Shown in pieces: positions 1 to 64,000 of a stretch of 64,000 bases of DNA. The notes under the pieces are model-generated. The model was not told where the DNA came from. It ran no database searches and saw only the letters and a program-made list of their open reading frames with translations. Numbering within the stretch: position 1 is the stretch's first letter; each line of letters begins with the position of its first letter. Source of the stretch: Coleofasciculus chthonoplastes F2-STO-03 (GTDB lineage: Bacteria; Cyanobacteriota; Cyanobacteriia; Cyanobacteriales; Coleofasciculaceae); NCBI GenBank assembly GCA_040222015.1, contig JAVJWO010000071.1, positions 14,497 through 78,496 on the forward strand. The letters are read 5' to 3'. Position numbers and translations under genes: made by a program.

Positions 1-144
1 AGCGATCGCGCCTGGTTGTGCTGGTATGATACAGATTGTGACTGGGTTTTGACTCCTGAGGAACGGGAACGGCAATGAGTTGAGCGATTGGCACAACAGT
101 TGCGAGCGCTGGGCATCGAACCGGATTTGGATGAGCAGGTTTAG
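1..144 (+). pseudogene. 3' end of a Uma2-family endonuclease-like gene with a premature stop
   Basis: Frame 1 reads ..WLCWYDTDCDWVLTPEERERQ*VERLAQQLRALGIEPD.., the typical cyanobacterial Uma2 tail, with TGA at 76-78 where Arg is usual. Confidence 0.6.
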
Positions 145-308
145 CCGATAAATTATTCATCATTTATGGCAAGTTTACCCAGTAATTAACCCTGTATTTT
201 GCTGGAAAATAAGCGAGTACCATGAACAAAACATCCAGCTTATTGAATGCCTTTAATCTCCTGAAAAAAATCCTCAATTCCCTCATCACCCATCTCCGTA
301 CACAGACA

Positions 309-800
309 TTAAGAACAACCAAGAGAATCGCTTGTGGTTACGCCAGTTTTAAAATTAATCCCTGAAGCCTGCTGACATAATTGTTGCAGTTGTGCGCCAT
401 CTAGGAGAGCATCAGTGAAGTCAGCCCCCATGATTAATGTATTATCAAATACTGATCCAAGTAAGAGAGTTTCGACTAAAATCACATCACTTAAATCTGC
501 ACCCGTCAAATCTGCCTGATCTAACATGCCATAGCTTAAATCCGCACCGTGCAAATTGGCATGAGTCATCACCGAACCACTAAAAATAGCACCTCGCAAG
601 TCAGCATAGGCAAAATTACTTAACTGTAAATTGGCATTAGCAAATTCAGCCGTCTGTAAATTTTGACCGGAAAAGTCTTTGCCTGTGAGTTGGGCGTGAC
701 TGTAGGATAAGGGAGGCGGATAGTCAGCCGCTTGAGCAGATAGAGGATGAACGAATAGAGCGATCGCGACTAGGAATGCTATCAGTTGCCGAAAAATCAT
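309..800 (-). CDS. Pentapeptide repeat protein with signal peptide
   Basis: Signal peptide followed by A(D/N)Lxx repeats. Confidence 0.9.
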   Translation of the reverse strand: MIFRQLIAFLVAIALFVHPLSAQAADYPPPLSYSHAQLTGKDFSGQNLQTAEFANANLQLSNFAYADLRGAIFSGSVMTHANLHGADLSYGMLDQADLTGADLSDVILVETLLLGSVFDNTLIMGADFTDALLDGAQLQQLCQQASGINFKTGVTTSDSLGCS

Positions 801-901
801 CTCAAATGCCTGATTGACCTTAATGCTTGTCCCCTATTAAATCTGATTGGTGTTAAGTCGGTCAAATTCAGACGGTGGAGGTAGCAGACGTGCAAGACTT
901 A

Positions 902-1039
902 TGTAGTGGCGTGACACAGCTAAAATGGTGGCATAGATTGTAGGTTGGGTTGACGACAGGAAACGCAACAGGATATAGGGCTAAAGCCCTTACTACAAGC
1001 CGAATCTAATCTATCAAATAAGGTGTGCCACGCCAGTAG
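902..1039. repeat. MITE-like element with imperfect terminal inverted repeats
   Basis: TAGTGGCGTGACACA...GTGTGCCACGCCAGTA; the same left end recurs at ~52068. Confidence 0.55.
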
Positions 1040-1272
1040 GTTAACGTAGAAGACCTAGGTAGATCAGCGCAGAATACCTAGATAGATTAGCGCAGAAGAC
1101 TTAGTCATCCCTTGCTCGGATACGCTGATCCCCCCCTAAAAAGTCGGGGGATTTTAGGTTGTTTTTCCGCCTCTTTTCCCAGAACAAGGTTGTGCTCGTT
1201 TCCAAAAGCCGCTTGCGTGTTTACATCTTATGTCGGTATAGTTGCTGACATCAGACATAAGACATCAGACCA

Positions 1273-2034
1273 ATGACCAAACTTGGAGCATTAATCTTTG
1301 ACGTTGATGGGACATTAGCCAATACCGAACAAGAGGGACACCGCGTAGCATTTAACCGCGCCTTTGCCGAAGCTGGATATGATTGGAATTGGTCTGTTTC
1401 CCTCTATGGTGAATTACTCGCGGTTGCTGGTGGGAAAGAACGTATCCGCTATTATTTGAACCAATATCGCCCCGATTTCCAACCTCCTGGCAATTTCGAC
1501 GAGTTCATTGCTAATCTGCACCGGGCAAAAACTCAACATTATCGCCAACTGATCGCCACGGGATCTATCCCCCTACGCCTTGGTGTGCAACGATTGATTA
1601 AAGGGGCGCGATCGCAAGGAATACGGTTAGCGATAGCCACCACTACCGCCCCTACTAATGTAACTGCCCTTTTGCAGCATACCCTAGGGCATGAGAGTCC
1701 GGCGTGGTTTGACGCGATCGCGGCGGGTGATATCGTCCCCGCCAAAAAACCCGCCCCCGATATTTACAACTATGTACTGCGGCAAATGGATTTTCCACCC
1801 CAAGACTGTTTAGCGATCGAAGATTCTGATCAGGGTTTAATTGCGGCTACACAAGCAGGTATCACGACACTAATTACAGTCAACAATTATACAAAAGACC
1901 AAGATTTTACCCAGGCAGTACTCGTGTTAAATCATCTCGGAGAACCAGATCAACCCTTTAGCGTTCTCGCTGGAGATGCTGGAGATAACCAATATGTTGA
2001 TATAGAACTCCTGAATCATCTCCATCACCGTTAG
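1273..2034 (+). CDS. HAD-family hydrolase, CbbY-like
   Basis: FDVDGTL motif I, GHRVAFN, KKPAPDIY, IEDS. Confidence 0.9.
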   Translation: MTKLGALIFDVDGTLANTEQEGHRVAFNRAFAEAGYDWNWSVSLYGELLAVAGGKERIRYYLNQYRPDFQPPGNFDEFIANLHRAKTQHYRQLIATGSIPLRLGVQRLIKGARSQGIRLAIATTTAPTNVTALLQHTLGHESPAWFDAIAAGDIVPAKKPAPDIYNYVLRQMDFPPQDCLAIEDSDQGLIAATQAGITTLITVNNYTKDQDFTQAVLVLNHLGEPDQPFSVLAGDAGDNQYVDIELLNHLHHR

Positions 2035-2336
2035 GGTGTCCCTTGCTGTCACCACAGTTAACGGTGACAAGACTACAATTAATAGTGGGTCAGACGCTAC
2101 ATTTCCTCTTCCCCAATCGCCAATCACCTAACTTTACAAATCTGAGTCCAAAATTCTATTATTATAGCAATAATATCTCAGCCATGATATCATGTCTCTC
2201 TAGACAGTGATTCTTGACTTTTACCGTACCAGCTTAGTTCTTACCTTGGAGTCATTTGCCCTCGGTAGTACCAACGTGTAACTATTCAACCGAACCTGAT
2301 AATGACCGGCTTGTCCCGCAGTGATAGGGTAGCGTT

Positions 2337-3068
2337 ATGACCTATAGCCTTAGAATTGCCGATATTCCTGCTAGCGAACGTCCACGCGAACGATTAATGG
2401 CGATCGGTGCCAAAAATTTGGCGACAGCGGAACTGATTGCTATTTTACTTGCCACAGGTCAGGGGAAAGGTAAACTTTCGGCAGTCGGTTTGGGACAATA
2501 TATTTTGCAGCAATTAAGTCAAGATGAGCGTGATCCTATGGCGGTATTGCGAGATATCTCCCCTCAAGAGTTAATGCGTATCCATGGCGTCGGACCAGCC
2601 AAAGCCGCCACGATGCTAGCCGCCATTGAACTGGGAAAACGCACCTTTCAGTCTCGCCCCACAGAAGGCACTATAATTGATAGTCCCATGGCGGCGGCGG
2701 CGGCTTTCAGTCATGAGTTAATGTGGCAAACTCAGGAACGTTTTGCTGTGTTGCTGTTGGATGTGAAAAATCACTTATTGGGGATTAAACTCATCTCAGT
2801 TGGTACAGCAACGGAAACATTAGCCTGTCCTCGCGAGATTTTACAAGCCGTCTTGCGCCATGGGGCGACACGGTTTATTATCGGGCATAGTCATCCAACG
2901 GGTAGTGTTGAACCTTCTGAGAAAGACATTTTCTTGACCAAACAGCTTTTGCAGGGGGCGCTGCTAATCGAAACACCTTTAGTGGACCACCTGATTTTGG
3001 GAAATGGCAATCACCAGAGTCTACATCACACCACTTCATTATGGAAGGAATATCCCCAAGATATTTAG
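2337..3068 (+). CDS. radC: RadC/JAB-domain protein
   Basis: ERPRERL start, HhH motif, HSHPTG..PS..D JAMM motif. Confidence 0.9.
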
Positions 3069-3133
3069 GGTCTGCTGAATATTTCTAGCTAAAAGCTTAA
3101 ATCGACGCCACCCATCACTTAATTATCTCAAAA

Positions 3134-3207
3134 TCGGGATGACAGGATTTGAACCTGCGACCCCCTCGTCCCGAACGAGGTGCGCTACCAAGCTGCGCTA
3201 CATCCCG
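3134..3207 (-). tRNA. tRNA-Pro (CGG)
   Basis: Reverse complement CGGGATGTAGCGCAGCTTGGTAGCGCA-CCTCG-TTCGGGA-CGAGG..GGTTCAAATCC..CATCCCGA folds as a cloverleaf. Confidence 0.95.
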
Positions 3208-3278
3208 TAATATCTCATCCATACTACCACAGACTTGTTAGGATTAACACTGGTACTTTCGTGGGAGCATGTTCAGGA

Positions 3279-4166
3279 GTGGTCGTTAAACCTGAATGGT
3301 TAAGAGTCAAAGCACCGCAATGGCAGCGTGTAGGCAACGTTAAGGATATTTTACGGGATTTGGCACTGAATACTGTCTGTGAGGAAGCCTCTTGTCCCAA
3401 TATCGGTGAGTGCTTCAATGCTGGCACTGCTACCTTTTTAATTATGGGACCTGCCTGTACCCGTGCTTGTCCTTATTGTGATATTGATTTCGAGAAGAAA
3501 CCCAAACCCCTTGATCCTACAGAACCTACCCGATTAGCGGAAGCAGTAGGGCGACTGAAACTTCAGCATGTGGTGATTACTTCGGTTAATCGGGATGATT
3601 TACCTGATGGGGGTGCTTCTCAATTTGTCCACTGCATTGAAGCGATTCGCGCTATCTCGCCTCAAACCACCATCGAAGTATTAATTCCTGATTTGTGTGG
3701 CAATTGGGATGCCCTAGAAACCATTCTCCAAGCTAAACCCGAAGTCCTCAACCATAATACCGAAACCATCCCCCGACTCTATCGACGAGTACGCCCTCAA
3801 GGAGATTATCCGCGATCGCTGGAACTTCTCCAACGCACTCACGAACTCGCCCCCTGGATTTACACTAAATCTGGCATCATGGTGGGATTAGGTGAAACAG
3901 ATGCCGAAGTGCGCCAAGTTATGCAGGATATGCGAGCCGTCAATTGTGATATTCTCACCATTGGGCAATATCTTCAACCGAGTCAAAAGCATTTAGGTGT
4001 GACTGAGTTTATCACCCCAGAACAGTTTGATACTTGGCGAGAGTTTGGCGAATCTATCGGCTTTTTACAAGTTGTCTCCTCCCCCCTCACCCGCAGTTCC
4101 TATCATGCTGGAGAGGTGAGATCATTAATGCAGCGCTATCCCCGACAAGCGCCGATGTTGGGTTGA
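3279..4166 (+). CDS. lipA: Lipoyl synthase
   Basis: [12 protein letters not shown] and CTRACPYC clusters, RSSYHA; start moved to GTG 3279 because the longer ORF overlaps the tRNA. Confidence 0.93.
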
Positions 4167-4238
4167 ATGTAGAGACGTGCCATGGCACGTCTCATGGCAC
4201 GTCTGTCGTGAAAAATTAACCCGATAACATCCTACAAC

Positions 4239-4535
4239 TTAAGATGACGAACGCTTGTGTTGAATAATCGCTTGGCGAAAACCTAACACAACTAAAATAT
4301 TAGATAGGGTTAAAAAAAACTCAGCACTCCCATGCAACCAATCAACATTGGCTAATTGTTCCCCAAAGGCAACCTTGGCATAAATTCCCGCCGGAATCGT
4401 CACTCCCACAAACACCAACAGCGCATAAAATCCAATCAGTGCTAACCTTGGGGTTTGTCCGGAACGAGTTAGAAACCACAAAAAACCCAGGTAAGGGAAT
4501 AAGGAAACCGCAAATAAAGTATCTTTGGAAATCAT
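4239..4535 (-). CDS. Small membrane protein (DUF3593-like)
   Basis: LFAVSLFPYLGFLWFL..LANVDWLHGSAE; usual partner of DUF2499. Confidence 0.75.
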   Translation of the reverse strand: MISKDTLFAVSLFPYLGFLWFLTRSGQTPRLALIGFYALLVFVGVTIPAGIYAKVAFGEQLANVDWLHGSAEFFLTLSNILVVLGFRQAIIQHKRSSS

Positions 4536-4607
4536 CACATTATCGATTAACGTAGGGGCGCATAGACGTGCGCCCTTGTTCATTACTCCTCTGAATGAGT
4601 ATTTTGG

Positions 4608-4961
4608 CTAAACAACATCAGCGGGCGTTTTAGATTTTTCCGATTCGCTGCTATCACTCTGATCAGCTTTTCGCGAACAGCGCCAAATCCACCAAGCGGC
4701 GGCACAAAGGGTAATATTTCCTAATACCGTCATTGAGGCTTGCAGGGTAACTAACCAATCCAAGGATTCAGGATTGTCAAAAAAGTGCCAGGTACAAGCA
4801 CACATCGCACCGACTAAGGCAGGAAACATGGCACAAGATAATGCCCACCAGTAACGATTGCCTGTAATGTCACCATAAATCCAGATTAACCAGATAGCGG
4901 CAATCCATTCGATAACGCTAGAGACGTGAATGAGCCACGTTGGAACTGAAAGGGCATGCAT
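4608..4961 (-). CDS. Ycf49-like / DUF2499 membrane protein
   Basis: MHALSVPTWLIHVSSVIEW..ACTWHFFDN. Confidence 0.8.
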   Translation of the reverse strand: MHALSVPTWLIHVSSVIEWIAAIWLIWIYGDITGNRYWWALSCAMFPALVGAMCACTWHFFDNPESLDWLVTLQASMTVLGNITLCAAAWWIWRCSRKADQSDSSESEKSKTPADVV

Positions 4962-5181
4962 AGAGAAAGTTTACTTGACGCGATCGCACAACCTCAATCA
5001 TTTTAACCCCCAGTGTCGCTCTTTTGCCCATTCCATTATGGATAGAGAGAATCACGATGCTTAAAGATGTAGCTGGCTATGCCTGGAACAGTATGCAGAT
5101 AGCCGTGCGATCGCGTCCTCGACTCTGGCACTATACAATACAATGACACAATGACGAAGGGGATTACTACATAATAAACGA

Positions 5182-6699
5182 ATGGCGCGTACCCCAAAAT
5201 TAACCTTTGACCGGGGAACTCTACTCCTCCATCCACCCCCACGGGGTAAGGCGTGGGTGGATTATGCGACATGGGATGATCGGGTAGAAAAGTTTCGGAT
5301 TCCAGGGATGCACTATCGTCCCCTGGTGGAAGTGCTGCAAGCTTCTGAGGTTGATTTTATTGATGATGCGAAGGAATTTATTCCTTTGGAGTTGGTTTCT
5401 AGCTTTGAGATGGAACCTTATCCTCATCAACAGGAAGCCTTATTAGCCTGGAAATTAGCAGGGCGTCGCGGGGTGGTGGTATTACCTACCGCCGCCGGAA
5501 AAACCTATCTGGCTCAACTGGCGATGCAATCGACGCCTCGCAGTACGTTAATTGTTGTACCCACCTTGGATTTAATGCATCAATGGTACGCCCAGTTAGA
5601 AGCCGCGTTTCCGGATGTAGAGGTAGGATTATTAGGGGGAGGTTCGCGCGATCGCACGCCAATCTTGATCTCCACTTACGATAGCGCCACAATCCACGCC
5701 GAATACCTGGGAAATCAATACGGGTTGTTAATTTTTGACGAATGTCACCACCTACCCACCGACTTTTATCGGGCAATTGCTGAATACGCGATCGCACCCT
5801 ACCGACTCGGACTTACGGCTACCCCGGAACGTACTGATGGGCGTCATAATGACCTAGATGGCTTAATCGGTCAACAGGTCTATCGCAAAAGCCCCGATGA
5901 CTTGGCTGGGTTAGCCTTGGCGGAACATAAGGTGGTGCAGATTAAAGTTAAATTATCACACCAAGAGCGCGATCGCTACGATGCTTGTCTGAAACTGCGG
6001 AATGATTTTTTAAGAGAGTCTAATATTTACTTAAGCAGTTTAGACGGATGGCAACGGTTTGTGCAAGCCAGTGCGGGTTCTCAACAAGGGCGTCGCGCCA
6101 TGTTAGCGCATCGGGAATCTAAGGAAATTGCTTTAGGAACGGAAGGGAAATTACGAGTATTAGCCGATTTAGTCGCGAAACATTATCCGGAACGGATCTT
6201 GGTATTCACAAATGATAATGCCACAGTTTATCGGATTTCCCAAGAATTGCTGATTCCTGCGATTACCCACCACACTCCTGTCAAAGAACGTCACGAGATT
6301 CTCCAACGATTTCGCGAGGGAGACTATAAAATTTTGGTCGCCTCCCATGTTTTAAATGAAGGCGTTGATGTTCCTGATGCACGAGTGGCGATTATTTTAT
6401 CGGGAACAGGTTCAGAACGGGAATATGTGCAGCGATTAGGGCGAGTGTTACGCAAGGGAACGGATCAGAATAAGTTGGCGATATTGTATGAAGTGGTGGC
6501 GGAAAATACCAGTGAAGAAGGAACATCGCAACGGCGACGCGGTTCCAGTGGAAAAGCCAAAGCTAAACCCAAACCTAAACCTAAGGAAGTGGAGAAGCCG
6601 AAGCATCGACAGTTGGAAATTTTACCCTCTCAACCTTACGAAGTGAAACCTTCTCAGTCGCCGAAAGCTGCCGAGTCTCCGGGTAAGTATGACGTATGA
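5182..6699 (+). CDS. SF2 DEAD/DEAH helicase (XPB/Rad25-like)
   Basis: LPTAAGKT, DECHH, TATPER, QRLGRVLR. Confidence 0.88.
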   Translation: MARTPKLTFDRGTLLLHPPPRGKAWVDYATWDDRVEKFRIPGMHYRPLVEVLQASEVDFIDDAKEFIPLELVSSFEMEPYPHQQEALLAWKLAGRRGVVVLPTAAGKTYLAQLAMQSTPRSTLIVVPTLDLMHQWYAQLEAAFPDVEVGLLGGGSRDRTPILISTYDSATIHAEYLGNQYGLLIFDECHHLPTDFYRAIAEYAIAPYRLGLTATPERTDGRHNDLDGLIGQQVYRKSPDDLAGLALAEHKVVQIKVKLSHQERDRYDACLKLRNDFLRESNIYLSSLDGWQRFVQASAGSQQGRRAMLAHRESKEIALGTEGKLRVLADLVAKHYPERILVFTNDNATVYRISQELLIPAITHHTPVKERHEILQRFREGDYKILVASHVLNEGVDVPDARVAIILSGTGSEREYVQRLGRVLRKGTDQNKLAILYEVVAENTSEEGTSQRRRGSSGKAKAKPKPKPKEVEKPKHRQLEILPSQPYEVKPSQSPKAAESPGKYDV

Positions 6700-7035
6700 T
6701 AGAGGTTTGTCGTTGCGCTTTAGTGCTAAAAATATTCCCATCGCCTACTATAAGTTCCATTCAGATTAAGTCCGTTTTTAACGCAGAGGGACGCAGAGGT
6801 TAGCGCAGAGGTTCGCAGAGGGAGTTTTAGGAAAAAATTTAACCTTTTATAGGATTTGAGAAATAACTGGAAACGATATAAGTACCTGGACATAAATTCT
6901 GTACCCTATACTAAGAAACCTTAAGAAGGTTCAAACTCTTACTGTTGCCTGTTGCCTAATCTCAACCGTTAACTTTAATGAAAGTCCGACTACTTACTTT
7001 ACTATGTTCTGTTCCTTTAACTATGAGGAATAATT

Positions 7036-8358
7036 GTGTTTATTAAACTTTTGATAAAAATCGTAAAACTGGGTTTGGCTGTCAGTTTAGTGTTTCCCGC
7101 AGTTTATTTTAGAACGCCATGGCTGGCAAGTTTAAGGGATTGGGCATTTGGTTTGGTGTTTATCCTCAGTTTAGGATTAATCGTTTCGGAAATTTCAGGC
7201 TGGACGAGAAATTCAAGCCAAAGACACGTTATTCTCAGCGTTTTGATTTTAGCGATCGCGTCATTCAGTTTTTCTTTGGCGGTGACGACGGAAGTTAAAT
7301 TCCAGTTGACTAAACAAGCGATTCTCAATCGAGAAGCAAGCCAACTGGAAACTCTGGGTCAGCATTTTATCGTGGGTTATCGTAATCTTGAGGAGGTAAA
7401 AACTCTGGTTGAAAAAGGCGCGATCGCGGGTGTCTTTATCACTAGACGAAATATCCAGAATAAAACCCCAGACGACATTAATAGAGAAATCCAATCGTTA
7501 CAAGCCATTCGCGCCAATCAGGGGTTATCGCCATTGTGGATAGCCACGGATCAAGAAGGCGGTATTGTCTCGCGATTATCTCCGCCTTTAACTCAATTAC
7601 CCCCCTTATCATCCATTATTAAAGATGAAAAAGAGATCTATAGTGCCAAAGAAGACGTTATCCGCTATGCTAGTATTCAGGGCAAAGAGTTGTCGGAGAT
7701 TGGTATTAATTTAAACTTTGCCCCAGTCGTGGATTTAAATTATGGGATTATCAGTTCTGAAGATAAGTATTCTAAAATTTATCTGAGAGCCATATCCGCC
7801 GATAAAGATATTGTCGCTAAAGTAGCATTATGGTATTGCCAAACCTTAGCTGACTATGGCGTAATCTGTACCATTAAACATTTCCCTGGATTGGGACGAG
7901 TGGATACGGATACCCATCTTGAGGATGCTCAATTGAAAACGTCGGTAGCGGAATTAACCCAAGCAGACTGGATGCCGTTCCGGGAAGTTATGAGTAAAAC
8001 AAACGCCTTTACGATGTTGGGACACGCTCAATTACTTGCCGTTGATCCTGACCATCCTGTCTCGTTTTCTCAACAAGTTGTTACAGACATTATTAGAGAC
8101 AAATGGCAGCATAATGGCATTCTGATTACAGATGATTTTAGTATGCATGCGGTTTATGGCAGTCGAGATGGGTTAGAGGCGGCTACGGTAAAAGCCATTA
8201 ACGCTGGAGTTGATTTAATTTTGATGGCTTACGATACAGATTTGTATTACAACGCGATGAATGCTTTGCTTCAGGCTGAATCGGCTAATCATTTAAATAT
8301 TACCGTTCTGAAAAGTAGTAATACAAGACTCAAGCAAGCTATCAAACAACTATTATGA
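7036..8358 (+). CDS. GH3 beta-N-acetylhexosaminidase-like protein with N-terminal TM helices
   Basis: DQEGG, KHFPGLG..DTH, ITDD motifs. Confidence 0.85.
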   Translation: MFIKLLIKIVKLGLAVSLVFPAVYFRTPWLASLRDWAFGLVFILSLGLIVSEISGWTRNSSQRHVILSVLILAIASFSFSLAVTTEVKFQLTKQAILNREASQLETLGQHFIVGYRNLEEVKTLVEKGAIAGVFITRRNIQNKTPDDINREIQSLQAIRANQGLSPLWIATDQEGGIVSRLSPPLTQLPPLSSIIKDEKEIYSAKEDVIRYASIQGKELSEIGINLNFAPVVDLNYGIISSEDKYSKIYLRAISADKDIVAKVALWYCQTLADYGVICTIKHFPGLGRVDTDTHLEDAQLKTSVAELTQADWMPFREVMSKTNAFTMLGHAQLLAVDPDHPVSFSQQVVTDIIRDKWQHNGILITDDFSMHAVYGSRDGLEAATVKAINAGVDLILMAYDTDLYYNAMNALLQAESANHLNITVLKSSNTRLKQAIKQLL

Positions 8359-8481
8359 ATAGTGAATAAATAGGAAGCCGTGAGGCGTGAATCAATAACA
8401 AATGGCAACATTTTCCTGACATGATTCGTCAAACTGAATAAGTTGTGTTAAATTTACCTGTTTAAGCAAGAAAAAACGGCA

Positions 8482-9948
8482 ATGAGTCATCCCGCTCCAT
8501 CAGAGTCTTCAGTTCCACCAAAACCAGCCCAACCGGAAAAACTTAATCTTGCCACGAAAATGGCTTACGGGGCGGGTGATATGGGGGCGGGGATTACAGC
8601 TACCCTGTTGGCGTTCTCCTTACTAATTTTCCTCACCAATGTAGCTGGATTAAGTCCAGGGTTAGCCAGTACGGTGCTGTTAATCGGCAAAATCTGGGAT
8701 GCGATTAATGATCCCATTGTTGGAGTATTAAGCGATCGCACTCGGTTCCGTTGGGGGCGACGCCATACCTGGATGATCCTATCCGGTATTCCCTTTGGCG
8801 TGTTCTTTTTCTTGCAATGGGTTGTACCCCCTATCAATCAGTCGGCGTTGTTTTGGTATTACGTGATTGTCAGTATTTTATTCAATATGGCGTTTACAGG
8901 CGTCAATTTGCCCTATACCGCATTGACGCCAGAACTGACTCAAGATTACAACGAACGTACCAGCTTGAATAGTTTTCGCTTTGCTTTCTCCATTGGCGGG
9001 AGTATTCTATCCCTAGCCCTGGGTCAATTTATCTTCCGAGTTATTCCTAATGATCAAGAAAAATATCTAGTCTTGGGACTCATCTGTACAGTTCTATCTG
9101 TTCTACCCGCCTATTTGTGCGTGTGGGGAACCACAGATCCAACGGCGGCGGGGGAACGGCGTTCACATGAAACGGTGGAGGAGAGTAATGAAACGGAAAT
9201 CCCTTTTTTAGAACAGCTAAAAATTGCCTTTAGCAATCGCCCTTTTCTCTATGTAATTGGGATTTATCTGTTTTCCTGGTTAGCCTTTCAGTTAACAGCG
9301 GCGATTATTCCCTATTATTTGGTTAACTGGATGGGTCAAGAGTCCTATTTTACCGCCGCCTTAGTGGTTCAATCTGTAGCATTATTGATGCTGTTTGTCT
9401 GGAATTGGGTCAGTCAGCGCGTCGGTAAACGGGCAGTTTATTTTATGGGAATGAGTGTCTGGATTGTCGGTCAAGGCGGACTATTCTTTTTACCACGGGA
9501 TCAGGTTGGTTTAATGTATCTCCTCTTTGTCATGGCAGGGTTTGGTATTGCTATTGCCTATCTCATCCCTTGGTCAATGTTACCCGATGTGATTGAATTG
9601 GATGAACTGAATACGGGTCAACGGCGCGAGGGAATTTTCTATTCGTTTATGGTACTCCTGCAAAAGATAGGATTAGCCTTGGGATTGTTTCTCGTGGGAC
9701 AAGCGCTGGATTTGGCGGGGTTTTTGACTAGTGAACCGGGTCAACCGATACCCGAACAACCGGCTTCAGCGCTGCTGGCGATTCGGTTAGTTGTTGGTCC
9801 ATTGCCTACCGTGTTCTTACTTTGTGGATTAATTTTGGCATATTTCTATCCCATCACTCGCGAAATTCATGCAGAAATTCTGTTACAGCTTCAGGAACGC
9901 AAGTCGGGTACTGATACTTCTGCTGACGAAGGTTCGGAATTTGAGTGA
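8482..9948 (+). CDS. GPH/MelB-family MFS transporter
   Basis: WDAINDPIVG..SDRT..WGRR, RREGIFY, many TM helices. Confidence 0.9.
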   Translation: MSHPAPSESSVPPKPAQPEKLNLATKMAYGAGDMGAGITATLLAFSLLIFLTNVAGLSPGLASTVLLIGKIWDAINDPIVGVLSDRTRFRWGRRHTWMILSGIPFGVFFFLQWVVPPINQSALFWYYVIVSILFNMAFTGVNLPYTALTPELTQDYNERTSLNSFRFAFSIGGSILSLALGQFIFRVIPNDQEKYLVLGLICTVLSVLPAYLCVWGTTDPTAAGERRSHETVEESNETEIPFLEQLKIAFSNRPFLYVIGIYLFSWLAFQLTAAIIPYYLVNWMGQESYFTAALVVQSVALLMLFVWNWVSQRVGKRAVYFMGMSVWIVGQGGLFFLPRDQVGLMYLLFVMAGFGIAIAYLIPWSMLPDVIELDELNTGQRREGIFYSFMVLLQKIGLALGLFLVGQALDLAGFLTSEPGQPIPEQPASALLAIRLVVGPLPTVFLLCGLILAYFYPITREIHAEILLQLQERKSGTDTSADEGSEFE

Positions 9949-11818
9949 CGCTGCGACTAAAATTGGTAACCGTTATAAACTGCAAAACGCTTTAACCCAA
10001 CCCAGAGAAATAGGGTTAACCTTTCATATTTTATTTTGGTTCAGTTTAAGCTTAATCATCACCGCAATTTACAGTGGGTTAGCACTGCGAGAAGCATTTA
10101 GTCATCCCTATATCGTTCAAGATGATGCCCGTCAGCATATTTTTTGGATGCAACGGTTCATTGATGGCGGATTATTTCCCCATGACTTAATTGCCGATTA
10201 TTTCCAATCCGTTGCCCCTGTGGGATACAGTACGATTTACCGCATCGCCGCCGCTGTAGGTATCCATCCCTTTCTCTTCAACAAACTCTTACCGCCAATT
10301 CTCGGCGCGATCGCGACAGGGTACTGTTTTTGCATATCCCTACAACTCCTACCCGTACCTGCGGCTGGCTTTATCACCACAGTACTACTCAATCAAAGTC
10401 TTTGGATGAAAGATGATCTAATCTCAGCCACCCCCAGAGCCTTTGTTTACCCCCTATTCCTCGCCTTCTTATACTACTTACTACGCCAATCTCTACTACC
10501 TTGCCTAACCACAATCATCCTATTATCTCTATTCTATCCCCAATACCTATTAATTTGTGCCGCCCTATTCACCCTGCAACTCCTCACCAAAAAAAACTCA
10601 CTTATACGAACCTCTGCGCCCCTCCGCGCTTACCTCTGCGCCCCTCTGCGTTTCCAAAAAACCGTCAATCTACACCCCCATTCCCTATCCACAATCGGTC
10701 TAATCATAGCCCTAATCGCCATTTCCGCCTACGCCCTCATTCCCGGAAAATTCGATCCAGTCATCACCGCCACTCAAGCCAAACAATTACCAGAATTTTG
10801 GGGAAATGGGCGCAGTTATTTTTTCAGTAATAACCCCTGGTATTTCTTTTTTCTCAGTCCCCGCAGTGGTATATTAGACGTAGGCTTCGTTAGACCTGCA
10901 ACTTTAAGTTTAGGCATACTATTACCCATTCTATACCGACATCCCAACTCATTTCCCCTAGTTAAATCTATTTCCCCTCAGATCCGAGTATTAGCTCAAG
11001 TTTTTTGTGCCTCTCTATTAATATTCATCACTGCCCATCTGCTACTATTTAACCTGCATCTTCCCAGTCGTTATACAGAACATAGCTTTCGTATTCTTTT
11101 ATCCGTATCAGCCGGGATGGTTTTAACAATCACGCTGGATGCTATTTTGAGAACAGATTGCCATCCCGCAAAACTCAAAAAATTCTACCTTGGTCGAGGC
11201 AGGTTTAGTGACAGCAGGGCGAAAAGAAACAATAATGGAGAAACCCGCCCCTACTCAAAACTCAGAATTTACCACTACCTAACCATTAGCTTCATCACAG
11301 TAGCATTACTTTTCTATCCCTACTTAGTGAAACCCTTTCCGTTAACCAAATACAAAGACGGTCATTTTCCTGCTTTGTATCAATTCTTTCAACAGCAACC
11401 GAAAGATAGTTTAATTGCCTCGGTATCAGAAGAGGCAGATAATCTACCCACCTTTGCCCAACGATCTATTTTAGTCGGGCGGGAATATGCGATTCCTTAT
11501 CATTGGGGGTATTATCGTCAATTTCGCCAACGCACAATTGACTTAATTAAAGCCCAGTACAGTGCTGATTTAGAGGAGGTGAAACAGTTTATCCAACTTT
11601 ATGGAGTAGATTTTTGGCTATTAGACAATACTGCCTTCACGCCAGAGTATCTAGCCAATCATGATTGGCTGCGAGACTATCAACCTGTCACGTTAGAGGC
11701 GCAAAAGAGGCTAACTCAGGGAATCACTCCAGCATTAGCTGGGATAGTTGAGGATTGTTCGGTGTTTCAGATGGAGAGATTTGTCGTGTTAAAAACCACT
11801 TGTATAAATCAATTGTAG
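9941..11818 (+). CDS. Multi-TM membrane protein, possibly a GT-C-type glycosyltransferase; start uncertain
   Basis: Long hydrophobic ORF with VQDDARQH loop motif; two in-frame repeat insertions. Confidence 0.65.
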   Translation: MSDAATKIGNRYKLQNALTQPREIGLTFHILFWFSLSLIITAIYSGLALREAFSHPYIVQDDARQHIFWMQRFIDGGLFPHDLIADYFQSVAPVGYSTIYRIAAAVGIHPFLFNKLLPPILGAIATGYCFCISLQLLPVPAAGFITTVLLNQSLWMKDDLISATPRAFVYPLFLAFLYYLLRQSLLPCLTTIILLSLFYPQYLLICAALFTLQLLTKKNSLIRTSAPLRAYLCAPLRFQKTVNLHPHSLSTIGLIIALIAISAYALIPGKFDPVITATQAKQLPEFWGNGRSYFFSNNPWYFFFLSPRSGILDVGFVRPATLSLGILLPILYRHPNSFPLVKSISPQIRVLAQVFCASLLIFITAHLLLFNLHLPSRYTEHSFRILLSVSAGMVLTITLDAILRTDCHPAKLKKFYLGRGRFSDSRAKRNNNGETRPYSKLRIYHYLTISFITVALLFYPYLVKPFPLTKYKDGHFPALYQFFQQQPKDSLIASVSEEADNLPTFAQRSILVGREYAIPYHWGYYRQFRQRTIDLIKAQYSADLEEVKQFIQLYGVDFWLLDNTAFTPEYLANHDWLRDYQPVTLEAQKRLTQGITPALAGIVEDCSVFQMERFVVLKTTCINQL

Positions 11819-12017
11819 GGGCGGGTTTTACTGCTATCTTTTCGGTTGCACCCAAATGCGACTAAACCCGCCCTTGCTCAGGAAAGGGCGACTCCCAGAC
11901 GCGCCAAGGCGCGTCTCTACATTGCTCCCAGACGCGCCATGGCACGTCTCTACATTGCTCCCTGCAGCAGACCCTAGACTAAGGCAGGCATAGTTTTATG
12001 ATCATCAATGCCTTCCC

Positions 12018-13418
12018 TCAGCGCCCGATTTCCACCTCTTCAAGGATGCCCAGTGCGTCAGGGACAAGCACGGCTACAGAATAGTAAACGCTGAGCAGAT
12101 AAGACATAATCGCCTTTTCGTTGATACCCATGAACCGAACAGACAGGCTGGGTTGGTATTCGTCGGGGATACCCGTTTGGTGTAAACCAACCACACCTTC
12201 ATTCTCCTCACCGATGCGGAGTGCCAGGATAGAGCTAGTACCAGTTTTCGTAATCGGAATCTTGTTGCAGGGAAAGATGGGAACGCTGCGCCAACCGAAG
12301 ATCATCTGCCCGTTTACCTCAACACTCTGGGGATAAATGCCACGGTGGTTACATTCCCGACCAAAGGCAGCAATGGTGCGGGGGTGAGCCAGGAAGAACT
12401 TCGTCTTCTTCCGCAGAGAGAGGAGTTCATCCAGATCATTTGGGGCAGGTGGACCGGTGCGGGTAAAAATGCGCTCCTTGAGATCCGCATTGTGCAATAA
12501 CCCGAATTCGCGGTTATTAATCACTTCGTATTCCTGCCGTTCCCGCAACGCCTCAATCGTCAGCCGTAACTGTTGCTCAACCTGATTTATGGGTTCATTG
12601 TACAGGTCAGCCACTCGTGTGTTGACCCGCAAAATGCTTTGAGCCACACTCAACTCATACTCGCGCGGTGTTAAGTCGTAATCCACAAACGTCCCTGGCA
12701 GCTCGGTTTCCGCCGGATGTCCCGCTGACATAGCGATCGCGGCTTGACCGTGTTTGTCCTGGGGCTGTCTCAACCGGGCTCTAAATTGATCGACCTGAGC
12801 CTGGAGCGCCTCAGACTGGTTGAGTAACTGCCGAAATGCCTGAATCGGCAGGGATAATACTGTACAACTCGTTACCGCCCGTAGAGTGACCTTCCAACTC
12901 TCCTGGGACTCAACCATACCTTGGTCGCCAAAATGGTCACCGTCGGCGAGTACATCTCGTAAAGCGTCTTCCTCATATTTTCCCGGTGTCATCTTGTTGA
13001 CTTTACCGTGAACAATGAGTAACACTTGATCGGCGGGTTGACCCGCTTGGACAATCACCTCACCTGCGGCAAACTCTTGTTGCACAAATCGGTCAGCTAA
13101 GGTATTTAACACCTCAACATCGTCAAACCCGCGCAGTAAGGGTAGCTCACATAGGGATTCGGGAATCACCCGCACTTCGGTTCCCGTATTAGTAAAGCTG
13201 ACTCGTCCATCCCCGACGGTATAGCGCAACCGACGGTTCACCCGATAAGTACCCCCCTTGATCTGCACCCAGGGCAACATCTTTAACAGCCACCGTGGGG
13301 TGATGCCTTGCATCTGCGGCACGGTTTTGGTCGTGGTTGCCAAATTCCGGGCGGCGGCTGTGTTCAAACTCATCTGCGGCTGTTCACTCTCAACCTGCAA
13401 ATTGGCGGCATCTGTCAT
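12018..13418 (-). CDS. Family 2B encapsulin shell protein with cNMP-binding domain (cnbB/geoB-like)
   Basis: [33 protein letters not shown] insertion, [27 protein letters not shown] before ATG 13418. Confidence 0.92.
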
Positions 13419-13872
13419 AAAAACTCCTTCGCTGTGGGAAACCCTGTGTCTAAAGACCAGGGAGGAACACGCGGTAGCGGTTTTAACCGCATACTTTTTT
13501 AGGGGGTGGAGGGGTATGGTTGCCCCTCCAATTGTCTCCCATTTCTGGGGTAAAGTTAGCCTCGCCAATGTTATCAGTCGGTAACTATCCAAAAAGCACT
13601 GTTTCAGTGACCTTAAAACTGTTTAACTTTTTGGTTCTAGAGCAGTAGACTGGCTATCGCATCTACTGGTAGGTCTTTAACACTTGCCGATAACGTAGTG
13701 CGCTTAGCACTTAGGCTGGTAAGCACAGCTTTAACTTACTTGGCTAAAGCTCCGTGTCCCTTCGCTTCGCTCGAGGGCAAGCTTTAGACCGGGGTTGCTT
13801 ACAACTTAATACTCCATACTGCTCGTAACTCACAAAAAGACCTAAGACCAAAGAAGGGCGGGTTGAATGTAG

Positions 13873-14228
13873 GGGCGGGTTTTACTACTATCATTGGCGG
13901 GTTGCACCCAGATATGAATAAACCCGCCCCGACTTGCTCCTTAATTAGTAGTAGGGTGGGCACTGCCCACCAGGGGTGTCAACTTAAGCCACAACCCTTG
14001 CCCCTTCTAATTTTCAGCGATGGGGTTCCTGCTCCCTCGGCTGATAGCGATCGCCACCGGAAAAGGGCGGGTTTAGTCAAGTTATCAGTTGTTGCCATAA
14101 GTTATCTGTAAAACCCGCCCCTACATTCCCTACATCCCCTGCTCTCCTGAAGGGCGGGTTTTACTACTATCATTGGCGGGTTGCACCCAGATATGAATAA
14201 ACCCGCCCCGACTTGTTCCTTAATTAGT
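13873..14228. repeat. 77-bp direct repeat (13873-13949 / 14152-14228) within a REP-like cluster
   Basis: Identical except for one base; both are GGGCGGGTTT..AAACCCGCCC hairpins. Confidence 0.9.
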
Positions 14229-14257
14229 CCTCGGTAGACAGCGTTCTCACCTTCTGT

Positions 14258-15667
14258 CTAACGACCGACTTCGACATCTTCAAGGATGCCCAGGGCGTCG
14301 GGGACGAGGACGGCGGTGGAGTAGTAGGCACTGATTAGGTAGGAGATGATCGCCTTTTCGTTGATGCCCATGAACCGGACAGACAGACTGGGTTGGTATT
14401 CGTCGGGGATACCGGTTTTGTGGAGACCGATGACACCTTGGTTAGCTTCTCCCACACGCATCAACATGAAGGAGCTAGTCCGGGTATTGGAGATGGGAAT
14501 CTTGTTGCTGGGAAAGATGGGGATGCCACGCCAAGCGGGTACTGAGCTGTTGCCCATGGGGACAGTGTTGGGATAGAGTCCCATACGGTTGCACTCCCGA
14601 CCAAAGGCTGCGATCGCGCGGGGGTGGGCGAGGAAAAAGCTCGGCTCTTTCCAGACAATGGAGATTAGTTCATCCAGATCATCTGGGGTGGGTGGACCAC
14701 TACGGGTAAAGATGCGCTGTTTCAGGTCTGCATTGTGCAGCAACCCAAAGTCGCGGTTATTAATCAGTTCATGTTCCTGCTGTTCCCGCAATGTCTCAAT
14801 CGTCAGCCGCAATTGCTGCTCAGTCTGATTCATCGGTTCGTTGTACAAGTCAGACACTCGCGAGTTGACCCGCAACACCGTTTGAGCCAAGCTCAACTCA
14901 TACTCACGGGGAGCGGCTTCATAATCTACGAAGGTTCCAGGCAATGGGGTTTCACTCTGATGTCCTGCAGATAAATCGATCAAGGCTTCCCCTTCGGCGC
15001 TCTGGGGTTTGCTCAGGCTAGCGCGGTATTGATCAACCTGAACCTGCAAGGTTTCAGATTGGCTAACCAACTGCCGAAACGCCTCTTCCGGTAGTGACAA
15101 AACAATACAGCGAGTAACGGCTTGTAGGCTAACGTCCCAGGTATCTTCCGACTGCACAACGGCTTGATCCCCAAAATGGTCGCCGTCAGCCAGCACCCCT
15201 AAGACGACTTCATCACCATATTTTCCAGATCCAATCACGTTCACTTTACCATGGGCAATCAGGATGACCTGGTCTGCCGATTGACCCGCCTGAATGATCA
15301 CATCACCGGCGGCAAATTCTTGCTGCACAAATCGGTCTGCCAAAGCTGTCAACACATCGTCATCGTCGAACCCCCGCAGCAACGGCAGTTCACACAGTTC
15401 TTGGGGAATCACGCGGATATCAGCCCCAACGTTGGTGAAGGTAACGCGCCCATCGCCAACGGTATAGGTAAACCGACGGTTCACCCGATAGGCACCACCG
15501 ACGACTTGTATCCAGGGCAGCATTTTCAACAACCACCGTGACGAAATGCCCTGCATCTGGGGCTTGGTTTTGGTGGTGGTTGCCAAATTCCGGGCAGCGG
15601 CTGTGTTTAAGCTCAACTGCGGTTGATTATTTTGATTGTCTACGGGCGTATTCGCTGCATCTGTCAT
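14258..15667 (-). CDS. Family 2B encapsulin shell protein with cNMP-binding domain (cnbA-like)
   Basis: Paralog of 12018-13418 with the same shell and CBD motifs. Confidence 0.92.
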
Positions 15668-15798
15668 GATGATTTCCTTTGGTTAATGTTAGTTAATGTT
15701 TGTTAACAAAGACATCCTTGGAAGTACGAGCTTGGTTACCAAGCCCCTACGGTTCCGGCTTCATCCTGGTGGTGACGACACCTTCCGCTCTACAGAAC

Positions 15799-16977
15799 TT
15801 AGACAATCTTGGACATACCTAGATTGAGGTCTGCTTCCTGCTTCATCGACTCCCACTGCCCACAGGCTGTAACGAGCGAGTCTCCACAAGCTACCACCGT
15901 CGAGCTGACGGCAGGGGTATAGTGTTCCAGATTGACCAAGGCGTTGAAATCTTGGTCTTTTTTCATACCACAGCACGAACAAGAAAATGTGCGAATGTGC
16001 AATGGCATCTGCTGTTGGTGGGAGTATTCAGAACACAACTGACTGAATGGATAGAATCGAGAAGCTACAATTACTTCGGCTCCGTACCAGGAGGCTTTGT
16101 ACAGCAATTGGCGTTTGAATTCGTAGCATCCACAATCGGCTATGGCTGAGGCTAACCGATGGTTTTTGTGCCTCCCAGAACCATGCAAATCCTCAATCAC
16201 AATGGTGCTGTGGTTCTTAGCTAACCATGTCGTGAGTTTATGCAAGGCATCGGCGCGAACGTTAGCGACTCGCCGATGTTGTTTAGCCAGTCGGTTGCTC
16301 GCTTTTTGACGGTTGGATGAGCCTTTTACCTTTCGGCTCAGGGTACGTTGCAGGCGAACTAACCGACCCTTGGCTTTTTGATAGGCTTTGACGTTCTCTA
16401 CCTCGGTTCCATCGGAACAGGTGGAGAGTCGATTAATTCCTACATCTACGCCGATTCTATCACGAATTTTCGCTGTGGTTTGGATATCTTTTTCGTAGCT
16501 GAAACTGATGTACCAATCCTGAGCCAGTTTACTTATAGTGACATTTTTTACAGTAACACTTGGCGGTATTTCATGACAAGTTACCCAGCCAATTTGAGGT
16601 AAGTTGATCCGATTTCCACTAATTTTGATCCTGCCTTCTAAGTAGAAGCTGTCCTTGTTTCCCTTCTTTTTGAATTTGGGTTTCTGGGATACCTTTGACA
16701 CCAACCATCGCTGGAATGCCGTGGCTAGATGTCGCAGCGCTTGTTGAGGGCTACAGGGGGAAACCTCATCGTACCAAGGGTTTACAGATTTCACCTCGGC
16801 GACTAAACGCTGATGGAGGTCAATCGCCGTTGGCAGTTTTTCTTTATTGTCTAACGCTGTAAGACATAAAGAAAGTCCCCAGTTCCAAGCATGACGTGCT
16901 GTGCCTGCGTGTTTAGCTAACAAGGTTGCCTGCTTGTTATTAAGCTTGAGTTTGGTTTTAAAGCTTACTTGCGGCAT
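15799..16977 (-). CDS. tnpB: TnpB RNA-guided nuclease, probably decaying
   Basis: N-terminal HTH, GVDVG / IEDL / DQDFN RuvC motifs; first Zn-finger pair degenerate (CSEY). Confidence 0.88.
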   Translation of the reverse strand: MPQVSFKTKLKLNNKQATLLAKHAGTARHAWNWGLSLCLTALDNKEKLPTAIDLHQRLVAEVKSVNPWYDEVSPCSPQQALRHLATAFQRWLVSKVSQKPKFKKKGNKDSFYLEGRIKISGNRINLPQIGWVTCHEIPPSVTVKNVTISKLAQDWYISFSYEKDIQTTAKIRDRIGVDVGINRLSTCSDGTEVENVKAYQKAKGRLVRLQRTLSRKVKGSSNRQKASNRLAKQHRRVANVRADALHKLTTWLAKNHSTIVIEDLHGSGRHKNHRLASAIADCGCYEFKRQLLYKASWYGAEVIVASRFYPFSQLCSEYSHQQQMPLHIRTFSCSCCGMKKDQDFNALVNLEHYTPAVSSTVVACGDSLVTACGQWESMKQEADLNLGMSKIV

Positions 16978-17113
16978 CTTTCCATGGCTCTACTATTTGC
17001 TTGTTTTTCTGTGACCGAGACTCATAGAATCTGGCAGAAAATACAGTAATTATCTCGAAAATATCTGATTGGTCTGAGCTAGATACTCGCGCATAACCGA
17101 TGGTTTTTCTGCT
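16958..17113 (-). pseudogene. tnpA: IS607 TnpA serine recombinase remnant
   Basis: Reads RKTIGYARVSSSDQ joined to DIFEIITVFSARFYESRSQKNKQIVEPWKDAASKL*; HTH and central region missing. Confidence 0.8.
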
Positions 17114-17269
17114 TGTCGAATTTTGTAGAACATTGTCTAATTAAAGCCCTTCATTTTTACCCCCTGTATCTAAACCCGTAATTTCGCCAAATTAGCTTTT
17201 GGTTCCTTAGGACTTACGCTTTTTTGACGGCACAGGCGCTACCTGTAGGGGCTCTTCTTTGCCGTGCCC

Positions 17270-19951
17270 CTACCATAAATGGCGTTTGTGCGTAAGTCCT
17301 GTTCCTAACAATGAGCTAATCTGCATCACTGACGTGCCTAATCCCACCGGAAGACTGGGTAAAGTCTCCGCCACTGGCTCCGCCTCGGTTTCTGGCTCGG
17401 GAGTATCCGCTAAACTGGCTGCAATCTGCATCGCTGACGTGCCTAATCCCACCGGAAGACTAGGTAAAGTTTCTGCCTCTGGCTCCGCTTCGGTTTCTGG
17501 CTGGGGAGTCTCCGCTAAACTGGCGGCAATCTGCATCGCTGACGTGCCTAACCCTGTGGGAAGACTAGGTAAACTCTCCGCCACTGGCTCCGCTTCGGTT
17601 TCTGGCTGGGGAGTCTCGGCTAAGCTGGCGGCAATCTGCATCGCTGATGTACCTAACCCTGTCGGACTATTCAGGAAATTATGCACTATCGGCTGAGCAT
17701 CGGGTTCAGTTTTTGGCTCACCGACTGAACTCGAGCTAAGCCGGGTAGCCGAAGTACCTAGCCCCGTTAGCGCACCAAACGGTTGTCCTTTAACTGCAGA
17801 GAGACCTTGCGGCGCGGTGTTGATATAGCGGTTCGAGTTATAGTGCCACTCGTAGCAGCCAGCTATCCAGACCTGCAACCCATCAATGTAGTCATACACT
17901 TGCTTACGGGCATCGGCATCTAGTCCCAGTTCTTCCAGCAAAGCGGGTATTTCAGTGTCCACGATGTACTCAAACTGCTTCAGGCGAGCTGTGATCAGTC
18001 GCACAAGCGTGTTCACTGTCTCCTGCACATCAACGCCGAGGAATCGCTGCGCTACCACCACGGCGTGGTTGATTTCCCTTTCATACTCAACTCTCCGTGG
18101 ATAGGCTACCACATCGTTGTGCGTGTTAGTCACATCCCCAAACGCCTTGTCCAGTGCAACCATCTGTGGTCCTAAGTAGATCTCTGATGGACGTTCAATG
18201 TCAATAGCAAATATGACAAGGATAATGGAGATACGAGTGAACGCTGTACTTAACCTCATCTCAATGTAATCCACCGGATCAGCCGTTCGGTTTAAGGTTA
18301 AGTTGGTGATCTCCCAGATATGGCTGTCAATGTAGTCCTGCACAGAGACCGCTAGATCATGCTGCATCTCTGTAGACATGGCGCTGGTGGATCGCTCCCA
18401 CAGATCAGCCAAAGACCACTCCACTTGGTTGGTTGGGATCAACGTTACAGAGTGATCTATCGGCATGAACTCCTTTAGCCGGGACAGGAAGATCTTGGCA
18501 CCAAACAGATCCCGACGGCGCTTGAACACCTCCAAGAAATAGTCTTTCATGTACCACCCCCAGACGTGCCAGTCATTGATCAGCTCTAGCTTAGGCAGCG
18601 ATGCATCAGGGGTGGTCAGGGCTGTGAACAAGGCGAATTCGGCGGAATCCCACTTGTCTTCATTCCAATTTCCCCACTTGCCGCGCAGATCCGGGAGCGA
18701 CCCCAAGAACCCCATTTCCCTTGCCCATTCTTTAGCATGTTTGCGTACTGCGTCCACGAGTGGACTCATGCGAACAGAGAACGGCATGTAGAACTCGGGT
18801 AGATCAAACGGCTCTGGTTCAAGGGGGACAGACATGAAGCTTCGTAGCCGCAGCCCTATCATCGAGGGCGATAAGCCAATACGCGCCGCCGCCGTACCTA
18901 AGCCTTTAGGTCCTCCAAGTGGCGACTCTGTCTTGGATTCAGCGGGTAGGTATCGACCTCCAGGTCGGATCTCCCACTCCAGATCTCCAGCCATCCAATC
19001 CCGGAGCGCCTTCACATAAGACATTACTCGCTGACGGGCTGCACCATCCACTATGTACTCATTCAACATTGGTTCAAGTTCCACAGTCATGGTGTACTCG
19101 AACTGGTTCAGTCGCGAGTTGACAATATCATTGACGAAGTTCACAGCTTTCTGTAAATCAGTTTCCAGAAAGTGTTCCGTCACCACTACACAGTTATTGA
19201 CCTTGCCTTCGTCGATGTCCTTCTGGTAGGAAATGATGTCGTTGCGTAGACCGACGCTATCCGCGTAGGACTCATTGAGTACCTGGATCGGTCGCGTGTC
19301 ATAGATCTCTGGTGGGATCTCAACCGTTAGGGAGTGTTCGACCAAGTCTGCCGACCAAAACACCCCGCCTATCTGACGGCGCAGCGTGATGTATTCGACT
19401 GGATCGAGTATCCGTTCCTGGTTATTGCCCGTGTTGAACAGTTCTCGTAGGTTGGCTTCTGCCATGACTCGGATGTGTTCAACAAACCGCTGTCGCCACT
19501 GCACTGACATAGTTGGCGCGGTACGAGGCCACAGATCCGCTAGGGCGTATTCAGTCGGGTTCTGGGACTCCGGTATAGGAGTGGCTAGATCGGTCGGCAT
19601 AAAAGACAGCAGTCGAGTCAGATACGCCTTCGCCTCTTTTATATCTGAACTTCCACCCTCGAATGCTCGCGGAAAGTAGTCATCGACAAACCACCCCCAA
19701 ACATACCAATCGCTGAGTAAGTCCAACTCCAATGCGGGTGCATCTGGGTGAGTGGCGGCAGCAAAGCCGGCGAAATCCATCGCATCAAAGGTTTCTTCAT
19801 CCCATACAGCATCCTCATCCGATTCCAGGATGCCCATCCGATACGCCCACTCCTTGCAGTGTATGCGTGCCCCCTGTACATTGGGGTTCACACGCGCGGG
19901 CCAAGGCATGTAAAAATCAGGTAATTTAAAGGGTGGCTGGCTTGATGTCAT
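17270..19951 (-). CDS. Divergent two-domain class I terpene cyclase (geosmin synthase GeoA-like) with C-terminal repeat tail
   Basis: PFKLPDFYMPWPAR start, two cyclase domains, GGPKGLGTAAARI linker; motifs DDYFP/NDIISYQKD and KDYFLE/NDVVAYPRR; start ATG 19951 preferred. Confidence 0.88.
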   Translation of the reverse strand: MTSSQPPFKLPDFYMPWPARVNPNVQGARIHCKEWAYRMGILESDEDAVWDEETFDAMDFAGFAAATHPDAPALELDLLSDWYVWGWFVDDYFPRAFEGGSSDIKEAKAYLTRLLSFMPTDLATPIPESQNPTEYALADLWPRTAPTMSVQWRQRFVEHIRVMAEANLRELFNTGNNQERILDPVEYITLRRQIGGVFWSADLVEHSLTVEIPPEIYDTRPIQVLNESYADSVGLRNDIISYQKDIDEGKVNNCVVVTEHFLETDLQKAVNFVNDIVNSRLNQFEYTMTVELEPMLNEYIVDGAARQRVMSYVKALRDWMAGDLEWEIRPGGRYLPAESKTESPLGGPKGLGTAAARIGLSPSMIGLRLRSFMSVPLEPEPFDLPEFYMPFSVRMSPLVDAVRKHAKEWAREMGFLGSLPDLRGKWGNWNEDKWDSAEFALFTALTTPDASLPKLELINDWHVWGWYMKDYFLEVFKRRRDLFGAKIFLSRLKEFMPIDHSVTLIPTNQVEWSLADLWERSTSAMSTEMQHDLAVSVQDYIDSHIWEITNLTLNRTADPVDYIEMRLSTAFTRISIILVIFAIDIERPSEIYLGPQMVALDKAFGDVTNTHNDVVAYPRRVEYEREINHAVVVAQRFLGVDVQETVNTLVRLITARLKQFEYIVDTEIPALLEELGLDADARKQVYDYIDGLQVWIAGCYEWHYNSNRYINTAPQGLSAVKGQPFGALTGLGTSATRLSSSSVGEPKTEPDAQPIVHNFLNSPTGLGTSAMQIAASLAETPQPETEAEPVAESLPSLPTGLGTSAMQIAASLAETPQPETEAEPEAETLPSLPVGLGTSAMQIAASLADTPEPETEAEPVAETLPSLPVGLGTSVMQISSLLGTGLTHKRHLW
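17318..17665 (-). repeat. 105-bp tandem repeat (~3.3 copies) encoding 35-aa P(T/V)GLGTSAMQI units
   Basis: AATCTGCATC recurs at 17318, 17423, 17528 and 17633. Confidence 0.95.
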
Positions 19952-20516
19952 TGTTCGCTTAAACTTAATTTCAGAAAATTGTCTAGTCTTAGGTCTGGGT
20001 GGAAGTCCGATCAATTGGATAGCCATGATAAACTCGGATATAAGATAGTCGTCTTATACCTTGTCTTCACTAATTCACAACAAACCTGCCGAAACTGCCG
20101 ATTAGCACGGTTTCAATTGGTTCACAGCTAGTTAGGCTGGCTTGACTCAAGTAGGCAGTTTTAAAGTAACACTGATTCTTTAAATAAATGATTATGGCAT
20201 CGCCCAGTACAACCTTACTAAAGCCCCTCTAATGGCTGATAATGACCATAAAAAACCACCTACTTTTTATCTCATTAGCCAGAGTATCTCAAATCATTGA
20301 GTCTAATTTTTTTTGTCATAAAACTTAACAGGTTGGGCAACGTGGTTCAGCCGTGGCGTTTTGACGTTAAAACATGGTTAATTTTCTCCAAGCCCATTGC
20401 CCTTTTGTGATTAATTGAACAGACCCTGGGGGAACAGGTAAAGGTTTGGTAACTAAACCCCTACTCGGATACAATGAAGGGCTGTAGAGAAAACGGTTTC
20501 AGGAGAAAAAACGTAA

Positions 20517-21248
20517 GTGCTAACCCTTGGCGTCAACATTGACCACATTGCCACAATTCGACAGGCGCGACGCACTGTGGAACCCGATCCCGTGGCGGCG
20601 GCGGTGTTAGCCGAATTAGCGGGTGCAGATGGGATTACTGCCCACCTGCGGGAAGATCGACGCCATATCCAAGATCGAGATATCCGACTCTTGCGTCAGA
20701 CGGTGCGAACTCACTTAAATATGGAAATGGCGCCAACTGAAGAAATGATTGCGATCGCACTCGATATTAAACCAGACTATATTACCCTAGTTCCAGAACG
20801 GCGGGAGGAAGTCACAACGGAGGGAGGATTGGATATTGCGGGTCAAAAATCCCGTCTCGGTGAAGTCGTCGCGCAGTTGCAAGATGCGGGGATTCCCGTT
20901 AGTCTATTTATCGATGCTGATCCTGCCCAGATCGAAGCATCGGCGGCAATTAACGCCAAGTTTATTGAACTGCATACGGGATCTTATGCCGAAGCCAAAG
21001 ACGAAGCCAGTCGCCAAACGCAACTGGATTTGTTAGCCAAAGGATGCCAAGACGCGATCGCGGCTGGGTTGCGGGTGAATGCAGGTCATGGTTTAACCTA
21101 TTGGAATGTCTATCCCGTGGCTTGTTTAGAAGGCATGGAAGAACTTAATATTGGTCATAGCATTATCGCACGAGCCTCGCTCGTTGGATTAGAACGAGCC
21201 GTGCGGGAAATGAAGCAAGCCATGCTGAGAAAAGATGAAGGGAGTTAA
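20517..21248 (+). CDS. pdxJ: Pyridoxine 5'-phosphate synthase
   Basis: [30 protein letters not shown]. Confidence 0.96.
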
Positions 21249-21285
21249 GTCAAAAATGTTCCATACATACTATGGCACGTCTGTC

Positions 21286-21526
21286 AATTGTAGGGGCGGG
21301 TTTAGCCATAATTGTAGGAGCGGGTTTAGCCATAATTGTAGGGGCGGGTTTAGGGAATCAATTCAGCTAGTCACCGATAAATTAACAACAAAACCCGCCC
21401 TGACTAACGTTAAATTAACAACGAAACCCGCCCTCCCCACCAATAAATGAACTAACTCAATTGATCGGGGCGGGTTTAGTCAAATCTAGGTCACAAAGAG
21501 AGGATAGTCGTGAAACCCGCCCCTAC
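21286..21526. repeat. REP-like cluster including three tandem 24-bp units
   Basis: AATTGTAGGGGCGGGTTTAGCCAT x3 and several AAACCCGCCC arms. Confidence 0.85.
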
Positions 21527-21576
21527 ACACTCAAAATGTTCCCAATCACCTGTTCACCAATCACCCAATTAAAACC

Positions 21577-21906
21577 ATGCAAACCTATTACTATCTAGTC
21601 GCCAGTCAACGCTTCTTACTTGAAGAAGAACCCTTTGAAGAAGTTCTCAGAGAACGCACCAAAGACTACCAGGATAAGGGAAAAGAGATAGACTTTTGGC
21701 TGGTCAAACAACCCGCATTTTTAGAAGCTCCAGAAATGGCGCAAGTCAAGCAAGACTGCCCTCAACCTACTGCCGCTATTATTTCAACCAACCCTAAATT
21801 TATTACCTGGTTAAAGCTGCGCTTAGAATTCGTCAAAACTGGAGAATTTCAGGCTCCATCGGATACAATTCCTGACCCGATCGCGTCCTTAGCCTCTGTA
21901 TCATAA
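21577..21906 (+). CDS. ycf54: MgPME cyclase accessory protein Ycf54
   Basis: YYYLVASQRFLLEEEPFEEVLRER..DFWLV..WLKLRL. Confidence 0.93.
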   Translation: MQTYYYLVASQRFLLEEEPFEEVLRERTKDYQDKGKEIDFWLVKQPAFLEAPEMAQVKQDCPQPTAAIISTNPKFITWLKLRLEFVKTGEFQAPSDTIPDPIASLASVS

Positions 21907-21931
21907 ACGAGGCTGCCAGTCAACCCCACCC

Positions 21932-22393
21932 CTAAAAACAATAAGCTGGGGCAGCTAACCAAGAAATGAGTACCCCTAAGATTGAACCCACAATCACTTG
22001 AAACGGGGTATGCCCCAGCAACTCTTTCAGGCGATCCTCATTAAACTCCTTGCCTTCTTGAAATAACTCATCAATAATTTGATTGAGGATACGAGCTTGC
22101 TTACCTGCGGCTTGTCGAACGCCTGCGGCATCGTACATAACAATGATCGCAAAAATAGTCGCGATCGCAAAATCAGGAGACGCCCATCCCATCGTTTGTC
22201 CCACACCCGCAGCCAAGGCGGTAACCAAGGCTGAATGAGCACTAGGCATCCCGCCAGTCGTCACCAGAGTGCGGAGATTAAATTTCCGATCCTTCGTTAA
22301 CTCGACCAGTAGCTTCAGGAGTTGAGCCACTAAACAAGCAATCAGCGCAACCATCAGTACCTGGTTGTTTAGGATATTGCCAAAATCCTGCAT
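21932..22393 (-). CDS. Divergent PAP2 family protein (DUF212)
   Basis: GGMPSAHSA, YDAAGVR, LGHTP. Confidence 0.9.
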   Translation of the reverse strand: MQDFGNILNNQVLMVALIACLVAQLLKLLVELTKDRKFNLRTLVTTGGMPSAHSALVTALAAGVGQTMGWASPDFAIATIFAIIVMYDAAGVRQAAGKQARILNQIIDELFQEGKEFNEDRLKELLGHTPFQVIVGSILGVLISWLAAPAYCF

Positions 22394-22516
22394 CGTGTTT
22401 CAGTTAAAATTTCTTGTTGATCAACGGATGTTTGAGCAGTCACAAATCAAAGGAGTTGCTCTTGAAATCGCTGTTCCCTGTTCCCCGTTCCCTGTTCCCT
22501 ATTCCCTGACAAACAC

Positions 22517-23446
22517 CTAATACGTCCGTGAGGTAATGAAATCAGCCAGAGCAATTAAAGGTTGAGAACGCTCACCAAACGGTTCCAGTTGGGCAATAGC
22601 CTCTTCAATCAACTCTTGAGCTTTAGCTTTAGAAGCCTCAAGTCCCCAGAGGCTAGGATAGGTTGCTTTCTGCGCTTGCAAATCTTTCCCCGCCGTTTTG
22701 CCTAATTCCTCCTGAGTTGCGGTGATGTCCAGGATATCATCAATAATTTGAAACGCTAAGCCAATATTTTGAGCATAGCGAGACAGGCGTTCTATATCCG
22801 CATCGGTTGCACCTGCTAAAATTCCACCACAGACAACACAGCTTTCCAGCAACGCTCCGGTTTTATGGGTATGAATGTAATGAAGGGTTTCCGCTTGAAT
22901 ATCAGATTTTCCCTCACATTCCAAGTCAACCACCTGACCCCCAACCAATCCAGCCGCGCTCAACGTCCAACCTAGACGAGCAATCACTCGCAACACCCGC
23001 TCGGCAGGAACTCCCTGAGTTTGGGTGGCGACATATTCAAACGAATAGGCTAGCAAACCGTCACCCGCCAGAATCGCCATATCCTCACCGTAGACCTTAT
23101 GATTGGTGAGTTTACCCCGACGGTAGTCGTCGTTATCCATGGCAGGGAGATCATCATGAATTAACGACATCGTGTGGAGCATTTCCAAAGCGCAGGCGGT
23201 TGGCATTGCCATCTCAATCGTGCCACCCATCAGTTCACAGGTTGCCAGACAAAGAATCGGGCGCAACCGTTTCCCCCCCGCTAAGAGAGAATAGCGCATT
23301 GCCTCATAAATCTTTTCCGGATAACCTAGGGGTAAAGAACGGTCTAAAGCTGCCTCCACTTGAGCTTTCCGCTCTTTTAGATAGGTCGATAAATCAAAAG
23401 CTGGGGATTCCCCATTCGGGGCAGGTCGCCCATCTGTTGCTACCAT
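22517..23446 (-). CDS. crtE: Geranylgeranyl diphosphate synthase
   Basis: [26 protein letters not shown]. Confidence 0.93.
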
Positions 23447-23505
23447 GCCATTATTCCTTAAATCGTCTGTTCTACTGTCTTAACAATTCTACGAGCCTAG
23501 GGGCG

Positions 23506-24381
23506 TTATGAGTGAGTTCTGGTATAACTGAAAACAGTATTTTGCAATAACATTGTCACCGTCATCGGACCAACGCCACCAGGAACCGGAGTGATAAATT
23601 GGCTCATCTCCCGAACGGCATCAAAATCTACATCACCCACCAACCGGGATTTTCCTTGAGTATCAGTGACGCGATTTATACCCACATCAATCACAATGGC
23701 ATTCGGTTTCACTTGATCCGCCGTAATTAGATTAGGACGTCCGACAGCAGCAATCAAGATATCCGCCTGACGAGTCAGTTCAGCCAAATTTTTCGTGCGC
23801 GAATGAGCAATAGTAACAGTAGCATCAGCTTCCAGTAACATGAGTGCGATGGGCTTACCGACCAAAATACTCCGCCCAACCACAACCGCATTTTTCCCTT
23901 TCAAATCAATCCGGTACTCCCGCAACAGACGCATCACTCCGGCTGGGGTACAACTTTGCAACCCCCTTTCACCGCGCAGCAGACGCCCTAGATTCAGGGG
24001 ATGCAATCCATCGACATCTTTATCCGGATCAATTTGATGCAGTAAATAAACCGCATTTAGGTGTGCAGGTACGGGGAGTTGTAACAGAATACCATCCACG
24101 TTTGGGTCTTGGTTGAGACGGTCAATGGTTTGCTCGATTTCAGATTGAGAGACATCAGCCGGAAAATGTTGCCCAAAGGAGGCAATCCCAACTTTGGTAC
24201 AGGCACGTTCTTTATTCCGCACGTAGGCGGCGCTAGCTGGGTGATCACCCACCATTAGTACGGCTAATCCAGGCGGGCGTCGAAATGTTGATTTGAGTCG
24301 TTCTACTTCCGCTTTCAGTTGATCTTGAATGCGTTGAGCTAGGGCTTTGCCATCCAGTAACTGAGGGTAAACAGATTTCAT
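23506..24381 (-). CDS. folD: Methylene-THF dehydrogenase/cyclohydrolase
   Basis: [30 protein letters not shown]. Confidence 0.95.
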
Positions 24382-24487
24382 AGGCAGGGTGAGAGATATC
24401 ATCAGGACTTTGATTATTTTACGGGCAGTGGTGTCATTCACCAGTATTCATATATCTAAGCTATAACCAGGATGTACATCGTTTAGC

Positions 24488-24955
24488 GTGGGAACAGTCA
24501 TGGTAATGTCTGCTCAAAACGACCATCGCTCACGCCTTTGCTCGTCAATTCTAAACTGCCAAAGGTCAACTATGTTTTATCTCCTGCCAATGTGCGCTTT
24601 ACTATTTGGGGGAGGACTGGTGAGTTGTAGCAATGTCCCTCTGCTGGGTACTCCGAATGGTACGGGTAGCGCTTACACTGTAGATGTTACGGCGATTCGT
24701 GAGATCCAATCTGCTCAGACTTCCCCACAAGTGGTTTATCTTCAAGGTCAAGTTATAAGCCAAGCCCCCTTTTTGAACTCCGGGGCTTATCAACTTGAGG
24801 ACACCACGGGCAAAATTTGGGTTGTGAGTAATCAAGAACTGCCCAAGGTGGGAGATCGGGTTGTAATTCGGGGACAGGTACAATTCCAAAGTATTCCGAT
24901 TAGTGGACAGGAAATGGGTGAAGTTTATCTCCAGGAAACAGAAAAGATTGAATGA
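24488..24955 (+). CDS. Probable OB-fold lipoprotein; start possibly 24572
   Basis: Lipobox LVSC, YQLEDTTGKIWV. Confidence 0.65.
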   Translation: MGTVMVMSAQNDHRSRLCSSILNCQRSTMFYLLPMCALLFGGGLVSCSNVPLLGTPNGTGSAYTVDVTAIREIQSAQTSPQVVYLQGQVISQAPFLNSGAYQLEDTTGKIWVVSNQELPKVGDRVVIRGQVQFQSIPISGQEMGEVYLQETEKIE

Positions 24956-24986
24956 TTTGTATTATGTAATTTGTTAGTGGATAAGA

Positions 24987-25424
24987 ATGAAGAGTCAATC
25001 CATTGAAGTCGCGATCGCGATTCTCTACCGTTCGGGACGGTTCCTGATGCAGCTTAGGAACGATATCCCTGGTATTCTTTATCCAGGGTGCTGGGGGTTC
25101 TTTGGCGGTCATATTGAACCCGGAGAAACGCCAGAGGTGGCGATGCGGCGAGAATTACTCGAAGAGATTTCCTATTCTCCCCCCCAATTTGCCAAGTTTG
25201 ATTGCTATAGTGATGCCCAGGTTATTCGTCATATATTCCATGCGCCTTTAACGGTGGAATTGGATCAATTGGTATTACAAGAAGGCTGGGATCTGGGTTT
25301 ATTGACGCCTGAAGACATTAAGGCGGGTCAGGCTTATTCAGAAATAGCGGGTCAGGTGCGTCCTTTGGGGCAACCTCACCAGACCATTTTATTAGATTTT
25401 TTGGCAAGGAAACCTTACCCATGA
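24987..25424 (+). CDS. NUDIX hydrolase
   Basis: GGHIEPGETPEVAMRRELLEEI Nudix box. Confidence 0.92.
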   Translation: MKSQSIEVAIAILYRSGRFLMQLRNDIPGILYPGCWGFFGGHIEPGETPEVAMRRELLEEISYSPPQFAKFDCYSDAQVIRHIFHAPLTVELDQLVLQEGWDLGLLTPEDIKAGQAYSEIAGQVRPLGQPHQTILLDFLARKPYP

Positions 25425-26305
25425 ATCTGACGCGCCTACGATTGTCTCATCTTTTCCGTTTTAGCCGATACGCCAGCCTTTCGATGAAACTCATGGCGGT
25501 GGGAGTGGTGATTACCTCTGTTTTTATTCTCATCGCTATTTTCGCCCCTGTTTTTCAAGCATGGGGATGGCTACAAGATCCCACCGCATCCCTGATTAAT
25601 CCGATTCATGAACCTCCCGGTGGTGAACATTGGTTTGGTACGACACACCAAGGTTATGATGTTTTCTCCCGCACCGTATTTGGTTCCCAAGCGGCGTTAA
25701 AGGTGGTGATTCTGGCAACCAGCTTGAGTTTAATTATTGGTGTTCCTTTGGGGTTAATTAGTGGGTATCTCGGCGGTAGATTAGATCGGGTGTTGTTGTT
25801 TTTGATGGATACGATCTATACCTTGCCCGGATTGCTGTTATCGATTACCTTAGCCTTTGTGGTGGGGCGAGGCGTTTTCAATGCCGCGATCGCACTCAGT
25901 ATTTCTTATGTTCCCCAATATTATCGCGTTGTCCGTAACCATACCGCCAGCGTCAAAACGGAATTATTTATCGAAGCCGCGCAAGCTATGGGGGCTTCTC
26001 CTAGGCGGGTTCTCTCCCGTTACCTATTTCTGAATGTGATTCAAAGCGTCCCAGTGTTATTTACCCTCAACGCCGCCGACGCTATTTTAATTTTAGGTGG
26101 ATTGGGATTCTTGGGACTGGGATTACCTGAAGAAACCCCAGAATGGGGACATGATTTGCGTCAAGCGCTGAATGCGTTACCCACAGGCATTTGGTGGACG
26201 GCTTTATTTCCCGGTTTAGCGATGACATCAATGGTTGTTGGTTTATCGTTATTGGGAGAAGGATTAACGGAGATTATCAACCCCCGTTGGCGAGAGGAGA
26301 GATGA
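25421..26305 (+). CDS. Peptide/nickel ABC transporter permease (DppC-like)
   Basis: HWFGT..GYDVFSR, EAA motif, PEWG. Confidence 0.9.
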   Translation: MNLTRLRLSHLFRFSRYASLSMKLMAVGVVITSVFILIAIFAPVFQAWGWLQDPTASLINPIHEPPGGEHWFGTTHQGYDVFSRTVFGSQAALKVVILATSLSLIIGVPLGLISGYLGGRLDRVLLFLMDTIYTLPGLLLSITLAFVVGRGVFNAAIALSISYVPQYYRVVRNHTASVKTELFIEAAQAMGASPRRVLSRYLFLNVIQSVPVLFTLNAADAILILGGLGFLGLGLPEETPEWGHDLRQALNALPTGIWWTALFPGLAMTSMVVGLSLLGEGLTEIINPRWREER

Positions 26306-26602
26306 GGGAGATGGGGAAGCAATGTAGAGACGTGCCATGGCACGTCTGGAAGTTGGGGGAGATAGGGGAACCAATACCCAATTTAAATGCATGACAGCTT
26401 AAGCTCAACCTTAGTCAGGGCGGGTTTTGCACCAACGTTATCATCAATAGCGAGAAGAAAGTCCCTAAACCCGCCCCTACAAATCAGGTTCCGTAGCGTA
26501 GCGAAGGGTCAAAACTTTCCCAGGAACCGGAAATCATCTCATTCTCGTCGAATAATTAAGACATAACTTTTCCAGGCTGGGAATTCTATCAGCTTTCTTT
26601 GT

Positions 26603-27148
26603 ATGAAATCTATCCAACCCAAGTTTATACGTTTCGCCGTCATTGGCGGGTTACTACTCATTCCTGTTGCTAGTGCAGGGTTTTGGTGGACAAGTTCTGT
26701 CGCCCAACTGCCTAAACCGGAAAATGTATCTCAAGATAGTCCATCCCTCTCTCCGATTCATCCCGATGAACCCGTTGAAGATACTCTAAACGAACGCTTT
26801 TCTCTCTCCAACTCCCTAGAACGAATTCAACAAATTAAGCACGCCCTATCCAGCTTCCAACAGTTAACCGAAACCAGCCAACCCATTTTAGGCGATCGCA
26901 AAATTGCCGAAATTGGTCATACCGACTGGGAAACGCAGCATCTGGGCTTTCCCAACTGGGTGGGTTCTGTAGAAGGCACGCTGAAAAAACAAGCGTATCA
27001 GATCGCTAAACTCGAATTTGAACTTGCCCAAGAACAATACCAAGATGGCGAAATCTCCCAAGCTGTTTTAGACCAGAAAGAAGCTAGTTACCGCCGCGCC
27101 GAACAAGACTTCCAAGCTTTTTGGAATTCCTTTACTCCTGCCGATTAA
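26603..27148 (+). CDS. Hypothetical exported/membrane-anchored helical protein
   Basis: N-terminal hydrophobic segment in a 181-aa ORF. Confidence 0.65.
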   Translation: MKSIQPKFIRFAVIGGLLLIPVASAGFWWTSSVAQLPKPENVSQDSPSLSPIHPDEPVEDTLNERFSLSNSLERIQQIKHALSSFQQLTETSQPILGDRKIAEIGHTDWETQHLGFPNWVGSVEGTLKKQAYQIAKLEFELAQEQYQDGEISQAVLDQKEASYRRAEQDFQAFWNSFTPAD

Positions 27149-27198
27149 GATGATTTAAAATGTAGCTCAGTCTTTGTTCCTTATTTTCTAGCCTAGCC

Positions 27199-27239
27199 AA
27201 TGACAAAGGACAAATGACAAATGACAAATGACAAATGAC
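27199..27239 (+). repeat. STRR heptamer (TGACAAA)n
   Basis: About 6 tandem units overlapping the ROK gene start. Confidence 0.85.
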
Positions 27240-28124
27240 GTAATTGGTATTGACTTAGGTGGAACCGCGATCAAGCTGGGACGCTTCCAGAAAGATGGCA
27301 CTTGCGTCCAATCCTTAACCGTGGCGACGCCACAACCCTCAACCCCAAAAGCTGTAGTTGAAGTAATGGCAGACGCGATCGCACAACTTGATACCAACCA
27401 TAGGGTGATTGCCATTGGTGTGGGAACTCCCGGACCTGCGGATGCAACTGGACGGATTGCTAGAGTGGCGATTAATCTCAATAATTGGCATGATATTCCC
27501 TTAGCCGATTGGTTAGAAGCTAAAACAGGTTGTCCGACGATTATCGCCAATGATGCCAATTGCGCGGGTTTAGGCGAAGCTTGGTTAGGTGCAGGATGTC
27601 AGTTTCGCCATCTGATTATGCTGACGTTGGGTACTGGCGTCGGCGGCGCAATTATTCTAGATGGAAAACTCTTTGTCGGTTATCAGGGCGCAGCCGGGGA
27701 GTTAGGGTTAATCACCTTAAATCCAGAAGGTCCCCCTTGTAATAGTGGCAATCAAGGGTCTCTGGAACAATATCTGTCCATTGGGGCAATTCGCCGCCGT
27801 ACCGGAAAAGAACCGGCTGAACTGGGGATTTTGGCAAACCAAGGCAATCCAAAGGCGTTAGCATTCTGGAACCATTACGGACTGGATTTAGGCGCAGGAT
27901 TAGCGAGTTTGATTTATGTTCTTACTCCAGAGGCGATTATTATTGGCGGTGGAGTTAGTGCAAGTGCCAAATTTTTCTTCCCGGCGGCGTGGGCAGAAAT
28001 TGAACGTCGAGTGTTACCAAGTTCTCGTACAGGTTTACAGTTACTTCCCGCTAAGCTAGGTAATCAGGCGGGAATGGTTGGGGCTGCCAAATTAGCACTG
28101 CAAATGAGAAATGATGAATTATGA
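27228..28124 (+). CDS. ROK-family sugar kinase (glucokinase-like)
   Basis: GIDLGGT, NDANCA, GTGVGG, GELG, CNSGNQGSLE. Confidence 0.9.
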   Translation: MTNDVIGIDLGGTAIKLGRFQKDGTCVQSLTVATPQPSTPKAVVEVMADAIAQLDTNHRVIAIGVGTPGPADATGRIARVAINLNNWHDIPLADWLEAKTGCPTIIANDANCAGLGEAWLGAGCQFRHLIMLTLGTGVGGAIILDGKLFVGYQGAAGELGLITLNPEGPPCNSGNQGSLEQYLSIGAIRRRTGKEPAELGILANQGNPKALAFWNHYGLDLGAGLASLIYVLTPEAIIIGGGVSASAKFFFPAAWAEIERRVLPSSRTGLQLLPAKLGNQAGMVGAAKLALQMRNDEL

Positions 28125-28125
28125 G

Positions 28126-28169
28126 TTGTCATTTGTCATTTGTCATTTGTCATTTGTCATTTGTCATTT
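28126..28169 (-). repeat. STRR heptamer (TTTGTCA)n
   Basis: 6 tandem units. Confidence 0.9.
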
Positions 28170-28326
28170 TAAAGTAAACTTGATTATAAGCTGTTCGGCA
28201 TTTAAAACTTAATGCCAATAATGGTGAAATCCTTGTATTGCGAGCCAGAAAGCTCGCTACTAATACCCAATTTAAATGCATGACAACTTATTCCCAACAC
28301 AACAGTAATTTTCATACCCGCTGCAC

Positions 28327-29322
28327 TCAAGTCAAAGCACCACCGCAACTCGAACCACACCCAGCCGTGCAACCGTAACAATAGGAAGCCGTGCGAATTT
28401 CGTCAATCATATCTAAGCGTCCTGCTGCTAATAGCTTACTAACCGTTAACGTTTCCCCAGAGCGAGACTTGGCGGGTATTTCTTCCATCTGATTAAAATC
28501 GCAGTCGTAAACATTTCCCAGATAATCAATCGAGAGTTCGTTACGGCACATCAAATGCTCCACCGTAGTTGGATTAAAATTATCTGCCAAAAAAATCAGG
28601 TAAGGGGTATATAGCTTGGTTCGTTGCAGATAAAACTTGGTTCTGCCAATGGGCAAATTGGTAATCGTGAACAACTGGTTAAACTCAATATCAAAATTCT
28701 GCTTAAGGAACCATTTGTAATCCTGTTCCAACTTCACCTGATTCGGCGTTAAGGAAAAATATTCACTCACAGGTAACGCCGGGTTATAAACCAAATCCAG
28801 GATTAACTGCGGATTTTTTCCATACCCCAATTGATTTAACCGTTGAATTGCCCGAATTGAATCATTGTAAACTCCATTCCCCCGCATTTTATCTACATTA
28901 TCCTCTAAATAGCAGGGAAGCGAGGCAACAACTCTCACCTGATGCTGGGCAAAGTATTCCGGCAAATCCTGGTATCCAGGTTCAAAGAAAATTGTCAAAT
29001 TTGACCGCACAATTACCTCCTTTCCCGTTGCCCGCGCTGCTTCAACTAAGGGTTTAAACCCATGATTTATTTCCGGCGCACCCCCGGTTAGATCAACGGT
29101 TTGAAGTTGCGGAAAACGATGAATCAGTTCGATAAGTTGGTCACAGATTTCCGGGGTCAGTTCCTCCGTGCGTTTGGGTCCAGCCTCCACATGACAATGA
29201 GTACAGGCGAGATTACAGCGTTTCCCCAGATTAATTTGCAGAACCGTAATTTGATTTTTGGTTAAATGTGTCCTCAGTTTTTGACTAAACGGGGTTACGG
29301 CAAATGTGCCTGTCTGTGTCAT
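28327..29322 (-). CDS. arsS: Arsenosugar-biosynthesis radical SAM protein, ArsS-like
   Basis: LQINLGKRCNLACTHCHV, DCDFNQM, C-terminal CYGCTAGCGSSCGG. Confidence 0.85.
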   Translation of the reverse strand: MTQTGTFAVTPFSQKLRTHLTKNQITVLQINLGKRCNLACTHCHVEAGPKRTEELTPEICDQLIELIHRFPQLQTVDLTGGAPEINHGFKPLVEAARATGKEVIVRSNLTIFFEPGYQDLPEYFAQHQVRVVASLPCYLEDNVDKMRGNGVYNDSIRAIQRLNQLGYGKNPQLILDLVYNPALPVSEYFSLTPNQVKLEQDYKWFLKQNFDIEFNQLFTITNLPIGRTKFYLQRTKLYTPYLIFLADNFNPTTVEHLMCRNELSIDYLGNVYDCDFNQMEEIPAKSRSGETLTVSKLLAAGRLDMIDEIRTASYCYGCTAGCGSSCGGALT

Positions 29323-29524
29323 GGGTTGCTTTCCTGTAAAACTGTCTTGACGTCAGCATCTAACTAGCCAAATCCATCTCGGCTAGCTGAGTCTATAATA
29401 AATCATTTAGTCTGACCTAGCTTAATTCAACATGAGTTGAATGAGTCACCATTGTAGAGACGTTGTGGGATTTTTAATTCTACTATCATGTCCGGTTGAA
29501 TATTGCTCAGATCAGCCCTAAGGA

Positions 29525-29853
29525 TTAGATCGGTTTTAACTGGAGTCGATACCGATATAAGGCGACGGGTTTATCCAACGCCTTAAAATAATCAGGATCT
29601 TGAGGGGAAAGGTAAATCGCGGTGATTTGCCATGCTTGAATTCCGGAATCGGGTGATGGTAAGTGATGATAAGCGGTTGTGGTTTCCACCTGATTAAAAT
29701 AGGGTTGGTTGGTACTGCGAAAGTATTGGTTGGTTACTTCTGTAGCAATAAAGCGATCGCGGCTAGGGGTTTCTGTGTTTCGACCTGTAACAATAGAGAT
29801 AAGTTGGCGTCCCGATCGCAATTCGGTGATCTGCCGATTCACAGACGCCGGAT
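29525..29853 (-). pseudogene. 3' half of a conserved cyanobacterial hypothetical gene (DUF6816-like), 5' part lost
   Basis: DPASVNRQIT..QVETTTAY..QITAIYLSPQDPDYF..PVALYRYRL; sequence upstream is IS-derived. Confidence 0.55.
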
Positions 29854-29961
29854 CAAGGACTTGCAGCCGTGGGACACACGGTCAAGATGCTTTCTGAGGG
29901 TAAATTCATTGGAATCCCTACGATGAAAGAATCACCGTCCTTATAGGGCGGTGAGTGTCAA
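29854..29961 (+). mobile_element. IS200/IS605 tnpB 3'-end and right-end remnant
   Basis: Reads GLAAVGHTVKMLSEG..KESPSL*; subterminal hairpin TCACCGTCCT-TAT-AGGGCGGTGA followed by GTGTCAA. Confidence 0.7.
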
Positions 29962-30028
29962 CTTTGCTCGGTAGCGGTTAACAACAGAGAGCGCGATCGC
30001 ACTCATCTTCTTCCCAATCATGCCAATT

Positions 30029-30065
30029 TCTAGATTCCTTATTAATCCCTATCAGGGATTGAAAC
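30029..30065 (+). CRISPR. Single orphan CRISPR-repeat-like sequence; not an array
   Basis: ..TAATCCCTATCAGGGATTGAAAC matches the hairpin plus ATTGAAAC end of cyanobacterial I-D-type repeats; one copy only, no cas genes. Confidence 0.45.
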
Positions 30066-30179
30066 CTTCAACAAAATTAACTCCTTAAGACGATTGTACA
30101 ATTTTCTTTGATTCCTTTTTACCGTAATCAAATAATCATTTTGAGTTTCAATTCGGTGCGCCCCTACGGAAATCACCGT

Positions 30180-31397
30180 TCATTGATCTAAAACCTCTAG
30201 TACCGCCTTGGGTGATAACTTATCCTTAAACCAAATAATTTGGGCAGGTACACGTTCAAGCTTAACCCCGGCTTTATCCAAATTAAGTCGCTCAGAAATT
30301 GCCAAAATCAAATTATCACAAGCCGCCCGCCGGACTTGAGAAAATTTCTTTTGCAGATAGTCGGGACGCCAAAACCCAACAATTTCCAATAACATATCTC
30401 GCCCATCGGGATGCACCAGACGAAAATCGGGAATCATCACACTCCCCGGAATCGGAACCAAATCTACTTCTCGCTCCAGAATCCACTCCGTTTTCAGCGA
30501 GTCCCAACGGTTGGCAAAGGATGCCTCAATCATACTATCGTAAGGCTTACCCGGGGGATAATGAGTGACCAACCCACATTTATCATTGAGACTGAACCGT
30601 CCGGATTTCCACGTTCCCGTGTAGGGATCACGCATTTGTAACGTGGCTTTGAGACTCCAACGGGTAACATGGAGTAGCGCCGGAATCAGTTTCGCGATCG
30701 CGAGTCCATAGCGGGTACTGGTTTTAAATAAACTGGCAGGTCCATCTATAGTAATCGTAAACCCGTGATCGGCATCGCCTTCGATATACGTCATTAAGCC
30801 AAATAACTTTAAATAACGAAACAGTAACTTATACTCTCCCGGTACATTCCGATGAGCATTGAGAATCATCTCAGAGGCTTTGTAGAAAATACCCTGGACT
30901 TGAGATAAGTTGTAACGGTGCAGCAAGGCTTCTGGGGCGGGATCATCAAACTGGGTCAAAATCCGATTTTCCGGCAAATCCGCATAAAGCCCCGTCCGAA
31001 TTTGCGACGGTAGCACCTCTTGGTGTAATTCTTGAGTAAGCGTACTACTCAAAGTTTCCAGAGTCGCTTCTGTAGCGGCGCGACAGGGGAGGGATTGAGC
31101 AGATAGGGTAAAAACCCGTTGTCGCAGTTCTTTCGGTTCCAAGGGGCTGACGATTTCAAAGGTACTGAAATTATTTTTGAGCAGATGCGCTAGTCCCCGT
31201 TTGAGGCGATAATCAGGACTATCCCCTTCTAATTCAGAAAGCTGGCGATTGAGTTGACCTTGGGTGTGACCCACCGCCTCCCGGAAACAGGTGATTAAAT
31301 CCGTGGCGATATCACAGGTTCGTTGGTTAATCGACAACCGCTTGGGGATGATCTCTTCCCCATTTTGTCGATAAATTAGCAGGGGTGTGGGTAACAT
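30180..31397 (-). CDS. DUF790 family (Bax1-like) PD-(D/E)xK nuclease
   Basis: LYADL, YNLSQVQG, IDGPASLF..RYG, YDSMIE, PDF..LEIVGFW. Confidence 0.85.
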   Translation of the reverse strand: MLPTPLLIYRQNGEEIIPKRLSINQRTCDIATDLITCFREAVGHTQGQLNRQLSELEGDSPDYRLKRGLAHLLKNNFSTFEIVSPLEPKELRQRVFTLSAQSLPCRAATEATLETLSSTLTQELHQEVLPSQIRTGLYADLPENRILTQFDDPAPEALLHRYNLSQVQGIFYKASEMILNAHRNVPGEYKLLFRYLKLFGLMTYIEGDADHGFTITIDGPASLFKTSTRYGLAIAKLIPALLHVTRWSLKATLQMRDPYTGTWKSGRFSLNDKCGLVTHYPPGKPYDSMIEASFANRWDSLKTEWILEREVDLVPIPGSVMIPDFRLVHPDGRDMLLEIVGFWRPDYLQKKFSQVRRAACDNLILAISERLNLDKAGVKLERVPAQIIWFKDKLSPKAVLEVLDQ

Positions 31398-31497
31398 GAG
31401 TTATTTGTCTTATGTCAGTGTTCATTAGTCTTATGTCTTATGTCATTGATTATTAGTCACCCCTTCACTATCCGTTACATAATTTCAAGATTAAACT

Positions 31498-32472
31498 ATG
31501 AGTACAACATTATCGATGCGGCAGAAACCTGCCCATACTATCTACAGAGTGCTAGAGTGCAGACCTGATAGCTATAGAGATTGGTTAAATCAAGGGCATG
31601 GATTGCGAGATGAAGGACGCTATGAGGATGCCCTGACCAGCTATAATCGGGCTTTAGACTACAAGCCCCATGATTTTTGGGCGCTGTACTGGCGAGCCGA
31701 TGTTTTAGATGCATTGGGACAGTACTCGGAAGCATTGAGCAGTTATGACCAAGCTTTAGCCGAAAAGCCCACTGATTATTGGAGTTGGTGTCAACGCGCC
31801 AAGGTACTGCGGGAATTACAACGTTACGAAGACGCGATCGCAAGTTATGATCACGCCCTGGATACTCGACCCGATGACTATTGGGCTTGGTACAATCGGG
31901 GACGGGTCGCTCTAGAAGATTTAGATTGGTACAAGGAAGCGATTACCTCCTTTGAGGAAGCCCTGAAGAGTAGACCAACCGATTACTGGAGTTGGTATCG
32001 CTTAGGTGACGCCCAGCGGCATTTGGTACGGTATGGAGAGGCAATTGCCAGTTATGAAAAAGCCTTAGAAACCCAACCCGATGATTATTGGGCATGGTAC
32101 CGACGGGGAGATTCCCTGCGACGATGGGGATGCTTAGAAGACGCCTTAGCTAGCTATGATCGGGCGTTGGAAATCAAACCCACTGACCCCTGGAGTTGGT
32201 ATCAGCGAGGGGAACTACTACGGAAACTGGCTCGATATCCCGAAGCCGTGGCGAGTTATGACCAAGCATTAGCCTCTGATCCAGACGACGAATACGCCTG
32301 GTACAATAAAGCCTGCTGCTATGCCTTACTGGGAAATCAGGAGGGTGCGATCGCGAGTTTACAAGCCGCGATTCGCCTGAATCCCAGCGAATATCTCACC
32401 TTAGCCCAAACTGACTCAGATTTTGATCATCTACGGGGACATGAGCCGTTTGCCGCGTTGCTCAAGGGGTGA
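31498..32472 (+). CDS. TPR protein
   Basis: About eight 34-aa repeats of type YW(A/S)WY.RG..A..SYD.AL. Confidence 0.92.
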   Translation: MSTTLSMRQKPAHTIYRVLECRPDSYRDWLNQGHGLRDEGRYEDALTSYNRALDYKPHDFWALYWRADVLDALGQYSEALSSYDQALAEKPTDYWSWCQRAKVLRELQRYEDAIASYDHALDTRPDDYWAWYNRGRVALEDLDWYKEAITSFEEALKSRPTDYWSWYRLGDAQRHLVRYGEAIASYEKALETQPDDYWAWYRRGDSLRRWGCLEDALASYDRALEIKPTDPWSWYQRGELLRKLARYPEAVASYDQALASDPDDEYAWYNKACCYALLGNQEGAIASLQAAIRLNPSEYLTLAQTDSDFDHLRGHEPFAALLKG

Positions 32473-33328
32473 TGGGATGATGGGGTGATGGAGCAATTTA
32501 AAACTCAACCGATAAATCGAAAAGTTATCGTTATGGGATTGGTCATGGTTCATGGTTCATAGTTCATGGTTCATTGGTCATTTAGGAGCGATCCGCAGCG
32601 CATCAATGTCCATTTAGGGGCGACCCGCTTGCATTAATTCTCAACGGTAGTCCACTCAATCCGATCGGGTCGCCCTGTGTCCGAAGGTGCAAGCGATCGC
32701 GTAAACTATCATGGTTCATGATTGATGTTTCATTGGTCATCCTCTCCCCCCAGCCTAGTCTCAAGGGGCGGGTAAGACAGATAAAAAGGAGACAGGGTGT
32801 AGGGTGTGGGGTATGGGGTTATGGGGTATGGGTAAATTCACTCCTGTTAACAATCTCTTGGACAGACTTGGGGAGCATCAAGAGCCTCATTTTTTTTATC
32901 CCGAAGATCGCATCTACCCTCCTACTCCATCTCCCTTGCCGGATTGCCTGTTCGGTCATGTTTTGTGATAATCTAGTGAAGTCTAGTCCTTCTATGTGCC
33001 CCAGCGCTCTCTCACGCTAGGGTTTCCTCAACTGTTGAAGGCAGTCGCGTCTCTACATGCTTCCCCTAAAGGGGTGGGTTTAGTGTAGTTATCGGTTTTT
33101 TCCCAAACATTATCGCTAAAGCCTGCCCCTGAAGATAATAATGACCTTAGAAATAACCTTAGAAATGACCTTAGAAATGTAGAGACGTAGCATGCTACGT
33201 CTCTACACGATTATTGGTTTGCTTCAGTTGACACCAATGACAGCTAGGCATCCTTACCCGTTCAGGTTCTTGTCCGCAACAACCCTACAGTAATCAGTAA
33301 AGGTTGTTACGGGAAGACATCGAAACAG

Positions 33329-34996
33329 TTACTCAAAAACAGGTGCTGCTTCCTTCACTTCACCCGGCGCATTGGGAAACTTCTTGAAGTTTTCCACAAA
33401 TCGTTTCGCCAAATCCTTCGCTTGTGTCTCGTAAGCTTGGGGATCACTCCAGGTATTTTGGGGATCAAGAATACTGCTGTCAACGCCGGGAACTGATTTT
33501 GGCACTAAGATTTTGAAAATGGGATGGTGATAGAATTTCACTTTCTCCAACTCCCCACTTAACGCCGCTGCAACCATGGCGCGACTGTCTTGAATCCGGA
33601 TACGTGTGCCAACGCCGTAAGGTCCACCTGTCCATCCTGTATTGACTAAATAGACATTAGCGTCGTATTTGACCAGTCGCTCAAATAACATCTCGCCGTA
33701 GACTGTTGGCGACAGGGGAAGGAACGGTTGACCGAAACAAGCGGAGAATGTGGCTTGGGGTTCCGTAATTCCCCGTTCTGTACCTGCCAGTTTGCTGGTG
33801 TAACCCGACATGAAGTGGAAAATTGCCTGATTATTAGTCAGCTTGGTAATCGGGGGTAATACACCAAAAGCATCAGCGGTGAGAAAAATAACGGTTCCGG
33901 GATGACCACCAATACCCGGAATGACACAATTGGGAATATAATCGACCGGATACGCGACTCGTGTGTTTTCAGTGAGGCGACCATCATCATAGTTGGGAAT
34001 GCGGGTTTCTGGGTCAAGCATCACGTTTTCCATCATTGACCCGAAGCGAATCGCTGACCAAATTTGGGGTTCATTCGTCCGCGACAGCCGAATGGTTTTG
34101 GCGTAGCAACCTCCCTCAAAGTTAAAGACACCTCGTTCTGACCATCCATGTTCATCATCCCCAATTAGATGGCGGGTAGGATCGGCGGATAAAGTGGTTT
34201 TCCCTGTACCCGAAAGTCCAAAGAATAACGCGGTGTTCCCTTTTTTGTCCATGTTGGCGGAACAATGCATGGGCAGAACATCGCGCTTCGTCATCAGATA
34301 ATTCATGAATGAGAATGCCGACTTTTTGGTTTCACCGGCATAGCGCGAACCGCCGATCAAAACCAGCCGTTTGGCAAAGCTGACGACAATAAAGGCTTCA
34401 CTATGGATACCATTAATTTCTGGGTCTCCCTGTAAACCAGGAATCGCAATAATTGTTAATTCGTGGTTATGAGTGTTCAGTTCCTCTGGAGTGGGGCGGA
34501 GGAACATTTGATGGGCAAACAAATTTTGCGAGGCGAGTTCGTTAATAACTCGTACACCCAGGCGGTATTGCGGATCAACGCCGACATATCCATCAAAGAT
34601 AAACAGATCTCTGCCTTGCAAATAAGCCAACATCTGTTTATAGAGTAAGTCAAATTTTTCCTGGGAGATGGGAACGTTGACTTTATTCCAGTTCACTTCC
34701 TCATGCAGCCCTGGCTCATCAACGATGAATTTATCCGCAGGAGAACGTCCGGTGTATTTGCCTGTTTCTACACAAAGAGCGCCATTGGCAGCGAGAACGC
34801 CTTCATGACGTTTTAGGGATTCTTCAATAAGCTGGGGAACCGGGAGATTGTGATACAGATGACCAAGGTTCCTTAACCCCAGGGATTCTAGACCATAATG
34901 CTCATCATTCATGTGAGGATTGACTTCAGATAATGTTTGATAGACGTGGTTCAACGTTTTCAGTTCAGATTCCAATTTGTAAGCTTTTTCGTTCAT
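33329..34996 (-). CDS. pckA: PEP carboxykinase (ATP)
   Basis: TGRSP, FFGLSGTGKTTLS, IGDDEHGW, NFEGGCYAK. Confidence 0.96.
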   Translation of the reverse strand: MNEKAYKLESELKTLNHVYQTLSEVNPHMNDEHYGLESLGLRNLGHLYHNLPVPQLIEESLKRHEGVLAANGALCVETGKYTGRSPADKFIVDEPGLHEEVNWNKVNVPISQEKFDLLYKQMLAYLQGRDLFIFDGYVGVDPQYRLGVRVINELASQNLFAHQMFLRPTPEELNTHNHELTIIAIPGLQGDPEINGIHSEAFIVVSFAKRLVLIGGSRYAGETKKSAFSFMNYLMTKRDVLPMHCSANMDKKGNTALFFGLSGTGKTTLSADPTRHLIGDDEHGWSERGVFNFEGGCYAKTIRLSRTNEPQIWSAIRFGSMMENVMLDPETRIPNYDDGRLTENTRVAYPVDYIPNCVIPGIGGHPGTVIFLTADAFGVLPPITKLTNNQAIFHFMSGYTSKLAGTERGITEPQATFSACFGQPFLPLSPTVYGEMLFERLVKYDANVYLVNTGWTGGPYGVGTRIRIQDSRAMVAAALSGELEKVKFYHHPIFKILVPKSVPGVDSSILDPQNTWSDPQAYETQAKDLAKRFVENFKKFPNAPGEVKEAAPVFE

Positions 34997-35363
34997 ATCA
35001 GCACCTTCTACACTCTATCAGCGTGAACTTGCGTTTGCCATAAGAAATATTTCCTAGGTTTATTTGTATCAGAAAAATCGTGTTGTATTTTACTAATTCA
35101 CAATTATTTAAATTAGTTAATATTTTTTATTTATTTTTTGTAAACAAAAATTAGTCTCAGTCTTCTTAGTGCTTAAACTCTAAAATTTGTCAAGCTTAAA
35201 TCGTGCAAATATCAACGTTTAATGACAATTCAGCTTGGCTAATTATCGGGAATATATTATGCTAACAAAAAGTATAATACGCTAGGGTCGGAACAAAGTA
35301 ATGTTCCTAGGTTAATCATGAGTGATAAATTTTGCTCTCCTGTATAACCCTGGCGCTCATCGT

Positions 35364-35404
35364 ATCATAGAGTAAAATCTATAGTAAATAGTAACAAAAG
35401 CTAC
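35364..35404 (-). promoter_or_regulatory. Putative NtcA site with -10 box facing pckA
   Basis: GTAACAAAAGCTAC (GTA-N8-TAC) at 35391-35404, then 21 nt, then TATGAT on the minus strand. Confidence 0.5.
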
Positions 35405-35506
35405 AAAAAAACAATTTATTTTTGGCTCCAATTAAGATTCCGTGAACAGGGGGTTGAAACTGTTCCCTGTTCCCTCCCCTCACCCCAAAACTCCCTACAG
35501 CAGACC

Positions 35507-36103
35507 CTAATTAGAGACTTCTGCCATTTCAATAACGCGCCCTTCTAAATCCTTGACTAAAAAATTAAACGGTTTTTGAGCGCGAACCTTATACTTGAGG
35601 CGTCGCATTTGTACCCGCATCAACACTTGTTCTAAGCAATCATGATCAAAGCAGACATGGCGGTGTCGATTTTTATTCCCATAGCTGGCACCGGAAATGA
35701 CATGGAGTTGGGTATTTTTTTTTAGCTGATACCAAAGTCCCTCGGTTCCTTGTAGTTGAGTCGCACTCGTGGTTCCGGTATTGGTGGATAGATAGAGGGG
35801 GTCGATCCCAGTTGCACCTAGGGTTTGCTCATAGTTGTAGTAGTAATGTAGGGGAACTTCCGCGGCGGACAATTCCAGCAAGCCTTCGTAAAACTGCCGT
35901 GCCACCTCCAAATCAGACACCATAATGGTATGTACTTTTGGCGCACTGGTGAGAAACATCCACATCGCCACCGCGTAAGCTGCCAAGAGCATAACCATAA
36001 TGCCTTGGGTGGAAAAAAGGCTATCTAATGGCAGAGAGGGTAAAAAAGCACCCAAAGGCAGGAGCGGTAGTCGAAAGGCAATAATATCAACTGATAGAAT
36101 CAT
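35507..36103 (-). CDS. Glyoxalase/VOC-like domain protein
   Basis: HTIMVSDLEVARQFY..HVCF..KDLEGRVIE. Confidence 0.8.
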   Translation of the reverse strand: MILSVDIIAFRLPLLPLGAFLPSLPLDSLFSTQGIMVMLLAAYAVAMWMFLTSAPKVHTIMVSDLEVARQFYEGLLELSAAEVPLHYYYNYEQTLGATGIDPLYLSTNTGTTSATQLQGTEGLWYQLKKNTQLHVISGASYGNKNRHRHVCFDHDCLEQVLMRVQMRRLKYKVRAQKPFNFLVKDLEGRVIEMAEVSN

Positions 36104-36392
36104 TCTGACAAGCTATGTTGAGTTGATTTAAGTTTAATGAATCGGTTGTCCTGTTACAGGTTTATGATGAATACCATCTGATGTCCTACAGATGTTACTA
36201 GATGTTACTAATTTTAGCTAAGCTCAACAAGCTATGCTAATCCTCTGGTACGTATAACTTACACGCTAAGTATGACAGGCGTCAGCAACTCACCGTTAAA
36301 TCCTTGACCAAAGGGATAACACCGGCATAAGGGAGGCATCTACTTGAGCGTTAACGCCGCGCATTCGGAATTCTAGCTAGAACGTAAAGACT

Positions 36393-37061
36393 GTGCATAT
36401 TCCACATTTTTCTGAATCCAACCATCCGCTAGTCAAATCCCTGTTTCACTACAGCGATCGCGAATTGGTGACGCTGTTTCAGCGCTATCCGGAACAGGGC
36501 AAGTATTTCACGGCGATTTTCTGCCGCTATAGTCCGATTGTCTATACCTTAATTCGTCATTCGGCGCGATCGCCTGTGCAAGCTGACTACCTCTTTGCCC
36601 TTACTTGGCGTCATATTTTCTATGAATTGCGGGGAATGGATTTCATCAAAGAGGCGGCGAGTGAATCCAATACCTTCCAAAGCTGGCTGATTAACATGAC
36701 AGCCGTCTGCATCAATCAAGCGGAGTTACCCCCAGTGGAGTCTATTCACTATACCCTGCAAGCCGCACCACCGCCATTATGGTGTTACCTGGAGGCGGCA
36801 TTAGAGCAGTTACCTGCGCTCATGCGGTTAATCATCATCATGGCGTTAACCTTTAAGTGGAGTGAAACCCGCATCGCTGCTTATTTACAAGCGGAAGGCG
36901 AAGCGATCGCACCCGCTCAAGTCAGACGTCAACTCCAGCAAGGGTATCAGCTATTAGAGGCAAACTTACCCGATGATATTCGCGAGATTTACTTACAGGA
37001 AGCGCAGGAAGCGGTGGATCATGCCGATGGCAAGTCCGAATCCAAGGCTGTCCCCGTTTAA
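36393..37061 (+). CDS. Sigma-70/ECF-like protein
   Basis: Region 2-like FQSWL and region 4-like WSETRIAAYL segments. Confidence 0.7.
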   Translation: MHIPHFSESNHPLVKSLFHYSDRELVTLFQRYPEQGKYFTAIFCRYSPIVYTLIRHSARSPVQADYLFALTWRHIFYELRGMDFIKEAASESNTFQSWLINMTAVCINQAELPPVESIHYTLQAAPPPLWCYLEAALEQLPALMRLIIIMALTFKWSETRIAAYLQAEGEAIAPAQVRRQLQQGYQLLEANLPDDIREIYLQEAQEAVDHADGKSESKAVPV

Positions 37062-37106
37062 ACTAAAGATAGAAATTTTTTATCCCGATCAAAAAATCTC
37101 CCGATC

Positions 37107-38183
37107 ATGAACAGAGGATATCTCTCGGTGAAGGTGATTCGTCGCACAGCGATGGCTCTGATTTCTGGGGCGGTACTGCTGGCGAGTAACCCGGCTCAAA
37201 GTCAAACCGTCTCCAATGACACGGGTTTTGACTTACAAGATCAATTAACAATTCCCTTAGATAGCACGATTCAACGGGAAGCACGAAATGAGGCAGATGT
37301 ACTGTTGCGGTTAGGAGGAGAGGCAAAACGCCAAGCAAATTTACAAAAAGCGATCGCCTATTGGCAACAGGCGTTGGATCTTTATCAAAAAATTGGCGAT
37401 TTTGAAGGACAGGGCTTAGCTTACAATTATATCGGTCTCGCTTACGCTGATTTGGGACGCTTTTCCCAAGCCGAAGAGTCTCTGCGCCGTCGGTTAGGGG
37501 TTGCTCGTTTCCTCCAAGATTTTCAGGGACAAATTTATGCCTTGAATAACGTGGGTACTGTACTGGTACAATCAAATGATCTGAACGCTGCTCAAGAAAG
37601 CTTTGCTGAAGCTCTAACCATTGCTCGCACAGTAGGCGATCGCGAAGGGGAAGGACTTAGTTTGAGCAACCTGGGTTTAGTCGCGGCTCGTGCGGGTGAT
37701 TATTTAGAGGCGATTAAGCAGTATAAAGCGGCGATAACCTTGCGGCGGCGATTAGGCGATCCCTTGGGAGAGGCAAATACTCGTAATAATTTAGGGGATG
37801 CCTATTTCGCGATCGCCTCCTACAAAGATGCAATTGGCTCCTATCGCTATACTTTACAACTGGCACAAGATAGCCAGGATATTTCCAATCAGTTTCGCGC
37901 CTTGCGGGGATTAGCGAAATCCTACAGCATCATTGGTCCAGATTTGCTGGCGATTCGATACCTGAATCAGCATCTCGCCTTAGCCCAAGAACAGGAAAGC
38001 TTAAGCCGAGAGCTAGTTACACTGAGATTATTTGCCGAATTTTACCTAGCTAGAGGAAATGTACTGAAAGCGAAGCAATTTTACGAACAAGCGATCGCTC
38101 TCGCTAATGCGATCGGTGAGACTCAGCAAGAAGCCTTATTACGAAATCAGTTAGCCCAACTCCTTTATGATCGAGGAGAGTGA
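37107..38183 (+). CDS. Exported TPR protein
   Basis: Signal peptide plus repeated L(N/S)NLG..Y units. Confidence 0.88.
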   Translation: MNRGYLSVKVIRRTAMALISGAVLLASNPAQSQTVSNDTGFDLQDQLTIPLDSTIQREARNEADVLLRLGGEAKRQANLQKAIAYWQQALDLYQKIGDFEGQGLAYNYIGLAYADLGRFSQAEESLRRRLGVARFLQDFQGQIYALNNVGTVLVQSNDLNAAQESFAEALTIARTVGDREGEGLSLSNLGLVAARAGDYLEAIKQYKAAITLRRRLGDPLGEANTRNNLGDAYFAIASYKDAIGSYRYTLQLAQDSQDISNQFRALRGLAKSYSIIGPDLLAIRYLNQHLALAQEQESLSRELVTLRLFAEFYLARGNVLKAKQFYEQAIALANAIGETQQEALLRNQLAQLLYDRGE

Positions 38184-38259
38184 ACTTCTATTTTTCCCAA
38201 CGTTCCCAACGCCGAGCAACAACTTTGGTGTTGGGCATCTACAATAAGTTATTGATTAA

Positions 38260-38331
<72 letters not shown>

Positions 38332-38813
38332 TCATGACTTCAATGCTCGCCACGATTACTAATCTTACCCAGTAAAGGGATGATTTGGCAAGTCCTCTGG
38401 CAAAATTTTTTTTAGAGCATCCGCTGTTACGCCTTCGGTTTTCCAGTCATACCTGTAATTTCTCGCCATAAAAAATGCTGTAACCCCTTTGGTTAAAGGA
38501 TTTCAGCTAATATTGTTTCTTCACTTCATTGCCGATGTGTCAAGCAGCGCGATCGCGGATCTATACTCAATCGAGATCAACTCCCCCTGTTTTGATCGGG
38601 GACAAGGCAGAAGAAAAAGGCTCCAAGACACGAGGAAACAGTAGTGCGAGCGTCTCGCTCGCTAAGTGACAGCGTTAACCCGCCAGGAATTCATACCAAG
38701 TTGTGTTCAAAGGTAGCAGATAGAGTAGATGGGGAGATGGGGTGAGAGAGAGATGGACAGACGCATCTCTCTCCTGCTATTGCCTATTGCCTATTGCCTT
38801 TTTCCATATAAAC

Positions 38814-39452
38814 TTAATCCAATTGTGCGATAATGTTCAATACGTCACGAGGATGGTCAACTAAAAAATCAGGATTGTATTGGTTTAATACACTGAACGA
38901 ATTAAATCCCCAAGTTACGGCTATTACCTTTATGTTAATCTTCTTTGCTGCGGAGATATCTCGCGTTTCATCTCCTATATACATAAGAGAGTTAGATTGA
39001 AAGTAGTGATATTCGATCAATTTTATTAAAGCGCGTGATTTACCGAAAATTGAAGGCTCTGAACAAATAAAACTAAAAAAACAGTCTAAACTATGTATCT
39101 TTAGGAATTCCTTAACATTGTCTTCGCTGTTTGAGGTTAAGATGCCGATAATTTTTCCTTGATTTTTCAACTCCTTTAACAACTCAGGGATGCCAGCAAC
39201 AGGCTTGAACGATTCAATATCCTGATGTAATTCTGATTGAATCCGCTTCAGCAAAAAAGGAATCTTGAATAATGGAACTCCTGATTCTTTAATAATCTGG
39301 CGAGCGCTTAAATTTCTAACTCTCTCAATATCTGATGGCATCAACGGTTTATATCCAAAGTCGTCCGCTAAACGGTTCGCGATCTGGACGATCGCGTTGA
39401 AAGTATCCGCTAAAGTGCCATCAAAATCAAAAACAATGACTTTTATACTCAT
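38814..39452 (-). CDS. HAD hydrolase (phosphoglycolate phosphatase-like)
   Basis: FDFDGTLADT, LTSN, YIGDETRD. Confidence 0.9.
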   Translation of the reverse strand: MSIKVIVFDFDGTLADTFNAIVQIANRLADDFGYKPLMPSDIERVRNLSARQIIKESGVPLFKIPFLLKRIQSELHQDIESFKPVAGIPELLKELKNQGKIIGILTSNSEDNVKEFLKIHSLDCFFSFICSEPSIFGKSRALIKLIEYHYFQSNSLMYIGDETRDISAAKKINIKVIAVTWGFNSFSVLNQYNPDFLVDHPRDVLNIIAQLD

Positions 39453-39750
39453 GAGTTGGTTCCGACAATTGACAATAACCGAAATGTCAACAGATGCCTC
39501 AAAATCTATCTAGACATCCCGCTGAAACACCAACGTCGGAACATCTCAGTTTCTTGTCCAAGATTTTTTCCGAATTCCGTAAGCGTAGGATCTATAGTGC
39601 AGGGAAAGATAAAAAACTTGACATGACAGCATGAAAACCAAGTAAAATCCGGGTTGTAGGGATAAACACTGGGGCAGATAGCCTGATCACTACAGCCACT
39701 GGCACGGGCAGAATGACTGTATGATAAACGTTAATGACTGAAAAACTCAA

Positions 39751-40395
39751 ATGTTTCAGAAATTTACTGAAGTCCTAAATTATATTGCTAGTCATCCAGA
39801 CAACTTTAGGGAAGCCCTAGGGCAACATCTACTATTGGTACTCGTGCCACTGACAATCAGCTTAGTGCTAGGTTTACCGTTAGGGTTGCTGAGTGCGCGA
39901 TCGCGAACTGCCTCAACTGTCTTGATTAATACCGTCAATGGCTTACGAGTCATTCCCAGCTTAGCGATTTTATTCGTTGCCATTCCCTATTTGGGGCTAA
40001 GTTTCAAATCGGCGGCGGTAGCGTTGACACTTTTAGCACTACCACCGATTTTGATCAGCACAGATGTTGCCTTTCGCACTATTGAACCCACTATCATCGA
40101 AGCCGCCAAAGGGATGGGGATGTCTCCCCGGCAAATTCTGCAACAAATTGAAATCCCGTTAGTCTTACCCGTAATTATTGCTGGGATTAAAACCGCAACA
40201 GTCGAGGTGATTGCTAGTGCGACTCTAGCTGCTTTTATTGGTGCAGGGGGATTGGGAAGTTTTATTGTGTTGGGGTTTGCGCTTTATGATCAAAGCATTC
40301 TATTAGTTGGTGCCATTCCAGTGGCAATATTGGCATTAGTGGCGGAGGTGAGTTTGACTGCTTTACAACGATTGACATCCTCACACAGCGTTTGA
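39751..40395 (+). CDS. Osmoprotectant/ergothioneine-type ABC permease
   Basis: IPSLA, EAAKGMGMS, IGAGGLG. Confidence 0.88.
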   Translation: MFQKFTEVLNYIASHPDNFREALGQHLLLVLVPLTISLVLGLPLGLLSARSRTASTVLINTVNGLRVIPSLAILFVAIPYLGLSFKSAAVALTLLALPPILISTDVAFRTIEPTIIEAAKGMGMSPRQILQQIEIPLVLPVIIAGIKTATVEVIASATLAAFIGAGGLGSFIVLGFALYDQSILLVGAIPVAILALVAEVSLTALQRLTSSHSV

Positions 40396-40457
40396 AACTC
40401 TCCGACTCTAAAGAGACGATATAATAATTAAAAAAGCACCAAGCAGGTATAGTTATA

Positions 40458-40640
40458 ATGCAGGCTATTTTTCATTTAGCAACAATTATTTGGGACAATC
40501 TAGAAAAAGTAGTCCCAATTTTAGCATCTGGTTATAAACCTTTACTGGGAACGGCTTTGATGGAAGGATATCATTTGGAAATTGATTTTGAAGAAAATGG
40601 TTTAGTTTCGTTAGAACGAATTCCACCCTCAATTTCATAG
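40458..40640 (+). pseudogene. C-terminal fragment of a clan AA aspartyl protease-like gene
   Basis: PLLGTALMEGYHLEIDF..VSLE; no DTG motif present. Confidence 0.5.
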
Positions 40641-40681
40641 ATTCTGAACAACAAACGCCAGTCACCAATCCCTACTCCCAA

Positions 40682-41326
40682 TCAAGCATCACTCATCAGC
40701 TTGATTTTTCGTTGCGGATTCGATAGCCATTGTAATCCTAACAAGATACCATTTAAAGCAAATGCCAGAATCGCCACGGTAATTGCCCCCGCCCAAATCT
40801 TATCGTAGCGACTCTGAGAAACCCCATCAAAGAGGAGTACTCCCAATCCTCCCGCCCCAAATTTAGCACCAATTGTGGAGATCGCGATCGCGACAATTGT
40901 TGCCAGACGGATTCCGGCAATGCCAATGGGTAAAATTAGGGGAACTTGTACCCACCACCAGCGTTGCCAAGAATTCATCCCCATCCCGCGTGCGGCTTCT
41001 AAAATTTCCGGATCAATCGATTGTAAGGCGACCAAAAAATTTCGTACCAGAATCACTTGGGTATAGAGAATCATCGCCACCACGACGGATTGGCGATTTA
41101 ACCCCAAAAGTGGCACAAGCAGAATAATTAGCGCCAGACTGGGTATGGTGTAGAGGATGCCCAGAATACCCACAACTGGGATATTCAGCCAACGGTAGCG
41201 AGTGATCAGCGCCGATAAAGGCAGTGCGATCGCGATAGCAATCAGTACGGCTAAACCCGTCATCTGGAGATGTTCGAGCAGCAATTGAATAATATCTTCA
41301 GGATTTTTAATAATATAGTTCATCAC
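40682..41326 (-). CDS. Osmoprotectant/ergothioneine-type ABC permease
   Basis: TIPSLAL, EAARGMGMN, GAGGLG. Confidence 0.88.
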   Translation of the reverse strand: MMNYIIKNPEDIIQLLLEHLQMTGLAVLIAIAIALPLSALITRYRWLNIPVVGILGILYTIPSLALIILLVPLLGLNRQSVVVAMILYTQVILVRNFLVALQSIDPEILEAARGMGMNSWQRWWWVQVPLILPIGIAGIRLATIVAIAISTIGAKFGAGGLGVLLFDGVSQSRYDKIWAGAITVAILAFALNGILLGLQWLSNPQRKIKLMSDA

Positions 41327-41334
41327 TGGACTAT

Positions 41335-41808
41335 CGCACCTTATTCATTCACAATGGTTTTATCGAAGGGTTCCGCCAAAAGCTCTATCGACCCATTCGC
41401 GATCGCCTGAGTGATGAAATTTACCAGTCAATCCACGGTACAACCGATTCTGAGCATATTTTTGCCCTCCTTGTCAATGAACTCCAAACGGTTCCCGATG
41501 CTTCCTTAGAGAAGGCATTGTCGCAAACCTTGATCCAGTTGACCCAATTAGCCGAATCCGATCAAGTCAACTTTTCTGCCAATGTGATTATCAGTGATGG
41601 GCATAGCCTCGTTGCTAGTCGCTACGCATCGGGTAGCAGTGCGCCCACACTATACTGGTTACGGGATGATCCTAATTACCCTAACGCTGTCCTCATTGCC
41701 TCTGAACCCTTATTTGCGGGGAATTGGCACAGTTGCCCAACCAATAGCCTGCTGGTGGTTAAAGAGGATTTGGAAGGGGAGCATCAATCAATTCTAAAGA
41801 ACGGATAA
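41335..41808 (+). pseudogene. egtC: 5'-truncated EgtC-like class II glutamine amidotransferase
   Basis: RTLFIHNGFIEGFR..IHGTTDSEHIFALL..IASEPL; N-terminal catalytic Cys region absent. Confidence 0.75.
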
Positions 41809-42165
41809 TGTCATGGAACTTGACCTATTCCAGAGGCTGCTGATGCACCGCCGTCTCAATGCCGTTGCAGTTTGTGTTATTCTAATAAATACCTACCATC
41901 TCATTTTTCTCAACCCAGCGCTCTCTCACGCTCGGGTTTTCTTAGATGTCTAACTAAGTCGAATAGGCATAGGTTGAGTTCTATAGCTTAGCTCTTAAGA
42001 TTAGTTTGAGATAAGTCCAGGGTATTTTTTTCAGGCTTCACTATCTTTTAACAGTATTGCGGAATCCCGTTATCTGGTGGGATTCCTGCATTCTAGATGC
42101 CTGCACTTATCGCCTCATACCCTAGGTTTATTCATTACTCTCACCGTGCCGAAGACAACTCCTGA

Positions 42166-42354
42166 TTAGCTACGCCAATCGGGAAATTGACCCTGAAGAC
42201 AGGCAGCGATTTCATCGTTCCAGTCGTCTTCTATTTGGGTAATCCACGCCTCAAACTTATCCTCAGTTTTTGAGTTGAACATTTTGTACCGTAGTTTTAA
42301 CGACAATTTATCTCCGTTCCGAGATTGGTTATGAGAGAGTTGGTAATAAGTCAT
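42166..42354 (-). CDS. Small hypothetical protein
   Basis: 62-aa ATG ORF divergent from por; no recognised motif. Confidence 0.35.
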   Translation of the reverse strand: MTYYQLSHNQSRNGDKLSLKLRYKMFNSKTEDKFEAWITQIEDDWNDEIAACLQGQFPDWRS

Positions 42355-42664
42355 TATTAATCTTCCGATAATTATTAATTAACTACAAGTCACGGATTTT
42401 CTAAACTTCTTTTAACAAATATATTGAATTGTAAAGAAAAGATCTAGGCATTGAATAACACAACCCAGGTGATGATTGGCGAGAAGATAGGTGATACTGT
42501 ATGGTCTGGATAAGTAATTTCAATGAAGCGTAAGCGTGACTAGACAGAATCCCTTTGGTGAGCGAGGTCACAAATTTTACCTCTGCCTCTCTACCCAATC
42601 CATCGGAAACTTTTTTGATCAACTGGATCTCCTCAACTGTAAAATCGGTAGATCAGTGGGATGA

Positions 42665-43675
<1,011 letters not shown>

Positions 43676-44078
43676 TGGGAGATTAAGCTGTCACCCATTT
43701 AAATTGGGAATGGGTTGCGAGCAAGATGCTCACCCTAGAAGGATTTCACCATTATTGAGATTAAGGTTGAAATCCCAAACAGCTTAGGTGTCAACGTTCG
43801 TCCCAATTACTCCATATCATGAGTCGGGGTGATTCATAAATTGCCCCGACTATAATTCGGGGTTACTGAATAAGTCTTGTGGTGGGGATCGGGAATAGGG
43901 AACACCTCGACTTCGCTCGGTGTGTCATGGGCAATGGGCAATGGTTTCAACGGGCATAAAATATTAAGAAATATTAACAAGTGTCAACTCCTGACTGTTC
44001 TCTATTCCCGGTTTTCTGTTCCCTTGTCCATGTCTTGACGATTTAATCGAAGAAATAATACAGTGTATTACGAAAGCG

Positions 44079-44107
44079 TTGACAATTCTTGTATCCTTTT
44101 CTACCAT
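44079..44107 (+). promoter_or_regulatory. Consensus-like sigma70 promoter with no obvious downstream gene
   Basis: TTGACA-N17-TACCAT. Confidence 0.45.
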
Positions 44108-44524
44108 AGTCAATATTCCTTCTAAAGAAGGTTGCTTAGATGTATTACAGTAAAGGAATTTACTCTCACAGCTAGAAGAAAATTCCATTGCTGTGAACGA
44201 TTGATGTTGACGGTATTTAGATAGGGCGCATTTATCCAACCAGCCGTTAGGTTGTTCAAGCTTTGTGTTTTTAATCTAGACAAAGTTTTGTAGAACGGCA
44301 AAACCTGTTTGAGTGGAGCAATTCGTTGAAAAGAGATGGCTCTACGCGAACAGTTACTGGTAAGTGAAACTTTAGTGATAGCAGATGGATGTTAGGGTGC
44401 ATTTTCAGATTCAAGTGACGTGTTTGATAAGGGTCTTTATTTAATCAACGCCACTGATAGATAAGAATACGCGATCGCTGTTTATTCTCTTGCACCAAGA
44501 GAGGGCGATCGCCTTTTTTTTGGG

Positions 44525-45106
44525 TTAAACCTCCAGGATGGGAGGTTGAGTTGGACTCACTTGTCGAATAACCCGACAGGGGTTTCCCGCTGCGATAACA
44601 TTGGCGGGAATACTTTTGGTCACAACGCTACCCGCACCAATGGTTGTGTGATTACCAATAGTGACACCTGGACCAATAATTGCACCGCCACCAATCCAGA
44701 CATTATCGCCAATTTTAATCGGTGCAGCCAGTTCGCGTCCAGTTAATCTTTGGGCGGGATCGGTGGGATGATAGGCGGTATAGATCTGCACATAGGGACC
44801 ACATAACAGGTTATCGCCTAGGTGAACTGTATTACAGTCGAGAATCACACAGCCATAATTCATATAGAGATTATCGCCAACATAGATATTACTGCCATAA
44901 TCACAGTAAAAGGGAGGACTAATTTGAGGATTAGATCCCAGCTTGCCAAATAAGTTTTGTAAAAGGTGCGATCGCGTTTCTATTTCGTCTTCGGTTGTCG
45001 CGTTGTACAAGCGCGTGAGATGACAGGCTTGATTGTGTAATGCTTTTAATTCAGGGTCAGATGCTAGATATAGCTCTCCCGCTAACATTTTTTGTTTTTC
45101 GCTCAT
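44525..45106 (-). CDS. Sugar (maltose) O-acetyltransferase
   Basis: EKQKMLAGELY, PPFYCDYG, hexapeptide repeats, GNPCRVIR. Confidence 0.92.
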   Translation of the reverse strand: MSEKQKMLAGELYLASDPELKALHNQACHLTRLYNATTEDEIETRSHLLQNLFGKLGSNPQISPPFYCDYGSNIYVGDNLYMNYGCVILDCNTVHLGDNLLCGPYVQIYTAYHPTDPAQRLTGRELAAPIKIGDNVWIGGGAIIGPGVTIGNHTTIGAGSVVTKSIPANVIAAGNPCRVIRQVSPTQPPILEV

Positions 45107-45218
45107 CAGAAACCTGTCTTTCCGTGTCTCCATAACACCATTTATTGTAAGCTACCTGTAGGGGCACGGCAATGCCGTGCCCCTACCATAAATGGCGTTT
45201 GTGCTTAACAGTTTTCTT

Positions 45219-45842
45219 CTACTCTATGAGTCGTTTTAAAATTTGAATCACCCGATGCAGTTGGTTATCACGGCGAGTTGAAAGGGTAAATTTATCAGAT
45301 AAATCATATTCTTTTTGCTGAGGGTCTAGTTTGACAAAAAGGTAATCTTCTCCGGTGGTAATTAAACCATAAGCGGGATTCTCGGTTGTCGGGTTAGACA
45401 TCATGTAGGCGAGGGTTTGGGGTAAAGCCTGCATCACACTAAAACCATAGCGTTTGGTTTCTAAAAGGATGAGCCACAATCGCTCCTGCATGACTAAAAT
45501 ATCAATGAGTCCCTCTAGGATTTGGTCTTTGTCTTCGATTTCAATTTTGATGTATTTTTCCCCTTTGATGAGATAGGGGGGATCGTACAAGCCTAATAGT
45601 TCTAGAATTGGAGCAATTATAATCAGGTTTACGGTACTTTCGGTAATCGCACCTTCGGCTTGGTAATAACGATAGCGGGTTCGTAGGCGATCGCACTTTT
45701 CAATTTCCCCCAGGCTGAGTTCGGGTAAGGGTTCTAGCCATTCTGGGAAGAAGGTGGGGTTGGTTGTCGGCTGCAATTGAAAGGTATGATGCGCCTGGTT
45801 TAAGTTTGTAATCGCTTTGGTAACACCAATAACCTGGGGCAT
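45219..45842 (-). CDS. Restriction-endonuclease-like protein (HsdR N-terminal / PD-(D/E)xK)
   Basis: GLIDILV..LETK..QTLAYM..GLITTG. Confidence 0.75.
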   Translation of the reverse strand: MPQVIGVTKAITNLNQAHHTFQLQPTTNPTFFPEWLEPLPELSLGEIEKCDRLRTRYRYYQAEGAITESTVNLIIIAPILELLGLYDPPYLIKGEKYIKIEIEDKDQILEGLIDILVMQERLWLILLETKRYGFSVMQALPQTLAYMMSNPTTENPAYGLITTGEDYLFVKLDPQQKEYDLSDKFTLSTRRDNQLHRVIQILKRLIE

Positions 45843-46463
45843 GGCATAGATTTCAGATAAAGAGGTGATTTCTCTGGGAGTTGGCGACGCCTGCGCGTTC
45901 TTTTATTGTAGGGGGTGATTGTCAACCTGTAAGCCGAATCCGTCTTTGAAACCCCCTTTTTGCCATGGCGACTGGAAGTCGCAGCTACACAAACAAAGTC
46001 CGCCTGCGCGGACTAGATTATATAGCATTACACTCTAAGGTTAGGACAAAAAAAGAAAAATTTAAATCGCTCAATCCCTTGATGAGTCAGTGTTTTTCTT
46101 CAAAGAAAGCCTATGACACACCGAGCGAAGTCGAGGTGTTGCCTATTGCCTATTGCCTAGCGCGTAGCGCTATAAAGGGGATAGCTAACCCGGATTTGGT
46201 ATAAGCCGAATCGGGGCGATGAATTCGGATTTTCTGGGATAGGGCTTGGTTACCAAGCCCCTACGACGGTTGGTGCTAACTGAAAACTCGGATTCTGAAC
46301 CCTACATCCTCTACAGGATAAGGCTTGCAGCGGAATGACTCAACGGGTGCGATCGCTTTGATGGGCAAGGGGTTAGGGTGAAACGTTTAAGATTTGATAC
46401 AAGCCTCTTGTCAAATTCCGCTAGGCATTTGCTAGATTAAAATATCTTTTTCCGGTTTTCCAG

Positions 46464-46676
46464 ATGAACTCAGTGCAACTCGGTATACGCATTCCTACCC
46501 ATCTCAACCAACGTCTGACTGACTACATTGAACGCACGGGGTTGTCAAAGACGGAGGTGGTGATTAATGCCTTGGCGTCTTATATGGGGTGTAGTGAGGA
46601 GATTCCCCTGAATGAACGGGTGGCGTCTCTGGAGGCGAAGGTGATGGTGTTGGAGGGATTGGTTAAAGGAGGCTAA
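46464..46676 (+). CDS. Ribbon-helix-helix DNA-binding protein
   Basis: VQLGIRIP..L..Y..RTGLSKTEVVINALASY followed by a coiled coil. Confidence 0.7.
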   Translation: MNSVQLGIRIPTHLNQRLTDYIERTGLSKTEVVINALASYMGCSEEIPLNERVASLEAKVMVLEGLVKGG

Positions 46677-46760
46677 TGTTTAGCAAAGTTTTGGAAAAAA
46701 AGGATTAACAGTTAACCCTAGACAATATTCTTAGTCATACTGACACCGAAAGCGAATGGC

Positions 46761-48974
46761 ATGGAAGCTGAAGAGGTTCTGAAACGATATGTAGCAGGAG
46801 AACGGGATTTTCGCGGTGAAAGTCTTTGCGGTCAATCGTTTAAGGGAAAAAACCTTTCGGGGGCAGATTTTAGTGAGGCGGATATTCGAGGGGCAAACTT
46901 TACTAATGCTTACCTAAGAGGTGCAAAGTTCTGTAGTGCGAAAGCCGGATTGCCACGTCATCAAGGAATTATTTTAGTATGTGTAGCATTTCTGCTAGCA
47001 ACAGGACTTGGACTGGTTGCTGGATTAGTAAGTTTTTTTGCACTGGATCTACTCGGTTCATTTAATATTAAAAATATTATTTTACCTATGGATATTGCTG
47101 CAATAGTAATGTCTGTATTTTTCTTTTTCTTAGTTTATTCTGGTTATAATAAAGCCAAAGAAGCTACTCGCAACAATATGGAACAGCACGTAGAAGTGAC
47201 TGTACATAGCTCTTTAGCCCTAACCTTCTGGGGAATTGTAGTTTTAACCATTTCAGTAGTTCTAATTTATTCTGGCAACTTTGCTACAGTTGTAGCCCTA
47301 ACTCTATTGGGCGGTGTAGTTTTAATGACAGCTCTTCTCTTAGCTCTTACTATGGCTGGAGTTGGTGTTCTCACTGGCTCATTAGCTGTAGCTGTAATTT
47401 TGGCAGGATTCGTGGCTATAGCTGGTGCTGTAGCCAGAGTTTTTGTAGAAGGTGGTCAGTTGAGTGTGACTTGGGCAATCAGCTTTGTTGTAGCTAGCGC
47501 TGCTGTTGTCGGATTACTAGCTAGTTACATTGGTTTTGAAGCCTCAACGAGAAAAAGATTCGCTTGGATTCAGATGATTGCCATTAACTTTGCGGCTTTA
47601 GGTGGTACTAGCTTTCGCCGAGCCGATTTAACTGAGACGGACTTTAGCAGAGCTATTCTCAAAAGTACAGATTTTCGAGAATCCATTTTATATCAGACTT
47701 GTTTTATTGATGCGCGTAAATTAGAGCAATCAAGATATGACAATCCTAATTCTTCAATAATTGCAAATCCATCTGTCCGATATTTGCTTATCCATGGTGA
47801 TGTTCAGAATAATCCATACACTCAAAACAAATCCTACGATAGAGAAAATCTCAGAGGTGCATTTCTAAAAGGAGCCAACTTACAGGATGCTAGTTTTATC
47901 GGCGCTGATTTGAGTGAAGCCAACCTGCAAGATGCAGACTTATCCAGAGCCAAATTAGTACAAACCCAATTAGATGAAGCCGATTTAACAGGTGCAACCC
48001 TCACAGGAGCTTTTATCGAGGATTGGAACATCACCAGTCATACCAAATTACAGGGGATTAGATGTCGGTATGTCTTCATGCGTTTACCGACTAAAGATGA
48101 CCCTGAACCTCGCCGCAAACCCGATAACCGGGAAGAAGAGTTTGAAGATGGGGATTTTGCCGACTTTATCAAGCCAATCGTTGATACTCTCGACCTCTAC
48201 CATAATCAGGGGGTTGACCCTCGTACTATTGCAATTTCCTTTAAGCAGTTAGCTGAAAATAACCCAGAGGCTGAGTTAGAGATTGTCGCGATGGAGAAAC
48301 GGGGTAAAGATAAATTCTTACTCCGTGCAGCAACGGCTCCTGACGCTGATCATTCTAAACTGAATGCTGAGTATTTCAAGACTTATAATCAGATTAAAGC
48401 CTTAGCTGAAGCAGAAGTACAGGCATTACTCGCTGAGAAAGATAGCCGAATTTCCAGTTTAGAGACTATGGTAAATACGGCGCTACAGCGTCCAAGTCCA
48501 AGTTTTTATACAAACACGCAAGTTGAACAGGTAGGTATTATGACTAACAATCCTGGTGGTATTTCTCAATCCAATACAGGTTCAATGGGAGGTGGACAGC
48601 AAGGCGCTATCGGTGACCAAAACAAGCAAACGATGTCCACTCAAACGGCTGCATCCGCAGGGGAACAGCTAACCCAACAAGACGTTCTGCAAATGCTGGA
48701 GCAGATTGAGCAAATGATTGATTCGGCTGAAATCCCAGAAGACATTAAAGAAGAAGCAAACACTTACTTGGGGGCGGCGAAAAAAGCTGTTGAGAAAGAA
48801 GAACCAAACAAAGAACGGGTAAACATTAACCTAGAAGGAGTAGCAGAAGAACTAGAGAAAGCCAGTAAGGTAGCAGAAGCTGGCACTACTTTATTTACAA
48901 AAGTTAAGCCAATTCTCGTTAAAGTTGCAGGTTGGTTAGGTGCAGCCGCAGGTTCTTTCTTCGGTACTCTCTAA
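46761..48974 (+). CDS. Pentapeptide-repeat protein with TM block, G/Q/N-rich motif and C-terminal helical domain
   Basis: A(D/N)(F/L) repeats flank a hydrophobic block; GSMGGGQQGAIGDQN near the C-terminus. Confidence 0.88.
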   Translation: MEAEEVLKRYVAGERDFRGESLCGQSFKGKNLSGADFSEADIRGANFTNAYLRGAKFCSAKAGLPRHQGIILVCVAFLLATGLGLVAGLVSFFALDLLGSFNIKNIILPMDIAAIVMSVFFFFLVYSGYNKAKEATRNNMEQHVEVTVHSSLALTFWGIVVLTISVVLIYSGNFATVVALTLLGGVVLMTALLLALTMAGVGVLTGSLAVAVILAGFVAIAGAVARVFVEGGQLSVTWAISFVVASAAVVGLLASYIGFEASTRKRFAWIQMIAINFAALGGTSFRRADLTETDFSRAILKSTDFRESILYQTCFIDARKLEQSRYDNPNSSIIANPSVRYLLIHGDVQNNPYTQNKSYDRENLRGAFLKGANLQDASFIGADLSEANLQDADLSRAKLVQTQLDEADLTGATLTGAFIEDWNITSHTKLQGIRCRYVFMRLPTKDDPEPRRKPDNREEEFEDGDFADFIKPIVDTLDLYHNQGVDPRTIAISFKQLAENNPEAELEIVAMEKRGKDKFLLRAATAPDADHSKLNAEYFKTYNQIKALAEAEVQALLAEKDSRISSLETMVNTALQRPSPSFYTNTQVEQVGIMTNNPGGISQSNTGSMGGGQQGAIGDQNKQTMSTQTAASAGEQLTQQDVLQMLEQIEQMIDSAEIPEDIKEEANTYLGAAKKAVEKEEPNKERVNINLEGVAEELEKASKVAEAGTTLFTKVKPILVKVAGWLGAAAGSFFGTL

Positions 48975-48986
48975 TCGTTATAACAA

Positions 48987-51302
48987 ATGTGTGAACCACC
49001 GTCCCATGAACCCAATTCAAAACAGTCCCAGCCTGAACCAAGTGTTCAGCAGAAAAATGCAGGTTCAATGGGCGGTGGACAACAGGCGGCAATTGGTGAT
49101 AGAAATGTCCAGGTACAGGGAAAGGGTAACTGGGTCTGGAATTTTTTCTTTGGTTGGGGTGGCAAAAGTTTAACTCGACACGAAGAATACCGCAAGCGTC
49201 AGGCTTTACTCAATAACGTCAACAAATGTTGGGTCAAAGATGTTCTAGAAAAATCCCTCTACAATCAGGTGATGATTGAGTTGGGATTGGAGGAACGCCC
49301 CGATGCTATTACTAATCCTTGGAGTGCCATTATAGAGACGAATGACTCACCTCAACCTCTCCCCGATGGAACTAAAATAATCGATATATTTGACCAAATC
49401 GGCATAGGTCGAACGCTACTCATTTTAGGGGAACCGGGGTCAGGAAAAACCACGACGCTATTGGAACTCACACGCGATTTAATCGCCCGTGCGGAACAAG
49501 ACATTAACCGGCTGATTCCTGTTGTATTTAACCTCTCCTCTTGGGCGAATAAACGGCAGAAAATCGAGGATTGGTTAGTGGAGGAACTGAATAGTAAGTA
49601 TTCTGTACCTAAGAAAATAGGTCAAGCGTGGGTAACACAACAGCAACTGCTTCCATTGCTGGATGGTTTAGATGAAGTTAAGGCGGAGTATCGAGACGAC
49701 TGTATTGCCACGTTGAATCAATTCAAGCAGGATAATGGTTCAGAGTTGGTGGTGTGTAGTCGGATTAAAGACTATGAAGCCTTATCTAATCGTCTGAATT
49801 TTCAAAGTGCTGTTTATATAAAATTACTGACTTTAGAACAAATTTGTCATTACTTGGATAGTGTCGGTACTGACTTGGCAGGTTTGAGGAAATTAATTGT
49901 AGAGGATACAGTATTGCAAGAGTTAGCCCAATCTCCTTTGATGCTCAATATTATGACTCTGGCTTACCAGGGAGTTGCGGTTGAGGATTTGCCAAAAACT
50001 GAGATGGCAGAAGAACGGCGTAAGCAGCTATTTGATGATTACATTGAGAAAATGTTTCATCGCCCTAATCGTTCAAAGGGTGAACAGAGATATTCAAAAT
50101 TTCAAACAAAGCATTGGCTGAGTTGGCTAGCACAGAGAATGCTTCAGGAGTCGCAAACTGTATTTTTCATTGAAGGAATGCAGCCTCGTTATCTGAAAAA
50201 TAAATTTCGTCAATGGCAATATTGGGTTTTACTTGTCATAATGAATTTAGTGGCTGCTGGAACTATTGCTACGATTGTTATTTTGCAATGGTTCTTGCCT
50301 GAACATTCAATATCATGGTCATCTATTTCTAATCGCATCTTACTATTCGGCTCATGGTTTGGATTTATTCTATCTACTGAGTCCAAAGCTGATGCTAGCC
50401 GATTAATAATGTATCCCATCGTTCAAGTTTTTTGCTTTCTATTCAGGAAAAAGCTACCAAGAGAGTTTCAAGATAACATACCTATTCTTCATGACATCGA
50501 TCTCTCTTCAAGATTTCGATTAAAAGCCCCTTCACTGAGAGATTTGAAAGATAAAGTTTTGCAACATTCGCTAGGACACGCTTTATTGATGTCCGAGTGG
50601 ATGTGGAAGATATTGCTATTGCCGATTATCATACCAATTCATATACTTTTCGGAGAATTAGCATATGCAATTGGTATGCAAAGGTTGGGCAGCAATTCAA
50701 AAAAATATTTTAAGTTTCTAATTAAACGCTCTATAGCAGTTTCTAATGAAATCAACGAATCAATAGATTCCAATCAAAACTCGAATTATATTCTTCTATT
50801 TGTGATACTGTATCAGTATGGAGATATGATTAAAATAAAAGGAGGCTTGTTAATCAAGCTATCTTTAAAAATATTGACATTTATTCCAGGATTGATGTCA
50901 TTCATTTTTTCTGTGTTTATAAGCTTATTTAATGTTTTGACAGCAGAAAAAATAGAAGATTCGCTAGCTCCGAACTATCGCGTAAAAGAAGCTTCAAAAA
51001 CTGCATTTTTAAGTTCAATACTTTTCTGTCTTTCTTCTATCATAGCCTTCCAGAGGCCAGCCACATACTATCGATTCATTTCTTGTATTCTTGGCTTTTT
51101 GGCTTGCTTGAGTTATTTACCTTTGCTCAAACATCTATCTCTGCGCCTTGTCCTTTGGCACAGTGGTGCTATTCCCTGGAACTATGCCCACTTCCTCGAC
51201 TATGCCGCAGATCGCATCTTCCTCCAAAAAGTTGGCGGCGGCTACATCTTCATCCACCGAATGCTGATGGAACACTTTGCCCAGATGGAACTTGAACGCT
51301 AA
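48987..51302 (+). CDS. NACHT (STAND) NTPase with C-terminal TM region
   Basis: GEPGSGKTT Walker A, LLDGLDE Walker B, SPLML, FLDYAADRIFLQKVGGGYIFIHRML. Confidence 0.92.
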   Translation: MCEPPSHEPNSKQSQPEPSVQQKNAGSMGGGQQAAIGDRNVQVQGKGNWVWNFFFGWGGKSLTRHEEYRKRQALLNNVNKCWVKDVLEKSLYNQVMIELGLEERPDAITNPWSAIIETNDSPQPLPDGTKIIDIFDQIGIGRTLLILGEPGSGKTTTLLELTRDLIARAEQDINRLIPVVFNLSSWANKRQKIEDWLVEELNSKYSVPKKIGQAWVTQQQLLPLLDGLDEVKAEYRDDCIATLNQFKQDNGSELVVCSRIKDYEALSNRLNFQSAVYIKLLTLEQICHYLDSVGTDLAGLRKLIVEDTVLQELAQSPLMLNIMTLAYQGVAVEDLPKTEMAEERRKQLFDDYIEKMFHRPNRSKGEQRYSKFQTKHWLSWLAQRMLQESQTVFFIEGMQPRYLKNKFRQWQYWVLLVIMNLVAAGTIATIVILQWFLPEHSISWSSISNRILLFGSWFGFILSTESKADASRLIMYPIVQVFCFLFRKKLPREFQDNIPILHDIDLSSRFRLKAPSLRDLKDKVLQHSLGHALLMSEWMWKILLLPIIIPIHILFGELAYAIGMQRLGSNSKKYFKFLIKRSIAVSNEINESIDSNQNSNYILLFVILYQYGDMIKIKGGLLIKLSLKILTFIPGLMSFIFSVFISLFNVLTAEKIEDSLAPNYRVKEASKTAFLSSILFCLSSIIAFQRPATYYRFISCILGFLACLSYLPLLKHLSLRLVLWHSGAIPWNYAHFLDYAADRIFLQKVGGGYIFIHRMLMEHFAQMELER

Positions 51303-51345
51303 ACCCCCACCGAATAAAGCTTACAAACCAATACCCAACATCGCC

Positions 51346-51684
51346 CTAACTGCCATTACTCCGCCGATGCTCTAACGTTAACACTCCCACTGGCGCATCT
51401 ACGACTAACCGCATCATTCCCAGCCACTGTAACCCCAGCAAAACATCAGGAATTTCCTCCCCAACATGAACAGGAATCCTGTATTCAACCCCATCAAAAC
51501 TCACCGTTCCCTCATACAAGTCAAACACATCCTGTCCTTGTGCTGTCCGCATGGCTCGATTTCGTTCAATCAGCAGCCACCCCAATCCATCGATATAGCG
51601 CTACGCGCCAGGGAATAGGCAATAGGCAATAGGCAATAGTGAAGAAAAAAGCTCACCAATATTGCCAAATCTGCCAGAAATCAT
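51346..51684 (-). pseudogene. Aspartyl-protease-like gene with its catalytic region replaced by a repeat
   Basis: MISGRFGNIGELFF start (ATGA overlap with the upstream gene), repeat at 51594-51642, then GLGW..LLGLQWL..LTL. Confidence 0.65.
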
Positions 51685-51998
51685 ATCATGCCGCAGGCTC
51701 CCGTCTGATTAATTCGGAATGTCATTAGCCAGCCAGTCGGATACTTTTTACGCGCTTTTTCCACCGCTTTATCTTCATCAGCATCAATAAAATAGTCCCC
51801 ACTATTTGGCTCAATCAGTATAAACCAGTTATAGTAATCACTCATTAACTCATCCCGGACTCGTTCAAAAACTGGGAAACAGCGTTGATACCGTGCGTTT
51901 CGTTCCGCTTTCCGTCTTGCCAATTCTTGCGGCGGTATTGTATGTTGAGGAAATATTCGACCCCGACGTAGGGGGCGCTGGGTTTGCTGCTGGGTCAT
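51681..51998 (-). CDS. Hypothetical protein, translationally coupled to the protease gene
   Basis: YNWFILIEPNSGDYFID..FRINQTGACG. Confidence 0.7.
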   Translation of the reverse strand: MTQQQTQRPLRRGRIFPQHTIPPQELARRKAERNARYQRCFPVFERVRDELMSDYYNWFILIEPNSGDYFIDADEDKAVEKARKKYPTGWLMTFRINQTGACGMI

Positions 51999-52211
51999 AT
52001 TATTTTATGTCCGGTTGAATAAGCTGTTCGGTATTTAAACCTTAATGTCAATAATGACAAAATCCTTGTAGTGGCGTGGCACAGCTAAAATGGTGCGATA
52101 GATTTGGTACGTAGTGAGGGAACCTCAGCCCTCTCCGGCTAGGCGGAGCGAGAACTAAAGTTCTCACTACAAACAAAGACAAAAAGACAAAACAAGTTTT
52201 CCCCAAGCGTG

Positions 52212-53123
52212 TCACTTAGAAGCCACAATATCAGCTAACGCAGGTTTGACATTGGCATAGTCATAGTTAAAACCACTGCTAGTTGTGCGCTGAGGTAACA
52301 CCTTTTGACCTTCTAAAACAACCTTAGCTCCCTCTCCCAGTAACGCTTCTAGGGCAATGCTGGGAACGGGTAACCAGGAGGGACGATTCATCACATCTCC
52401 CAACGTCTGACAAAATTCCGACATCTGCACTGGGTTGGGTGCTGTTCCATTAAACACCCCTTCCATGTCATTGCGGGTGAGTGCATTGATAATCAAGTTC
52501 ACCAAATCCTCTCGGTGAATCCACGAGAACCACTGACGCCCACTACCAATTGGACCTCCAGCAAATAGTTGAAATGGAGGTAACATTTTCGCTAGTGCGC
52601 CACCATCTCCTAAAACAATGCCAAACCGGAGGATAACCAACCGCACTCCAGCCTCTTTCACCTTTTGGGCTTCCGCTTCCCAAGCCTGACAGACTTGGGC
52701 GAGGAAATCATCTCCGGGGGGACTGGTTTCGTCAAATGTTGCTGTTTCGCTAGTCCCGTAATAGCCAATAGCCGACGTATTCACTAAGATGCTGGGTTTG
52801 GATTGCGCTTGGCTGATTGCTTCAACAATTCGCCTTGTTCCCAGTTGGCGGCTATCGAGAATTGCTTTTTTCCGTTCTGATGTCCAACGATGCTCACCGA
52901 TGGGTTCCCCAGCCAAATTTACCACCCCATCACACCCTGCGATCGCGTCTTGCCAAGCTCCCGATTCGGTGGGAGTATAGCCGATAATCTCTAAGTCAGG
53001 AAACAGCCGAGTAGCTTTGGCTCGGTTTCGGGTTAAAATCATCGGTTGATGCTCTAACTCAAGCAGACGCTTGACTAAGCGAGAACCAATAAATCCGGTT
53101 GCTCCAGTAATAGCAATTTTCAC
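52212..53123 (-). CDS. TIGR01777-family NAD(P)-dependent epimerase (ThyD-like)
   Basis: [36 protein letters not shown] start at 53123. Confidence 0.9.
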
Positions 53124-53130
53124 GATTGAG

Positions 53131-53520
53131 TTACTCTTCTCCCTGTGCTTGTTTAGTATCACCGTAAGCCATACCGTTGGCTTCGGCATAGCGGTGCATA
53201 AAGCGCATGAACCGATCCCAGTGATCTTGGTGCTCGATTTCAAATTCGCAGTCTACCCGCCTTAAATCATCGCCTTCTGAACCACTGAAGATAAATTTAA
53301 CCGATGATGGTTCAACGCTAATCTGCCCTTCTTCATCAATTAAGAGCAAGGCATTGGCGAATCGTTTGGTATAACTCTGGAATTTTTCTATCGCTTTTAA
53401 GGAATCGAAACTCATTAATACTGAACGCACGCCCGAACTCCGATTTCGCCGCAAGCTAACATTGCTCAGTTCTTCAGGAAGTCCTTCAAAAAATTGAATT
53501 GATGGTGTTTGGGAAGTCAT
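53131..53520 (-). CDS. psb28: Photosystem II assembly factor Psb28 (Psb28-2 type)
   Basis: [36 protein letters not shown]. Confidence 0.92.
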
Positions 53521-53582
53521 TTTTAAATGGGGAATACTATATTGTTCAGTATAGTTCCTAATTTCACGGAAAAATACGGAAA

Positions 53583-54851
53583 TTAGTTTGTAAGAGTAAT
53601 CTTAACTGGGTGAACTACTACACCCTCTATCCCATTGCAGAAAGCATCTGGGACTGCTTTGCGGATAATGTTGTAACTTCCATTTGTGTCGGCGTTAAAC
53701 TTAACGCCGTTTTTTGATTTGTACAACCCGCGCTTAAGGCGACGACCGCTAAACTTTGCGGTTTTGGCTTCTGCTGTTCCGTAAACAGGAAGAGGATCTC
53801 CGTCTAAGAAACTGGCAAGCGAAGTGTAGGATTCTTCGGTGATGACAACCTTAATGCCAACCAACTGAGCCTTGTAAGTCAACATCTCAATGAATCTAGA
53901 ATGAGGAACGCTAGTGAAGTTTTGATTATTGGCTTTACCCATATTGAGTTCCTGCTTCCAGTTCTCATTTTTTCCGATTACAAGAGTTGAGATATTCTTC
54001 TCAACTAATCGATCAATAATGAAACGGCTGGACTTATGGAGATAGTCATCTATCTTGAATCCTCGCTTAGTTGACAAGCGCTGAATCCTGTTAGATGTTT
54101 TCCTGTTTTCCTTGAGACGAGACTGAAGCTCAGCTTTCTTTTTGTTATAGAAATTATTAACGGCTTTAACGGGTCTGCCATTAATCAGGAAAGGTTTAAA
54201 GCCTTTTTGATTTGAAGTTACAGCCGCTAAGTTGTTAAGACCAATATCTACACCTGCTACGGCTTCACCGTCTACCAGTTGTTCAACGGATTGTTCATAA
54301 ATTATCTCAACCACGTAGTAGTTAAGACGGGGAACAATTCTCACCTCATTGATATTTTGCTGATTACAAGAAATCATCAGGTTTGTTCCCGATGGTTTCA
54401 CCCATCCCTTCTTCAGCTCTTTGGAGCTAATAGCCTGGATGGTGTAAACCAAGAGATTGCGCCCCTTCTCCTTGTCTTTATATTTAGGGAGTCTAGGCTT
54501 TCCCAGGAACTTGGAAGGGTTTTTCTTGTAAGCTTTATCCGCCTCTTTCCACGCCTTCCAATTTCTATCTAAACAACGAAGAACTTGCTGAGAGACTTTG
54601 CGGGGCAATTCGCAATACGATTCTTCTGCCTGCATCCGAGACGCCATTTCGTTGTAACAGAGAACTTGATTGGTTTCAAAGAAGTGTTGACGAATTTCGT
54701 AATTAGCTCGGTTGTAGAGATTTTTAGACTTAAATGCCAAGCTATCAATCTCTTTCCATTCCCAGCTTCCTTTCCGAATTACATGCTTTTCAACACCTCG
54801 GCTTCGCTCGGTGTTGACCCTGAGCGAAGTCGAAGGGTCAACAAGTCTCAT
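53583..54851 (-). CDS. tnpB: TnpB RNA-guided nuclease with a 16-aa in-frame insertion near the N-terminus
   Basis: GVDIGLNN, TEESYTS, NADTNGSYNI; start MRLV..EKHVI at 54851 preceded by GGAG. Confidence 0.9.
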   Translation of the reverse strand: MRLVDPSTSLRVNTERSRGVEKHVIRKGSWEWKEIDSLAFKSKNLYNRANYEIRQHFFETNQVLCYNEMASRMQAEESYCELPRKVSQQVLRCLDRNWKAWKEADKAYKKNPSKFLGKPRLPKYKDKEKGRNLLVYTIQAISSKELKKGWVKPSGTNLMISCNQQNINEVRIVPRLNYYVVEIIYEQSVEQLVDGEAVAGVDIGLNNLAAVTSNQKGFKPFLINGRPVKAVNNFYNKKKAELQSRLKENRKTSNRIQRLSTKRGFKIDDYLHKSSRFIIDRLVEKNISTLVIGKNENWKQELNMGKANNQNFTSVPHSRFIEMLTYKAQLVGIKVVITEESYTSLASFLDGDPLPVYGTAEAKTAKFSGRRLKRGLYKSKNGVKFNADTNGSYNIIRKAVPDAFCNGIEGVVVHPVKITLTN

Positions 54852-54997
54852 TGTCTCCATTTGACTGAAGCTCACTAATGAGTTTTGACCTCTTGCGCTT
54901 TGCTCTTCTCATTCCATACAGCCTTGCACAAAATGATGTAATGACACTCGCTCTCATCTGTTATCAAGTCTTCTTTGTCGTCAGGAACACTATCTAT
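54838..54997 (-). pseudogene. tnpA: Frameshifted, 5'-deleted IS607 TnpA remnant
   Basis: DDKEDLITD then, in a shifted frame, SVITSFCARLYGMRRAKRKRSKLISEL. Confidence 0.75.
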
Positions 54998-55060
54998 GTG
55001 TAGATTACCGCATATTGCCGCTATTTTCCGTATTCTTAATGAATGTAAACAATACTCCAA

Positions 55061-55095
55061 CAGATCCCCGACTTCTTCAAGAAGTCGGGGATCTG
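55061..55095. repeat. Perfect palindromic REP-like hairpin downstream of secA
   Basis: CAGATCCCCGACTTCTT-C-AAGAAGTCGGGGATCTG. Confidence 0.8.
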
Positions 55096-55138
55096 ATTAA
55101 CACCGACTGACCAAGGACAAAGAAGAAATGACAACGAA

Positions 55139-57937
55139 TTAAACGGCTTGCGGTTGCACTTGCGGCTGGAATTGGAACAGTGAGTACACCACATTACGAC
55201 GAATGTCAATCATCATTTCCAAGAAGGTTTCATATCCTTCTTGCTTATACTCAATCAGTGGGTCTTTCTGCCCATAACCGCGTAACCCGACCGACTCACG
55301 CAACGCATCCATTGATTGCAAATGCTCCCGCCACAGGGTATCAATCTGCTGCAAGATGAAGAACCGTTCTGCTTGTCGCATCAATCCCGGTTGAATTTGA
55401 TCGATTTGGGCTTCTTTAATGTCATAAGCTTTACGGACTTCTTCATGTAAGAAGGTTTTAATCTCCGTCACTGTCATATCATCGAGATGTTCGGGCTTGA
55501 GATCTTGCAGTAAATAGACAAACTCTTGCACTTTGGACACCAAGCTAGCTATATCCCATTCCTCTGGTGGCAAATCCGGGTTGACATACGCCTCAACAAT
55601 ATCATCCATCGTCTTCTCCGCATATTGGATGACTTGTTCTTTAAGATCTAATCCTTCTAACACCCGACGACGTTCAGCATAAATTGCCCGCCGTTGATTA
55701 TTCATCACCTCGTCATATTCAAATACCTGTTTCCGGGTGTCATAGTAGAAAGTTTCCACTTTTTTCTGCGCCCCCTCTAAGGAACGAGTCAGCATTCCCG
55801 ATTCAATGGGCATATCTTCCTCTACCCGGAACGCATTCATCATCCCCGCCACGCGATCGCCCCCGAAGATTCGCAGCAAGTTATCCTCTAAGCTGAGGAA
55901 AAACTTCGTCGAACCCGGGTCACCTTGGCGTCCTGCCCGTCCCCGGAGTTGGTTATCAATCCGGCGAGATTCGTGGCGTTCGGTACCAATGACGTGCAAT
56001 CCGCCGATAGGCTCGGTGTAGATTACCTCATCATGTTCTTTATGAGTAAAGGCTTCATATTCCTTTCGCACCGCCCGACAAACCTCCCGCAGCTTTTGAA
56101 TCACTGGGTCATCCGTCGGGGCATTTTCCGCCGCGATCGCTATTTTTTCTTCGGCTTCTAATTCCGCTAGACTACGTTCCCCATACTGCTGCACCGCAAA
56201 CTTCACCGCCTCAATCAACTTTTGCTCTGTTTCCTCAGACAACTGGGTCGGGTAAATCTGCGGACTTACCTTCCAAGTTTTCACCTTTTTCCCTGGTGCA
56301 AACCCTTGGGCTTGGGAGCGTTGCCCACCCCCTCCTGCCATAGCCGCAAAGGAATCTTCTTCTTCGGGGATGACAATCTGAGGCATGAAATATTCCCGCA
56401 CTTTCAGCCGCGACATATAGTCAGCGTTGCCCCCCAAGATAATATCAGTCCCCCGTCCTGCCATGTTGGTGGCAATTGTCACCGCCCCTTTGCGCCCCGC
56501 TTGTGCCACAATTTCGGATTCCCGTTCCACGTTCTCGGGTCGGGCATTGAGCAGATTATGGGGAACGTCCAATTGGCTTAACAAACGCGAAAGCACTTCT
56601 GATTTTTCCACACTGGTTGTACCCACCAATACTGGGCGTCCTTGCTCATGCATGTCCGCACATTCTCGTGCCACCGCTTTCCATTTGGCTTCCTCAGTTT
56701 TATACACTACATCCGACATATCCCGACGTCCGGGGGGCTTATTGGTGGGGATAATCGTGACTTGTAGGTTATAGATTTTTTCAAATTCGGCTTCTTCTGT
56801 TTTGGCGGTTCCGGTCATCCCGGCTAGCTTGGGATAAAGCAAAAAGAAATTTTGATAAGTAATTGTCGCTAGGGTTTGGGTTTCTTTTTGAATCTCGACA
56901 CCTTCTTTTGCCTCAATCGCCTGGTGCAGTCCATCACTCCAACGCCGTCCCTGTAAAACCCGTCCGGTAAACTCATCGACGATGACCACTTCGTCATTAC
57001 GCACGATATAGTTTACGTCATTGGTAAACAGTTCCTTTGCCTTAATCGCGTTGAAGATATAGTGCGCCCAAGGATTTTCCGGGTCATACAAATCCTCAAC
57101 TTCTAGGAGTTGCTCCGCCTCGATAAAGCCTTCATCGGTAAGAATCACATTACGGGCTTTTTCATCCACCTCATAATGCTCTTCCGGCTGCAGCATTTTC
57201 GCGATTTGAGCCGCTTTCATATAGTTCTGGGTGGGACGTTCCACTTGTCCGGAAATAATCAGCGGGGTGCGGGCTTCGTCAATGAGTACCGAGTCTACTT
57301 CGTCAATGATGCAGTAATTGAAGGGACGCTGCACCACCTCATTCATTGAGGTTGCCATATTATCCCGCAGGTAGTCAAAGCCCAACTCGCTGTTTGTGGC
57401 GTAGGTGATATCACAGGCATAGTTGCGCTGTCGTTCCGCAGGACCCATACCCGACTGAATCAGTCCCACCGTTAATCCTAAGAAGCGGTGTACCTGTCCC
57501 ATCCATTCCGCGTCCCGGCGTGCCAGGTAATCGTTGACGGTAACGATATGTACCCCTTTGCCACTTAGAGCATTGAGATAAGCTGGGAGGGTGGATACCA
57601 GGGTTTTCCCTTCACCCGTTTTCATCTCCGCGATTTCTCCCCGGTGCAGCACAACACCACCTAATAGCTGCACATCAAAATGGCGCATTCCCAGAACCCG
57701 CCGTGCAGCTTCCCGCACGACGGCAAAGCCTTCGGGTAGGAGATCCTCTAACAGTTCTTCTCGCTCGCGATCGGTTGTCGCCCCTTCAAGCTGCTGCTTG
57801 AATTCTGTGGTTTTCCCTTGGAGTTGTTCATCGGAGAGCGATCGGATATCTTCTTCCAGAACGTTGATATCAGCAACGAATGGTTGGTATCGTTTAAGTT
57901 TGCGGGTATTTGGATCGCCAAGTAAGTTTTTTAACAT
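55139..57937 (-). CDS. secA: Preprotein translocase ATPase SecA
   Basis: [44 protein letters not shown]. Confidence 0.98.
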
Positions 57938-58275
57938 AGCAGGAGAGGGATACGTCTAATCGCGCTTTGTCTAGGGTTAAGGTTAGACACTCAAGACTAA
58001 GAGCATGAATAGGGGAGTCAGCGTTCACAGGCAATCTTGCACGAGTCCCAGGCACGAGTCCCAGTGGCTAACGGCTAACCCATGATCAACCACCGTTGAG
58101 GGCGGCATTTTTATGATCATCCTACCATTTTTGCTCAGATTGAGGGGCGCTTCGTCCTTTGTCCTTTGTCATTCGTCATTCGTCATACTCGCTGCCCGAA
58201 AAGAAGCAAGCTACTTCATTTGTAATGGTTTGAGGCATATTCACAGAACTTAAAGTTCAGTTTATTTTCACCAAT

Positions 58276-59211
58276 CTACTGGCGATCCTCCAACCAACTG
58301 GCTAAATCGGGTAAACTTTGAAAATCGAAAATTTCCTCAGTTAACCGTTCCAAATCACTCAACGGTAATTCTTCAATTTTGCGGCTGATTGCCAACGGAA
58401 TTTCGCCAAAACGCTTCAGTATTAGACGCCCTACTAAAGTTTTGGTCTGTTGTAGTCGCCCTTCTTCTTTCCCTTCTTCTTTCCCTTTTTCTTTCCCTTT
58501 TTCTTCAGCATAAGCCAGCCGTCCTTTTTCATCTTGCAACATCATGCCTCGCCGATCAACCACATCCAACTCTTCTACCGTCATTGTGGCTTGATTGGCA
58601 AGGTTTAAAGCAAGTTCTATCTCTGAAACTTCCCCTAAATTATCAGGGACACTCTCCAAACTCGCTGCTTCTTTCAGGAAATAAATCCATTTATCGGTTA
58701 AACTCTGTAGTTCAGACAAGGTTTTATTGAATTTGGGAAGTTCGACAAAGATTAGCTGCAATTCACTATCTAGAAGTTCAAATTTTTGGGTTTTCTCTTG
58801 AAAGACAAATTGATTAATTACCTGATCTGTGTTGGCAAACAAGATAAAATCAGTAATTGTTACAGCAATTGCTGGATTTAGAAAAGGATAATCATCGCCT
58901 GTTTTCAATTGGTTACTATAGGCTTTTGCCAAGTTATAAGCTACCCGCTTGTTAAAGGCAGTCATCGGTGCTATTTGCATTTCAATGACCACAATCGACC
59001 CATCCGCTAAAACAGCTTTGACATCTAAATAAGTTTCTTTTAAGGTCATCACCTGACCCGGATTATAGGGATTAACAATTGTTAGGGATTGAATGATTTT
59101 TTCTTCGTTATAAATTATTGCATTGAGAAAACTGATTAAAATCTCTTGGCTTTGTTCGGAACCAAAGATTTTTTTAAAGGCATAATCGACCTTGGGACTA
59201 ATAAACCTCAT
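58276..59211 (-). CDS. Rpn-family PD-(D/E)xK nuclease with DUF4351-like tail
   Basis: DYAFKKIFG, LDVKA..IEMQ, FVELPKF, EGKEEG repeats, KRFGEI. Confidence 0.88.
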   Translation of the reverse strand: MRFISPKVDYAFKKIFGSEQSQEILISFLNAIIYNEEKIIQSLTIVNPYNPGQVMTLKETYLDVKAVLADGSIVVIEMQIAPMTAFNKRVAYNLAKAYSNQLKTGDDYPFLNPAIAVTITDFILFANTDQVINQFVFQEKTQKFELLDSELQLIFVELPKFNKTLSELQSLTDKWIYFLKEAASLESVPDNLGEVSEIELALNLANQATMTVEELDVVDRRGMMLQDEKGRLAYAEEKGKEKGKEEGKEEGRLQQTKTLVGRLILKRFGEIPLAISRKIEELPLSDLERLTEEIFDFQSLPDLASWLEDRQ

Positions 59212-59320
59212 TTTAGGTCTCCCGTTTCAGTATAAATAGATGGAATAGAGTACGATTCTAGCACAGCGATCGCACTGTCTTCCATTTCCTAAAAAGTGAT
59301 GATTTTATTAAGCTGAAACG

Positions 59321-59812
59321 TCAAACAATTTCTAGTTCTAAATTGTGACTTTTCAGGAAATTATGCGTAAAGTGATCAACCTCATTCGTGTCACTCAATT
59401 CTAAGTTGTAGAAATCGACAAAATCATGTTCAAAATAGGGACCTGCGTGCCAAGTTCCTAGTTCTAACTTAATGAAGCAATTTCCCGGAATCCGAAAAAC
59501 TTTAATTTGATCAATGGCGGGTTGTTCACGTTCACAAGCAGGTGCAACCGCCATCCACCAGTCTTTCCCTTCTAGAGAACCCAAACATTGGGTACAGTGC
59601 TGATGGCGCGTGATTGTGTGAAATTTGCGACCTCTGTGATATAAGCGCATGATGTAAAAGCGGGGAGTACCGTTGTGCAGAACTAATTGTGCATCTGTTG
59701 CATCATAGGGTTTATCATCGGCTGTCGGCGTGATTAATTGACCGAAGGGTTGAAAGTGTTCGGCGCTAATTTCTTCTACTGAAAGCTGTTTCACTGAAAT
59801 GGTGTGATTCAT
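59321..59812 (-). CDS. Ureidoglycolate lyase-like cupin
   Basis: FQPFGQ, ITRHQHCTQCLGS, GTWHAGP. Confidence 0.8.
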   Translation of the reverse strand: MNHTISVKQLSVEEISAEHFQPFGQLITPTADDKPYDATDAQLVLHNGTPRFYIMRLYHRGRKFHTITRHQHCTQCLGSLEGKDWWMAVAPACEREQPAIDQIKVFRIPGNCFIKLELGTWHAGPYFEHDFVDFYNLELSDTNEVDHFTHNFLKSHNLELEIV

Positions 59813-59844
59813 GACAGATATCCATTGCAACACAAAGCTTACTG

Positions 59845-60480
59845 CTATTTTGTCCCAAACAGGCGATCGCCTGCATCCCCAAGTCCGGGCAAAATATAAC
59901 CATGCTCGTCTAAGCTTTCATCAATCGCGGCGGTATACAAAGGGACTTCCGGATGATGATCATGGAAATTCGCGATTCCCTCTGGTGCAGCTAGCAAGCA
60001 CAAAAATTTAATGGACAAGGGGATAAAATCCTTCACCCGATCCACGGCGGCTACGGCTGTATTCCCTGTAGCCACCATGGGATCAACAACCAAGATGTCT
60101 CGGTGTTCAATATCATGAGGCAGTTTGCAATAATATTCAATCGGAATCCGAGTCGTTGGATCGCGATACAAGCCAATATGCCCCAAGCGGGCGGAAGGGA
60201 TCAGTTCTAAGATACCATCAACCAGCCCTTGCCCTGCCCGCATAATCGAAACAATCACCATTTTCTTATCTGAAGCCAGCATGGGAGCGTGCATGGGAGC
60301 CAGGGGTGTTTTAATCGCTGCGTATTTAAGGGGTAAGTCCCGCGTTACCTCGTAAGCCAGCAAGCCGCCAACTTCTTTCATCAGTTGACGAAATTTAGCC
60401 GTACTGGTATCTGCCTGACGCATAAGGGTTAGCTTGTGCTGTACGAATGGGTGATCGATTACTGTAACTTGAGGGCTCAT
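59845..60480 (-). CDS. upp: Uracil phosphoribosyltransferase
   Basis: [29 protein letters not shown]. Confidence 0.96.
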
Positions 60481-60779
60481 CTGTTAATAGTAGACAGCTT
60501 TTTATCTGTATAAAAGTTAATCTTCCTGAGAGTATACCACTCCTGTTGCCGAATCACAGCAAAGAAAGGAATATAACGTAAAATACATTTGCAAAATGGA
60601 TTTAATTGATTTTTGCAAATGCCAAAATAAAAACAATATAACCGTGATAATATTAGCCTTTTTGAGAATAGCAAATTTAAGGGAAAACGTCATAGTTGGT
60701 GGGGAATGGACTAAGTGGTCGGACAAAAGAAAACAGCACGCCCACGCTTGTGCAAGTAAACAAGCCTCAAACCCTTACC

Positions 60780-60820
60780 AATGACAAATGACGAATGACG
60801 AATGACGAATGACGAATGAC
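60780..60820 (+). repeat. STRR heptamer (AATGACG)n
   Basis: About 6 tandem units. Confidence 0.85.
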
Positions 60821-60879
60821 TAAATAAAGATTTGCAAACAAAACTTGACTCAAGCGAGTTGATCAGTGAAACTACAGAT

Positions 60880-61030
60880 AAGAGCGTAATACACTGTAAA
60901 CAAGCGTCTTACGTTAGTTGTGGTTAATTCCAAACAAAGGCTGATTTATCCATAATTAGCCGGAAGCTGGGATGGAACAGCACGTCTTGCCCAGAAATAC
61001 TGTCCCCATCCAGGCAACCCGCGAGATTGG
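60880..61030 (+). ncRNA. Putative small RNA (PsrR1-like candidate, unverified)
   Basis: TTGACT at 60845, HLR1-like repeat at 60883-60901, long imperfect hairpin at 60966-61015, no convincing ORF. Confidence 0.35.
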
Positions 61031-61063
61031 TTGATTGAGCCTATTGATAAAGGATAACCTCTG

Positions 61064-61996
61064 CTATACCGTTTGCACCTCCTCAATCATTTCTAGTGTG
61101 TCTCCCTTTTGGTGTCCGGTATGGTAAGCAGCAAGGAGAATTTGGCTGGTTTTTCCGCAGGCGATCGCACCCCTAGCGTCAATCGCGATCGCACCTAAAT
61201 CCCGCCGATTCTCCTTTGCTTCTTTTATGGAACGTTCCATAGCATCGGCTAAGGATAAACCGTCGGTGACGCGCACCACCACCCGTGCGGCGAAGCATTC
61301 ATCAATGATATCTTCCCCAATCCCGGTACAGCTTACCCCGGCGTTTAAGTTGGCGTAATTCCCCGCAGGCATTGCCGAATCGCTGACTCGACCAATGCGT
61401 TCAAATCCCTTACCCCCGGTGGATGTACCTGCTGCCAAGCCGCCCTGACTATCTAATGCCACAACTCCAATTGTGCCACGTCCGGCTTCCGAGGAAAGGA
61501 CTTCCGGTTCGCTGACGACATCCGCCATCGTCCGTTCAAAGTTGTCCTGTCTATCCTGTAACCATTCCTGTAAGCGCTTCTCAGTCAAGGGGTTATAAAT
61601 GGGTGCATTCACTTCCCGCACCAATTCCGCCGCCCCCAAATCCGAGAGAATGCGATCGGGACAATCTTGCAAAATCTTCGCCAAATGGATGGGATTTTTA
61701 ATCCGCGAGACATTAATCACACCACTAAAGCGTTGAGGTTTACCATCCATCAGTGACGCACTCATGCGAATCTGTCCATCAGATTGTAATACCGAACCCG
61801 TTCCGGCATTGTAGCGGGGTTCATCTTCTAGGAGTTGACAGCCTCGAATCACCGCTTCACGGGCGTTTGCACCCGATGATAACAGGGCATAGACATCATC
61901 AAGTATTTTATAAAGCGAATCGCGCACTGCTTGGGTGGCGTCTTTGGTTTTCAGGGCGCTTCCGGCACCACCATGAATAATTAATTTGGGTTGCAT
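61064..61996 (-). CDS. Isoaspartyl peptidase / L-asparaginase
   Basis: IIHGGAG, NAGTGS, GTIGVVA, TSTGG, GRVSDS, CTGIGE. Confidence 0.93.
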   Translation of the reverse strand: MQPKLIIHGGAGSALKTKDATQAVRDSLYKILDDVYALLSSGANAREAVIRGCQLLEDEPRYNAGTGSVLQSDGQIRMSASLMDGKPQRFSGVINVSRIKNPIHLAKILQDCPDRILSDLGAAELVREVNAPIYNPLTEKRLQEWLQDRQDNFERTMADVVSEPEVLSSEAGRGTIGVVALDSQGGLAAGTSTGGKGFERIGRVSDSAMPAGNYANLNAGVSCTGIGEDIIDECFAARVVVRVTDGLSLADAMERSIKEAKENRRDLGAIAIDARGAIACGKTSQILLAAYHTGHQKGDTLEMIEEVQTV

Positions 61997-62335
61997 TGAA
62001 TTCACGAACTCCTTTACAGTTAATTGGCTTAATTGGCTTAGGATTTGCGTCGGCGACAGCGTTCCGAGCAGAACTTCACATTATCCCAGCATTTCGCCCA
62101 TTTTTTGCGCCAAGTGAAAGGACGTTCGCAGACGGGGCAGATTTTGGTCGGTAGATCTGACTTAGAGCGTACTCGTGCCATGTTAGGTTAAGGAGCAGTT
62201 AACCCTTCAATCCTAAAAAACGGTTAATTCTTTTGTCAAAAGTAGTAGGTGTGTAGGGGCGACCCGCCTGCATCAATTAACAACTCCACTACCTTCAATA
62301 AAATCGGGTCGCCCTCAAACTTCGATGCAAAAGAA

Positions 62336-64000
62336 TCAACCAATTGTTAAATCAACCTGGAAGGTGAAATCATTAAAATCTTGATCACCCCCTCCATGTA
62401 AATCCTCAAAGCCAAAGGTGTTATCACCAAGTAAACGAATATGATCCGCCCCATCACTATTTGCACCTAAGTAGGAAAAGTAGGCAATAGGTTCTCCATA
62501 ACCCAGGTATTGATTGTTAGGGTTCTCAGCCAGCAATTCCGCCTTGGTGCCATTAGCGATAATGAAAGGTGCCAGCAGATTTCCTCCATCTAATTGGGTG
62601 TTAAACTCCACTGTCCCCCGATTCACATCGCTAACCACCGATTGAGCAAGGGCAGCTTGAGCATACCCTTCGTCTTCGGGGTGAATCAATTGACCTGTCA
62701 TGGGGTCTTCCACTGCGCCATCTTCATTTTCAATGACATACAAGCCGACGGAATTATCAAACCCAGCATGACTCTTAACCTCGATAAAATTCGCGTCTAC
62801 TGGACTGGTTTGTCCGCGTAAATCAATAATTTCTTGTTCGCCTTGTAACTGAGTCCCTAACGCTGGAGACTCATTTGTCGGTTCAACCGTTAGCGTCAGA
62901 CTATCGTTACTCTCTGCCATTGGGTTTTGCCAATTGAGAGTAAATTGATTGCTCTCCCCATTCAATACCTCAAAATAATCCGTATTGTTGGCATTAGCAC
63001 CGGGCAGACTAAACCAGACATTTGTTGGTGTTTGTCCTGCGTCTAATGCGGCTCGAACATTATCTGTTGTGTTGTCTTGCACCAGATAAAATCCTAGATT
63101 GGGGTTGGTTTCACCGAAAACTTGCTCCACATCTAAAATCCGAGTCAAGTTATCGCCAGCAAAGTTATTGGGCAAACTAGAGAATAAAACTTTGCCGCTA
63201 TCCAAGGCAGCTTCTAGATAACCAGTTTCTCCGGGTTTAATCCCATCAATTTTACCTGCTGCATTATCCACTTCAAAAATGCCAACTTCACTGACAAACG
63301 ATGAGTTGTTTCCTGTAAGCGTGAACAGGAGGTTACTGGCTTGAGAGTTCCCCTTGAAGAACAACAAATCATTTTTGAAGTTGACTTGAGGTTTGGCATT
63401 GCCGTTATTCGTCGTTCCCCGATTAACCGTTAAGTCAAAGACATCACTGATTTCTCCGCCATTACCGTCATTAGCGGTGAGAGTAATCGGGTTAGTGCCG
63501 ATAGCTTTATTGCGGGGAGTGCCACTAATTACACCCGTGTCCGGATTCAGGTTTAATCCTTTGGGTAAACCCGTAGCGGAGAAGGTGAGAGCATCGCCAT
63601 CAGGGTCATTGAAATAGTCACTGATGTCCAGACTGTATAATTCTTTGGTCTGAGCAGTTTGGTCAGCAATGGCAGAGACTAAGGTGGGGTCATTATTCAC
63701 TACAGGTGCAGGAGTAATATCTAACTCAAACCCATCGGTTTGTGTACCCCCTTGTCCATCCGATGCTGTGACCAAAATATTCAGTTGAGTTTCATCACCT
63801 GTATCGGGTGTACCGCTGAATGTACCTGTCTGGGAGTCAAAAGTTAACCAATCAGGTAAGGCGTTTCCATCTGCTAATGTGGCGCTGTAGGTTAGATTAT
63901 CGCCATCTACATCAGTAAAGTTATTGGTGATATCTAAACTGAAGGAGTCTTCGGCTTCAACATTTTGGTCAGCAATGGCAGAGACTAAGGTGGGGTCATT
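62336..64000 (-). CDS. 3' part of a large surface protein with cadherin/He_PIG-like repeats and a C-terminal DUF4114-like domain; runs off the window
   Basis: Frame open to 64000; NDPTLVSAIADQ repeats 102 aa apart; FGFEDL.GGGD.DFND. Confidence 0.85.
   Translation of the reverse strand, partial: NDPTLVSAIADQNVEAEDSFSLDITNNFTDVDGDNLTYSATLADGNALPDWLTFDSQTGTFSGTPDTGDETQLNILVTASDGQGGTQTDGFELDITPAPVVNNDPTLVSAIADQTAQTKELYSLDISDYFNDPDGDALTFSATGLPKGLNLNPDTGVISGTPRNKAIGTNPITLTANDGNGGEISDVFDLTVNRGTTNNGNAKPQVNFKNDLLFFKGNSQASNLLFTLTGNNSSFVSEVGIFEVDNAAGKIDGIKPGETGYLEAALDSGKVLFSSLPNNFAGDNLTRILDVEQVFGETNPNLGFYLVQDNTTDNVRAALDAGQTPTNVWFSLPGANANNTDYFEVLNGESNQFTLNWQNPMAESNDSLTLTVEPTNESPALGTQLQGEQEIIDLRGQTSPVDANFIEVKSHAGFDNSVGLYVIENEDGAVEDPMTGQLIHPEDEGYAQAALAQSVVSDVNRGTVEFNTQLDGGNLLAPFIIANGTKAELLAENPNNQYLGYGEPIAYFSYLGANSDGADHIRLLGDNTFGFEDLHGGGDQDFNDFTFQVDLTIG

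What the first reader, a model, noticed from the sequence alone, without database searches (positions are those of the whole stretch)
17700..19951. GeoA-like cyclase with rewired active sites: probably a non-geosmin terpene made inside an encapsulin
Seen: domain 1 has WGWFVDDYFP (DDYFP at 19670-19684), NDIISYQKD (19217-19243) and WMAGDLEWEIRPGGRY. Domain 2 has KDYFLE (18530-18547), NDVVAYPRR (18092-18118) and EMRLST. Known: canonical GeoA has WVFFFDDHFLE / NDLFSYQRE / WHMRSSRY in domain 1 and DDY(F/Y)P / ND(I/V)FSYQKE in domain 2. Here domain 1 carries domain-2-style motifs with remodelled pocket residues, and domain 2 has lost the first Asp plus the NSE Ser and Glu. Inference: one active cyclase of altered specificity fused to an inactive scaffold domain, still linked to shell genes. 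That would be a geosmin-type operon repurposed for another product.
Basis: partly seen in the sequence, partly recalled or inferred. Interest (0 to 1): 0.85.

Follow-up and report, generated by a model that had tools for sequence, protein, structure and literature searches.

The report
Mosaic geosmin-synthase-like encapsulin cargo cyclase
This cyanobacterial gene encodes a two-domain relative of geosmin synthase that is tagged for packing into a protein shell, belongs to an uncharacterised sister group of the true geosmin enzymes, and has had its second domain replaced wholesale by one from a distant lineage, so it probably makes some terpene other than geosmin.

Summary
In detail: every motif sits at the stated coordinates. 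The gene is longer than flagged (17270-19951, minus strand). It ends in a disordered tail with five more copies of the published shell-loading peptide (GLGTS...), six in all.

Domain 1 is not a one-off rewiring. Its WGWFVDDYFP / NDIISYQKD / RPGGRY signature defines a conserved sister clade of canonical GeoA domain 1 (33 of 115 aligned homologs, in cyanobacteria and actinomycetes). That clade is under strong purifying selection (omega 0.08-0.17).

Domain 2 did not decay in place. Two same-genus genomes share about 90% nucleotide identity across the whole operon, except for 1,174 bp (17667-18840) with no detectable similarity. That cassette groups with a separate 'KDYFLE' domain-2 lineage: 66% identity to one unnamed protein, about 50% to Egibacteraceae MAG proteins. 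Both crossovers lie at loading-peptide linkers. Contigs from independent public runs bridge both junctions, so this is not an assembly chimera.

A TnpB element is inserted between the cyclase and the two Family 2B shell genes. The genome has no canonical GeoA.

Best reading: domain 1 is an active, encapsulated cyclase with an unknown, non-geosmin product, and domain 2 is a non-canonical, fast-evolving structural module. This is a new variant of a known kind.

The parts
17270..19951 (-). GeoA-like two-domain terpene cyclase gene. The ORF is open up to 20026 (918 aa), but the likely start is M26 at 19951, giving 893 aa.
   Evidence: Relatives start at MTSSQ. pLDDT is below 50 for residues 1-26.
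18932..19939 (-). Domain 1 (aa 30-365): class I cyclase domain of the 'DDYFP' sister clade of GeoA domain 1. It carries DDYFP (19670-19684), sensor RR (19376-19381), NDIISYQKD (19217-19243) and RY (18950-18955).
   Evidence: PDB 5dw7/5dz2 (ScGeoA N-domain) aligns at E 1e-87. 88% identical to G007/G001/P0002 domain 1. Clade support is 0.997 in FastTree and 98-99* in IQ-TREE. pLDDT is above 90.
18881..18913 (-). Interdomain cargo-loading peptide CLP1 (GPKGLGTAAAR, aa 372-382). The 5' crossover of the domain swap lies here, between K374 and S388.
   Evidence: The motif matches the published GP(N/T)GLGTSAAR (PMC13739066 section 2.5). pLDDT is below 50 at aa 367-384. Informative residues come from the three-way alignment.
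17667..18840 (-). Swapped cassette (aa 396-786): foreign domain 2 plus its own C-terminal CLP and a spacer. It has no nucleotide similarity to same-genus operons that are otherwise about 90% identical.
   Evidence: blastn HSPs end at 18841 and resume at 17666. D2 is 35% identical to relatives' D2 but 66% to P0005 D2. AU test p = 0.0007. Independent contigs bridge both junctions.
17792..18814 (-). Domain 2 (aa 405-745): alpha-helical cyclase fold of the 'KDYFLE-KRRRD' lineage. It carries KDYFLE (18530-18547) and NDVVAYPRR (18092-18118). The first Asp and the NSE Ser and Glu are lost; the sensor Arg (EMR) and RY are kept.
   Evidence: PF19086 scores 113.8 bits. The clade has 100* support. Alignment A2 shows the invariant K-D-x-F-L-E-x-x-K-R-R-R-D-L. 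pLDDT is mostly above 90. Evolution is accelerated.
17741..17773 (-). Imported CLP2 (ALTGLGTSATR, aa 752-762), which came in with the foreign domain 2.
   Evidence: It aligns with the CLP2 of P0005 and P0018.
17270..17668 (-). Resident C-terminal tail (aa 787-918): four 35-aa tandem repeats, each carrying P(T/V)GLGTS(A/V)MQI(A/S)(A/S)(S/L)L. GLGT starts at aa 790, 825, 860 and 895.
   Evidence: TRF finds period 105 bp x 3.2 copies at 90% match. 90% nucleotide identity to the G007 tail. pLDDT is below 50. Copy number varies among close relatives.
15703..17173 (-). IS200/IS605-type TnpB-only insertion (tnpB ORF 15799-16977) between the cyclase and shell gene 1. It is absent from both same-genus operons.
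   Evidence: Pfam OrfB_IS605 / Cas12f1-like_TNB and NCBIfam guided_TnpB at 267 bits. There is a synteny gap. The element is single copy in the genome.
14258..15667 (-). Family 2B encapsulin shell protein 1 (469 aa) with an inserted cNMP-binding domain.
   Evidence: NF041163 770 bits against cutoff 400; PF19307 plus PF00027. 96% identical to the G007/G001 orthologs.
12018..13421 (-). Family 2B encapsulin shell protein 2. The ORF is open to 13592, but the likely start is M58 at 13421. It is 71% identical to shell protein 1.
   Evidence: NF041163 776 bits, with the profile starting at residue 75 of the long ORF. 93-94% identical to the G007/G001 orthologs.
22517..23446 (-). Context only: CrtE geranylgeranyl-diphosphate synthase, 2.5 kb upstream on the same strand. 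It is syntenic in the genus and is a possible source of FPP or GGPP.
   Evidence: NF045685 570.7 bits against cutoff 460. Synteny shown.

Best explanation
[quoted passage not shown] It belongs to a conserved, uncharacterised sister clade of geosmin synthase, called here the 'DDYFP clade'.

Domain 1 is the working class I terpene cyclase. It keeps the Asp-rich motif, the N-S-D metal triad, the diphosphate-sensor Arg and the RY pair. It differs from GeoA at 15 clade-fixed positions clustered on those motifs. I infer that it ionises a prenyl diphosphate, most likely FPP, to a product other than the GeoA product profile.

Domain 2 cannot do the Mg-dependent germacradienol-to-geosmin step, because the first Asp and the NSE Ser and Glu are gone. 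I infer that no geosmin is made.

Domain 2 is a foreign cassette. Recombination at the conserved loading-peptide linkers replaced the resident, already degenerate, domain 2 with one from the KDYFLE lineage. That domain now evolves about 2.5 times faster than its nearest relative but is still predicted to fold well. I infer that it is retained as a structural module that spaces or stabilises the protein.

Loading into the shell is through six GLGT loading peptides: one in the linker, one imported with domain 2, and four in resident tail repeats.

Shown: the motifs, clade membership, the mosaic structure, its presence in independent samples, selection on the clade, and the loading-peptide match to a tested motif. 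Inferred: catalytic activity of domain 1, the substrate, the non-geosmin product, inactivity of domain 2, and actual encapsulation.
For: Motifs and coordinates are confirmed.

Domain 1: it aligns to the ScGeoA N-domain at E 1e-87. 33 of 115 aligned homologs share WGW[FY]VDDY..., NDIISYQ.D and RPGGRY, and 15 positions are fixed differently from 75 canonical sequences while 89 are fixed the same. The D1 clade is supported at 0.997 (FastTree) and 98* (IQ-TREE). For D1, omega is 0.08-0.17 in 25 pairs with dS above 0.2, and 0.23 for the window vs L014.

Mosaic: the operon is about 90% identical at nucleotide level to G007 and G001 on both sides of 17667-18840, with no HSP inside. D1 is 88% and the tail 79% identical to G007, shell proteins 1 and 2 are 96% and 93% identical, but D2 is only 35%. 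D2 is 66% identical to P0005 D2 and 47-53% to Egibacteraceae-type D2. The KDYFLE clade has 100* support. Holding the window's D2 together with 11 native D2 domains costs 112.6 lnL, AU p = 0.0007.

Not an assembly artefact: contigs X1 record 6 and X4 record 16 bridge the 5' junction, and X2 record 9 bridges the 3' junction, at 93-97% identity.

Fast D2: Tajima's relative-rate test finds 50-58 changes unique to the window vs 19-23 unique to P0005, p <= 0.001 with each of 5 outgroups. D1 shows no asymmetry.

Fold: both domains are mostly at pLDDT above 90, while the linker (367-384) and tail (738-918) are below 50.

Loading peptide: PMC13739066 section 2.5 (read in full) shows that GP(N/T)GLGTSAAR in the linker and C-terminus mediates MxGeoA loading.

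Shells: NF041163 scores 770 and 776 bits against cutoff 400.

No other GeoA or PF19086 domain is found in the 99.99%-complete genome.

Literature: PMC5009524 (passages read) reports a cyanobacterial GeoA homolog with under 49% similarity that lacks Mg motifs and sits next to two cNMP-domain genes, in a culture with no detectable geosmin.
Against: No biochemical data exist for any member of the DDYFP clade, so 'active' and 'non-geosmin' rest on motif logic. The third NSE ligand of D1 is Asp rather than Glu, and its Asp-rich motif lacks a third acidic residue, so D1 chemistry could also be impaired.

The requirement of the D2 metal motifs for geosmin formation is recalled from the ScGeoA mutagenesis literature. 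I did not read it here.

D2 keeps the sensor Arg and RY pair. It also has a lineage-invariant K-D-x-F-L-E..KRRRD block, which argues for some retained function beyond scaffolding.

The TnpB insertion may uncouple the cyclase from its shell genes. The promoter and terminator scan was uninformative: 0 promoter-like sites and no terminator-like site on the minus strand.

The AU-test group was chosen after I had seen a first tree.

The RNA-library contigs do not prove transcription (caveat stated).

The Hapalosiphon homolog was not shown here to belong to this clade. The only supplement that could show its motifs is a picture-only PDF.
Confidence: 0.68

Rival explanations
1. It is still a germacradienol/geosmin synthase. 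Domain 1 makes germacradienol despite its altered motifs, and domain 2 completes the protonation and fragmentation step with non-canonical residues.
For: The overall two-domain architecture, the loading peptides and the two-shell operon match those of geosmin systems. D1 is 51% identical to canonical D1, and 89 fixed positions are shared. D2 keeps the sensor Arg and RY. Public annotation names several clade members 'germacradienol/geosmin synthase'.
Against: It scores below the curated family cut-off (888 vs 1200 bits). D2 lacks the first Asp and the NSE Ser and Glu. Two unrelated D2 types, each degenerate in a different way, serve the same D1 within one genus, which is hard to reconcile with a conserved second catalytic step. 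D2 is evolving fast. A similar homolog was reported in a culture without geosmin (PMC5009524, passages read).
Confidence: 0.08
2. The whole protein is a catalytically dead relic or pseudo-enzyme, and the operon is decaying: the TnpB insertion, the domain replacement and the repeat expansion are all neutral events.
For: A TnpB element splits the cyclase from the shell genes. A related group (P0018, 26, 27, 29, 32; Egibacteraceae type) has both domains degenerate yet sits in encapsulin operons. The window's D2 departs at 29 positions where the other six clade members agree. PMC5009524 (passages read) called its homolog inactive.
Against: D1 has all catalytic motifs and is under strong purifying selection in the clade (omega 0.08-0.17; 0.23 for the window vs L014). 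There are no stops or frameshifts in 893 codons. Both domains are confidently folded. Shell proteins 1 and 2 are 96% and 93% identical to their G007 orthologs. The mosaic allele persists at 93-97% identity in four independent runs, two of them RNA libraries.
Confidence: 0.12
3. Domain 2 of the KDYFLE lineage is catalytically active in a new way: a Lys/Arg cluster replaces the Mg3-diphosphate unit. The swap would then have changed the final product rather than exchanging one scaffold for another.
For: K-D-x-F-L-E-x-x-K-R-R-R-D-L is invariant across all five rows of alignment A2, which represent the KDYFLE lineage, and mean column identity there is 68%. The fold is intact. The cassette was fixed and persists in environmental populations.
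Against: Much of the KRRRD block (RD..GAK) is also present in canonical domains (consensus), so it is only partly lineage-specific. The window's copy evolves 2.5 times faster than P0005. The NSE positions vary freely within the lineage (ND / GD / YN / VD).
Confidence: 0.1
4. The mosaic is an assembly chimera of two organisms' cyclase genes.
For: The genome is a 219-contig draft. The cassette has no counterpart in same-genus genomes.
Against: Both flanks are collinear with the relatives on one contig. Contigs from other public runs bridge each junction with 100 or more bases on both sides (X1 record 6, X4 record 16, X2 record 9). The reading frame is continuous. GC and GC3 of the cassette (0.516 / 0.60) match the flanks.
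Confidence: 0.01

Closest known systems
[quoted passage not shown]
   Same: The cargo is a two-domain class I cyclase followed by two cNMP-domain Family 2B shell genes. The GLGT(S/A)A loading peptide sits in the interdomain linker and at the C-terminus, in disordered segments.
   Different: Here the D1 motifs are DDYFP / NDIISYQKD / RPGGRY rather than DDHFLE / NDLFSYQRE / SSRY. D2 lacks the metal ligands and is a swapped-in foreign cassette. There are six loading peptides instead of two. A TnpB element lies between the cargo and shell genes. The product is unknown.
Streptomyces coelicolor germacradienol/geosmin synthase (PDB 5dw7 / 5dz2, N-terminal domain)
   Same: D1 aligns over its full length at E 1e-87. 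The fold is the same, and the sensor Arg, RY pair and NSE positions are shared.
   Different: 15 clade-fixed substitutions sit at or beside the catalytic motifs: V111G, F112W, H117Y, F265I, E270D, H349L, an extra P355, S356G, S357G and others. The D2 chemistry is not conserved.
Canonical cyanobacterial geoA-cnb-cnb operons (for example the Nostoc-type proteins P0053, P0058, P0065 named 'family 2 encapsulin nanocompartment cargo protein terpene cyclase')
   Same: Same operon plan and phylum. The shell proteins are 68-77% identical.
   Different: The cyclase is only 45% identical. Canonical genes score above 1200 bits on NF041168 in 16 of 401 sampled cyanobacterial genomes, whereas this gene scores 888. 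No sampled genome carries both types.
GeoA homolog AMR41_20665 of Hapalosiphon sp. MRB220 (PMC5009524; passages read)
   Same: It is reported as under 49% similar to producers' GeoA, lacking Mg-binding motifs, followed by two cNMP-domain genes, in a culture with no geosmin detected.
   Different: Its authors concluded that the enzyme is inactive. Its clade membership was not verified here, and no mosaic or tail repeats were described.

Membership tests
Germacradienol/geosmin synthase GeoA (NCBIfam NF041168, f2_encap_cargo3) | Whole-protein score at or above the curated cut-off of 1200 bits | tested here: not met
   887.6 bits and 888.4 bits. Canonical cyanobacterial genes score 1218-1265 bits.
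Germacradienol/geosmin synthase GeoA | Two tandem class I terpene cyclase domains (alpha-alpha architecture) | tested here: met
   PF19086 matches twice. Both domains are all-alpha with pLDDT above 90.
Germacradienol/geosmin synthase GeoA | N-domain motifs DDHFLE and NDLFSYQRE | tested here: not met
   This protein has DDYFPR and NDIISYQKD. 75 of 115 aligned homologs carry the canonical form.
Germacradienol/geosmin synthase GeoA | C-domain metal-binding motifs DDY(F/Y)P and ND(I/V)FSYQKE | tested here: not met
   This protein has KDYFLE and NDVVAYPRR. D2 falls outside the canonical D2 clade.
Germacradienol/geosmin synthase GeoA | Converts FPP to germacradienol and geosmin | not testable with these tools
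   This needs an enzyme assay or headspace GC-MS.
Family 2B encapsulin cargo protein | Loading peptide of the tested type GP(N/T)GLGTSAAR in disordered segments | tested here: met
   GLGT occurs at aa 375, 755, 790, 825, 860 and 895. These segments have pLDDT below 50. The motif is taken from PMC13739066 section 2.5.
Family 2B encapsulin cargo protein | Encoded next to Family 2B shell gene(s) | tested here: met
   Two shell genes lie 1.6 kb and 3.8 kb downstream on the same strand. They are directly adjacent in relatives without the TnpB element.
Family 2B encapsulin cargo protein | Physically packaged inside the shell | not testable with these tools
   This needs co-expression and co-purification or cryo-EM. 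No complex prediction was run.
Family 2B encapsulin shell protein (NF041163) | Score above the cut-off, plus an SrpI-like HK97 domain with an inserted cNMP-binding domain | tested here: met
   770 and 775.7 bits against cutoff 400. PF19307 and PF00027 are found in both proteins.
Class I terpene cyclase, catalytically competent domain | Asp-rich motif, NSE/DTE triad, diphosphate-sensor Arg and RY pair | tested here: inconclusive
   D1 has DD (with no third acidic residue), N-S-D (Asp where Glu is usual), RR216-217 and R358-Y359, so all elements are present in variant form. D2 has only the sensor Arg and RY.

The most novel reading that the evidence does not exclude
The short, conserved loading-peptide linkers of encapsulin cargo enzymes may act as natural recombination joints. 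Through them, whole cyclase domains are exchanged between lineages, here a cyanobacterial domain 1 with a domain 2 whose known relatives are mostly actinobacterial. The KDYFLE-KRRRD domain 2 would be a new, metal-independent functional module, catalytic or regulatory, rather than dead weight. The encapsulated enzyme would then make a terpene not yet described.
Probability: 0.15. Interest if true: 0.75.

Novelty: new variant of a known kind. Interest (0 to 1): 0.55.

Why it matters
Geosmin synthase genes are used as markers for earthy off-flavour in water, and public annotation calls several members of this clade 'germacradienol/geosmin synthase'. If the clade makes something else, those calls and geoA-based monitoring overcount producers.

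The clade also offers product-discovery targets. It is a conserved, encapsulated, uncharacterised cyclase group present in cyanobacteria and actinomycetes.

The clean domain-cassette swap shows that nature exchanges whole cyclase domains at the loading-peptide linkers. The varying number of loading-peptide repeats (1 to 6 GLGT motifs among near-identical proteins) may tune how the cargo is loaded. Both observations are directly usable for engineering encapsulin cargo.

Tried and rejected
- **Donor search.** A metagenome scan with the cassette protein found no relative. A second scan with the D2-lineage alignment gave at best 50% identity. A region-restricted search of 5.8 billion protein clusters found nothing closer than P0005 (61% by BLASTP). 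The genome-collection scan did not return the P0005 contig. The donor therefore remains unidentified.
- **GC test for recent foreign origin.** The cassette has GC 0.516 and GC3 0.60. D1 has 0.528 and 0.57, and the shell genes 0.53 and 0.58-0.60. There is no contrast, so the test is uninformative.
- **dN/dS on the window's own D2.** This was not possible. No DNA is held for P0005, and the other relatives, at about 50% amino-acid identity, are too divergent for a usable dS. I used a relative-rate test instead.
- **Literature.** Searches for encapsulin plus geosmin synthase, for the DDYFP motif, for paralogs, for GeoA-like or geosmin-synthase-homolog wording, for two-domain or inactive-domain wording, and for Family 2B terpene cyclase cargo found no paper that describes this clade, its product or a domain swap. 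Churro et al. 2020 (PMC7251104, passages read) define a 'Cyano II' group that keeps DDHFLE, so it is not this clade. The Hapalosiphon supplement that should show its motifs is a picture-only PDF and could not be searched.
- **Promoter and terminator scan of the TnpB region.** It found 0 promoter-like sites and 1 terminator-like site, on the plus strand only. This is uninformative.
- **Reads.** Parts of the stretch without contig cover in the four runs (for example 18077-18500 in X1) say nothing. No run holds half or more of the sampled words.
- **Earlier scan notes.** There are none at this place and none by sequence.
- **Not run.** No complex prediction and no fold search were run.
Full report
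**Observation.** Window 17270-20026 on the minus strand is one open frame of 918 aa.
- DDYFP at aa 115-119 (19670-19684)
- NDIISYQKD at aa 262-270 (19217-19243)
- KDYFLE at aa 494-499 (18530-18547)
- NDVVAYPRR at aa 637-645 (18092-18118)

Pfam finds two Terpene_syn_C_2 stretches. NCBIfam's GeoA-type encapsulin cargo model NF041168 matches end to end, but at 888 bits against a cut-off of 1200. Domain 1 aligns over its full length to the crystallised N-terminal domain of S. coelicolor geosmin synthase, 5dw7/5dz2, at E 1e-87.

Downstream on the same strand lie three genes. The first is a TnpB gene (15799-16977). The other two are Family 2B encapsulin shell genes (14258-15667; 12018-13421 with the likely start at M58). 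The shell proteins score 770 and 776 bits against a cut-off of 400, and each has an inserted cNMP-binding domain.

Two corrections to the flagged interval. The gene runs to 17270, not 17700. Its likely start is M26 (19951), because relatives begin MTSSQ and residues 1-26 are modelled at pLDDT below 50.

**Domain 1 belongs to a clade.** A search of 5.8 billion protein clusters returned 672 hits; the best 120 were examined. Five of them are four-domain proteins of about 1,540 aa. Of the other 115, aligned:
- 75 carry the canonical W-V-F-[FY]-F-D-D-H-F-L-E, NDLFSYQRE and SSRY.
- 33 carry W-G-W-[FY]-x-D-D-Y, NDIISYQxD and RPGGRY.
- 7 are otherwise degenerate.

The 33 come from cyanobacteria (Coleofasciculus, Gloeotrichia, Nostochopsis, Nostoc calcicola, Limnofasciculus and Microcoleus, by source names) and from Kitasatospora and Streptomyces. 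Their domain 1 forms a sister clade of canonical domain 1, supported at 0.997 in FastTree (242 domains) and 98-99* in IQ-TREE LG+C20 (56 domains).

Fifteen positions are fixed differently in the two groups: L88F, V111G, F112W, H117Y, W194R, N208D, F265I, E270D, L302V, Q345M, H349L, an extra P355, S356G, S357G and N361P. Eighty-nine positions are fixed identically. The differences cluster on the Asp-rich, NSE and RY elements.

Among eight cyanobacterial clade genes, domain 1 has omega 0.08-0.17 in the 25 pairs with dS above 0.2. The three near-identical pairs are uninformative.

So the 'rewiring' is real, but it is an old, selected family trait. The resemblance to canonical domain-2 motifs holds only at motif level: the window's D1 is 51% identical to canonical D1 and 41% to canonical D2.

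**Domain 2 is a swapped cassette.** Forty relatives' genomes were searched together with the window's own, 41 in all. Two of the eight other genomes of the same genus (G007, G001) carry the operon. At nucleotide level:
- The window is collinear with both from folD through crtE, DUF212 and pdxJ into the cyclase (24498-18841, 86-91% identity).
- It then has no HSP at all for 1,174 bp (18840-17667).
- Identity resumes in the tail repeats (17666-17303, 90%).
- The window skips 15703-17173, the TnpB insertion, which is absent from both relatives.
- Collinearity continues through shell gene 1 (92.8%) and shell gene 2 (90%).

At protein level, identity to G007 is 88% for D1, 79% for the tail, 96% for shell 1 and 93% for shell 2, but only 35% for D2.

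The window's D2 is instead 66% identical to the D2 of P0005, an unnamed NCBI protein. It is 47-53% identical to the D2 of a group found in Egibacteraceae MAGs and GC-rich metagenome contigs. In the IQ-TREE analysis it sits in that 'KDYFLE' clade (100*) as sister of P0005 (91), while its D1 is sister of P0002 D1 (98*). Forcing the window's D2 together with the 11 native D2 domains costs 112.6 log-likelihood units (AU p = 0.0007). The caveat is that this group was chosen after a first tree had been seen.

In the three-way alignment, the 5' crossover falls inside the linker loading peptide, between K374 and S388. The 3' crossover falls between the imported CLP2 (aa 755) and the first resident tail repeat (aa 787).

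**Not an assembly artefact.** Contigs of four other public runs were laid on 16900-20100.
- 5' junction: bridged by X1 record 6 (18567-19138, 32 differences) and X4 record 16 (18735-19004, 8 differences).
- 3' junction: bridged by X2 record 9 (17484-17915, 28 differences).

The mosaic allele therefore exists, 3-7% diverged, in independent samples. X1 and X2 are RNA-labelled libraries, which is only a weak hint of transcription. No run holds half of the sampled words.

**State of domain 2.**
- The resident D2 of relatives is itself degenerate: WGFYIDGVF, sensor Arg replaced (TSGKT) and RY changed to YY. It is nevertheless under purifying selection, with omega 0.24-0.44.
- The imported D2 has K in place of the first Asp, and A and R in place of the NSE Ser and Glu. 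It keeps the sensor Arg and RY.
- Its lineage shares an invariant K-D-x-F-L-E-x-x-K-R-R-R-D-L block (alignment A2). Part of that block (RD..GAK) also occurs in canonical domains.
- Since its split from P0005, the window's D2 has accumulated 50-58 unique changes against 19-23 in P0005 (p <= 0.001 with each of five outgroups).
- The window's D2 also departs at 29 positions where the other six clade members agree; the other members depart at 3-14. Domain 1 shows no such asymmetry.
- AlphaFold2, run with a 50-sequence alignment, models both domains as all-alpha at pLDDT mostly above 90, with pTM 0.77.

**Loading peptides.** Fazal et al. 2026 (PMC13739066; sections 2.1-2.3 and 2.5 read) showed that M. 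xanthus GeoA is loaded into a two-component Family 2B shell. [quoted passage not shown]

The window protein has GLGT at aa 375 (linker), 755 (imported with D2) and 790, 825, 860 and 895. The last four lie in 35-aa tandem repeats of 105 bp (TRF x 3.2 copies). All of these sit in segments with pLDDT below 50.

Among 75 canonical proteins, 51 have two GLGT motifs. Among the 14 members of the cluster at 90% identity or more around P0002, the count runs from 1 to 5, and lengths step by about 35 aa. The window's protein has 6.

**Genome context.**
- The 99.99%-complete genome holds no other NF041168 match and no other PF19086 domain.
- In an even sample of 401 cyanobacterial genomes, 20 have a match. 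Sixteen are over the cut-off (canonical), two are full-length but under it (G196 at 1021 bits; this genome at 888), and two are fragments. None has two matches.
- The upstream polyprenyl synthase is the CrtE equivalog (570.7 bits against cut-off 460). It is syntenic in the genus, so it is probably housekeeping.

**Interpretation.** The evidence best fits an encapsulated class I cyclase whose domain 1 is the catalyst, with a product that differs from GeoA's. Domain 2 does not perform the geosmin-forming step. It is kept as a folded module that can be exchanged. The need for the D2 metal motifs in geosmin formation is recalled from ScGeoA mutagenesis work and was not read here.

A published cyanobacterial case may be the same kind of gene. 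In Hapalosiphon MRB220, a GeoA homolog with under 49% similarity lacks Mg motifs, sits next to two cNMP-domain genes, and the culture showed no geosmin (PMC5009524, passages read). Its clade membership could not be checked.

Rival readings are scored in their own section: still a geosmin synthase, a dead relic, a catalytically novel domain 2, and an assembly chimera. The chimera reading is refuted.

**Novelty.** Family 2B shells with GeoA-like cargo and the GLGT loading peptide are published. Earlier notes of this scan on other genomes also record them as known. Four things were not found in six literature searches:
- the DDYFP clade as a distinct entity
- the domain-2 cassette replacement at the loading-peptide linkers
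- the expansion and copy-number variation of the loading-peptide repeats
- repeated mobile-element insertion between cargo and shell genes

This is a new variant of a known kind. Interest is moderate. It would rise if a product is identified.

Noticed in passing
P0003, P0004, P0006, P0007, P0008 (1529-1583 aa); L032 1019-5962, L040 5292-10163, L041 2270-7123, L042 1868-6721: Four-domain GeoA-like cyclases, effectively two GeoA units fused, of about 1,530-1,650 aa. They occur in Nannocystis-type and GC-rich metagenome contigs, and those with context sit next to Family 2B encapsulin genes. The third domain groups with canonical domain 1.
   Followed up: partly
L012 1416-3686, L013 579-2843, L028, L029 6897-9152, L031 6888-9152 (P0018, 26, 27, 29, 32): Egibacteraceae-type proteins of about 750 aa in which both cyclase domains have lost their metal motifs (EDSS / K-D-x-x-S; KDYFLE / GD, YN or VD). 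Each is nevertheless the only cyclase in the fetched stretch of a shell-cyclase-shell operon and keeps its GLGT loading peptides. These look like encapsulated pseudo-enzymes or unknown chemistry.
   Followed up: partly
L015 4034-4954 (G001); also L046: In the same-genus genome G001, the cyclase lacks the tail repeats (741 aa) and a 306-aa RRXRR-domain protein gene (PF14239, E 5e-44) sits between the cyclase and shell gene 1. Together with the TnpB element in the window, this makes the cargo-shell intergenic spot a repeated target for mobile elements.
   Followed up: partly
window 17174-17302: About 95 bp that the G007 operon lacks lie at the 3' end of the cyclase gene. They change the last residues (GTGLTHKRHLW instead of GPKS) and contain the stop codon. 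Contigs of runs X1 and X3 diverge from the window at 17255-17303.
   Followed up: no
window 21335-21529, 14152-14213, 13868-13934, 11814-11873: A short repeat of about 60-70 bp recurs in the intergenic spaces of this region, and in the relatives' loci at several places (blastn). It is probably a small dispersed cyanobacterial repeat.
   Followed up: no
window 9869-11818 (+): A 649-aa multi-pass membrane protein with no NCBIfam match lies just beyond shell gene 2. It is syntenic in G007 and G001 at 90% nucleotide identity.
   Followed up: no

Follow-up and report, generated by a model that had tools for sequence, protein, structure and literature searches.

Two adjacent genes in the window, the 64,000-nucleotide stretch of Coleofasciculus chthonoplastes F2-STO-03 DNA analyzed here, carry similar 23-residue motifs. 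This raises the question of whether the motif couples their products as a signaling pair and, if so, how such a pair would work.

Organization of the gene pair and its shared motif

All features described here lie on the forward strand. The long upstream ORF (737 aa; 46761–48974; Pfam Pentapeptide, 1.7e-30) comprised, in its AlphaFold model, a pentapeptide-repeat β-helix split by a membrane insert, an α/β middle domain, a coiled coil, a motif slot, and a four-helix bundle. Both parts of the β-helix (residues ~15–63, 46803–46949; residues ~283–440, 47607–48080) were delimited by Pfam and the model, and structure comparison matched the β-helix to alr5209 (Z 17.9, rmsd 2.0, 116 aligned). The hydrophobic multi-helix insert (residues ~66–279; 46956–47597), predicted from hydropathy to span the membrane, was poorly conserved in the alignment and modeled with low pLDDT. 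The α/β domain and coiled coil (residues ~465–576; 48153–48488) were conserved in the alignment, modeled by AlphaFold, and matched no known family. The bundle (48675–48968) was modeled with pLDDT >90 and ends in an amphipathic helix (about 48876–48971, from hydrophobic moment) with a conserved Trp-Leu/Phe pair.

The downstream gene (771 aa; 48987–51302) starts 12 bp further on, the spacing originally given. It encodes a NACHT NTPase (PF05729, 33.9 bits against a cut-off of 26.7) in which Walker A (residues 148–155; 49428–49451) and Walker B (residues 224–230; 49656–49676) are both intact. Its C-terminal region contains a predicted transmembrane sensor region with about five hydrophobic stretches by hydropathy (residues ~412–715; 50220–51131).

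The two motif copies, both of type A, are located at 48561–48629 and 49044–49112. The original prediction had translated them correctly, and its counts of 16 identical residues out of 23 and of eight synonymous and four non-synonymous differences across the core (codons 5–23) were reproduced. At the DNA level, 45 of the 69 bases matched, and nine of the 16 identical residues were encoded by different codons. In an ungapped scan of each 23-mer against all 76,982 six-frame ORFs (≥40 aa) of the genome, only the partner copy reached 16/23, the runners-up being 10/23 and 9/23. Two positional claims needed correction: the NACHT protein does not begin with the motif, which occupies residues 20–42, and the upstream copy is internal (residues 601–623 of 737), followed by a helical domain of ~100 aa.

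Covariation of motif types between neighboring genes

To this pair we added related loci (L001–L166), which yielded 104 distinct ORFs with a motif slot and helical domain, 65 of them with a downstream ORF on the same strand. The cognate motif score averaged 67, whereas 10,000 permutations of the pairs gave 34.7 on average and 42.1 at most, and in 53 of the 65 cases the downstream N-terminus outscored all of 300 random N-termini. Seven motif types were matched between neighbors; leave-one-out typing agreed with the neighbor's type in 47 of 53 cases (permuted mean 13.9, maximum 26), and independent clustering of both sides gave an ARI of 0.40–0.77 versus at most 0.24 for the control. The matched motifs contained ~15% each of Q, N, and G and were poor in P, L, and K; the two copies of a pair shared a median identity of ~50%, the neighbor-side copy started at a median of residue 18, and the intergenic gap was ≤30 bp in 34 of the 53 pairs.

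Switches of type were concerted. Within a clade of nine NACHT cores 75–100% identical to that of the window, types A, E, and B were interleaved, and in the sister rows L052/L103 and L029/L086 the type differed with both genes switched together; in L103, both copies carried the same deviation from type A. Among plasmid loci outside the sample, six of seven module-bearing pairs matched, and the seventh had its motif upstream of the annotated start, behind a stop codon. The P-values of this pairing are overstated because the loci are related, type having changed only five times on the bundle tree and nine times on the NACHT tree. By the filter used, 51 of the 104 modules had no matched neighbor; 24 of these had a recognizable motif, a few lying at contig ends. 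None of the 16 helical type III modules was matched to a neighbor, and in G050 (99% complete), which has a type-A module, alignment A3 retrieved no type-A NACHT N-terminus genome-wide. Locus L002, with a truncated NACHT, was among the unmatched loci, and its motif matched by eye.

The matched neighbors were mostly STAND-type proteins (35/53: 28 NACHT, including a weak match on a cut ORF, three nSTAND1, one NB-ARC, and three iSTAND); the remainder were three FGE, four TPR, one TPR-GreAB-C-PIN, two TRADD-N, and one Ig-like protein, together with seven that had no known family or sensor domain. Only one of 12 unmatched neighbors was a STAND protein. Relatives of the module also paired with nSTAND1-WD40 and NB-ARC-TPR proteins. 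Motif types of adjacent genes thus co-varied pairwise, so that the objection of absent co-variation, raised with the original prediction, falls, and its view of the motif as a tag coupling a STAND-type sensor with the adjacent gene gains support. We are highly confident that the two genes are coupled through the tag; the pairing itself was established statistically, and from it we infer that matching tags bind each other physically.

The motif–bundle module and its probable internal start

The partner had been taken to be the pentapeptide protein. In related loci, however, the partner-side motif was an interchangeable slot preceding the four-helix bundle, and the pentapeptide part was dispensable: motif and bundle also formed a stand-alone gene of ~140 aa with the motif at its N-terminus, and 30 of 36 stand-alone modules matched their neighbor. 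The partner is therefore better described as a motif–bundle module, whose translation in the window probably begins internally. The predicted nested in-frame gene (144 aa; 48540–48974), in which the motif covers residues 8–30, opens with the ATG at which stand-alone homologues start, preceded by a Shine-Dalgarno (SD)-like site (48529–48536). The SD duplex energy at this ATG was −7.1, versus −2.1 and +1.2 at the two annotated starts. A Met occupied this slot in 119 of 121 homologous proteins versus 33% of background windows; median SD energy was −8.3 at 32 loci versus −0.95 at 210 other internal Mets, and the internal SD outperformed synonymously recoded controls in 28/28 cases. Loci that lacked the Met and kept the module had an alternative start codon in all seven distinct cases inspected (six GTG, one TTG). 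Because fused genes keep the SD site together with an ATG, GTG, or TTG codon, the nested product is probable, and on these sequence grounds we consider initiation at 48540 very likely.

The module was patchily distributed (52 of 401 genomes) and was present on plasmids in 17 records, with plasmids of Acaryochloris, a unicellular cyanobacterium, among the carriers. As a fusion, it also followed TIR, CHAT, caspase, AbiTii, DUF4062, and Roc-COR domains. The W[LF] pair of the C-terminal amphipathic helix was conserved in 43 of 47 paired modules. Foldseek with the bundle returned no match at E ≤0.001, and the best VIA structural row, YicC (Z 12.1, rmsd 2.0, 91 aligned), was within the generic-bundle range; with regard to HeLo, MLKL, and Bab bundles, the structural matches listed were generic four-helix bundles only. 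The C-terminal half (profile positions 158–259 of 267) of the PADLOC candidate PDC-M14B matched the module (E 2e-8) and many of its relatives; this match is partial, and PDC-M14B was named in no paper found in the literature searched. The partner may act as an effector, and we give its bundle an even chance of being a death effector.

Proposed mechanism and comparison with known systems

In the mechanism that we propose, the membrane-anchored NACHT would sense a disturbance and oligomerize, as expected from its family, and its clustered N-terminal motifs may seed a β-arch or cross-β stack, as their composition and analogy suggest. This stack would recruit the matching motif of the partner, namely the ~144-aa protein made from the internal SD and ATG at 48540, with the motif preceding the bundle; the same module forms the tail of the 737-aa protein, which may supply the tag in an additional, membrane-tethered form. 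Polymerization would then cluster the bundles and free the amphipathic helix, causing membrane damage and death of the infected filament cell, the weakest step of the scheme. STAND-driven oligomerization is not general, because several partners are not NTPases and seven lack a known sensor domain. The presence of the module on plasmids of unicellular Acaryochloris and the generic character of the structural matches to its bundle count against the scheme. By analogy, an amyloid-type mechanism appears likely, and killing and phage defense would be its putative outcomes. We lean toward a two-gene immune signaling pair that is the mirror image of fungal NWD2/HET-S and bacterial BASS or Bab/Agp.

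The strongest alternative, although unlikely, is soluble homotypic docking, in which the tags stack as a short β-solenoid and act as an adaptor, like effector-associated domains, recruiting the partner or its fusions. Type B tags consist of short repeats, whose weak LbR_Ice_bind β-roll matches fit such docking as well as amyloid; several partners are not oligomerizing NTPases, many enzymatic effectors are found fused to the module, and NACHTs can carry EAD1-like domains where the tag would otherwise be. Against this, the length (~25 aa), composition, pair identity, gene spacing, and Agp-type partner parallel experimentally demonstrated amyloid systems, and the partner-side motif was disordered in both monomer models.

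Alternatively, the nested product could be a brake that binds the NACHT tag and silences the sensor or the long form, with killing by the membrane helices of either; this we consider rather improbable. The small gene lies upstream, where the antitoxin gene usually stands relative to its toxin, and the short form may be the more abundant one, because the SD in front of it is stronger than at either annotated start. A precedent is Rpn with its short product RpnS (Zhong et al., PMC10400941): genes within genes serve as antitoxins in phage defense, and an internal start within a defense gene yields a separately translated C-terminal domain, as predicted here. Rpn and the module are unrelated in sequence, however, and whereas the short Rpn product inhibits the long one, that of the module carries a tag matching the neighboring gene. 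A brake is at odds with the persistence of orphan modules without a sensor and with NACHTs of the same family that lack motif and partner and carry TIR or kinase effectors N-terminally; together, these suggest that the N-terminal position serves as the output. Moreover, in its conserved amphipathic C-terminal helix the module has a mirror-image counterpart of the N-terminal helix found in Bell/HeLo effectors.

A non-immune pair serving filament development or envelope stress is very improbable: pentapeptide repeats in Nostoc include HetL, matches to the HetL and Alr5209 NCBIfam families were found below threshold, and no known defense genes flank the pair in the window, but those matches cover only the dispensable repeats, the partners and fusions are conflict-system domains, and the module is patchy and plasmid-borne. 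Functionless local duplication or gene conversion of a low-complexity stretch between adjacent genes is a remote possibility, although the NACHT N-termini may well derive from the partner by copying (L084 is apparently a recent copy). The codon divergence of the two copies speaks against it, and it is already largely refuted by seven unrelated motif types that each match the neighbor, nearly always a sensor-type gene.

We thus return to the immune pair and, tentatively and at slightly less than even confidence, extend it to a second, mirror-image arm of cyanobacterial amyloid immune signaling. This arm would comprise a four-helix cell-death effector with an N-terminal tag and a C-terminal membrane helix, at least seven interchangeable tag families, and many sensor types (NACHT, nSTAND1, iSTAND, FGE, TRADD-N, TPR, and Agp-type); the effector would often be expressed from within pentapeptide, CHAT, or TIR genes, where it stays hidden. 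The arm would have been missed because searches looked only at effector C-termini, the rule on which screens and training sets for such motifs are built. If this is correct, the bacterial repertoire known so far would grow about twofold through a reversed module that comes with at least seven tag families. The module would also provide a candidate new class of death effector, account for an unannotated tail that is very common in cyanobacterial pentapeptide proteins by giving it a function, and connect amyloid signaling with FGE, iSTAND, TRADD-N, and TM-NACHT sensors, for which action via folded adaptors has so far been proposed. Near-identical NACHTs whose matched tags differ in type would offer a natural lock-and-key series for specificity, and the proposal is directly testable in the model strain Nostoc PCC 7120, whose plasmid pCC7120epsilon carries two tandem type-A-like pairs (WP_010994161.1/162.1 and 163.1/164.1).

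On the sensor side, the window NACHT resembles bacterial TM-type NACHTs (Kibby et al., 10.1101/2022.07.19.500537) in combining NACHT with a multi-TM sensor region and in having exchangeable effectors at the N-terminus; the same family carries TIR, kinase, or EAD1-like domains there. The available passages of that study describe this TM class and the abundance of NACHTs in cyanobacteria and contain no motif-linked partner in trans such as that found here; the word amyloid is absent from its main text.

BASS1–10, as far as covered by the sections available to us (Dyrka et al., 10.1101/2020.01.06.895854), share with our loci a ~25-aa motif with the same G/N/Q bias common to a NACHT/NB-ARC N-terminus and an adjacent gene, collinear close genes, filamentous cyanobacteria, many motif families per scaffold, and a small helical partner; cross-seeding BASS pairs are 43–56% identical. 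The window pair has the shared motif in adjacent collinear genes and at the NACHT N-terminus, and lacks the C-terminal effector motif, the Bell domain, and TPR/WD40 sensor repeats. Its geometry is the reverse of that of BASS or HET-s, the systems with which it was originally compared: BASS motifs, which were sought in C-termini, follow their effector (Bell, hydrolase, TIR, CHAT, or cyclase), whereas this motif precedes the bundle. The bundle appears not to be Bell, with its hydrophobic helix C-terminal and a polar motif at the module N-terminus where Bell (HeLo-like) has a hydrophobic helix; unlike BASS effectors, the module is often nested in a longer gene, and the window sensor is multi-TM rather than built of WD/TPR repeats. 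L074 places the same NACHT family in a canonical Bell pair; hhalign of module alignment A1 against its Bell-type protein, a single-sequence template, gave a probability of 0.3 over 10 motif columns only. In the part of the BASS data file searched (PMC8086366), type A, B, E, and H strings were absent from the motifs, and an A-like stretch at the NLR N-terminus of BAZ20405.1 was filed under another class. The window pair carries [VI]GD.N.Q, the tail of the RHIM-like class in that data set; IGD.N.Q is common to type A and class C03, but the full G.Q[VI]GD.N.Q occurred in 0/53 pairs, and type Q resembles QAGRD of class C01.

In the published accounts surveyed, to the extent available, every amyloid-controlled effector, bacterial or fungal, had a C-terminal motif, and no description of the mirror-image arrangement was found in the literature searched. 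The experimental precedent for amyloid signaling in abortive infection, Bab/Agp (BASS11; Ibarlosa et al., 10.1101/2024.11.07.622273), likewise combines, in the sections available, adjacent genes, a shared motif, and a small helical partner, and the L086 module pairs with a TPR-GreAB-C-PIN protein, the Agp architecture. In Bab, the membrane-acting helix comes first and the motif last; with this order reversed, the pairs described here apparently constitute a new and widespread family.

The gene pair and its predicted structure

The pair consists of an upstream gene (46761-48974, 737 aa) and a NACHT gene (48987-51302, 771 aa) that begins 12 bp behind it. The original prediction had proposed that a short motif is common to both products, and its figures were reproduced in full: the gap, the identity of 16 of 23 residues, and the 8 synonymous and 4 non-synonymous differences, which fall within codons 5-23. 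At the nucleotide level, 45/69 bases agree. Among the other six-frame ORFs of the own genome, none exceeded 10/23 to the window motifs. The NACHT protein scored above the Pfam NACHT cut-off with intact Walker motifs, and its hydropathy profile contained about five hydrophobic stretches in residues 412-715. The DNA is cyanobacterial; among named homologues, those nearest to the upstream protein came from Coleofasciculus and Symploca. Its predicted model (mean pLDDT 77.6) comprised a pentapeptide beta-helix interrupted by a hydrophobic insert, an alpha/beta domain with a coiled coil and of no known family, a disordered stretch carrying the motif (residues 579-634), and a four-helix bundle (residues 639-736). 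Pfam and NCBIfam gave no name to this middle domain, to the module formed by motif and bundle, or to the NACHT tail, and the middle domain had no usable match in Atlas. The same middle domain was fused to CHAT-like tails in four loci (L041, L016, L037, and L040).

A promoter/terminator scan remained at chance level (12 vs 13.6; 7 vs 4.8). Metatranscriptome contigs in four sets, from close relatives, span or tile 48482-49204; strand, start, and level are not visible in these contigs, which may derive from DNA and were given no weight as evidence. Directly upstream of the pair, 45219-45842 (-) weakly matched HSDR_N, the N-terminus of type I restriction enzyme R, and a TnpB-like gene of the IS605 family (Pfam OrfB_IS605, Cas12f1-like TNB) lies at 53583-54875 (-). 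The window also holds an ORF at 58276-59211 (-), presumably Rpn/PD-(D/E)XK-like from its appearance, with a lysine/glutamate/glycine repeat close to its end.

The module, its motif slot, and a probable internal start

Searching with 48540-48971 gave 41 proteins between 79 and 252 aa long, many of which begin at the identical Met, and a profile search for the module yielded 445 clusters at 50% identity. Of the 136 new clusters listed, 66 were short proteins carrying at least 25 residues at the N-terminus, mostly polar motifs of varied kinds. In L003 and L159 the module was intact and the pentapeptide part broken or lost. The module is separable from the longer gene, and the pentapeptide protein to which the partner role had been assigned is the wrong identity: the partner is the small module, which in the window is probably nested, as a 144-aa product. 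Of 401 genomes of the order, 52 carried it, as did 17 plasmid records; the 50,697 phage records searched gave no match. The module also occurs behind TIR, CHAT, caspase, AbiTii, DUF4062, and Roc-COR domains, and it matches half of PADLOC PDC-M14B.

The module was modeled with confidence as a four-helix bundle preceded by the disordered motif; its last helix is amphipathic, with W[LF] in 43 of 47 paired modules. Fold searches with the 144-aa model retrieved only generic four-helix bundles, with MLKL, HeLo, and Bab not among the matches listed, and the module was judged not to be Bell after comparison with the Bell-type protein of L074. Several Atlas leads for the module went unconfirmed: DUF4404 (21% of one cluster), TCAD2 (score 0.87), and, by structure, small Actinomycetota and AbiTii clusters. 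CPPC-4h (10.64898/2026.10.19.760177) was rejected: in the accessible part of its description it is defined by a CP-PC motif, and the module has none.

The slot is interchangeable: among the 120 homologues listed and in 46 loci, it is occupied by unrelated low-complexity motifs, and behind it stands a helical tail of one of three types. Profile alignment indicates a probable relationship between types I and III (hhalign 78%, E 1.8e-5); type II had no detectable relation. On the sensor side, close NACHT relatives bear other N-terminal motifs or domains that, from the appearance of the sequences, we take to be TIR, kinase, and EAD1-like. In L074, the same NACHT family stands in a canonical Bell pair: a 125-aa ORF ending at 1333 carries a C-terminal motif, the NACHT starting at 1351 carries an N-terminal one, and the Bell protein is closely similar to CCI22909.1 of the BASS (bacterial amyloid signaling) data set. 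L171:5959-7662 likewise holds a canonical Bell pair with C-terminal and N-terminal motifs, adjoining a pair of the reversed type. In L051:1099-3396 and L054:1093-3354, a decayed type-A motif (the window's type) lies between an EAD1-like domain and the NACHT, the gene being split in L054, which suggests that a folded adaptor took the tag's place.

The slot Met was kept in 119 of 121 fused-gene proteins against a background of 33%. A Shine-Dalgarno (SD)-like site preceded it, with a median of -8.3 (32 loci) vs -0.95 for 210 other Mets; the window's internal site (-7.1) was better than either annotated start, all scores being based on a general anti-SD core rather than on the 16S gene of the own genome. 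The site was kept through differing amino-acid contexts and beat its synonymously recoded controls in every one of 28 loci; L025 and L043, for which a later Met had been chosen, were excluded. In all seven distinct loci with the module and without the Met, the slot codon was GTG or TTG; L016, L037, L040, and L044, which have neither slot Met nor helical module, were excluded from this inspection. Since the Met is replaced by other start codons while the module is kept, selection acts on initiation rather than on methionine. Internal translation of the module is thus strongly indicated at the sequence level.

Co-variation of tags between neighbors

For the pairing set, 104 distinct ORFs that encode a helical tail were drawn from L001-L166, after exclusion of sequence duplicates, modules cut by the locus end, HMM scores below 30, and rows with fewer than 25 residues before the helix. 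A downstream neighbor, defined as a same-strand ORF starting at -60 to +450 bp, was present for 65; 33 had no downstream ORF despite visible room, and six were too short. The mean score between slot and neighboring N-terminus was 67 for cognate pairs vs 34.7 for permuted ones (maximum 42.1 in 10,000), and 53 of the 65 neighbors scored above the best of 300 random N-termini. Matches were obtained for 30/36 stand-alone and 17/38 fused type-I modules, 6/14 type-II modules, and 0/16 type-III modules. The 53 represent seven motif types (nine of A, 19 of B, 15 of Q, four of E, three of J, two of K, and one of H) with a block-diagonal cross table, and leave-one-out typing of the N-terminus returned the neighbor's type in 47/53 (permuted maximum 26).

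Because kin share labels, the NACHT tree outweighs these counts. It contained the 27 of the 53 neighbors with a sufficiently long core, and displayed nine type changes in all, including sister rows of different type; types A, E, and B were mixed within a clade of nine whose cores were 75-100% identical to the window's. The co-variation check proposed originally thus came out positive, and the sequences show the tag to be paired with the neighbor's tag across types. Across the genome, scanning 2,692 pairs of adjacent genes yielded mostly tandem paralogues in the top 25 and was uninformative.

In nearly all cases, the tag-bearing neighbor is of the sensor type. The matched 53 comprised 35 STAND-type, three FGE, four TPR, one TPR-GreAB-C-PIN, two TRADD-N, and one Ig-like protein and seven of no family; 11 of the 12 unmatched neighbors were not STAND proteins. 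Downstream genes in L079, L095, L118, L133, L152, and L157 encode a tag and one or two transmembrane helices with no Pfam family, possibly a new sensor class. L086:1-8032 contains two tandem type-B pairs, the second with an Agp-type TPR-GreAB-C-PIN partner. In L174:3878-8342, a module and the iSTAND gene paired with it are followed by MoxR and GUN4 protein genes, an attachment to a ternary conflict system. In L041, a short gene behind the one for motif and CHAT shares its motif and encodes a type II helix.

Six of the 17 plasmid records were opened after the pairing analysis, and six of their seven module pairs matched; in the seventh, the motif precedes the annotated start of the NACHT in the same frame, behind a stop codon. 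L169:659-6425 (NC_003270.1, Nostoc PCC 7120 pCC7120epsilon) carries two tandem pairs with type-A-like tags: a pentapeptide protein with type II helix and a NACHT, then a stand-alone 144-aa module and a 325-aa protein of no Pfam family, followed by a large P-loop protein.

Two observations count against the pairing: a recognizable motif was present in 24 of 51 unmatched modules, and one 99% complete genome contained a type-A module, yet no type-A NACHT N-terminus was found in it. The other modules of the own genome (three type II, two type III) had no matched neighbor; they include a pentapeptide paralogue with a type III tail (C69:91373-93499) and a stand-alone type III ORF (C127:5959-6387). 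Pair decay was observed among relatives in L002:2596-2904, a truncated NACHT with a transposase-like ORF behind it, in L003, with its broken pentapeptide gene, and in L173, where a stop codon precedes the motif of the NACHT.

Proposed mechanism and relation to known systems

By analogy with BASS and with Bab/Agp (BASS11), sensor clustering would nucleate a cross-beta stack, which would recruit and activate the module, whose last helix would then attack the membrane. The strongest competing explanation, that the tags serve soluble homotypic docking, appears unlikely. Somewhat less likely still, the short product would be an antitoxin, as in Rpn. Non-immune signaling is highly improbable, and neutral duplication of the motif is the least credible.

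In the available parts of the BASS data file (PMC8086366), type A strings were absent, the RHIM-like class C03 has an IGD.N.Q tail in common with type A, one NLR N-terminus filed under another label has an A-like stretch, and class C01 resembles type Q. In the available literature texts, whose figures and supplements may list some pairs, we found no mention of an effector-side motif at the N-terminus, of this bundle, or of the internal start; "pentapeptide" did not occur in the accessible text of 10.1101/2020.01.06.895854, 10.1101/2024.11.07.622273, or PMC12261475, and a 2026 review, in its accessible part, still placed BASS motifs at effector C-termini. Reversed pairs form a large, directly testable set, particularly on the PCC 7120 plasmid.

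The pair would work like BASS by analogy, but BASS has its effector-side motif at the C-terminus, a Bell partner, and a repeat-type sensor, and the window pair, which has none of these three published defining features, is therefore not classed as a BASS/Bell pair. The original reading as an amyloid-like NLR pair was thus right in kind and mistaken in the partner, and it mentioned neither the reversed geometry nor the probable nested start, which are additions. We regard the pair as a variant of the known amyloid-signaling type with reversed geometry and a probable nested start.
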